A stretch of 25,154 nucleotides of DNA from a virus (Duplodnaviria; Caudoviricetes), in IMG/VR virus record IMGVR_UViG_3300048838_000571, positions 1 through 25,154 of that record; one strand, given 5' to 3'. Position 1 is the stretch's first letter; every line of letters starts with the position of its first letter. Position numbers and translations under genes: made by a program. Under the pieces are notes generated by a model that saw only the letters and a list, made by a program, of their open reading frames with translations, was not told the DNA's origin and did not search any database. This document shows positions 1 through 25,154 of the stretch, one piece after another.

Positions 1-154
1 CGACGACCTCGCGCCAGCCTATTCGCCGGGCGCGCTCGTCGGCGCTGGCATGCCATAGCGGGCCGCCAAACGTCTGTACGAGATCGTCGAGCACGGCCTG
101 CCCGTCGTTCGTCAGTTCGAACGTCGTCATGTACTGCTGCGGGGTCGCTGTCAT
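1..154 (-). CDS. Bbp19-like phage head-module protein, 5' part (runs off the window)
   Basis: Not in the ORF track. ATG at 154 overlaps the upstream stop (ATGA). Reads MTATPQQYMTTFELTNDGQAVLDDLVQTFGGPLWHASADERARRIGWREVV; the F-x-x-x-x-x-G-x-x-VL-x-DL ... G-x-R-x-V pattern resembles the small protein found downstream of portals in BPP-1-like podoviruses. Confidence 0.65.
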   Translation of the reverse strand, partial: MTATPQQYMTTFELTNDGQAVLDDLVQTFGGPLWHASADERARRIGWREVV

Positions 155-1677
155 CGTTCCAGGATCCGAGCAGCGCCGTAACAGCCGATGTGGCCTTTGC
201 TCTGCTTGCCTTCGAGATCGCGCATGTAGCCTAGGTCGGCGCCGTCGGTCAGGAGGGGGGAGCCTGGGAGGGGGCTCCCGCCGGGCGTAATCATCGGATC
301 TTGTCCAACCGTATCGCTCGCATCAACGGCGCCGACCTTGAAGTCAACGCTGTCAAACCAGTTGTGCGAGGTTGTCAGGCTCGTTACGCCTGCAGATACT
401 TGCATCCCCCCGCGTTCTAACGTTCCAGAAGTGTTGCTGCCCGCGACAAGGTTGTTCTTGTAGGTGTAGCCGCTCGGGTTGTCCGTGCCGTCATTCAGCC
501 CAGTCAATATCCCCCACGTTGCCGAGTCTTTGACTGTGTTGTGTGTAACGATGCCGTCAATTGCTCGGCCCGTTGCGCCGTAAGTTGCAATACCGATCCG
601 GCATCTAAGCACCACGTTGCTTGTAATCTCCGTTGCATCCGCGTTATATGTCGCAATGCCCATACCACTGTAAACTTTCGTAGAAAGACCAAAGCAGTCA
701 GCGACGAGGTTGCGCAGCACTTTGCAGTCAACACTCTCCTGGTCGATAAAGATTCCAACGCCGTCAATCCCCGGCGTGTAAATGTCGTGGACGTTGTTAT
801 CGCTCACCACGAGCCGGTCACATTTCGCGGTCCAGATTCCGCCTAGCGTGTCTGCAGCCTCATCGGTGCCTATGCCGCACATGAATACGTGGTTTTGGCC
901 CTTGATGTATGACAGTTGCAGCGACTGCGCCTTGATGCCCCCCTGGCCGCAGTAACTAACCGTGTTGCCCTCTATCACGACTCCTGTGCAGTAAGCGGTC
1001 GGAAAATTCGGCACGTCCGGGTCTTGCCCAAGCACCGAGATTCCAGCGTTCGCGCAAGTCGTTACCGTATTTCTGGCAACCGTCAGGCCGGAAAACACGT
1101 TCAGCGCTGTCTTACTGGGCCAGCCAGCCAAAACAGTGATGCCGTCGCCTATTCGAGCGTCGGTAATTGTGTTGTCGGAAATAGACCAGTCCGACCAAGT
1201 TGTAGGGGTGGCGTGCGTGTGGCGAATATAGACACCAGCCCGGACATTAGAAATAATGTTCCCGTCAATTTGGACGTTGGTTCTTGCGTTTGCTGAGGGA
1301 TAGAAACTGACGCCAGCATCTCCTGAGGCACCATCAAGACCGTCCTTCAGTACGCAATAGCGGACGTAGCTATTCGAGGCATTCAACCTGATTAGCGATG
1401 CCGCGTTTGTGACTTTGACCCCCAGCACGCGGGTAGCGTATCCGGCGGCATCGATACCATACGACCCACCGTTACCGTCAACGTGGAAGGGGTCGCCGTC
1501 GCCGTAGGTCTGAATCTCGCACCCGTTCGCCGTGACTGTGAGCGTGCCGACGTAGCTTGTGCCGGCCGCGAACTTGTACGTATTCGCGCCCAGCGTCGGC
1601 ATAACGTTGGACGGCGTGCTTTCGCTTGTGCCGTCGCCGTTGACGGCTGCGCTCAGATCAATGAAAACGTCGGCCAT
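151..1677 (-). CDS. Right-handed parallel beta-helix (pectate lyase-like) protein; possible tailspike/depolymerase or virion appendage
   Basis: 508 aa with recurring I-x-x-N-x-I/V ... G-I-x-V rungs (IDGNIISN, ISDNTITD, VARNTVTT, IEGNTVSY, VSDNNVHD, ITSNVVLR). N-terminal VFIDLSAAVNGDGTSESTP and C-terminal GSPLLTDG...HIGCY motifs are typical of this fold. Confidence 0.75.
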   Translation of the reverse strand: MADVFIDLSAAVNGDGTSESTPSNVMPTLGANTYKFAAGTSYVGTLTVTANGCEIQTYGDGDPFHVDGNGGSYGIDAAGYATRVLGVKVTNAASLIRLNASNSYVRYCVLKDGLDGASGDAGVSFYPSANARTNVQIDGNIISNVRAGVYIRHTHATPTTWSDWSISDNTITDARIGDGITVLAGWPSKTALNVFSGLTVARNTVTTCANAGISVLGQDPDVPNFPTAYCTGVVIEGNTVSYCGQGGIKAQSLQLSYIKGQNHVFMCGIGTDEAADTLGGIWTAKCDRLVVSDNNVHDIYTPGIDGVGIFIDQESVDCKVLRNLVADCFGLSTKVYSGMGIATYNADATEITSNVVLRCRIGIATYGATGRAIDGIVTHNTVKDSATWGILTGLNDGTDNPSGYTYKNNLVAGSNTSGTLERGGMQVSAGVTSLTTSHNWFDSVDFKVGAVDASDTVGQDPMITPGGSPLPGSPLLTDGADLGYMRDLEGKQSKGHIGCYGAARILER

Positions 1678-1691
1678 CTCTCACCCATCCG

Positions 1692-2156
1692 TCACGGCTC
1701 CACCATCACGTCGATAGTGCAAGTCCCCGCGATGACCACATGACAACCCGTCGAATTCAACCGCCGGCCGCCTGTGCCCACCCCCGGCGTAGCGTGGTCG
1801 CCATCCCAGTAGTAGGTGCCGGTCGAGATATTGGCGACCGTCATGATCGGCGTACCCGTTGCGCTCGTGGCATCGTAGATCGTCACGTCGGCCGTGCCGC
1901 CTGTCTCGGCACGCACCACGAACCCACGGAACTCGCAGGCGCCGGTGAATGCCGTCCCGGTCGCCGTCAGTGGGACAACGGCTACCGCTTCGGATAGGGC
2001 AGCAACAGCCCCGTCCGGCGCCAGCAGCGCGGTCCCCCCGGAGTCCCAGTTGGCGGTCATCACCTCCCGCCCCCGAGCGTCGATGAACCCAACATGCTCA
2101 CCGGTGTCAGCATCGTAAAGGTCCGCGGATTCGCCCCTTATCAAAACGCGTGTCAT
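1692..2156 (-). CDS. Hypothetical virion structural protein (beta-rich C-terminal domain)
   Basis: 154 aa, tightly packed after the portal stop; G/T/V-rich C-terminus (FRGFVV...VTIYDATSATGT...TGCHVVIAG). Confidence 0.6.
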   Translation of the reverse strand: MTRVLIRGESADLYDADTGEHVGFIDARGREVMTANWDSGGTALLAPDGAVAALSEAVAVVPLTATGTAFTGACEFRGFVVRAETGGTADVTIYDATSATGTPIMTVANISTGTYYWDGDHATPGVGTGGRRLNSTGCHVVIAGTCTIDVMVEP

Positions 2157-2157
2157 C

Positions 2158-3831
2158 TCACACCTCCGTCGCGCTCGGGCTGCTGTAGCCTTGGAACATG
2201 TTCAGCACATCCGCCATGTTGCGGGTGTCGATCTCGCTGGCGGCTTTGGTCGCCTGGGCAGCGGCAGGGAGGGCCGCGGCGGCCTGCTGGGCCTGCTGGG
2301 CCTGCTGGCGGGCAGCCCTGATCTCCGCGACCTTGTCGTCCGGCACGATGATCCTCGGGTTCACCCCGAACATCTCGGCGTACTCGTCGACTACCTGGTC
2401 GAGATCGATCTTGTCGACCACATCCGGCCGCAGCTGGGCGAGGGACCCAACCGTTCCAAGCAAACGGTCAGACCCCGCGGCCGCAACAGCCCTCTGCGCC
2501 TGCGCGAGCACGCTCACGAACTCGATGTCGAGGTCGACCCCTTCCAGCTCCGGGGGCGGAGGTGGCAGTGCCCCGACCGACTCCAGCCTCGTGAACGTCA
2601 GCTCGACCAGTGGTTCCAGCAACTCGAAGTGAAGCCGCTCCAGCACCGGCCCCAGCATCAGCATCTTCTCTTCGTGTCGTTCCGCGATTTCGGTAGCGGT
2701 GATCCCACTGCGGCGATCGTCCACCAGCATCTGGAACAGGTCTTCGTAGAAGCTGCTGCGGATCCGCTGGCGGACATCCTCGATGTCCTCCTTCAGGTCC
2801 CGCAACGGGAGGTTCACTTCCCATGCGGATCGGATCCCGGCCGTTGTGGCCGTCGAGGGCACGTACATCGTGCCACCCGGCAACCGGGACGACTGCTTCT
2901 CCTGGTACCCGACCGGGACCTGCAGCGGTGGGTTCACCTGGTAGTCGATCGCCTGCGACTTGCGGGTCTGCTCGAACTGCAACTGCTTCACGTCGCCGAT
3001 GCACTCCATCGCTGGCGAGTGCCCGTACACGTCGTTCCCCTCGACCTCCCACCGGGGTGCGAGCACCGGGAACCGCTCGAACCCGGACTCGGACAAGAGG
3101 GTGTCCCCCTCCCCGTTGGGCTCGAAGTAGCAGCTCGCAAACGGCATGTTGATCGAGTCCCGTTTCCGGGGGTCGCGCTCTTCCCGGGGCTCGATGAAGT
3201 GGATCACGTCGACCCACTCGTCGAACCGGTTGCGGTCGAGCAAGTTGCGCACTGCAGTGCTCAAGCGGTCGCGGGGGAACCGCTTCGCGAGTTGGCCTGT
3301 CGTCATCCGCAACTGCCGCACTACAGCGGAAACCCGCCCAATGTCGTCGGTTGCGAGCGCGTACTCGCCCCAAAGCATCGGGTGGTTGTGGATCACGTTG
3401 TCGAAGTTCGGGGCGACGAAGAAGGCGGCAGTGCCAAAGGCGCCGAGGCCGCCGTAGATTTGGTGCAGCGTGTTGTAGGTGTTCGACTTCGCGAATACGC
3501 GCTGGATCAGCGAAGTCGTGTCGTGCAGCCACTGCTTGACCGGCTTGTACTCGGTCAGATCCTTGTCCGGCAGGGTCGTTCTGAACCAAGGGCGGGCCGG
3601 ACTGGTCATCCCCGACATCATCCCGGCCGCGAGCGTGCGGTTCGCCCGCCTGGCAGCGTTGTCGAGAATCGACAAGTCCTTCCGTGTGCCCTGGTTCGTC
3701 TCCGTGGTCTGGAGTCTGATACCGTCCGGACGGACATACTTGGCGATGTCGGCGCAGCGGGTATCCCAGCTGGACCGTTCAGCCCACAGCCGGGTTTTTC
3801 GCTCCATCATCCGGGTGCGAGGAGCAGCCAC
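2158..3831 (-). CDS. Portal protein (podovirus head-to-tail connector)
   Basis: 557 aa; LAAGMMSGMTSPARPWF, RW...YGHSPAM, TATEIAERHEEKMLMLGPVLERL and EFVSVLAQAQR match the T7 gp8/BPP-1-type connector family. Confidence 0.95.
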   Translation of the reverse strand: MAAPRTRMMERKTRLWAERSSWDTRCADIAKYVRPDGIRLQTTETNQGTRKDLSILDNAARRANRTLAAGMMSGMTSPARPWFRTTLPDKDLTEYKPVKQWLHDTTSLIQRVFAKSNTYNTLHQIYGGLGAFGTAAFFVAPNFDNVIHNHPMLWGEYALATDDIGRVSAVVRQLRMTTGQLAKRFPRDRLSTAVRNLLDRNRFDEWVDVIHFIEPREERDPRKRDSINMPFASCYFEPNGEGDTLLSESGFERFPVLAPRWEVEGNDVYGHSPAMECIGDVKQLQFEQTRKSQAIDYQVNPPLQVPVGYQEKQSSRLPGGTMYVPSTATTAGIRSAWEVNLPLRDLKEDIEDVRQRIRSSFYEDLFQMLVDDRRSGITATEIAERHEEKMLMLGPVLERLHFELLEPLVELTFTRLESVGALPPPPPELEGVDLDIEFVSVLAQAQRAVAAAGSDRLLGTVGSLAQLRPDVVDKIDLDQVVDEYAEMFGVNPRIIVPDDKVAEIRAARQQAQQAQQAAAALPAAAQATKAASEIDTRNMADVLNMFQGYSSPSATEV

Positions 3832-3832
3832 G

Positions 3833-4033
3833 TCAGCCCCCGAGGATAGTGTTGCCGCCAGTGGTCAGCGCGCTGTTCGCGATGCCGGAAGGGGAGGTCA
3901 GGATCGAGCCCCCGCCCATCAACCCTCCCGCCTGCCGTCGTGCACGACGTTCTGCGAGGGTGTCAGGCTCTTTCGCATCCTGCGGGGGCGGCGCCGGTTT
4001 CGGAATCTTCGGGGTCGAGATGCACACGGTCAT
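3833..4033 (-). CDS. Small pre-portal virion protein (66 aa)
   Basis: 3' part of track ORF 3833..4420. ATG at 4033 follows GGGAG and overlaps the upstream stop (ATGA). MTVCISTPKIPKPAPPP...SILTSPSG...TILGG resembles the small proteins ending in T-L-L-G that precede podovirus portals. Confidence 0.75.
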   Translation of the reverse strand: MTVCISTPKIPKPAPPPQDAKEPDTLAERRARRQAGGLMGGGSILTSPSGIANSALTTGGNTILGG

Positions 4034-4263
4034 GCTCCCTGGTTCGAGTAGTCGGGGAGATCGGTCGCCCCACCCTTGCGCTTCGAGGTGCCGGTCAGGA
4101 TCGGTGTCTGGCCCCCGGCCGAGGGCGGCCTCCGCGGTCGGCCCGTCAGTACCCCGGCAGCGACAGACGCGGGCGCGCCAGAAGCGGAAGGAAGCGATGC
4201 CCCGATGCTGGTTGACGAGGCGCCCGCCAGCGTGCGAGAGGTGTTGCCGGAGAACGAGCACAT
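4030..4263 (-). CDS. Small hypothetical protein (77 aa)
   Basis: Fills the terL-portal gap, has an MC start, is ATGA-coupled to the next gene and is preceded by a promoter-like motif. Confidence 0.6.
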   Translation of the reverse strand: MCSFSGNTSRTLAGASSTSIGASLPSASGAPASVAAGVLTGRPRRPPSAGGQTPILTGTSKRKGGATDLPDYSNQGA

Positions 4264-4302
4264 ACGCGGATTCTGCCTTCTCGTTACCGGTGGGTGGGCA
4301 CG
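4261..4302 (-). promoter_or_regulatory. Putative late promoter, copy 2
   Basis: Minus strand CGTGCCCACC...GGCAGAATCC-GCGT-ATG; same motif and spacing as upstream of terS. Confidence 0.55.
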
Positions 4303-5961
4303 TCAGAACCCCTTCAGGACATCGTAGCCGGCCGGGTGCGTCCGTGTCCGTGCCTGCTCCATCCCGTGGATCGGGTCGTACCCGATCACGTTGGCGCGTG
4401 AGTTGGCGGCATTGAGCCACTTCCGCTTTGGCACTTCCATTGCCGCCAGCAAAACGGCGCTGGCACGGTCGGGAGACCGCCCAATACGATCCACGATTTC
4501 CTCCCGGCTCTCGACCTTGATCTTCCGACCCTCGATCTTCCAGCGGGGGGCGGTAAGTTCCGCCAACAGGTCCGTATCTGGGGGCAGCTCGACCCCTGTG
4601 TCGGCGTCCGGGTCGAGCAGTTCACGCATCCGCCACCACAGCTCGCTCCTGACGTTCGAGAACCCCAACCCCCCGGCCTTGATGGTCCCGTTAGTGGCTT
4701 CGGCGACGTTGACCCCGAGCACCTGCACGTTCGCCTGCATCAAGAAGTCATACGGGCTCGCGCCGACCCCGATCACGTCAATGTTCACAGGGGCGTCATC
4801 CCTCCGGTGAGCAAGCACGTGGGCCATCACTTTCGGGCCCGTGTTGGTGTCGATCCCGTGCAGGGGCTTGAGGTGATCGAACCACCAGTCGTGGTCTCGT
4901 GTCCGGTGCCGGTTGGAGACCTGGGTCGAGTCCTTCCCCCCGCGGGCTACATCAACCCCTTGCTGGAGCATTTCACCCTTCGGCGATCGGTCCTTCCACC
5001 GTGCTTGGGCTTGCTCGACCCAGCGGGTCGGTATCACCTGCCAGGGGTCGTCCTCGACCCCGGCCATGAAGTCCCCCTTCAGCATTTGGCTGCGGAGGGG
5101 CTCAGGAAGTGCCTGTAGCGTCGAGATATACCCACTCGCCACGTAGTAGGGATTGTCGGTCACCTTCGACGGAATGAAGGTCCTGGATTTCGGCACGATG
5201 ATGTCTTCGGGCTTGTGTTCAAGGGGGTCGAACTCGTAGGTCGGTTTGTCGTTGACCAGCACGAACGGGTCGCCACGATCAAGCCACATGTCCGTCGTGC
5301 CGCCCTTTCCGTCCGGCAGCATCGCGGCATACCGGATCACCCCCGCCGGAGTTGGGAACAGTGGATGCTTTCTGTCGATCCAGGGGCCAAAAAACGAGAT
5401 CACCCACCGACCCTCGTTCGTGGTCGGGGGGTTGAACGTCATCAGCACCCTCGGGCGGACAGATGGGTCCGGGCTCCGGTTCCACCCCATCACGAACCGG
5501 ACCTGATGTTCCCTTTGCTCGGTCACCTCATCGAATACCTTCAGGTCGTGGGGGCGGCCCTGCCACCGGCGCTCGTCGCCGGGGTTGTCCAACCCGGCCA
5601 GCTCCAGTAACTGGTCAGGCCCTAGCTTCCACGCGCCTTTTTGACTGTTGTAGCCGGCCGTGTTGCCGAGTACTTCCGTCATCCGTTGGACAATCCCTTC
5701 GGTCTGGGCTTTCTCCCGCCTGACGACTAGGCTTCGGCGGTGCCTCGTGAGCACAAGGCCAACCGCAAGGTCGGTCTTCCCCCCGCCGGCCGCTCCCCCG
5801 AACCCGATGATGTCGGCCTCGGCCTCGTAGGCCTGTTGCTGGGGGCCCGGCAGCGGGCGCCACCGAACCTCGGCCAGGTCTTTCGCGACAAGGCCATCAA
5901 GCTCTTCCAGTTCCTCTTCGGTGAGGTAGGCCGAGAGCGATTTGATCTCGTCGGCGTTCAC
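4303..5961 (-). CDS. terL: Terminase large subunit
   Basis: 552 aa; PLPGPQ adenine-binding motif, Walker A GGAAGGGKT, Walker B VFDE, motif III TFNP, nuclease GVDVARGGKD and C-terminal RSPDRASA. Confidence 0.95.
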   Translation of the reverse strand: MNADEIKSLSAYLTEEELEELDGLVAKDLAEVRWRPLPGPQQQAYEAEADIIGFGGAAGGGKTDLAVGLVLTRHRRSLVVRREKAQTEGIVQRMTEVLGNTAGYNSQKGAWKLGPDQLLELAGLDNPGDERRWQGRPHDLKVFDEVTEQREHQVRFVMGWNRSPDPSVRPRVLMTFNPPTTNEGRWVISFFGPWIDRKHPLFPTPAGVIRYAAMLPDGKGGTTDMWLDRGDPFVLVNDKPTYEFDPLEHKPEDIIVPKSRTFIPSKVTDNPYYVASGYISTLQALPEPLRSQMLKGDFMAGVEDDPWQVIPTRWVEQAQARWKDRSPKGEMLQQGVDVARGGKDSTQVSNRHRTRDHDWWFDHLKPLHGIDTNTGPKVMAHVLAHRRDDAPVNIDVIGVGASPYDFLMQANVQVLGVNVAEATNGTIKAGGLGFSNVRSELWWRMRELLDPDADTGVELPPDTDLLAELTAPRWKIEGRKIKVESREEIVDRIGRSPDRASAVLLAAMEVPKRKWLNAANSRANVIGYDPIHGMEQARTRTHPAGYDVLKGF

Positions 5962-7403
5962 GCGGTCCGCACCCAGAAGTAGACCGCCTTGTATGGCTGC
6001 AAGACCGAGATCTCTGTCGCATTCGCATCTTGCAGCGGGAACGTGGCGGCGACCCCGGCGGCCGCCAGGATCGAGGCGACCGCTGCGGCCGACCCCCCGA
6101 CGACGGAGGAGGCAGCGACACCCGCGGCTGGGACGATAGCGGACCCGACCGAGCCCCCGACCAGGATCAGGCCAGAGGCCGCCCCGGCGGCCGCCAGGAT
6201 CGCCGCTGCTGCGGTCGCCGACCCGGTGAGAGTAGACGCAGCGGCCAGGCCCGCCGCAGCTGTGATGCTCGCGCCGGAGGTCGCCGACCCGGTGAGGGTA
6301 GACGCCGCGGCCAGGCCCGCCGCGGCCGTGATACTCGATTCGGAGGTCGCCGACCCGGTGAGGGTAGACGCCGTGGCGGCGCCTGCGGCCGGCGCTATCG
6401 CGGCCTCTGACCCGCCAGCGGCCGACCCGGTGAGAGTAGACGCAGCGGCCAGGCCCGCCGCGGCTGTGACGCTCGATTCAGCGGTAGCCGACCCGGTGAG
6501 AGTAGACGCCGCGGCCAGGCCCGCCGCGGCTGTGACGCTCGCGCCGGAGGTCGCCGACCCGGTGAGAGTAGACGCAGCGGCCTGACCCGGCGCGGCCGTG
6601 ATACTCGATTCAGCGGTAGCCGACCCGGTGAGGGTAGACGCAGCGGCCAGGCCCGCCGCGGCCGTGATACTCGATCCGGAGGCCGCTGCTGCCTGCGGAA
6701 CGTAGATCCGACGATCCTCGAACAGCCTCAGCGGTGCGGCAGACAGCTCTGCCGCGGCAGCGTGGCCGATGTCGGTGCCCATCCACCCGACGAAGATCCC
6801 GAACGGAATCCCGATTGCGCCGGAACCGCTGGTGTAGTACCGCGCGCCGGTAGATGCAGCCCAGGACGTGTTGAGGGTCTCGTCCAGAATCTGCGCGCCG
6901 TTCGTGAAGACCTTTTGTCCACCATCCCACAGCCGGAACGTGAGCCCGAACTCCTGCCCAACCTCGACTGGAACCGCAACCACTCGGCTGTTCATTGTGT
7001 TGGCGATGAACCGCATCGTGAAGTCACTTTCACCATTAACCAGCAACGCCGGAATATAGGACGCCGTCAGCCACCGGAGCTGGGAATAGTGACCCGCGCC
7101 ACACAGCGCAAGCCGCCGCGCGAGGATCAGCCCGGATGAGCGTTTGGTGTCTGTGTCGGTCGAGCTGTAATTTGCCAGATCGGTTGACTGCGCCACCAAT
7201 CGGTATTGCAGTAGCCCCGGCCCGAAGTTCTGCCGCGGGGCGGTCCAATAGTCGCTCTTGATCTGCGTGCCGGCGACAAGATCGAAACAGCCGCCGTCGA
7301 TCGTCGTGACGAGGCAGTAAGTCGGTCGCGGAAACCGGGTCGAGAGTTTGAGCGCCCACGGGTTGTCCGGGATGCTCACCCACGGCCGACGCAAGACAAT
7401 CAT
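5958..7403 (-). CDS. Virion fibre/appendage-like protein: beta-rich N-terminal domain plus Ala/Ser/Thr-rich 22-aa repeat stalk
   Basis: 481 aa; aromatic, beta-rich N-half (possibly LamG/ConA-like, inference) followed by about 10 SITAAAGLAAASTLTGSATAES units; GTGA overlap with terL. Confidence 0.65.
   Translation of the reverse strand: MIVLRRPWVSIPDNPWALKLSTRFPRPTYCLVTTIDGGCFDLVAGTQIKSDYWTAPRQNFGPGLLQYRLVAQSTDLANYSSTDTDTKRSSGLILARRLALCGAGHYSQLRWLTASYIPALLVNGESDFTMRFIANTMNSRVVAVPVEVGQEFGLTFRLWDGGQKVFTNGAQILDETLNTSWAASTGARYYTSGSGAIGIPFGIFVGWMGTDIGHAAAAELSAAPLRLFEDRRIYVPQAAAASGSSITAAAGLAAASTLTGSATAESSITAAPGQAAASTLTGSATSGASVTAAAGLAAASTLTGSATAESSVTAAAGLAAASTLTGSAAGGSEAAIAPAAGAATASTLTGSATSESSITAAAGLAAASTLTGSATSGASITAAAGLAAASTLTGSATAAAAILAAAGAASGLILVGGSVGSAIVPAAGVAASSVVGGSAAAVASILAAAGVAATFPLQDANATEISVLQPYKAVYFWVRTA
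6030..6675. repeat. Coding tandem repeat, 66-bp unit (7 well-conserved plus about 3 degenerate copies)
   Basis: GACCCGGTGAG recurs at 6220, 6286, 6352, 6424, 6490, 6556 and 6622 (period 66, once 72). Confidence 0.95.
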
Positions 7404-7410
7404 GTCGGGA

Positions 7411-7872
7411 TCAGGCCGCTACAGAGTGCGGACGCAGGGACGCAGAATTGCCGCTGGCCGCGAGAGCCACGCCTCCGCGATTTCGGAAGCCCAGCTTGTA
7501 CTTGCCGTTCGGGAGGTCGACGCTGCGCAGCACCATCCGCTGCGCCTCGGTGGCCCCTGACGTGATCACCATGCCGACAAAGTAATTCAGATTCTCCTGC
7601 TCCGCCGTGGTGCCGTTGCCGGTCCAGTTCGGGTAGTTGGTACCGTCAGTTGACGGCACCAGATATACCTCGATCGCGGAGTCGGTCCCGGTGAACGCTG
7701 CCGACGCGAGCACGACCTCGATGTCGGCCATGAGGTACTTGTTCGTGCTGTTGTCGATCTCGTCAGACAGGTCGGTGTATTCGTCGTCGACCGCGGAATC
7801 CAGCGCCTGCCCGGATGTCCAGGCGATCGAAATCGCGGACGCGAGATAGCCACTTCGGGTCAGGTCTGCCAT
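7411..7872 (-). CDS. Hypothetical structural protein (beta-sandwich-like)
   Basis: 153 aa; RBS GAGGTG; SDEIDNSTNKYLMADIEV...IEVYLVPSTDGTNYP...LPNGKYKLGFRN alternating pattern. Confidence 0.7.
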   Translation of the reverse strand: MADLTRSGYLASAISIAWTSGQALDSAVDDEYTDLSDEIDNSTNKYLMADIEVVLASAAFTGTDSAIEVYLVPSTDGTNYPNWTGNGTTAEQENLNYFVGMVITSGATEAQRMVLRSVDLPNGKYKLGFRNRGGVALAASGNSASLRPHSVAA

Positions 7873-7880
7873 GGGTCACC

Positions 7881-8354
7881 TCAGAGCGCGAGCGCGGCGC
7901 TGATGTCCTCGGAAACCAGCTCACCCTCGAAGTCACGATCCAGCGCCGTCACGGTGTTGGTCGTCTTGCTGTTGCCGCCGAACAGCGCCTGGGCGCGGGT
8001 TGCCATTTCCGTCAGGCTTTCGAGCACCGGGATGCTGTCGGTGTTGCCCCAGATGTCCTGTGCCGCCTTGCGCATGGCATTGCGCCCGAAGTCGATCGGC
8101 GCGTTGTCCATCATCAGCCGCCATGCATCGCGCTTGCCGGCGGTCAGGCCGTCGAACTTGGCGACGTTGGTGGCCTCGAACAGCACGGTACGCTCCGCGG
8201 CATTCCTCCACGCCGCGATGGCGCTTGGTTGGTTGTACCAGCCGGCCATCAGCGTCGTTTGGCCGTTGGTGCGGTAGGCCACGAACTCAGGGTCCGTCTC
8301 CGCCGCGATGGCTGCGGCGAGGGCCGTCAGTTGGGCGTTCGTCAGCTGGCTCAT
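7881..8354 (-). CDS. Hypothetical structural protein
   Basis: 157 aa; RBS GAGGA; packed in the operon with consistent phage codon usage. Confidence 0.75.
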   Translation of the reverse strand: MSQLTNAQLTALAAAIAAETDPEFVAYRTNGQTTLMAGWYNQPSAIAAWRNAAERTVLFEATNVAKFDGLTAGKRDAWRLMMDNAPIDFGRNAMRKAAQDIWGNTDSIPVLESLTEMATRAQALFGGNSKTTNTVTALDRDFEGELVSEDISAALAL

Positions 8355-8355
8355 G

Positions 8356-8793
8356 TCAGTCCTCGGTTGCGAGCGGGCCGGCGGTCAGCGTAGGGGTCAC
8401 CCCGCTGCCGCACACGATACCCGGCGAGATCGAGCCCTTGTAGAGCAAAAGGCCAGCCCCCGAGGCGCTTGAGCCAATCCCCCAGTGGGTTGCCGTGCCG
8501 CTGCCCCCGGTCCCTGCCGGGAATACCACGTTCGCCGCCAGCGATATCTGGTTACCCGATACCGCGAAGCCGGCCCCGCTCCTTGCGACAGCGACCCGGG
8601 CGTAGCTGGTATACCCGATCTCGTTGGTCGTCTGGCTGCCGGCCTCGCCCGGGTCGGCCGTGTGGAGCGACATGTAGAGGCTGCCGGCGGTGGCGCTGGC
8701 CGGTAGGCCGGTGGCGTCCCCAATGTTGGCGATCGCATTGTTGAGAAAAATGTGGTTCAGCAGTGCGGTCTCGAACGAATTGGACTTACTCAT
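8356..8793 (-). CDS. Phage minor tail/tail-fibre-associated protein
   Basis: 145 aa; SN-FETALLNHIF, LYMSLHTADPGEAG, E-x-x-Y-x-x-YARVAV, VVFP and THWGI follow a widespread minor tail protein pattern. Confidence 0.8.
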   Translation of the reverse strand: MSKSNSFETALLNHIFLNNAIANIGDATGLPASATAGSLYMSLHTADPGEAGSQTTNEIGYTSYARVAVARSGAGFAVSGNQISLAANVVFPAGTGGSGTATHWGIGSSASGAGLLLYKGSISPGIVCGSGVTPTLTAGPLATED

Positions 8794-8801
8794 GGGTCAC
8801 C

Positions 8802-9044
8802 TCAGACGTAAACGATTTTAGCGCCACCCTCGATACCTACCGGGCTGAAATCAGCATCACCGGTATCAACCCCGACCAGTACCCGGCCGGCCGCGTATTT
8901 GGCCCAGGTCCCATACCCAAGAGTGGTCCCGGGATTCTCGTCGACATTGGTGATCACGATCGCCCCAACAGGATGCTGGGGCGCGACCGAGAACTGATCG
9001 GCCGGCCCCTGAGGGAGCGGGATCGGGGCGGCAGTGATGACCAC
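8802..9044 (-). CDS. Stand-alone short baseplate gp10 C-terminal/tail-collar-like domain protein
   Basis: HPVGAIVIT...NPGTTLGYGTWAKYAAGRVLVGVDTGDADF...GGAK. GTG at 9044, just after the terS stop, is preferred over the track TTG at 9083, which overlaps terS. Confidence 0.65.
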   Translation of the reverse strand: MVITAAPIPLPQGPADQFSVAPQHPVGAIVITNVDENPGTTLGYGTWAKYAAGRVLVGVDTGDADFSPVGIEGGAKIVYV

Positions 9045-9048
9045 GGGG

Positions 9049-9483
9049 TCAGACCAGATCCTGACGCTGCCGGGCAGCGTCAAGCAAGGCCGCGACCCGG
9101 GCAGCCCGGGTCGTGGCGTCGACCGCCACCGGGGCGCCGTCGGCCCCGGTCAGCTCGGTCCGCTCGGTCGCGAACAGCTTGCGCCTGCCTCGCAGCAGAA
9201 GGGCCAACAACGAGTCGCTGTAGACCTGCCGGTGCCCCACCACCGCCCCCTGCCAGAAAACCGGCTCGGCGACCCCGTGGACGGCTCTGGAGCGTGCTGT
9301 GGCCTCCAGGATGTCGGTGCTGTCCTCCAGCGCGTTGGCCCAGGCCTCCGCGAAGTCGGCACAGGTCCGGCGGCGGGAGTAGGCGGTCGTCGACGCGATG
9401 CCTGCAGCCGAGGCAGCCTCGCTGACGGTCGACCCACCGGCAAGCGCGGTGAGGAAGGGCTGGATCCAGGTCGGTGCGTCCAT
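9049..9483 (-). CDS. terS: Terminase small subunit (HTH type)
   Basis: FLTALA...VSEAASAAGIASTTAYSRR...FAEAWANALE...LEATARSRAVHG...YSDSLLALLL...ELTGADGAPV is a characteristic TerS pattern. Confidence 0.85.
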   Translation of the reverse strand: MDAPTWIQPFLTALAGGSTVSEAASAAGIASTTAYSRRRTCADFAEAWANALEDSTDILEATARSRAVHGVAEPVFWQGAVVGHRQVYSDSLLALLLRGRRKLFATERTELTGADGAPVAVDATTRAARVAALLDAARQRQDLV

Positions 9484-9525
9484 GGGCCGGGGATTATCCC
9501 CGCCCCGCTACCGCAGGTGGGCACG
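9481..9525 (-). promoter_or_regulatory. Putative late promoter, copy 1 (upstream of terS)
   Basis: Minus strand CGTGCCCACC...GGGATAATCC-CCGGCCC-ATG; GATAAT is -10-like. Confidence 0.55.
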
Positions 9526-9750
9526 CCCCTTCCGCCACCGCACCACGATCGCAGTCAGGGCCAGCTCGGCATCGGTCGCTGGCTCGGGCCGCACCCCGGT
9601 CGCGTCGTTGCGCCGTTCGCCACGGGCGATCCTCGCGACGCACGAAAGCGATACCCCGTACCGTGCTGCGATCTGCCGCAACGGCATCGGGCGAAGTTCT
9701 ACGATCTCGCGGGCCTGCTGATCGCTGACCTTTTTGCGCTTACTTGCCAT
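9508..9750 (-). CDS. Small helix-turn-helix DNA-binding protein
   Basis: 80 aa; PLRQIAARYGVSLSCVARIARG is a textbook HTH. Confidence 0.8.
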   Translation of the reverse strand: MASKRKKVSDQQAREIVELRPMPLRQIAARYGVSLSCVARIARGERRNDATGVRPEPATDAELALTAIVVRWRKGRAHLR

Positions 9751-9758
9751 TTTCAGCG

Positions 9759-9907
9759 TGTAGCCTATGTAGCCCTTGTAGCCCTTGAAAACCCTATTGT
9801 TGCCCTGGCGCTTTGTAAGTATTGTAACTTATTATCTTTTGCTAATTTACTACTACTACTCCCACCCTTTCTTACTAACTAGAGCTACAAGGGCTACAAC
9901 GGCTACA
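9759..9907. other. Putative replication origin: AT-rich core flanked by inverted 9-bp iteron triplets
   Basis: TGTAGCCTA-TGTAGCCCT-TGTAGCCCT (9759-9785) and AGAGCTACA-AGGGCTACA-ACGGCTACA (9881-9907) surround the most AT-rich stretch of the window, directly downstream of the primase/helicase gene. Confidence 0.7.
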
Positions 9908-9916
9908 GGGTTGATT

Positions 9917-12160
9917 TCATTGAGCTTTTTCGTTGCCCATCTGTGACCCCATAGCCCTTCTCCACCTCTTCCCTACACCCCCGCCCACCCTCACGTTGAT
10001 TTTTACAAACCCCAGTTTCCGCAAGATTTTGCCTATCCGTAGCTCTTCACGTCGTCCGACCAGCCTAGGCTCTACCCCCAGGGCCCCTAGGGCTACATCG
10101 AGAAGGGCTACACCCTCGCCACGGGTGTCGGCCCGGTCCAGCCAACCTGCAATAATTTCCGTCCACGGGTCCCCGACTTTGTGCTCCGCGTGGACCTCAG
10201 CTGCAAGATTTTGCGCGTTCTCCCACTCAACCCCGCCGGCCAGGTACCGTGCGACCCCCTCCGCCCACAGCTGCTGCCGTTCCCTGACCACCTGCTCGAC
10301 ATCGATCTTGCCGACCTTGATCGGCAGCCACCGGCGCTCTCCGGTATCGTCGTCGAGGAACTCGGTGACGTTTCCGGTCCCGATCAGGACCACCCTTCTC
10401 GGGTACGCCCGGACGTGTTCCACGTATTTCGGGGTCCACTCCTCGACCCTCCGGCTGATCCAGGCCTTGATGCTTTCCGCGTCCCTGCTGGTCAGCCCCC
10501 TCAGCTCGGCGAGCTCCCCTACCAGCTTGCCCCTGAGCGCACGGGCGAGGTTGTCGTCCCGGTGGCTCAGGTCAACCTCGACGAAGGTGGACTCCTCCGG
10601 CGCGATCGCCTCCACCAGCCGGGTCTTTCCGGTCCCTTGACCGCCGATCAGGACCGGCACCATGTCGGCCTTGCACCCGGGCTTGATCGCCCTCCCCGCC
10701 AAGGCGGTCCAAAGGTAGGCGCTGACCGCCCTTGAATAGGGCCCGCCACCGCCCCCGGCTACCCGCTCGAAAAAGGTGTCGACACGGGCCACCCCGTCCC
10801 AACGGAGAGACTCGGCCCAGACGCCCGCGGTGTCGATCTCGGACTGCTCCGCCACCCTCCCAACCACATCCCGGACCAGTTCCTTCGGGGCGGAAGTGAA
10901 CCCTCGGGCCTCCAGACGGCACCGGATGTCGACATAGTCGCCATCTGTCAGAGCCCGCCACGAGCCCCCACCCCAGTGGATCATCACCTGCCCCTTGAAC
11001 GCGTCCAGGACCAGGTCGCACCCTATCAGGTCAGCACGGCCGACACAGGCCAGCGCGTTGGACACGGTCGCCTCGATCCGGCCTCTCTTGTCCCGGGTCA
11101 TCACCGGCCAGTTCGCCCCTCCCCCACCTGGCGGCGGCACCACCGCGGAAGGGGCCGCGATGTCGATCGCCCCGGCCCCGGCCCCGCCCTCACCCCCGGC
11201 CCCCCGCCCCTCGGTCAGGTCGTCGAAATCGCCGGCGTAGTACCCGATCGCGGCATGCCACTCGGCATCACCGCGGCCGGCACAGTGGGCATGGAGACAC
11301 CTCCAGTGCCCGACCGCGAAACCACCAACCCCGGCCGGGAAATAGGTCGTCCCGCTCGCCCCGGTATCGGTAGTGTGTTCGTGCTCCCAGGGGCACCTGA
11401 CATGCACCCGACCGTCCCGGTCGTACTCGCGGACCCAGCCGTTCTCGTCCAACCACGGCACCAGAGGGTCCCCATGCATGTCAAGCTTCGAGCGCGGGAT
11501 CGTGGGGTTGACCACCCGCCCGGCTACCTCGCTGATACCCTCGGCGAACGACTCCCGCAGGCCCTCCCAAAGGACCTCGAACTCGGCGACCGACAACGAC
11601 GGGAAACCACCCTCCAGCCCTGCCCACTGGTAGCGGGCCCCGGACGGGTGGGTCCCGAACGCGACGAAGTGCTGGCCGTCGGCCAGGAACTCGATCGCCC
11701 CATGCCTCGTCCGCAGTATCCGTTTCGTCAGACCAGCCCCGGCCACCCGGACCCCGACCAGGCACTTCCCCGAGTTCGGTCGCGACCGGACCGGGACATC
11801 CCCCAGCACCATCTTGATCGCGGCCAGGACACGGCCCGACTCGACCGGGTCGTCGATGTCGATGTCGATCCCCCTGACCAACCTTGTCTGGATGCAGATC
11901 CCGAGCCGCTGGTCGGCCACCCACCTGGCGGTCTGCCTCGGTGTCGTCTTCTGGCGGGTCCACCCAGGGATCCCGACCACCATGCCGCTGGCTGCGACGT
12001 AGGAGGGGATCTTCCCGAGCGACTTCAGCTTGCTGTTGGGGTCGATCTCGAGCCCAGCTGCCGAGACCACCGGCAACAGATCCTCGGTCAGCCCCTGCTC
12101 ACCGAGGAAAGCCCAGTCGCTCGGGTCGGCCCCTGCCGCCCGCTCCAGAGAGCCCCCCAT
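9917..12160 (-). CDS. Primase-polymerase fused to VirE/VapE-type P-loop helicase
   Basis: 747 aa; prim-pol motifs GIDIDIDD and GQHFVAFGTHPSGARYQW, Zn site CPWEHEH...CLHAHC, PGCKADMVPVLIGGQGTGKT Walker A, ELAEL and FLDDDTGERRW. Confidence 0.9.
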   Translation of the reverse strand: MGGSLERAAGADPSDWAFLGEQGLTEDLLPVVSAAGLEIDPNSKLKSLGKIPSYVAASGMVVGIPGWTRQKTTPRQTARWVADQRLGICIQTRLVRGIDIDIDDPVESGRVLAAIKMVLGDVPVRSRPNSGKCLVGVRVAGAGLTKRILRTRHGAIEFLADGQHFVAFGTHPSGARYQWAGLEGGFPSLSVAEFEVLWEGLRESFAEGISEVAGRVVNPTIPRSKLDMHGDPLVPWLDENGWVREYDRDGRVHVRCPWEHEHTTDTGASGTTYFPAGVGGFAVGHWRCLHAHCAGRGDAEWHAAIGYYAGDFDDLTEGRGAGGEGGAGAGAIDIAAPSAVVPPPGGGGANWPVMTRDKRGRIEATVSNALACVGRADLIGCDLVLDAFKGQVMIHWGGGSWRALTDGDYVDIRCRLEARGFTSAPKELVRDVVGRVAEQSEIDTAGVWAESLRWDGVARVDTFFERVAGGGGGPYSRAVSAYLWTALAGRAIKPGCKADMVPVLIGGQGTGKTRLVEAIAPEESTFVEVDLSHRDDNLARALRGKLVGELAELRGLTSRDAESIKAWISRRVEEWTPKYVEHVRAYPRRVVLIGTGNVTEFLDDDTGERRWLPIKVGKIDVEQVVRERQQLWAEGVARYLAGGVEWENAQNLAAEVHAEHKVGDPWTEIIAGWLDRADTRGEGVALLDVALGALGVEPRLVGRREELRIGKILRKLGFVKINVRVGGGVGKRWRRAMGSQMGNEKAQ

Positions 12161-12164
12161 GGCG

Positions 12165-12479
12165 CTACTCGATCACCGGGAACAGGCCAGCCTCCGCCTC
12201 GCCCTTGAGCACGTGCTTGGCGTAGGGGCAGACCGCACAGGCGGCGACCAGCTCGGTCCTCCTCACGATCGGCAACATACCCCCGCTCTCGGCATGGGCT
12301 GTCAGCGAGAACCGCTCGATCGCGGCCGCCAGCGCCACCTTCGGCTGCCTCTTGTAGTTGGCGTCCTCGCTCGCAGCCAAGTGCTCCAGGTACTGCGTCG
12401 AAGTCCCGGCAGCCTCCGCCATCCGCTCACGCTGGCCCCGATCGGCCAGCCTCAGCCACTTCCTCAACATCGTGCCCAT
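12165..12479 (-). CDS. Cro-like transcriptional regulator
   Basis: RERMAEAAGTSTQYLEHLA...RQPKVALAAAIE HTH pattern; first gene of the leftward arm; RBS GGAGG; C-terminal CAVCPY. Confidence 0.75.
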   Translation of the reverse strand: MGTMLRKWLRLADRGQRERMAEAAGTSTQYLEHLAASEDANYKRQPKVALAAAIERFSLTAHAESGGMLPIVRRTELVAACAVCPYAKHVLKGEAEAGLFPVIE

Positions 12480-12501
12480 GCGATCCTCCGGTCTGGGGCG
12501 G

Positions 12502-12523
12502 CGATTTTAGCGCCATGCTAAAA
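12502..12523 (-). promoter_or_regulatory. Leftward promoter -10 (TAAAAT) overlapped by palindrome TTTTAGC-N5-GCTAAAA (candidate operator)
   Basis: Perfect 7-bp inverted repeat at 12505-12523; TAAAAT on the minus strand at 12509-12504, ahead of the cro RBS. Confidence 0.6.
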
Positions 12524-12540
12524 GTCGAAAGACCAAGCGT

Positions 12541-12569
12541 TTTACTCGGTCTTTAGCTTTTGCTACACT
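12541..12569 (+). promoter_or_regulatory. Rightward sigma70-like early promoter P1
   Basis: TTTACT-N17-TACACT with extended -10 TG; contains TAGC-N4-GCTA palindrome. Confidence 0.65.
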
Positions 12570-12607
12570 GCATCCGCCCCTTCCGAAACCCTGAACAGGA
12601 GAGCGTC

Positions 12608-12943
12608 ATGCCCCAAGTCCTCACCGCCCCCATCGATCTCGGCCGCTCGAACCTCCCCACCTTGGCTGACCGCCTCGGCGTCCTGCTCGGGGCCGCGTCC
12701 GACATCAACAACGAGATCAGCGCGATCAAGACGATCCTGAAAGGGTCGCTCCCGACCGGGTCCGCGGTCGAAGGCCAGCTCTTCCGGGCCACGATCGCGT
12801 CCGGGTCCCGGCTGGTCCTCGACAAGGCCCTCGTCATCCAGTTCCTGCAGGAGCAGTACGGGCTCCGGATGGATGATCAGGAGTTCCAGCTCACCTTCTG
12901 CAAGCCGGTCGAGTCGGTTTCGGTCCGTTGCAGCGCCCGGTAG
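12608..12943 (+). CDS. Hypothetical early phage protein (111 aa)
   Basis: ATG at 12608 after AGGAG (the track start at 12560 lies inside the promoter); ADRLGVL...EGQLFRATI. Confidence 0.8.
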   Translation: MPQVLTAPIDLGRSNLPTLADRLGVLLGAASDINNEISAIKTILKGSLPTGSAVEGQLFRATIASGSRLVLDKALVIQFLQEQYGLRMDDQEFQLTFCKPVESVSVRCSAR

Positions 12944-12952
12944 GAGATCAAG

Positions 12953-13519
12953 ATGGCGACCAAGTACGAGCTGACCAGCGAGACCCTTGAACTCAACGGT
13001 CACACTCTTCACCGGATCCGGGCGGTCCGGTCCTTCGGCGAGATTGTCGAAGGAACCCTCGGGGGCTGGATCGAGAACGAGGGCAACCTCAGCCACGAGG
13101 GTACTGCCTGGGTCACCGACGACGCCCGGGTCTCCGGCCGCGCCTGGGTCACCGACGACGCCTGGGTCTTCGGCAACGCCTTGGTCTCCGACGACGCCTT
13201 GGTCTCCGGCCGCGCCCGGGTCTCCGGCAACGCCTTGGTCTCCGGCCGCGCCCGGGTCTCCGACGACGCCTTGGTCTCCGGCCGCGCCTGGGTCACCGAC
13301 GACGCCTGGGTCTTCGGCAACGCCTTGGTCTCCGGCAACGCCTTGGTCTCCGGCCGCGCCCGGGTCTCCGGCCGCGCCTGGGTCACCGACGACGCCCGGG
13401 TCTCCGGCCGCGCCTGGGTCACCGACGACGCCTGGGTCTTCGGCAACGCCCGGGTCTTCGGCAACGCCCGGGTCTCCGGAGACGACTGGATCTCCGGCGA
13501 CGCCCAAGTCAACAGCTAG
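12953..13519 (+). CDS. Hexapeptide-repeat (left-handed beta-helix-like) phage protein
   Basis: RBS AGGAG; N-terminal KYELT...LHRIRAVRSFG...GTLGGWIENEGNLS then more than 20 A-[RWL]-V-x-[GD]-[DNR] repeats. Confidence 0.85.
   Translation: MATKYELTSETLELNGHTLHRIRAVRSFGEIVEGTLGGWIENEGNLSHEGTAWVTDDARVSGRAWVTDDAWVFGNALVSDDALVSGRARVSGNALVSGRARVSDDALVSGRAWVTDDAWVFGNALVSGNALVSGRARVSGRAWVTDDARVSGRAWVTDDAWVFGNARVFGNARVSGDDWISGDAQVNS
13105..13510. repeat. Coding tandem repeat, 18-bp unit
   Basis: GCC(C/T)(G/T)GGTC-N9 units such as GCCTGGGTCACCGACGAC and GCCCGGGTCTCCGGCCGC in an uninterrupted array. Confidence 0.95.
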
Positions 13520-13528
13520 GAGCGCGGC

Positions 13529-13750
13529 ATGGCGATCAGATACCTGAAAAACACCTCCCTTGAGGCGTGGCGGGCGGAGGTCAGGCGCCAGTGGCCGACC
13601 GCCTACTTCTCCGGCGTCTTCCGCCAGTCGCAGACAGACTCGGAAACCGCCAGGGCGGGGCCGACCAGCCAGCAGTTTGTCGGGTGCTGGGTCAAAACCC
13701 CGTACGAGGTGTCCGCTTTCGTGAGCGTCAAAGACCCCGCGCTTCCGTAG
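13529..13750 (+). CDS. Hypothetical protein (73 aa)
   Basis: RBS AGGAG, in operon. Confidence 0.7.
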   Translation: MAIRYLKNTSLEAWRAEVRRQWPTAYFSGVFRQSQTDSETARAGPTSQQFVGCWVKTPYEVSAFVSVKDPALP

Positions 13751-13771
13751 GTCTTTAGCTTTTGCTACACC
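13743..13771 (+). promoter_or_regulatory. Rightward promoter P2, duplicate of P1
   Basis: GGTCTTTAGCTTTTGCTACAC at 13750-13770 is identical to 12548-12568. Confidence 0.6.
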
Positions 13772-13802
13772 GCAGCTACCGTAACCGCAACAGGAGAGCC
13801 AC

Positions 13803-14090
13803 ATGACCACCATCGCAGGAACCGCGGCCGCTTTCGCCGCTGGAAAGTCTGCCAAGTGCCATAACGCGACCACCGACGGGGTCCGTTACCTGCTTCACGG
13901 ACACCCGATCGCGGAATGGGTAAGCCCCGGGTGCCGGGACCAGCTGAAGCTCGACTGGTGCGGCTACTACACCGTGACCACGGCCAACCACATGAACAAG
14001 ATCTTGACCGCCTGCGGCATCGATACCCGGGTCTCACGCAAATTGGCCCGCACCGGCGAGGATCCGCGCCAGCCCCTCTTCTGCCTCTGA
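13803..14090 (+). CDS. Hypothetical phage protein (95 aa)
   Basis: RBS AGGAG; YLLHGHPIA...GYYTVTTANHMNKIL resembles a common small early-protein pattern. Confidence 0.8.
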   Translation: MTTIAGTAAAFAAGKSAKCHNATTDGVRYLLHGHPIAEWVSPGCRDQLKLDWCGYYTVTTANHMNKILTACGIDTRVSRKLARTGEDPRQPLFCL

Positions 14091-14093
14091 CCC

Positions 14094-14124
14094 CACCGGC
14101 AAGGGCAACCAGCCTTTGCCGGTG
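14094..14124 (+). other. Intergenic RNA hairpin (13-bp stem, 5-nt loop, no U tract)
   Basis: CACCGGCAAGGGC-AACCA-GCCTTTGCCGGTG with one G-U pair; may be a processing or stability element. Confidence 0.6.
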
Positions 14125-14150
14125 CAGTCCGCACCTATCAGGAGTTTCGC

Positions 14151-14624
14151 ATGCACCCCACGAAGTACTATCAGGGCCACCACCCCGATGGATCAAGCAT
14201 CCAGAACCACAGTGCCGGCCCCCTCTACCCGTTCGTCATCCAGGTCCGGGACAACCCCGCCGGCGGGTATTTCTGGGAACTGATCGGCCCGGGGCTCGAC
14301 CGCGCGATCAGGTTCGGCAGGTCCGAGGACGCCTCCAGAGCCGCCGAGCGGCTGCTCGCGGTCCGGGACCACGAGGACGCATGGGCGTTCGAGCTGGAAC
14401 GGGTGGTCCACGTCGGAGGGGTCAAGCTCTCTTCCGTCCAGCAGAGCATCCCGGCGGTTTGCGACAGGATCGCCCGGGGGGAGAGCAAATGGGCTTACAT
14501 GACTCGGTCCGCCAGGGTCGCGGTCCTGATGGAGCTTGCCCGCCGGCGGCTGGAACTGCCGACCCCGGCCGGGCTGCTCAGCTACTCCGCGTTCGCCGAC
14601 TACGCCGCCCGGGAGGTCGCATGA
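14151..14624 (+). CDS. Hypothetical protein (157 aa)
   Basis: RBS AGGAG; ATGA coupling to the next gene. Confidence 0.8.
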   Translation: MHPTKYYQGHHPDGSSIQNHSAGPLYPFVIQVRDNPAGGYFWELIGPGLDRAIRFGRSEDASRAAERLLAVRDHEDAWAFELERVVHVGGVKLSSVQQSIPAVCDRIARGESKWAYMTRSARVAVLMELARRRLELPTPAGLLSYSAFADYAAREVA

Positions 14625-14800
14625 GGCCGGCCTTCCTCCAGCGGCTCGACCCCCGCGAAAAAGCCATCCGGCAGGCGGAAGCTGAACTGATCCGGGCAGA
14701 CCGGGCAGTGTTCGAGCACAGGTACCTGCTCGACTGCGCGCTGGCGAAAGTCAGCACGCTGATCAGCTTGATCGAGCAACTCAAGGAGCGCAAGCCGTGA
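14621..14800 (+). CDS. Hypothetical coiled-coil protein (59 aa)
   Basis: 3' end of track ORF 13916..14800; ATG at 14621 after GGAGG; 4-nt overlaps on both sides. Confidence 0.7.
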   Translation: MRPAFLQRLDPREKAIRQAEAELIRADRAVFEHRYLLDCALAKVSTLISLIEQLKERKP

Positions 14801-15198
14801 TCGACCTTGTCGCCACCCGCGCCCGCGACCCGCAAACGCGCCGTTGCGCGGCCTTGCTTGCCAGTGTCATCGCGGCCGCGATCAAGGACGCCGCGACCCC
14901 GCCCTCGAAAGCGGAGCAACGGGCATGGATGAACTCGAACCCGCTTGCGCTGGATTCGATCCACTTCCTGTTCGCAAAGAACTCGAAGTTCGACCTCTAC
15001 GCGACGATGCTTGGGCTCGAGCCCGAGGCCATCCGTCACGCCCTGCTGACGACCCCGATCGACGAACTGCCGGCCGGCAATACCGCCCTCTATTCGCAGT
15101 ACAGTGCCCGAGCGATCCGGTGGCGCATGCGGGCTTCGATGCCGGCCCCCTTGGACGACATCCCCGCGTGGGTCGATTCACGGGCCAGGAAGCACTGA
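14797..15198 (+). CDS. Hypothetical phage protein (133 aa)
   Basis: GTG after AAGGAG; LLASVIAAAIKDA...FDLYATMLGLEPEAIR helical pattern. Confidence 0.8.
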   Translation: MIDLVATRARDPQTRRCAALLASVIAAAIKDAATPPSKAEQRAWMNSNPLALDSIHFLFAKNSKFDLYATMLGLEPEAIRHALLTTPIDELPAGNTALYSQYSARAIRWRMRASMPAPLDDIPAWVDSRARKH

Positions 15199-15199
15199 C

Positions 15200-15358
15200 A
15201 TGAGGCCGATCAACACCGCCGGTCGATGGCTGGTCGCAAAAGCAAGGCGCCAGCTCCGCGAGGTCGGCCCCTACCAGGCCGCCCGCAACCTCAGGAAGCA
15301 GGGGGTCCCGTTCGGACTCGCCGTCCGGATTTTGCTGGGCAAGCGCCCCCGCATTTGA
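15200..15358 (+). CDS. Small basic hypothetical protein (52 aa)
   Basis: ATG at 15200 directly after the previous stop, RBS AGGA; MRPINTAGRW...AARNLRKQGVPFGLAVRILL. Confidence 0.65.
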   Translation: MRPINTAGRWLVAKARRQLREVGPYQAARNLRKQGVPFGLAVRILLGKRPRI

Positions 15359-15387
15359 TACACTGCAGCCCTCACCGAAAGCTAATC

Positions 15388-15624
15388 GTGCTTGACCTCA
15401 ACCAACTGGCAAACCACTTTGCCAAACAGGGCCGTTTCGTGGTGATCACCTACACAAACGACCAGGTGACCGCGATCGAGTCCTTCCCCGACGTGAACAT
15501 GGACGCGGTCGCCGACGAGATCAACCTCCGTGCCCCCGTTCCCGGGGTGCGCCACCGCGTGGTCGCGCCCCACACCCCGCCGGCCAATACCGGCCCTTAC
15601 CTGCTCGACTCCAACGAGGACTGA
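15388..15624 (+). CDS. Hypothetical protein (78 aa)
   Basis: 3' part of track ORF 15226..15624; GTG start inferred; preceded by TGaTACACT extended -10 at 15356-15364. Confidence 0.55.
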   Translation: MLDLNQLANHFAKQGRFVVITYTNDQVTAIESFPDVNMDAVADEINLRAPVPGVRHRVVAPHTPPANTGPYLLDSNED

Positions 15625-15626
15625 AC

Positions 15627-16025
15627 ATGCCCGTGACCGTTACCCTCACGTTCGACACCATCGACGCCGCCATCGCCTACCTGACCGGCGCCAAGAAGGA
15701 CCAGCCGCCGGGAAAGCGCTCCGGTGCGAGCCCTGCCCCTTCCCCGCATACTGTGGTGCAACCCATCTCCGACCAGCCCGCTGCGCCCGAGAAGAGCACC
15801 GCGCCCACGGAACCCCCGCCGCCCACGGCCCCGGCTGCGGATGTGCCCTATGCGGACCTCCAGAAGGCGGTCCTGGCGCTTCACAAGCGTGATCCGAGCG
15901 CGACGGTGGCGGTCGCCAAGTCGCTGGGCGTGAAGACGTTCAAGGAGCTCCCGGCCGAGCGCTGGGGCGAGGCGAAAGCGGCCGTCGAGAAGGCCGCTGC
16001 CGCCCTCGATACCGAGCTTGCCTGA
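15627..16025 (+). CDS. Hypothetical replication-module protein preceding DUF2800
   Basis: Pro/Ala linker plus C-terminal LGVKTFKELPAERW helical domain, in the usual position ahead of DUF2800. Confidence 0.75.
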   Translation: MPVTVTLTFDTIDAAIAYLTGAKKDQPPGKRSGASPAPSPHTVVQPISDQPAAPEKSTAPTEPPPPTAPAADVPYADLQKAVLALHKRDPSATVAVAKSLGVKTFKELPAERWGEAKAAVEKAAAALDTELA

Positions 16026-16027
16026 CC

Positions 16028-17290
16028 ATGGCGCACGCCCTCTTCGGCGCCAGCGCCGCGCACCGCTGGCTGGCCTGCCCGGGCAGCCTGGCCCTCGCGG
16101 CCGCCTGCAGGGGTGTCGGCTCCCTCCCGCAGTCGCCCCATGCGGCGGAAGGAACCATTGCCCACCTGTTGTTCGAGTCGGCCATGCTCGGCACCCGCGA
16201 ACCTCGCGAGTGGCTCGGCGAAGAGCACGCATCCGACAACCACGTGATCAAGGTCGATTTCGAGCTGGTCTCGGCGGTCGAACAGGCGGCCCAATGGGCC
16301 CGCCGGCTGACCGAAGGGGCGCTTTCGGTTTCGGCCGAGACTCGGGTCTACTACGGCGACTGGCTCGGGGTCCCCGACGACGAGGCTTTCGGGACTGCAG
16401 ACCTGATCGCGATCGTCGGGGACGAGCTCCAGGTGCACGACTACAAGCACGGCCGGGGTGTGCCTGTCAAACCCGACAACAACCCCCAGCTGATGCTGTA
16501 CGCCGGCGGTGCGCTCCCGGCCGCCCAGGCGATCGCCGAGATCAGCCGGGTCCGACTGGTGATCCACCAGCCCCGGGTCAACGGCGGCCCGCTGGAGTGG
16601 ACGACAACTCCAGCAGAACTGGAGCAATGGCTGCACGGGGAAGCCCGCAGCGGGGCCGCCAGCGTGCGCAACGCTGTCACGCTGCTGAGAGGCGGGACAC
16701 CCGACTGGGACGACATCTTTCTGCGGACCGGCGACCACTGCCGCTGGTGCCAGGCCAAGGCAGTCTGCCCAACCCTGCGAGACGAGGTGGCGACCGATGT
16801 CTGGGGCGCCGGCCCGGCCGCTCCCGCCGAGTTTGACCTGCTCGGCGAGCCGGTCCGTGCTTCCCACTCCGACCAGGAGTGGGTAGCCAAGATCGTGCCG
16901 AAACTCGACCTGATCGAGAGCTGGTGCCGCGACGTGAGGGGGATGGCGCTGGTCTTCGCGGAGGAAGGGACACTGCCCGGCTACAAGATCGTCCAAGGGC
17001 GCCGCGGTGCAAGGGCGTGGGCCGATCCAACCGAGGCGGAGAAGCTGCTTCGGACGGTCTTCCGGCTGCCGATCGAGAAGGCCTACGACTTGAAGCTGAT
17101 CTCGCCTACCACCGCGGAGAAGCTGGCCGCGGCCGGCGACATCGGGGCCCGCCAGTGGAAGAAAGCGCAAGCACTTATCGTCCAGCCCGACGGCAAGCCC
17201 CACCTCGCACCAGTCTCAGACCCGCGCCCGGCACTCCGCGCGGCCACCACTGACTTCGACCCGGCGCCGGCCGCGGAAGACATCTGCTAA
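16028..17290 (+). CDS. DUF2800 family PD-(D/E)XK (Cas4-like) nuclease
   Basis: HALFGASAAHRWLACPGS, AAEGTIAH, FGTAD, HDYKHGRG, NPQLMLYA, IHQPR, HCRWC-x-AK-x-x-C and PGYKIVQGR. Confidence 0.92.
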   Translation: MAHALFGASAAHRWLACPGSLALAAACRGVGSLPQSPHAAEGTIAHLLFESAMLGTREPREWLGEEHASDNHVIKVDFELVSAVEQAAQWARRLTEGALSVSAETRVYYGDWLGVPDDEAFGTADLIAIVGDELQVHDYKHGRGVPVKPDNNPQLMLYAGGALPAAQAIAEISRVRLVIHQPRVNGGPLEWTTTPAELEQWLHGEARSGAASVRNAVTLLRGGTPDWDDIFLRTGDHCRWCQAKAVCPTLRDEVATDVWGAGPAAPAEFDLLGEPVRASHSDQEWVAKIVPKLDLIESWCRDVRGMALVFAEEGTLPGYKIVQGRRGARAWADPTEAEKLLRTVFRLPIEKAYDLKLISPTTAEKLAAAGDIGARQWKKAQALIVQPDGKPHLAPVSDPRPALRAATTDFDPAPAAEDIC

Positions 17291-17306
17291 CCACGAGCAC
17301 CACACC

Positions 17307-17906
17307 ATGACGCAACAGCTTTACATCACGAGCGCGCGCGTTTCCTTCGCGAACGGCCTGTTCGAGCCCGCCTCCGTCGAGCCGGGGCAGAAGGAAAAGT
17401 ACGGGGCCGACTTCATCTTGCAGCCGGACTCGAAGGTGTTCACCATCGCGGCCGACGGCAAGAGGGTTCCGACCACGCTGAATGACGCCCAGCTGAAGGT
17501 CGCCGACGAGGCCTGGAAAGGCAAGGGCGCCGCGATGCTGGCCGCGCTGGAACCCAGCAAGAAGGCAATCCGCAACGGCGACCTTCGGGTGAACAAGAAC
17601 GGCGATGTCTACGACGGCTACGCCGGCAACACCTACATCACGGCAAAGACCACGATCCGTCCCCTTGTGATCGACTCCGACAAGTCGCCCCTGACCCAGG
17701 CCGACGGCCGTGTCTACAGCGGCTGCTATGTCAACGTCCGGCTGGACCTGTACGCCAACACCGCACCCTCCAAGAAAGGGGTGTTTGCGGGGCTGAAGGG
17801 GGTCCAGTTCGTGAGGGACGGGGACGCCTTCGGCGGCGGGTCGCCGGCACGGGTCGACGAGTTCGACGAAGTGAGCGAGGGTGCCGAGGCCGACGACATC
17901 GCGTGA
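17307..17906 (+). CDS. DUF2815 family single-stranded DNA-binding protein
   Basis: ARVSFA, YSGCYVN, GVFAGLKGVQFVRDGDAFGGG and an acidic tail. Confidence 0.92.
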   Translation: MTQQLYITSARVSFANGLFEPASVEPGQKEKYGADFILQPDSKVFTIAADGKRVPTTLNDAQLKVADEAWKGKGAAMLAALEPSKKAIRNGDLRVNKNGDVYDGYAGNTYITAKTTIRPLVIDSDKSPLTQADGRVYSGCYVNVRLDLYANTAPSKKGVFAGLKGVQFVRDGDAFGGGSPARVDEFDEVSEGAEADDIA

Positions 17907-18053
17907 CCACCCTGGCGGGCCGGGGCCTCCTTGCCCTCGCCTGGCCCCACGAGGAACTAAGCCCGTCCACGCGGCAGCCGCCGGCCCGCATGCTTTTCTC
18001 CGCCGGCTGCGACGCGACCCCCTGCCGCCCCGGGGCAACGACGAAGGCAGACG

Positions 18054-20168
18054 ATGGACGGGAAAGGGGCCAACCTCTTGCAAACGACCCTCTGGCTCGA
18101 TACCGAAACGTACAGCGAGTGCGACCTGCCGACAGCAGGGCACTATGCCTACGCGGAGCACCCGAGCACTGAAATCATCGTCGTTCAGTGGGCAGTGGGC
18201 GACGAGAACCCGGTCGTGTTCGACTGCACCGAGCCTTTGCGCCCGCGCCCGCCGGCACTGATCAAGCTGCTGGAAGACCCTACGGTACTGGTCTACGCCC
18301 ACAACGCCCCGTTCGACCGTGCGGTGCTGCGGGAGTGCTGGGGGGTCGACATCCCACTGGAGCGGTGGCGGTGCAGCATGGTGCAGGCCCTCTCGCACGG
18401 GCTGCCCGGGGGTCTCGACAAGATCGGGGCCGCCCTCGGGGTCCCGGTCGACCACCTGAAGGACGACCGTGGCCGACGGCTGATTCAGCTATTCTGCAAA
18501 CCCCGCCCGAAGAACATGAAGGTTCGGCGGGCTACCCGCGAGACCAACCCGGCTGAGTGGGCCGAGTTCCTGGAATATAGCCGGCAGGACATCGTAGCGC
18601 TCCGCGCAATCGTAAAGCGGATGCCGACCTGGAACTTCCGCGAGCCCGATCAGGCCCTCTGGCGGCTCGACCAGCGGATGAACGACCGCGGTTTCGCGGT
18701 TGACCTCGACTTCGCGCGGGCCGCGGTCGAAGCAGCGAAGGCTGAGCAAGATCGGCTAGCCGCAGAAATGAGGGAAGCGACCGATGGGGCTTTGTCAGGC
18801 CCCAGCAAGCGCGACGGGTTGCTCTTCTACGTCCTGGCCGAGCACGGGGTCCCCCTCCCTGACATGCGTGCGGATACCCTCCGCCGGCGGGCGGAGGACC
18901 CCGAGCTCCCCGATGGCGTTCGAGTGCTGCTGAACCTGAGGCTGGAGTCGACGAAGACCAGTACCAGCAAGTACAAGCGGGTGCTGTCTGGCGCCTCCGG
19001 CGACGGCCGAATGCATGGTGGCACCCAGTTCCGGGGGGCCCACCGAACCGGCCGGTGGGCTGGCCGCGGGCTGCAACCACAGAACTTCCCCCGACCCACC
19101 CCAGGGCTGAAGAGGGCCGACATCGCGGCCGCGATCGAGGCGATCCGATGCGGGGCCGCCGGCCTCGTGCTTGACAACGTGATGCGGTGGCTGGCAGACG
19201 CTGTCCGGGGGGTGATCGTAGCGCCACCGGGCAAGAAGCTGGTTGTGGCCGACCTCTCGAACATCGAAGGCAGAGGTCTGGCTGAGCTTGCGGGGGAAGC
19301 CTGGAAACTGGACGCGTTTCGGGCGTTCGATGCCGGGGCGGGGCCGGACCTCTACAAGGTTGCCTACGGACGCGCCTTCGGCGTCCCAGCAGAAGGAGTA
19401 ACAAAAGACCAGCGCCAGATCGGCAAGGTCCAGGAGCTTGCCCTCGGCTACGAAGGCGGGGTCGGTGCGTTTCTGACCTTTGCGGCGGTCTACGGCATGG
19501 ACCTGGATGCGATGGCCGACGCCGTCTGGATGACTGCATCGACTGATGCCATCGCAGAAGCGGGCGAGACCCTGGCGTGGGCCAAGAGAAAACACCGCAG
19601 CACGTTCGGGCTGTCTGACAAGGCCTACATCGCATGCGAAGTGCTGAAAGCGTCCTGGCGGGCGGCCCACCCCGCCACCGTGGCTCTGTGGGCCCGGATG
19701 AAAGAAGCCTACAGGCAGGCGACACTGGTTCCCGGTGTCACTCTGGAAATTGGCGCAAAGCTGAAGATACGGCGGGACAAGAACTGGCTCAGGCTGAAGC
19801 TGCCGTCGGGCAGGTACCTCTGTTACATCGCGCCCCAGGTCCACGAAGACGGCTCGATCAGCTACCTGGGGGTCAACCAGTACACCCGCCAATGGGGCCG
19901 GATCAAGACCTACGGCGGGAAGCTGGCCGAGAACGCAACCCAGGCGTGGGCTTGCGACGTGATGGCGCACAACCTGCCGGCGCTTGAAGGTGCCGGTTAC
20001 CTTCCGGTCCTGACCGTCCACGACGAGGTGCTGGCCGAAACGCCAGACACCGACAACTACACCGCCGGGAGGATGGCCGAGCTGCTAGCCACCACACCCC
20101 CGTGGGGCAGGGGCTGCCCGCTCGCCGCCGCGGGGTTCGAGGCCCACCGGTACGGCAAGGAAGATTGA
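18054..20168 (+). CDS. polA: Family A DNA polymerase with 3'-5' exonuclease (true start may be TTG at 18078)
   Basis: Exo LDTETYS and AHNAPFDR; HRTGRWAG, QPQNFPR, motif A ADLSNIEGR, motif B RQIGKVQELALGY, motif C LTVHDE. Confidence 0.96.
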   Translation: MDGKGANLLQTTLWLDTETYSECDLPTAGHYAYAEHPSTEIIVVQWAVGDENPVVFDCTEPLRPRPPALIKLLEDPTVLVYAHNAPFDRAVLRECWGVDIPLERWRCSMVQALSHGLPGGLDKIGAALGVPVDHLKDDRGRRLIQLFCKPRPKNMKVRRATRETNPAEWAEFLEYSRQDIVALRAIVKRMPTWNFREPDQALWRLDQRMNDRGFAVDLDFARAAVEAAKAEQDRLAAEMREATDGALSGPSKRDGLLFYVLAEHGVPLPDMRADTLRRRAEDPELPDGVRVLLNLRLESTKTSTSKYKRVLSGASGDGRMHGGTQFRGAHRTGRWAGRGLQPQNFPRPTPGLKRADIAAAIEAIRCGAAGLVLDNVMRWLADAVRGVIVAPPGKKLVVADLSNIEGRGLAELAGEAWKLDAFRAFDAGAGPDLYKVAYGRAFGVPAEGVTKDQRQIGKVQELALGYEGGVGAFLTFAAVYGMDLDAMADAVWMTASTDAIAEAGETLAWAKRKHRSTFGLSDKAYIACEVLKASWRAAHPATVALWARMKEAYRQATLVPGVTLEIGAKLKIRRDKNWLRLKLPSGRYLCYIAPQVHEDGSISYLGVNQYTRQWGRIKTYGGKLAENATQAWACDVMAHNLPALEGAGYLPVLTVHDEVLAETPDTDNYTAGRMAELLATTPPWGRGCPLAAAGFEAHRYGKED

Positions 20169-20169
20169 C

Positions 20170-20439
20170 ATGCTGGAAAGCACGATCGAACAGTATCTTG
20201 TCCGGCAGGTCCGGGCCAGGGGCGGCGATGCCCGCAAAGTACACTGGATCGGCCGCAGAGGCGCCCCGGACAGAATGGTGCTGCGGAAGTACCGGGTGCC
20301 TTGTTTCGTCGAACTGAAGGCCCCTGGGCAGCAGCTACGGCCAGACCAGGCACGCGAGATCGCACTCCTTCGGTCATACGGGGTCGAAGTGCACGTGATC
20401 GACTCCCTCGAAGGGGTAGACGCCCTGCTGTCGTCATGA
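20170..20439 (+). CDS. VRR-NUC domain nuclease
   Basis: E-x-x-IE...GAPDR...FVELKAPG...LRPDQ. Confidence 0.92.
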   Translation: MLESTIEQYLVRQVRARGGDARKVHWIGRRGAPDRMVLRKYRVPCFVELKAPGQQLRPDQAREIALLRSYGVEVHVIDSLEGVDALLSS

Positions 20440-21806
20440 AGTTCTACCACCCCCACGACTATCAGCGGGCGATCACCTCCTGGATCGTCGACCACGACCG
20501 CTGCAACGTGTGTTCGGGGATGGGCACCGGCAAGACAGGCGCGACTCTCGCAGCGCTGCAGGCGCTCAACATGGTTGCGAACCCGTTCCCTGCGTTGGTG
20601 CTGGCCCCGCTCCGGGTCGCACGGACAACCTGGCCGGGAGAGTGCCGGAAGTGGGCAACCTTCAACCAGTTGACGCTGCTCGACTGGTCTGGCTCATCCC
20701 GGTTCCCGACAGGGACCCCGGACATCGTGGCTGTGAACTACGACAACGTGGCCGCCCTCGTCGCCCAGCGGCCGGACTGGCCCTGGCGAACGGTCATCGC
20801 GGACGAATCCACCAGGCTGAAGTCGTTCCGGCTGAAGCAAGGTGGCAAGCGCGCAAGTGCGCTCGGGAAGGTCGCCCACAAGCACACCCGCCGGTGGGTC
20901 AACCTGACCGGCACCCCTGCCCCGAACGGGCTGATCGACCTCTGGGGGCAGCAATGGTTTGTCGACGCCGGCCAAAGGCTCGGTCGCAGTTTCGACGCTT
21001 TCGAGCGACGATGGTTTGCCTGGCGCCGGCATGACGACGACAACCCATACGCGAGGACCCGGTTCCTGCTGCCGGGGGCGGCGGAGCAGATCTACCAGAA
21101 GTTGTCGGACTGCACAATCACGGTCCGGGCCGAGGATTTCATGGATCTCCCGCCCCTGGTCGAGAACGTCGTGCCGGTCGAGCTCCCGCCGAAAGCGCGG
21201 AAGCACTACCGCGAGCTGGAGAGGGAGCTGTTCACGCAGCTAGAAGGCCACGAGATCATGGCCGCGAACGCTGCAGCGAAGACGATGAAGTGCCTACAGG
21301 CCGCGAACGGGGCGCTCTACATCAACCCGGAAGGCGATTGGAAAGGGCTTCATGACGAGAAGATCGAGGCCCTCGGGTCGATTCTGGAAGAGGCCGCCGG
21401 CGCCCCGGTCCTGGTGGCCTACCATTTCAAGAGCGACCTGGAACGAATCCAGCGGGCGTTCCCTTTCGCTCGGACCTTGGGTGCTGACGGTACTGCGATC
21501 GAAGAGTGGAACGCCGGGCGAATACCTCTCCTGCTGGTACATCCTGCTTCGGCGGGGCATGGTCTCAACCTACAGGATGGCGGCAACATCCTCGCGTTCT
21601 TCGGGCTCTGGTGGGACCTCGAACAGCACCAGCAAGTGATCGAGCGGATCGGGCCCACAAGGCAGCTCCAGTCCGGCCGCAGGAGAAGCACCTACGTGCA
21701 CTACATCGTGGCCGAGGGCACCGTCGACGAGATCGTGCTCAAGCGGCTAAAGACCAAGAAGGCGGTCCAGGACCTGCTACTCGAAGCAATGAAGGAGAAC
21801 CAATGA
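20436..21806 (+). CDS. SNF2/DEAD-like superfamily 2 helicase
   Basis: ATG at 20436 (ATGA overlap); PHDYQ, MGTGKT, IADES, LTGTP and HPASAGHGLNLQ. Confidence 0.93.
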   Translation: MKFYHPHDYQRAITSWIVDHDRCNVCSGMGTGKTGATLAALQALNMVANPFPALVLAPLRVARTTWPGECRKWATFNQLTLLDWSGSSRFPTGTPDIVAVNYDNVAALVAQRPDWPWRTVIADESTRLKSFRLKQGGKRASALGKVAHKHTRRWVNLTGTPAPNGLIDLWGQQWFVDAGQRLGRSFDAFERRWFAWRRHDDDNPYARTRFLLPGAAEQIYQKLSDCTITVRAEDFMDLPPLVENVVPVELPPKARKHYRELERELFTQLEGHEIMAANAAAKTMKCLQAANGALYINPEGDWKGLHDEKIEALGSILEEAAGAPVLVAYHFKSDLERIQRAFPFARTLGADGTAIEEWNAGRIPLLLVHPASAGHGLNLQDGGNILAFFGLWWDLEQHQQVIERIGPTRQLQSGRRRSTYVHYIVAEGTVDEIVLKRLKTKKAVQDLLLEAMKENQ

Positions 21807-22282
21807 ACAACCTGTCGGCCCAGCAGCGCCGGGTCGTGGATCTTGTCGCCGCCAGCGGCAGCGAAGGGATGTCGAAGGCGGAACTGTGCCTCGCCTTGAA
21901 CGTCTACATCGGGACGCTGGAAACCTATCTCGCGGGGCTGGTGCCTGGCCGCCTGGCGGTGAACGACCCACGACCCGGCGGCAAGCGGCAAACACGGCGG
22001 TACTACCAGCCCGGGTGCGAGCCTTCACCGCAACCGAAAGCAAAGGCAAAGGCAAAGGCGAAGAAGCCGGCGCCCGTCTTTGCCCGCGTGCGGACGACGA
22101 CAATCCGCGACCTTCAGAAATCGATCACCCGTGACGAACCCGTGATCGTGCCGCCGCACGTCAAGCCAGTGACGAAGCAGAACTACATCGGCGATACCCG
22201 CTACCTGGTAACGGATGCGCCGCGCGTCATCGATGCGCGTGACTGCCGGCCATGGGCAGTGGCTGCGGCGCGGGCGGCCTGA
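21803..22282 (+). CDS. Hypothetical protein with probable N-terminal winged-helix domain (159 aa)
   Basis: ATG at 21803 after AAGGAG; LSAQQRRVVDLV...GMSKAELCLALNV...TLETYL. Confidence 0.65.
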   Translation: MNNLSAQQRRVVDLVAASGSEGMSKAELCLALNVYIGTLETYLAGLVPGRLAVNDPRPGGKRQTRRYYQPGCEPSPQPKAKAKAKAKKPAPVFARVRTTTIRDLQKSITRDEPVIVPPHVKPVTKQNYIGDTRYLVTDAPRVIDARDCRPWAVAAARAA

Positions 22283-22348
22283 CGCAGAAAAGAAAACCCA
22301 GGGGGCAAGGATGAGTGACACGCCAACACGGCGCCTGAAGGACGAGGC

Positions 22349-22519
22349 ATGACCACCCTACTCGACGCAGCACGGCAGGCGCTGGCAGCTTTGGAGTACA
22401 TGTACCACACCGCCGACCCCGGGCCTGCCCGGGACGTTTCGATGGAGGCGCTCGACGCGCTGCGCACCGCCATCGCGGAGGCGGAGCGAGCGCATGGAAT
22501 CGGAGACAGCAATGAGTGA
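22349..22519 (+). CDS. Small hypothetical protein (56 aa)
   Basis: Below the track cut-off; MTTLLDAARQALAALE...ALDALRTAIAEAERAHGIGDSNE. Confidence 0.65.
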   Translation: MTTLLDAARQALAALEYMYHTADPGPARDVSMEALDALRTAIAEAERAHGIGDSNE

Positions 22520-22841
22520 CCTTGTGAAACTCGCCCGCCAGCGCATTGACAACGACCAGCGCACACACTGGGATGGCTGCGAACGCAGCCATCGTGAGTG
22601 CCTGATCCAGCGTATGGCAGACGAGATCGAGCGGCTACGCGCTACGCTTGAGCGCCAGCAGATCAGCTATGAGCGTGAACGACAACTCGATCAGGAGGAG
22701 ACCGAGCGTCTACGCGCACAGATCGCCGATGCTGAGGTCCTCGCAGAGTACGGCCGCGATGACGGCCTGCGCGACCGGGTGTACGTGGGCGCATGGCTCT
22801 CCCCGGGCGACCGCATCGTTGTGCGGCACCGCGAGAAGTGA
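22512..22841 (+). CDS. Hypothetical protein with coiled coil (109 aa)
   Basis: ATG at 22512 after GGAG; THWDGC...HRECLI...ADEIERLR. Confidence 0.7.
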   Translation: MSDLVKLARQRIDNDQRTHWDGCERSHRECLIQRMADEIERLRATLERQQISYERERQLDQEETERLRAQIADAEVLAEYGRDDGLRDRVYVGAWLSPGDRIVVRHREK

Positions 22842-22858
22842 CGGATTAGCGGTGAGGA

Positions 22859-23089
22859 ATGAAAATGGACAAAGACACCACACCACTTACCTTCGGTAAA
22901 TACAAGGGCAAGACACCGCAAGAAGTTGCGGAGATCGACGGAAGCTACGTCATTTGGATGTTCGAGAACGTGACTCCAACTCCGTGCAGCAAAGAACTTG
23001 CGGAATCTTGTGAGGCTGACGAGCGAGAAGACGATGAAGAATGGGCCGCTGGTGCGCAGTACGGTATCGACGGATGGGATAACTGGTGA
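22859..23089 (+). CDS. DUF3820-like small protein (FGKYKG motif) with acidic tail
   Basis: LTFGKYKGKT...SYVIW pattern. Confidence 0.75.
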   Translation: MKMDKDTTPLTFGKYKGKTPQEVAEIDGSYVIWMFENVTPTPCSKELAESCEADEREDDEEWAAGAQYGIDGWDNW

Positions 23090-23143
23090 CGCTGGCGGTA
23101 CCCGGCGTAATGACGGGTTATCCGTCGTAACAGGAGCGAGCGA

Positions 23144-23491
23144 ATGGTGAAACTGACAGGCAGCGAGTGGAATCGCTTTTACAACGACGCGGGGGCTTGG
23201 CCGGATGGCGCATGGCACGAAGACGAGGAAATCACCGTGGACGGCAAAACGGCCGGTGATGACCTCGACCTTTCGGCCGTGCCGGATGGGGCAATGCTGA
23301 CCGTGGAGGGTGGTGTGGTGTACCTGACCGAAGACGCGGACTACGGCCCGTCTCTGGAAGCGCACTTCAAGCGTTGGCGCAAGCGGCAGACGACAACCGT
23401 GCTTGTCGTGGAAGTGCCGCACGAAGCCGTCAAAGTCGTGCGCGCTGCGATTGCTGCTGCTGGCGGCAAGGTAATTCGAGACAAGGAATGA
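23144..23491 (+). CDS. Hypothetical acidic protein (115 aa)
   Basis: RBS AGGAG; ATGA coupling downstream. Confidence 0.75.
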   Translation: MVKLTGSEWNRFYNDAGAWPDGAWHEDEEITVDGKTAGDDLDLSAVPDGAMLTVEGGVVYLTEDADYGPSLEAHFKRWRKRQTTTVLVVEVPHEAVKVVRAAIAAAGGKVIRDKE

Positions 23492-23796
23492 CCGCTGCAG
23501 AAACTATGCGAGTTGCTCTGCTGGCGCTGGAAGACGCCGCGAGCGTGCTAGGCACTTCCTGGGCTGACTCTGTGGCGCACAAGCCGATTGCTGCGCTACG
23601 GGCGGCGCTTGATGCTACTGACGACGACGTTGATGTGCTTGCCTCGTACAGCCGAACCGATGGCCGGCGCGAGTGGGTCAATGTCGGGACATGGCTGCGG
23701 CCTGGCGAGGTGGTGGCGCGCATGGCAGACCCGCGGCCTAACGTTCGAGCTAAGCGGGGCCAAACGGCGCCGCACAACCAAGGAGAAACGCAATGA
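23488..23796 (+). CDS. Hypothetical protein (102 aa) whose C-terminus reads into attC1
   Basis: ATG at 23488; the last residues (PNVRAKRGQTAPHNQGETQ) are encoded by the attC left arm and loop. Confidence 0.7.
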   Translation: MTAAETMRVALLALEDAASVLGTSWADSVAHKPIAALRAALDATDDDVDVLASYSRTDGRREWVNVGTWLRPGEVVARMADPRPNVRAKRGQTAPHNQGETQ

Positions 23797-23838
23797 ACTC
23801 ACCCGCCGTTTGGACTCCGCTTGAGCGAGGGGTTAGGC
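23736..23838 (-). mobile_element. attC: Integron attC-type site 1 (103 bp); the plus strand is the attC bottom strand
   Basis: GCCTAAC-6nt-GCTAAGC-GGGGCCAAACGGCG...CGCCGTTTGGACTCC-GCTTGAGC-5nt-GTTAGGC, with an extra G in the 8-nt L box. Confidence 0.88.
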
Positions 23839-24098
23839 GCCTGCTCGCATGGTGGCGAGCCGCTGGCCCCGACATGGCGACGCCGAGCGGAGGCTACGAA
23901 GCCGAGCCCGAAGAAGACCGCATCGAGGCCGCGTACTGGCGATTCGACGCGCGGCACAAGGGCTACGGCAAGTGGAAGGCCGCGCCGATGAGTGAGCGCG
24001 ACGCCTTCAAGGCCGAGATGCGCAACGCGCTGGCCGCCGAGAAAACGCGGGCACAGATGCGGCTGGTGGCGCATGGCTGGCGTCGCCCTGGCGCCTAA
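23793..24098 (+). CDS. Cassette A gene, hypothetical protein (101 aa)
   Basis: RBS AAGGAG and ATG lie within the attC1 loop; the stop TAA is part of the next GCCTAAC. Confidence 0.75.
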   Translation: MNSPAVWTPLERGVRRLLAWWRAAGPDMATPSGGYEAEPEEDRIEAAYWRFDARHKGYGKWKAAPMSERDAFKAEMRNALAAEKTRAQMRLVAHGWRRPGA

Positions 24099-24148
24099 CA
24101 CCTGAAATCACGCGCGCCGAAGGCGTCGCGTGCATTGAATAGTTATGC
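24093..24148 (-). mobile_element. attC: Integron attC-type site 2 (56 bp)
   Basis: GCCTAAC-ACCTGA-AATCACG-CG-CGCC-GAA-GGCG-T-CG-CGTGCATT-GAATA-GTTATGC; two extrahelical bases in the right arm. Confidence 0.88.
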
Positions 24149-24173
24149 GGCTCTGGCCGCGACGGAGAGGAAG

Positions 24174-24602
24174 ATGAGTAACGAGAAAACACCTGTTGCA
24201 TACCTGCACCAAGTTGTCTGCGGAGACGGCGAGCCAGACCAAGCGTTGTCGTTCGAGCCGGACAATTTCCCGCTTTCCGGAGTGCTCGGATACAGGTCGT
24301 TGTCGCATGAGCCGCTATTTCGTGCGGAACCGAGCAACGAGCTGGAGCGCCTGCGAACTGAACTCGGTCGCGCCTACCGAGCACTGCACGCATTTGCATT
24401 CGCCTACCGCCATGGCAAGTTTCTAAACGAAACCGCCGTCATGTATCACTCGCCGACCATCGGCGCAGCGGCGCGGTTCGTACATGGTGGCGCGCTCGAT
24501 GGCTCCGAATACTTCATCGGAAAGCCGGTCGACGTTCTGCATGCGGCCCTGCGCGGCGAACAGCCAAAGCCGCATAACGCCCGAGTTCAGCCGCTGCCGT
24601 AG
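24174..24602 (+). CDS. Cassette B gene, hypothetical protein (142 aa)
   Basis: ATG at 24174 after GGAGAGG; PVAYL...EPLF and ELERLR motifs; stops inside the attC3 loop. Confidence 0.75.
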   Translation: MSNEKTPVAYLHQVVCGDGEPDQALSFEPDNFPLSGVLGYRSLSHEPLFRAEPSNELERLRTELGRAYRALHAFAFAYRHGKFLNETAVMYHSPTIGAAARFVHGGALDGSEYFIGKPVDVLHAALRGEQPKPHNARVQPLP

Positions 24603-24629
24603 GCAGTCGGCTGGAACGAAGTGTTAGGC
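24572..24629 (-). mobile_element. attC: Integron attC-type site 3 (58 bp)
   Basis: GCATAAC-GCCCGA-GTTCAGC-CG-CTGCC-GTA-GGCAG-T-CG-GCTGGAAC-GAAGT-GTTAGGC; canonical extrahelical G and T. Confidence 0.92.
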
Positions 24630-24645
24630 ATCAACTGGAGAAGCG

Positions 24646-25029
24646 ATGGAACTGGTTTTGATCCGTGGGCTGCCTGGCAGCGGCAAAACGACGATGGCGC
24701 GCGTGCTGGAGATGGTGGGCTACGAACACCACGAAGCCGACCATTACTTTGAGCGCGCCGGACACTATGCGTTTGACGCTGCCGAACTGCCGAAGGCCCA
24801 TGAGTGGTGTTTGCGGCGCGCAAAAGACAGCATGGCGCGAGGCGTGCGCTGCGTGGTGGCCAACACCTTCACGCGCCGCTGGGAAATGCAGCCGTACTTT
24901 GATGCTGCAAAGGCGGCTGGCGTGCCCGTGCGAGTGATCGAGGCTCGCGGCGCTTGGCAGAACTGCCACGGCGTGCCGGCCGACGCCATTGAGCGGATGC
25001 GGGCGCGGTGGGAGTTGGTTGATGCCTAA
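24646..25029 (+). CDS. Cassette C gene, P-loop kinase (AAA_33/polynucleotide-kinase-like)
   Basis: LVLIRGLPGSGKTT, EADHYF, AHEWC, VVANTF and HGVP; the stop TAA is part of GCCTAAC. Confidence 0.88.
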   Translation: MELVLIRGLPGSGKTTMARVLEMVGYEHHEADHYFERAGHYAFDAAELPKAHEWCLRRAKDSMARGVRCVVANTFTRRWEMQPYFDAAKAAGVPVRVIEARGAWQNCHGVPADAIERMRARWELVDA

Positions 25030-25101
25030 CGCAATCTAGGGCGCAGGAATGCGCCCATAACCGGATAGTGGCGCATCCCTGCGCCCATAACCGGATAGTG
25101 G
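25024..25101 (-). mobile_element. Candidate attI-like primary cassette insertion site with 22-bp direct repeats
   Basis: Single core GCCTAAC without a closing GTTRRRY; TGCGCCCATAACCGGATAGTGG at 25050-25071 and 25080-25101. Confidence 0.55.
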
Positions 25102-25102
25102 T

Positions 25103-25153
25103 TCACTTGGTCGTCCTGCTTGCGTCATCCTTGCGCGAGCTGCTGATACTGGT
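25103..25153 (-). CDS. 3' end of a convergent gene, possibly holin-like
   Basis: Reads ...TSISSSRKDDASRTTK-stop, resembling the F-G-[ST]-S-x-x-S-x-x-K tails of phage membrane proteins; only 17 codons are visible. Confidence 0.3.
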   Translation of the reverse strand, partial: TSISSSRKDDASRTTK

Positions 25154-25154
25154 C

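Follow-up and report, generated by a model that had tools for sequence, protein, structure and literature searches.

The window analysed here, 25,154 bases long, is the whole of one virus record, and an array of small genes and hairpins lies at its right end, on a phage contig (Table 1). Head and packaging genes occupy the minus strand. The plus strand carries a replication operon (exonuclease, SSB, polymerase and helicase), from which small genes of the same strand run to the right end of the window. A scan for promoters on either strand and for terminators produced no match, and, judging from gene orientation only, the array is probably transcribed rightward. ORF1 has relatives in 7 viral loci. 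The ORF3 ATPase cassette is present in 10 other loci with varied neighbours; the ATPase loci include 8 of 16 metagenome matches, the remaining 8 comprising 2 with another gene and 6 that are apparently due to chance. Among annotated phages, the sole match is a 52-nt ATPase stretch in one phage. Homologues of the genes occur also without hairpins. The ORF2 protein combines two small domains, which in homologues are separate or joined to other partners. The possibility that ORF0 is a fixed gene bearing an empty site was rejected, since in one relative this gene is preceded by a complementary leader of its own.

Table 1. Features of the array and its surroundings (positions in the window; for attC sites, the strand is that of the top strand)
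Feature	Position	Strand	Description
Possible right-arm remnant of another decayed site	22838-22851		ahead of gene 22859-23089; weak
Decayed attC-like site	23084-23123		shortened; between genes 22859-23089 and 23144-23491; 10.2 bits on minus
ORF0	23488-23796	+	102 aa; cassette gene, upstream hairpin lost here; runs through left arm of attC1
attC1	23736-23838	-	103 nt; bottom strand on plus; predicted crossover between 23741 and 23742
attC1 loop			ribosome-binding motif 23780-23785; ORF1 start 23793, overlapping the ORF0 stop
ORF1	23793-24098	+	101 aa, no family; first 15 codons within attC1; TAA stop in left R box of attC2
attC2	24093-24148	-	56 nt; predicted crossover between 24098 and 24099
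ORF2	24174-24602	+	142 aa, no family, 106 homologues; runs through left arm of attC3; moves with attC2
attC3	24572-24629	-	58 nt; predicted crossover between 24577 and 24578
ORF3	24646-25029	+	127 aa; AAA_33 ATPase, phrog_2071
attI-like site	25024-25091		no hairpin; R box 25024-25030, 4-nt spacer, inverted L-like box 25035-25041
Direct R-like boxes of attI-like site	25055-25061, 25085-25091		end 31 and 61 nt from core

A near-twin record, G001 (46,353 bases), is identical to the window at 1698-3870 and 19870-24223. The sole difference among the stretches compared lies at the left end, where positions 1-1697 of the window, over a beta-helix gene (151-1677), probably correspond to a swapped tail-fibre module.

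On the minus strand, all three hairpins present, in this order, an R box, a 5-nt spacer, an 8-nt L box with an unpaired base 16, an unpaired A23 and the stem and loop, followed after the loop by a 7-nt L box, a 6-nt spacer and a GTT box. The 5/8 and 7/6 layout of spacers and boxes was confirmed on bacterial attC sites fetched for comparison. A 13-pair register score amounts to 12, 13 and 13 for attC1, attC2 and attC3, respectively, on the minus strand and to 7.5, 8.5 and 6.5 on the plus strand, and the scorer yields no match in 20 simulated sequences of equal dinucleotide make-up. A covariance model trained on 33 bacterial attC top strands only assigns 67.9 bits to attC3, 50.6 bits to attC2 and a partial match of 16.6 bits to the long attC1 on the minus strand, the best score on the plus strand being 10.4 bits. 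Folding energies point the same way for two of the three sites: the plus strand is more stable by 2.7 kcal/mol in attC1 and by 3.1 kcal/mol in attC3, and less stable than the minus strand by 0.8 kcal/mol in attC2, where the first unpaired base of the bottom strand is C, not G. An Rfam search produced no match.

Several features mark these structures as attC sites: each is an imperfect hairpin whose R and L boxes, spacers and unpaired bases (16 and 23/24) can be placed, the AAC cut point is conserved, and the cassette ends would be complementary in the circular form. With at least two attC sites on one strand within 4 kb, and no integrase close by, the array corresponds to the CALIN definition (PMC4889954, PMC9892861, as given in the available portions of both papers). 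The genes and the integron surroundings depart from the canonical scheme: the gene is not on the top strand with its own attC behind it; no intI lies beside the array in the 63 bases covered beyond the attI-like site; and no Pc reads the cassettes from the attI side, the genes pointing toward that site. As the top-strand layout is on minus, opposite to the genes on plus, the bottom strand is the coding one. The preliminary description had claimed that the attC sites are inverted relative to their genes and that all three sites are alike in this respect, and had proposed to compare the strand of covariance-model hits with that of the ORFs; the register and the covariance scores, taken with the strand of the genes, bear it out. 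Within the range to which that description referred, 23736-24629, lie three hairpins and two complete cassettes; the third cassette, like the end of the array, is found past 24629. What is present is a genuine array of CALIN type, in which the attC sites, as recombination sites, are normal and the genes are reversed; the inversion concerns the gene inside its cassette and the side of the array from which transcription comes.

The cassette ends form a 10-bp inverted repeat for ORF1, are complementary over 11 bases (15/16) for ORF2 and form 13-bp inverted ends for ORF3, as expected of circularising units; in the ORF2 cassette, its own two R boxes complement each other, and each mismatches its arrayed partner. 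End complementarity is symmetric and therefore cannot choose between the upstream and the downstream hairpin. The choice was examined through recurrence. The unit composed of attC2 and ORF2 up to the AAC of attC3 (24093-24578 or 24581) is matched by contigs from 3 of 8 runs, from three studies; in these runs (X4, X5 and X6), the 24093-24578 block differs in 19 letters and is flanked on both sides by foreign DNA, and the downstream DNA differs between X4 and X5. Since attC2 and ORF2 recur as a unit among other neighbours, the left AA/C would be the usual cut. Protein sequences break at the same place: five of seven close full-length homologues of ORF0 match it as far as the Asn of the AAC box and no further, the remaining two diverge one residue earlier, and several ORF2 homologues likewise depart just behind the Asn that the AAC box encodes (24 of 131 homologous proteins were read for these points). 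The three closest ATPase-cassette pairs that come from different contexts and have both flanks readable keep the upstream, not the downstream, hairpin in every case, with upstream versus downstream body identities of 1.00 (as reverse complement) and 0.56, 0.95 and 0.53, and 0.84 and 0.49.

A comparison of hairpin bodies over 29,306 pairs among 244 viral sites also favours the upstream hairpin, though not in a strict sense. None of the 4 site pairs with only the upstream flank in common share the body, and 3 of the 21 pairs with only the downstream flank in common have bodies at least 80% alike (background 1.1%), two of these three being identical from AAC onward; the remaining 18 have unlike bodies. 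Across 44 pairs of the ATPase family, hairpin bodies are no more alike where the genes are more alike (Spearman 0.07, not significant), and in two pairs whose genes are 93-94% identical only 68% of the body is shared. The attC3 core is found in five other viral loci, in none of which the ATPase gene follows. The claim in the preliminary description that the crossover is at the left AA/C and that attC travels ahead of the ORF is thus upheld by block recurrence, by the divergence after Asn and by the three ATPase pairs, with the exception that the hairpin is not a permanent part of the cassette: the left cut appears to be the usual one, with hairpin bodies also replaced against genes, on a slower clock. 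A joint from 23077 to 25026, which would correspond to an array emptied down to its terminal site, was seen in one run; one of its sides comprises only 20 letters, and no conclusion is drawn from it.

Other rearrangements involve the same family. Loci L352 and L354 share a 42-nt body that lies between the same R boxes and before an identical ATPase gene, yet points in opposite directions in the two loci; the inverted body of L352 sits in an otherwise reversed array and comes from a single low-coverage contig, so that the flip is a possible route between polarities or an artefact. In L345 and L349, the ATPase-cassette leader and trailer surround an unrelated 97-aa gene, behind a hairpin of the L001 type, and a joint in run X10 (24633-25020) places this leader and trailer around a different gene, which suggests that the cassette frame can be reused.

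The right end of the array lacks a hairpin and resembles attI. Of 26 candidate viral array ends, 16 have the terminal motif, at offset 6; a list of bacterial ends, of which 2 of 19 have the motif, mostly missed hairpins, was an unfair control and was replaced by ends near intI. Among 10 loci around true intI genes, six cassette ends, 150-600 nt before the intI match, are readable, and all six of these chromosomal ends have, by eye, the 4-nt spacer and the L-like box. As in chromosomal attI sites and in attI1 (taken from MH445380), the phage site is a non-hairpin core with two inverted boxes, located where the bottom strand leaves the array, with direct repeats some 31-32 nt from the core; attI1 differs in its 5-nt spacer and in the placement of its repeats (32 and 51 nt, the second being at 61 nt in the phage site), and in the phage no intI follows within the window and the genes point toward the site. 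Similarity is greatest to the end of locus L384, on a Burkholderiaceae chromosome (4 of 2000 shuffles), a modest resemblance because it was picked after viewing ten loci. A search of viral sequences for the extended form of the attI-like motif yielded none. Pieces of 25026-25093 recur in five runs, some of them behind different upstream DNA. By analogy with these sites, 25024-25091 probably acts as attI. The direct repeats lie in a 30-nt tandem duplication (25040-25099) that also makes an inverted repeat.

At the opposite end, the shortened site at 23084-23123 has relatives with intact R boxes at both ends. The attI-like right end and the decayed left sites fit a scheme in which cassettes enter at the right and age leftward, which lends indirect support to the earlier claim that new cassettes are added at the promoter-distal end.

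No gene for the recombinase was found near the array. A family search assigned none of 37 frames of the window to tyrosine recombinases; PF00589 and TIGR02249 have no match in G001 and, in each search, none in five viral records, three of which are rated complete. Given that the window ends 63 bases past the attI-like site and G001 terminates within ORF2, an integrase gene could lie to the right of the array.

Integron cassettes are taught with one polarity, which places promoterless genes under Pc. To compare polarities, 16 of 64 viral and 2 of 64 bacterial collection parts were scanned with one gene-blind attC pattern; the resulting samples are biased to one GC-rich attC family, and the loci are not independent. 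A ribosome-binding motif and ATG just after the site were found in 228 viral sites on the bottom strand only in 117 cases, on the top strand only in 2, on both in 2 and on neither in 97 (10 too short), compared with 13, 34, 3 and 203, respectively, in 261 bacterial sites (8 too short). In 130 viral cassettes, the longest frame between sites lies on the bottom strand in 66 and on the top strand in 18 and is tied in 46; in 153 bacterial ones, the numbers are 11, 128 and 14, respectively. By array, 64 of 96 viral arrays are reversed (genes on the bottom strand), 1 is canonical (top) and 31 are uncalled; among the 96 bacterial arrays, 29 are canonical, 5 reversed and 62 uncalled. PHROG families match the bottom-strand frames of 20, and the top-strand frames of none, of 70 viral cassettes drawn at random from 122, and in 61 long viral sites a start signal lies within the loop on the bottom strand in 24 cases and on the top strand in 1. 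No mixed orientation is seen in any of 59 viral loci with several strict sites. Two further measures were not used: open-frame length upstream of the R-box TAA does not separate the strands in viruses (97/202 top, 101/198 bottom), and GC3 minus GC1 separates them weakly (bottom higher in 76 of 122). Thus, the comparison of attC and ORF orientation between phage and chromosomal arrays that had been suggested as a check agrees with the reading of the present locus, callable viral arrays being mostly reversed and callable bacterial arrays mostly canonical, and reversed polarity is apparently common in phages. Among the reversed bacterial loci, L243 (a Rhodanobacter contig) has the same terminal motif and adjoins an apparent phage integrase gene, so that it is likely a prophage.

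Taken as a whole, the data are best compatible with an integrase-less array that has a hairpin before each gene on the coding strand and is cut and joined at the left AA/C by a borrowed host integron integrase, a reading to which we assign a probability of about 0.7. A host IntI would cut the folded plus strand at AA/C, by ordinary bottom-strand chemistry, and would integrate at the terminal site; the cassette, a hairpin with the gene behind it, would move as a unit. New cassettes would enter at the end far from the upstream replication operon and old ones would decay at the near end, with the genes read from the rightward transcript of the phage and not from a Pc beside attI. Host cassettes in the phage site and phage cassettes in a host attI are both predicted to face against the local promoter, the latter being antisense to Pc because of the bottom-strand chemistry (PMC5027507, as described in the accessible part of the text). 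The reversal might serve such mutual silence of host and phage cassettes, or it might place the coding strand as lagging-strand template and so raise recombination, considering that a lagging-strand template favours attC folding (PMC8946536, accessible part). A bolder proposal, which we would not back on balance and yet take seriously, is that phages run a mirror-image cassette pool, in which they would imitate the attI of the host, rely on its integrase and place their genes on the opposite strand, so that anti-phage cassettes of the host would be silent in the phage and phage cassettes would be silent in the host, would reuse trailer-hairpin-leader frames and would switch polarity by a flip of the hairpin body.

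Several other explanations of the locus have to be weighed. The same array with the same polarity might be handled by an enzyme other than IntI, such as a Xer-like or other tyrosine recombinase of the host or of a co-infecting element; the spacer of the terminal site, shorter than that of attI1, and the absence of intI from every viral record checked would suit this scheme, which is nevertheless improbable considering that the 4-nt-spacer build is common to ends beside true intI genes, that the unpaired bases 16 and 23 are what IntI reads (PMC5027507, accessible part), that reversed sites of phage PH101 recombine with IntI1 (PMC9892861, accessible part) and that PF00589 matches none of five viral records. 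Alternatively, the hairpin bodies could be independent modules with both R boxes cut at similar rates, polarity being only a population bias. Body swaps between genes are what this model predicts, and L352 does hold the exact reverse complement of the L354 body, with the same R boxes and an identical gene; the model is quite unlikely given that in none of 4 pairs and none of 3 pairs does a gene keep its downstream body in a new context, that none of the 59 viral loci with several strict sites has mixed orientation and that the recurring block ends at 24578.

The hypothesis that the locus is a relic, left by a single capture of part of a host integron, shuffling in relatives being phage mosaicism via short homologies, draws on the resemblance of the attI-like site to that of one Burkholderiaceae chromosome (with the limits given above), on the decayed upstream sites and on the gene homologues without hairpins. 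It is very unlikely, as host arrays have the opposite polarity, the breakpoints lie at AAC, the cassette ends are mutually complementary, and a comparison of 130 viral with 153 bacterial cassette proteins yields one 20-residue match only, that is, no real match. Finally, open frames of 100-130 codons on the minus strand raise the question whether the real genes are there, in canonical arrays, or whether the hairpins are RNA signals. Both versions are largely refuted, by the PHROG results (0 of 70 top-strand versus 20 of 70 bottom-strand frames), by the lack of Rfam or terminator matches and by the unpaired-base register together with the behaviour of the junctions. The overlapping minus-strand frames of the present array were rejected as real genes, no family being found on that strand for the four tested. 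Reversed cassettes moved by a host integron integrase thus stay the preferred reading.

Compared with the canonical cassette as described by Nivina et al. 2016 (PMC5027507, accessible part), the phage cassettes have the same R and L boxes, unpaired bases 16 and 23 (16 and 23/24 in that description), bottom-strand cut in AAC and complementary ends; the bottom strand, usually the stabler fold in canonical sites, is so in two of the three phage sites. The differences are that the phage gene follows its own hairpin and is encoded on the bottom strand, with no intI and no Pc found, and that start codons can sit in the loop and stop codons in the left R box or left arm. According to the same portion of that paper, cassettes oriented towards the promoter have never yet been observed in mobile or chromosomal integrons. 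Integrases also place cassettes outside integrons, at off-target genomic sites (10.1101/2022.09.11.507474, accessible part); those insertions keep cassette polarity and occupy single sites, unlike the reversed array with a conserved end described here. Integrons with an inverted integrase (PMC4889954, accessible part) are likewise orientation variants, in which intI is flipped relative to attC, whereas here the cassette genes are.

The phage CALINs of Qi et al. 2023 (PMC9892861, accessible part) are, like the present array, attC clusters without integrase, for which IntI1 recombines five of six sites tested. The polarity of these phages, computed here, varies. In PH101, the region has 14 annotated genes, all on the strand to which both tested bottom strands belong, so that two reversed sites are among those recombined by IntI1 in the published assay; ctTUS972 is reversed at both sites detected; the published array of TJE1 is canonical; and in P12002L the reversed attC1 failed with IntI1 and the canonical-facing attC2 worked (assay from the same accessible part). 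That text calls the arrays of TJE1 and PH101 typical and, in its accessible part, makes no mention of gene-versus-attC polarity or of attI at phage-only arrays, although its figures may show orientation. A literature search, in which few subscription journals were covered, found no published description of reversed phage cassettes. Reversed cassette polarity with a likely attI is thus a new variation on integron arrays that is apparently undescribed in print.

If this organization is phage-wide, phages would keep a separate, shuffled library of accessory genes by means of the host's enzyme; tools that pair a gene with the attC behind it would mis-assign phage cassettes; and cassette exchange between host and phage would be silent by default, which would bear on the anti-phage cassettes of chromosomal integrons (10.1101/2024.07.02.601686, accessible part). 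The reused cassette frames (L345 and L349) and the body flip (L352 versus L354) would offer a handle on how cassettes arise and make cassette genesis testable.

The reversed-cassette PHROG matches include DNA methyltransferases (4 of 20) and HNH nucleases (2 of 20), in L093, L123, L070, L083, L125 and L056. Some viral hairpins (L058:2498-2600, L061:1237-1350 and one in L130) are followed by AT-rich, promoter-like DNA with no gene, and these stretches might be promoter cassettes or array boundaries.

Follow-up and report, generated by a model that had tools for sequence, protein, structure and literature searches.

At the 3′ end of the phage DNA analysed here (the window, 25,154 nucleotides), it was found that three small genes and their attC sites behave as an integron cassette array, and that the polarity of this array is inverted. 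The array is a CALIN with an attI and not a complete integron, and the canonical polarity fails for it. The sites, their polarity, the cassette boundaries, the exchange of neighbours among relatives, the homology of the attI and the missing integrase are established by observation. Taken together, I judge it quite probable that this is a phage-borne, integrase-less, inverted array in which three genes, each led by an attC, run up to an attI-like site, and that a bacterial IntI likely acts on it in trans. The original prediction had flagged the pairing of cassette ends. That lead ended in a polarity rule which separates phage from bacterial cassettes under one search pattern: the gene is on the attC's bottom strand, and hence inverted, in 139 of 147 cassettes from viruses, as against 55 of 266 from bacteria.

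Layout and polarity of the array

The window is a phage fragment with genes for a portal protein, a terminase, a primase-helicase, a DUF2800 exonuclease, an SSB, a family A polymerase, a VRR-NUC protein and an SNF2 helicase. After the SNF2 helicase gene, small genes on the plus strand continue as far as the contig end, where the array lies (Table 1). A YdcK beta-solenoid repeat protein (phrog_7964) is encoded at 12953-13519, at the start of the plus-strand operon. An inverted pair, GTCCAAC...GTTGGAC, in the terminase gene region (5587-5691) is probably a chance occurrence, which came up only in an initial loose scan and was absent from the strict scan.

Table 1. Features of the array region, in window coordinates
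Feature	Position	Strand	Description
Last upstream phage ORF	23488..23796	+	102 aa; reads across attC1's left R box, with its stop codon in the attC1 loop
attC1	23736..23838	+	Long, 89-nt inner part; plus strand is the bottom strand; right arm has the extra base G
Cassette A	23742..24098	+	357 bp, attC1 and gene A; ends (23832/24090) pair 10/10
Gene A	23793-24098	+	101 aa; no Pfam or PHROG match
attC2	24093..24148	+	42-nt inner part; plus strand is the bottom strand; extra base C; part of cassette B
Cassette B	24099..24577	+	479 bp, attC2 and gene B; ends (24142/24563) pair 15/16
Gene B	24174-24602	+	142 aa; crosses the R box and stops in the attC3 loop; no Pfam match
attC3	24572..24629	+	44-nt inner part; plus strand is the bottom strand; extra base G; part of cassette C
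Cassette C	24578..25029	+	452 bp, attC3 and gene C; ends (24623/25018) pair 13/13
Gene C	24646-25029	+	127 aa; AAA_33 / phrog_2071 ATPase-kinase
attI-like docking site	25024..25099	-	R box GCCTAAC, 6 nt, TAGGGCG, two 30-nt direct repeats

All three sites have the attC architecture, with 7/7 paired L-box positions, spacers of 6 and 5 nt and one extra base (G, C and G). On the plus strand, the left spacer is the 6-nt one, the right spacer is the 5-nt one, and it is the right arm that bears the unpaired L-box base. The extra base is located on the R''-L'' arm of the top strand, according to the passages of PMC2727003 that deal with it, and the aadA7 bottom strand has been published with the same layout as the present plus strand, as a portion of the PMC9892861 supplement shows. 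Since the extra base is on the right arm of the plus strand, the plus strand is the attC bottom strand; thus, the array reads on the minus strand and its genes are inverted. The strand caller assigned the assayed bottom strand of TJE1_attC1 correctly. Genes A, B and C are all encoded on the bottom strand, each 3′ of its own attC, and they point at the attI-like end; a top-strand gene followed by its attC, which is the canonical polarity, was not found. A cassette composed of the upstream hairpin and the gene explains why gene A has its RBS (AAGGAG, 23780-23785) and start codon (23793) within the attC1 loop, and accounts for the half site at which the array terminates. A homologue of gene A in another array (locus L054, 89% nucleotide identity) is likewise placed behind a long attC with the RBS and ATG in the loop. 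The textbook polarity, gene and then attC, gives units of 310 and 481 bp and has no fourth attC, and it was ruled out by the extrahelical base and the boundary data. The stop codon of the last upstream ORF overlaps with the start codon of gene A (ATGA), and this ORF is likely an eroded or a cassette-capable gene. In a crude scan of 21700-25154, no sigma-70-like site was found, and the genes face away from an attI-to-array reading anyway.

No integrase accompanies the array. None of the 38 window ORFs scanned matched an integrase family, the IntI profile TIGR02249 matched in 0 of 4 records, and whole-record searches of G000 and G001 gave no PF00589 match. Neither in G000 nor in G001 does an intI adjoin the array, as it would in a complete integron; the window ends 124 bp past the attI core. 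A phage genome with three attC sites within a few kb and no integrase fits the definition of a phage CALIN. G001 is a 46-kb record rated 100% complete, which is identical to the window from 21700 to 24223 and stops there. Because G001 ends within cassette B, the DNA past the attI-like site is known only from other phages. It was considered whether cassettes B and C are absent from G001 (locus L053), and this was ruled out, as the record just ends at window position 24223. Among annotated phages, the array region had no match, and a query with the cassette of L061 gave only short matches at chance level. The helicase relatives (L002-L052) have no array. The final attC scanner gave 4 matches in 51 helicase loci used as background, while a first scanner was dropped as too loose.

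Paired ends and exchange of cassettes

The prediction that the two ends of each cassette are complementary beyond the 7-bp core proved exact at every position and length (Table 1), with the single mismatch of cassette B at pair position 12 (base 24153). The resident cores do mismatch as described, since those of attC2 (GCCTAAC/GTTATGC) and attC3 (GCATAAC/GTTAGGC) are each one position off. In a 3 x 4 matrix of starts by ends, the cognate pairs have unbroken runs of 10, 11 and 13, versus 4-7 for the nine non-cognate pairs. When starts and ends from 413 other cassettes are paired at random (200,000 pairs), the frequencies of runs of at least 10, at least 11 and at least 13 are 0.016, 0.006 and 0.0002, and the product of the three is about 2e-8. 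The circle sizes of 357, 479 and 452 bp given beforehand are right only when each cassette consists of the upstream attC and the gene. Folding of the in silico circularised junctions had been suggested as a check. On the plus strand, the rebuilt circles are more stable than the resident sites (-32.0 vs -26.5, -27.7 vs -18.9 and -28.4 vs -17.9 kcal/mol), a gain of 5.5 to 10.5 kcal/mol. As expected of a cassette, the R boxes pair completely in the circle, and those in the array are hybrid. It had also been asked whether homologous genes elsewhere lack these ends; cassettes B and C keep them in close homologues (L404 and L405 for B, L061 and L062 for C), beside other neighbours. Together with the better folding of the circles, this supports the reading of the resident sites as hybrids made by real mobility. 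However, the end pairing marks past insertion and not present activity. Neither circle junctions nor deletion junctions were found in 8 read runs, none of which covered this phage in full; the best run contained 0.15 of the sampled words.

Is the pairing peculiar to this phage? In the part of Bouvier et al. 2009 (PMC2727003) that treats cassette ends, self-pairing is reported to reach past the 7-nt R boxes to 9-11 consecutive nucleotides in most cassettes, and a section of PMC5371416 indicates that resident cores need not match. I surveyed a viral and a bacterial collection with one attC search pattern, which gave 130 viral loci (25/64 parts) and 152 bacterial stretches (3/64 parts), and full flanks were retrieved for 80 loci per collection. 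Each distinct stretch of at most 1.5 kb between two like-oriented attC sites was counted as a cassette, which yielded the 147 viral and 266 bacterial cassettes from a single attC pattern in partial scans, with related records not collapsed. Viral and bacterial cassettes alike have a median unbroken run of 9, and runs of at least 10 are present in 62/147 viral and 129/266 bacterial cassettes. In both sets, the matching of cognate ends is 0.45-0.52 at position 12 and then about background (0.24-0.30) at position 13. The present array pairs over 10, 11 and 13 nucleotides, compared with 9-11 for the R'/R'' pairing of Bouvier et al., and nothing essential differs; what the present survey adds to that picture is the sharp drop to background at position 13 in viral and bacterial cassettes. 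Since the pairing is published as general and has the same distribution in bacteria, it is not special to the phage array. Matching cassette ends are already known, ordinary integron anatomy.

Homologous cassettes alter both ends jointly, at position 5 in the pair L100/L140 and at position 8 in the pair L274/L329. In relatives of cassette B, a T at 24153 restores pair 12, and a C at 24154 breaks pair 13. The excess of G:T over A:C at positions 8-12 is not significant (28:17 in viral and 41:32 in bacterial cassettes), and thus this test does not demonstrate selection on the outer stem. The arm sizes of tyrosine recombinases are the basis for the reach of one recombinase monomer. By this analogy, the 12-bp reach of the pairing is likely to represent a stem length kept for the binding of the integrase, one monomer in extent.

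The boundaries of exchange can be read from relatives. Contigs of X4, X5 and X6, from three studies, match the window over 24093-24578/24581 with 19 differing letters, within longer contigs, and carry the T at 24153. An identical 42-nt inner part of attC2 is located upstream of gene B in L404 and L405 (99.4% and 91.9% identity to cassette B), with different flanking cassettes. A contig of X12 matches 23400-23741, and from the AA|C point onward its sequence is a different one. These boundaries (X4, X5, X6, L404 and L405, and the X12 break at 23741) indicate movement as a unit with the crossover in AAC. L407 is a counter-example, where gene B is behind another attC and has a non-complementary 3′ end. 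Cassette C has the same ends in L061 and L062 but other upstream hairpins. Among homologue pairs, the upstream hairpin is more similar than the downstream one in 5/9 viral versus 9/10 bacterial pairs. Over longer distances, the link between a gene and its upstream hairpin is loose in phages.

Homologues without cassette ends exist for all three genes. For gene A, they are found in L055-L059, in an ordinary phage context where the attC scan listed no site; for gene B, in L408, L410 and L412; and for gene C, 24 of the 26 full-length homologues checked have no cassette ends. Upstream of the array, the homologue of ORF 23488 in X7 is preceded by TAGGCCGCG, which is complementary to the 3′ end of that segment in the window, a cassette-type start. 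In X1, an attC-like site adjoins the homologue of ORF 22859. In the window, 22859-23089 is a gene for an ExoX-like C-terminal domain, and a small hairpin (about 23112-23126) follows it instead of an attC. At 23473-23474, contigs of X7, X10 and X11 break on both sides; this marks a module boundary that separates ORF 23144 from ORF 23488 and has no attC in the window. I also considered the left end of the array as an attG target, for which an empty form would restore the upstream ORF, and this was not supported, because no empty site was found and the ORF of relatives has a cassette-type start.

The docking site and the strand of phage cassettes

Each 30-nt repeat of the attI-like site contains GTTATGG on the minus strand. 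Six records contain an exact 19-mer of the site, at 7 other viral loci in total, and the last segment before it differs each time. Of these, L394 and L395 have 2 and 1 detected attC sites, respectively, despite 98% identity across the 4 kb downstream. A looser pattern revealed 5 bacterial loci, all in Rubrivivax or Burkholderiales MAGs. Positions 25024-25103 align with L399 (a Rubrivivax MAG) at 53/80 identical bases, ungapped and with the same spacing, and the L399 site is about 180 bp ahead of a full IntI (461 bits, cut-off 265). The Pfam-matched genes beside three bacterial copies of the site are on the top strand. A match to the site is present in only 1 of the 23 IntI loci of the genus of G055 that have enough upstream DNA, and IntI exceeds the cut-off in 58/81 genomes of that genus. 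The attI1 site has the same layout as the docking site, with only 17-18 of 73 bases identical. By homology and position, 25024-25099 is therefore assigned as an attI, of one subfamily only. Since the site has TAA and TAG in two frames at 25027-25039, a last gene that crosses the R box ends there, and ORFs in L394 and L397 end in the attI-like site in this way. One viral contig (L396/L397) carries two attI-like copies about 4.3 kb apart. In one Rubrivivax MAG, this attI type is present three times, on separate contigs (L399, L400 and L403), with an IntI over the cut-off beside one of them.

Strands of cassette genes were called with a codon and RBS model trained on the long ORFs of the fetched loci. 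By this model, 55 of 63 viral loci are all inverted, 3 are mixed and 5 are canonical, with 8 of the 147 viral cassettes called canonical. In the bacterial set, 182 of the 266 cassettes are canonical and 29 are undecided. As an independent check, the longest ORF per strand was examined in 72 random viral and 72 random bacterial cassettes shorter than 900 bp. Family matches were distributed bottom to top as 14:1 in the viral set (PHROG) versus 0:16 in the bacterial set (Pfam; Fisher p 6e-8). Among the products encoded by viral cassettes are DNA methyltransferases, an RNA ligase and a DHH phosphoesterase. Of the 139 inverted cassettes, 33 have their start codon predicted within the upstream attC (18/36 of those behind long sites), as compared with 9 of 182 canonical bacterial cassettes. 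Some bacterial loci have many inverted-called cassettes, namely L257 (Rhodanobacter; 3/3), L304 (9/12) and L250 (6/11). The terminal site of L257 resembles that of viral L141, and L257 may be a prophage.

Proposed docking of phage genes and alternative explanations

How could such an array be built? IntI acts on folded bottom strands, as stated in part of PMC5027507. A cassette circle would fold its attC on the plus (bottom) strand, and both gene ends would lengthen the stem to 10-13 bp. IntI would then join the circle at AA|C into the attI-like site. The insertion would split the stem between the two gene ends and leave mismatched hybrid cores at the resident sites. Since the early operon reads toward the attI on the plus strand, only cassettes with a bottom-strand gene would be expressed. 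New genes would join the tail of the early operon, the newest last, and attC loops would often supply an RBS, a start codon or a stop codon. The oldest cassettes, beside the core operon, would shed their attC and become ordinary genes. Distal cassettes would thus erode, although the direction may be either erosion or birth. In short, it is likely that the phage borrows a bacterial integrase to append genes to the end of its early operon.

The same sites could instead be served by a phage-derived integrase, either an intI since lost from the lineage or the IntI of a co-infecting phage or prophage, which I consider unlikely. L176 (record G053) is a complete inverted integron in a virus record: a full IntI over the cut-off, at 4643-5569 on the reverse strand, is about 60 bp past the terminal half site, beside two inverted-called cassettes, and thus a phage-borne IntI is possible. 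The presence of the same attI-like site in unrelated phage backbones would also fit. However, IntI exceeds the cut-off in only 2 of the 50 array-bearing viral records searched (50 of the 79 listed), and one of these two is the record of a class 1 integron; among the 11 records with a completeness of at least 90%, it does so in none. None of the 5 records with the exact docking site has an IntI over the cut-off, and no intI remnant was recognized 3′ of the site in L392-L398 by ORF reading. Even less probable is a frozen relic, in which a piece of an integron was captured once and then reshuffled only by homologous or illegitimate phage recombination between similar hairpins and genes. Hairpins swapped relative to genes in distant homologues (L407 among them), the boundary at 23473 without an attC in X7, X10 and X11, and the lack of circles in the 8 read runs agree with a relic. 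Against it, the breakpoints of close relatives are at R boxes (24093-24578; 23741) and not within hairpins, the genes are phage-type and inverted versus the canonical genes beside bacterial copies of the site, and no homologous pair was found among 147 viral x 266 bacterial cassettes.

It is very improbable that the array is an inversion switch, whose 10-13-bp inverted ends flip genes between hairpins, so that inverted cassettes would be flipped canonical ones. A perfect inverted repeat does bracket each gene, and the few canonical calls among viral cassettes could be the other state. In contrast, no strand-changing joint was listed in the 8 read runs, all 44 of the 44 listed homologous cassette pairs aligned on the same strand, and bacterial cassettes show the same end pairing. 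A flip would also part gene A from its RBS and start codon in the upstream hairpin, as it would the inverted cassettes predicted to start there. The preferred reading remains docking by a bacterial IntI in trans. A wider version of it is tentative, and I would rather lean against it: phages may keep their own pool of mirror-image cassettes, which would arise repeatedly out of ordinary phage genes and enter captured attI sites with the help of integrases borrowed from the host. If so, the phage would express these cassettes, whereas in host integrons they would stay silent. Since the same genes occur with ends, without ends and with different attC hairpins, the arrays would then show cassette birth and domestication under way, a still-unexplained step of integron biology. 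How cassettes originate can be tested by comparing copies of one gene that have cassette ends with copies that lack them.

Comparison with known systems

Phage CALINs were described by Qi et al. 2023 (PMC9892861), with 17 in 10,705 genomes. By estimate, about 320 viral stretches match the one narrow attC pattern used here. The published elements share with the present ones the integrase-less attC clusters in phage genomes and phage-useful cargo such as methyltransferases, and their attC sites were recombined by IntI1 (PMC9892861). Gene inversion is not described in that paper, and its example TJE1 is canonical by the present caller. In contrast to TJE1, the present array and most sampled viral arrays are inverted, and the present array ends at an attI-like site. 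The phage array shares a homologous attI, the attC layout and the end pairing with sedentary chromosomal integrons of Betaproteobacteria, such as that of Rubrivivax L399. Unlike them, it has no intI and so no intI-associated Pc, and its genes are on the bottom strand facing the attI, with start and stop codons in attC loops. From what the relevant part of the attG and SALIN preprint (bioRxiv 10.1101/2022.09.11.507474) reports, IntI can place cassettes outside its own integron. The attG target there is a short genomic hotspot, whereas the phage target is a conserved attI homologue with direct repeats, reused by many phages. No description of inverted phage cassettes was found in the parts of the literature searched (including PMC8352920, PMC7439510 and PMC8876359), a scope that leaves out subscription papers, bioRxiv supplements and Supplementary File S1 of PMC9892861. 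If phages append early-operon genes via host integrases, integrons would be a gene-shuffling tool of phages besides being defence libraries of bacteria.

Arrays in phages can be long, since 9-12 consecutive cassettes are present in the complete phage records L123, L140 and L167. A large number of viral contigs terminate at or beside an attC (for example L107, L108, L119, L131, L133, L134, L139 and L142), as G001 ends within cassette B. Mixed cassette content in a population may break assemblies at attC sites.
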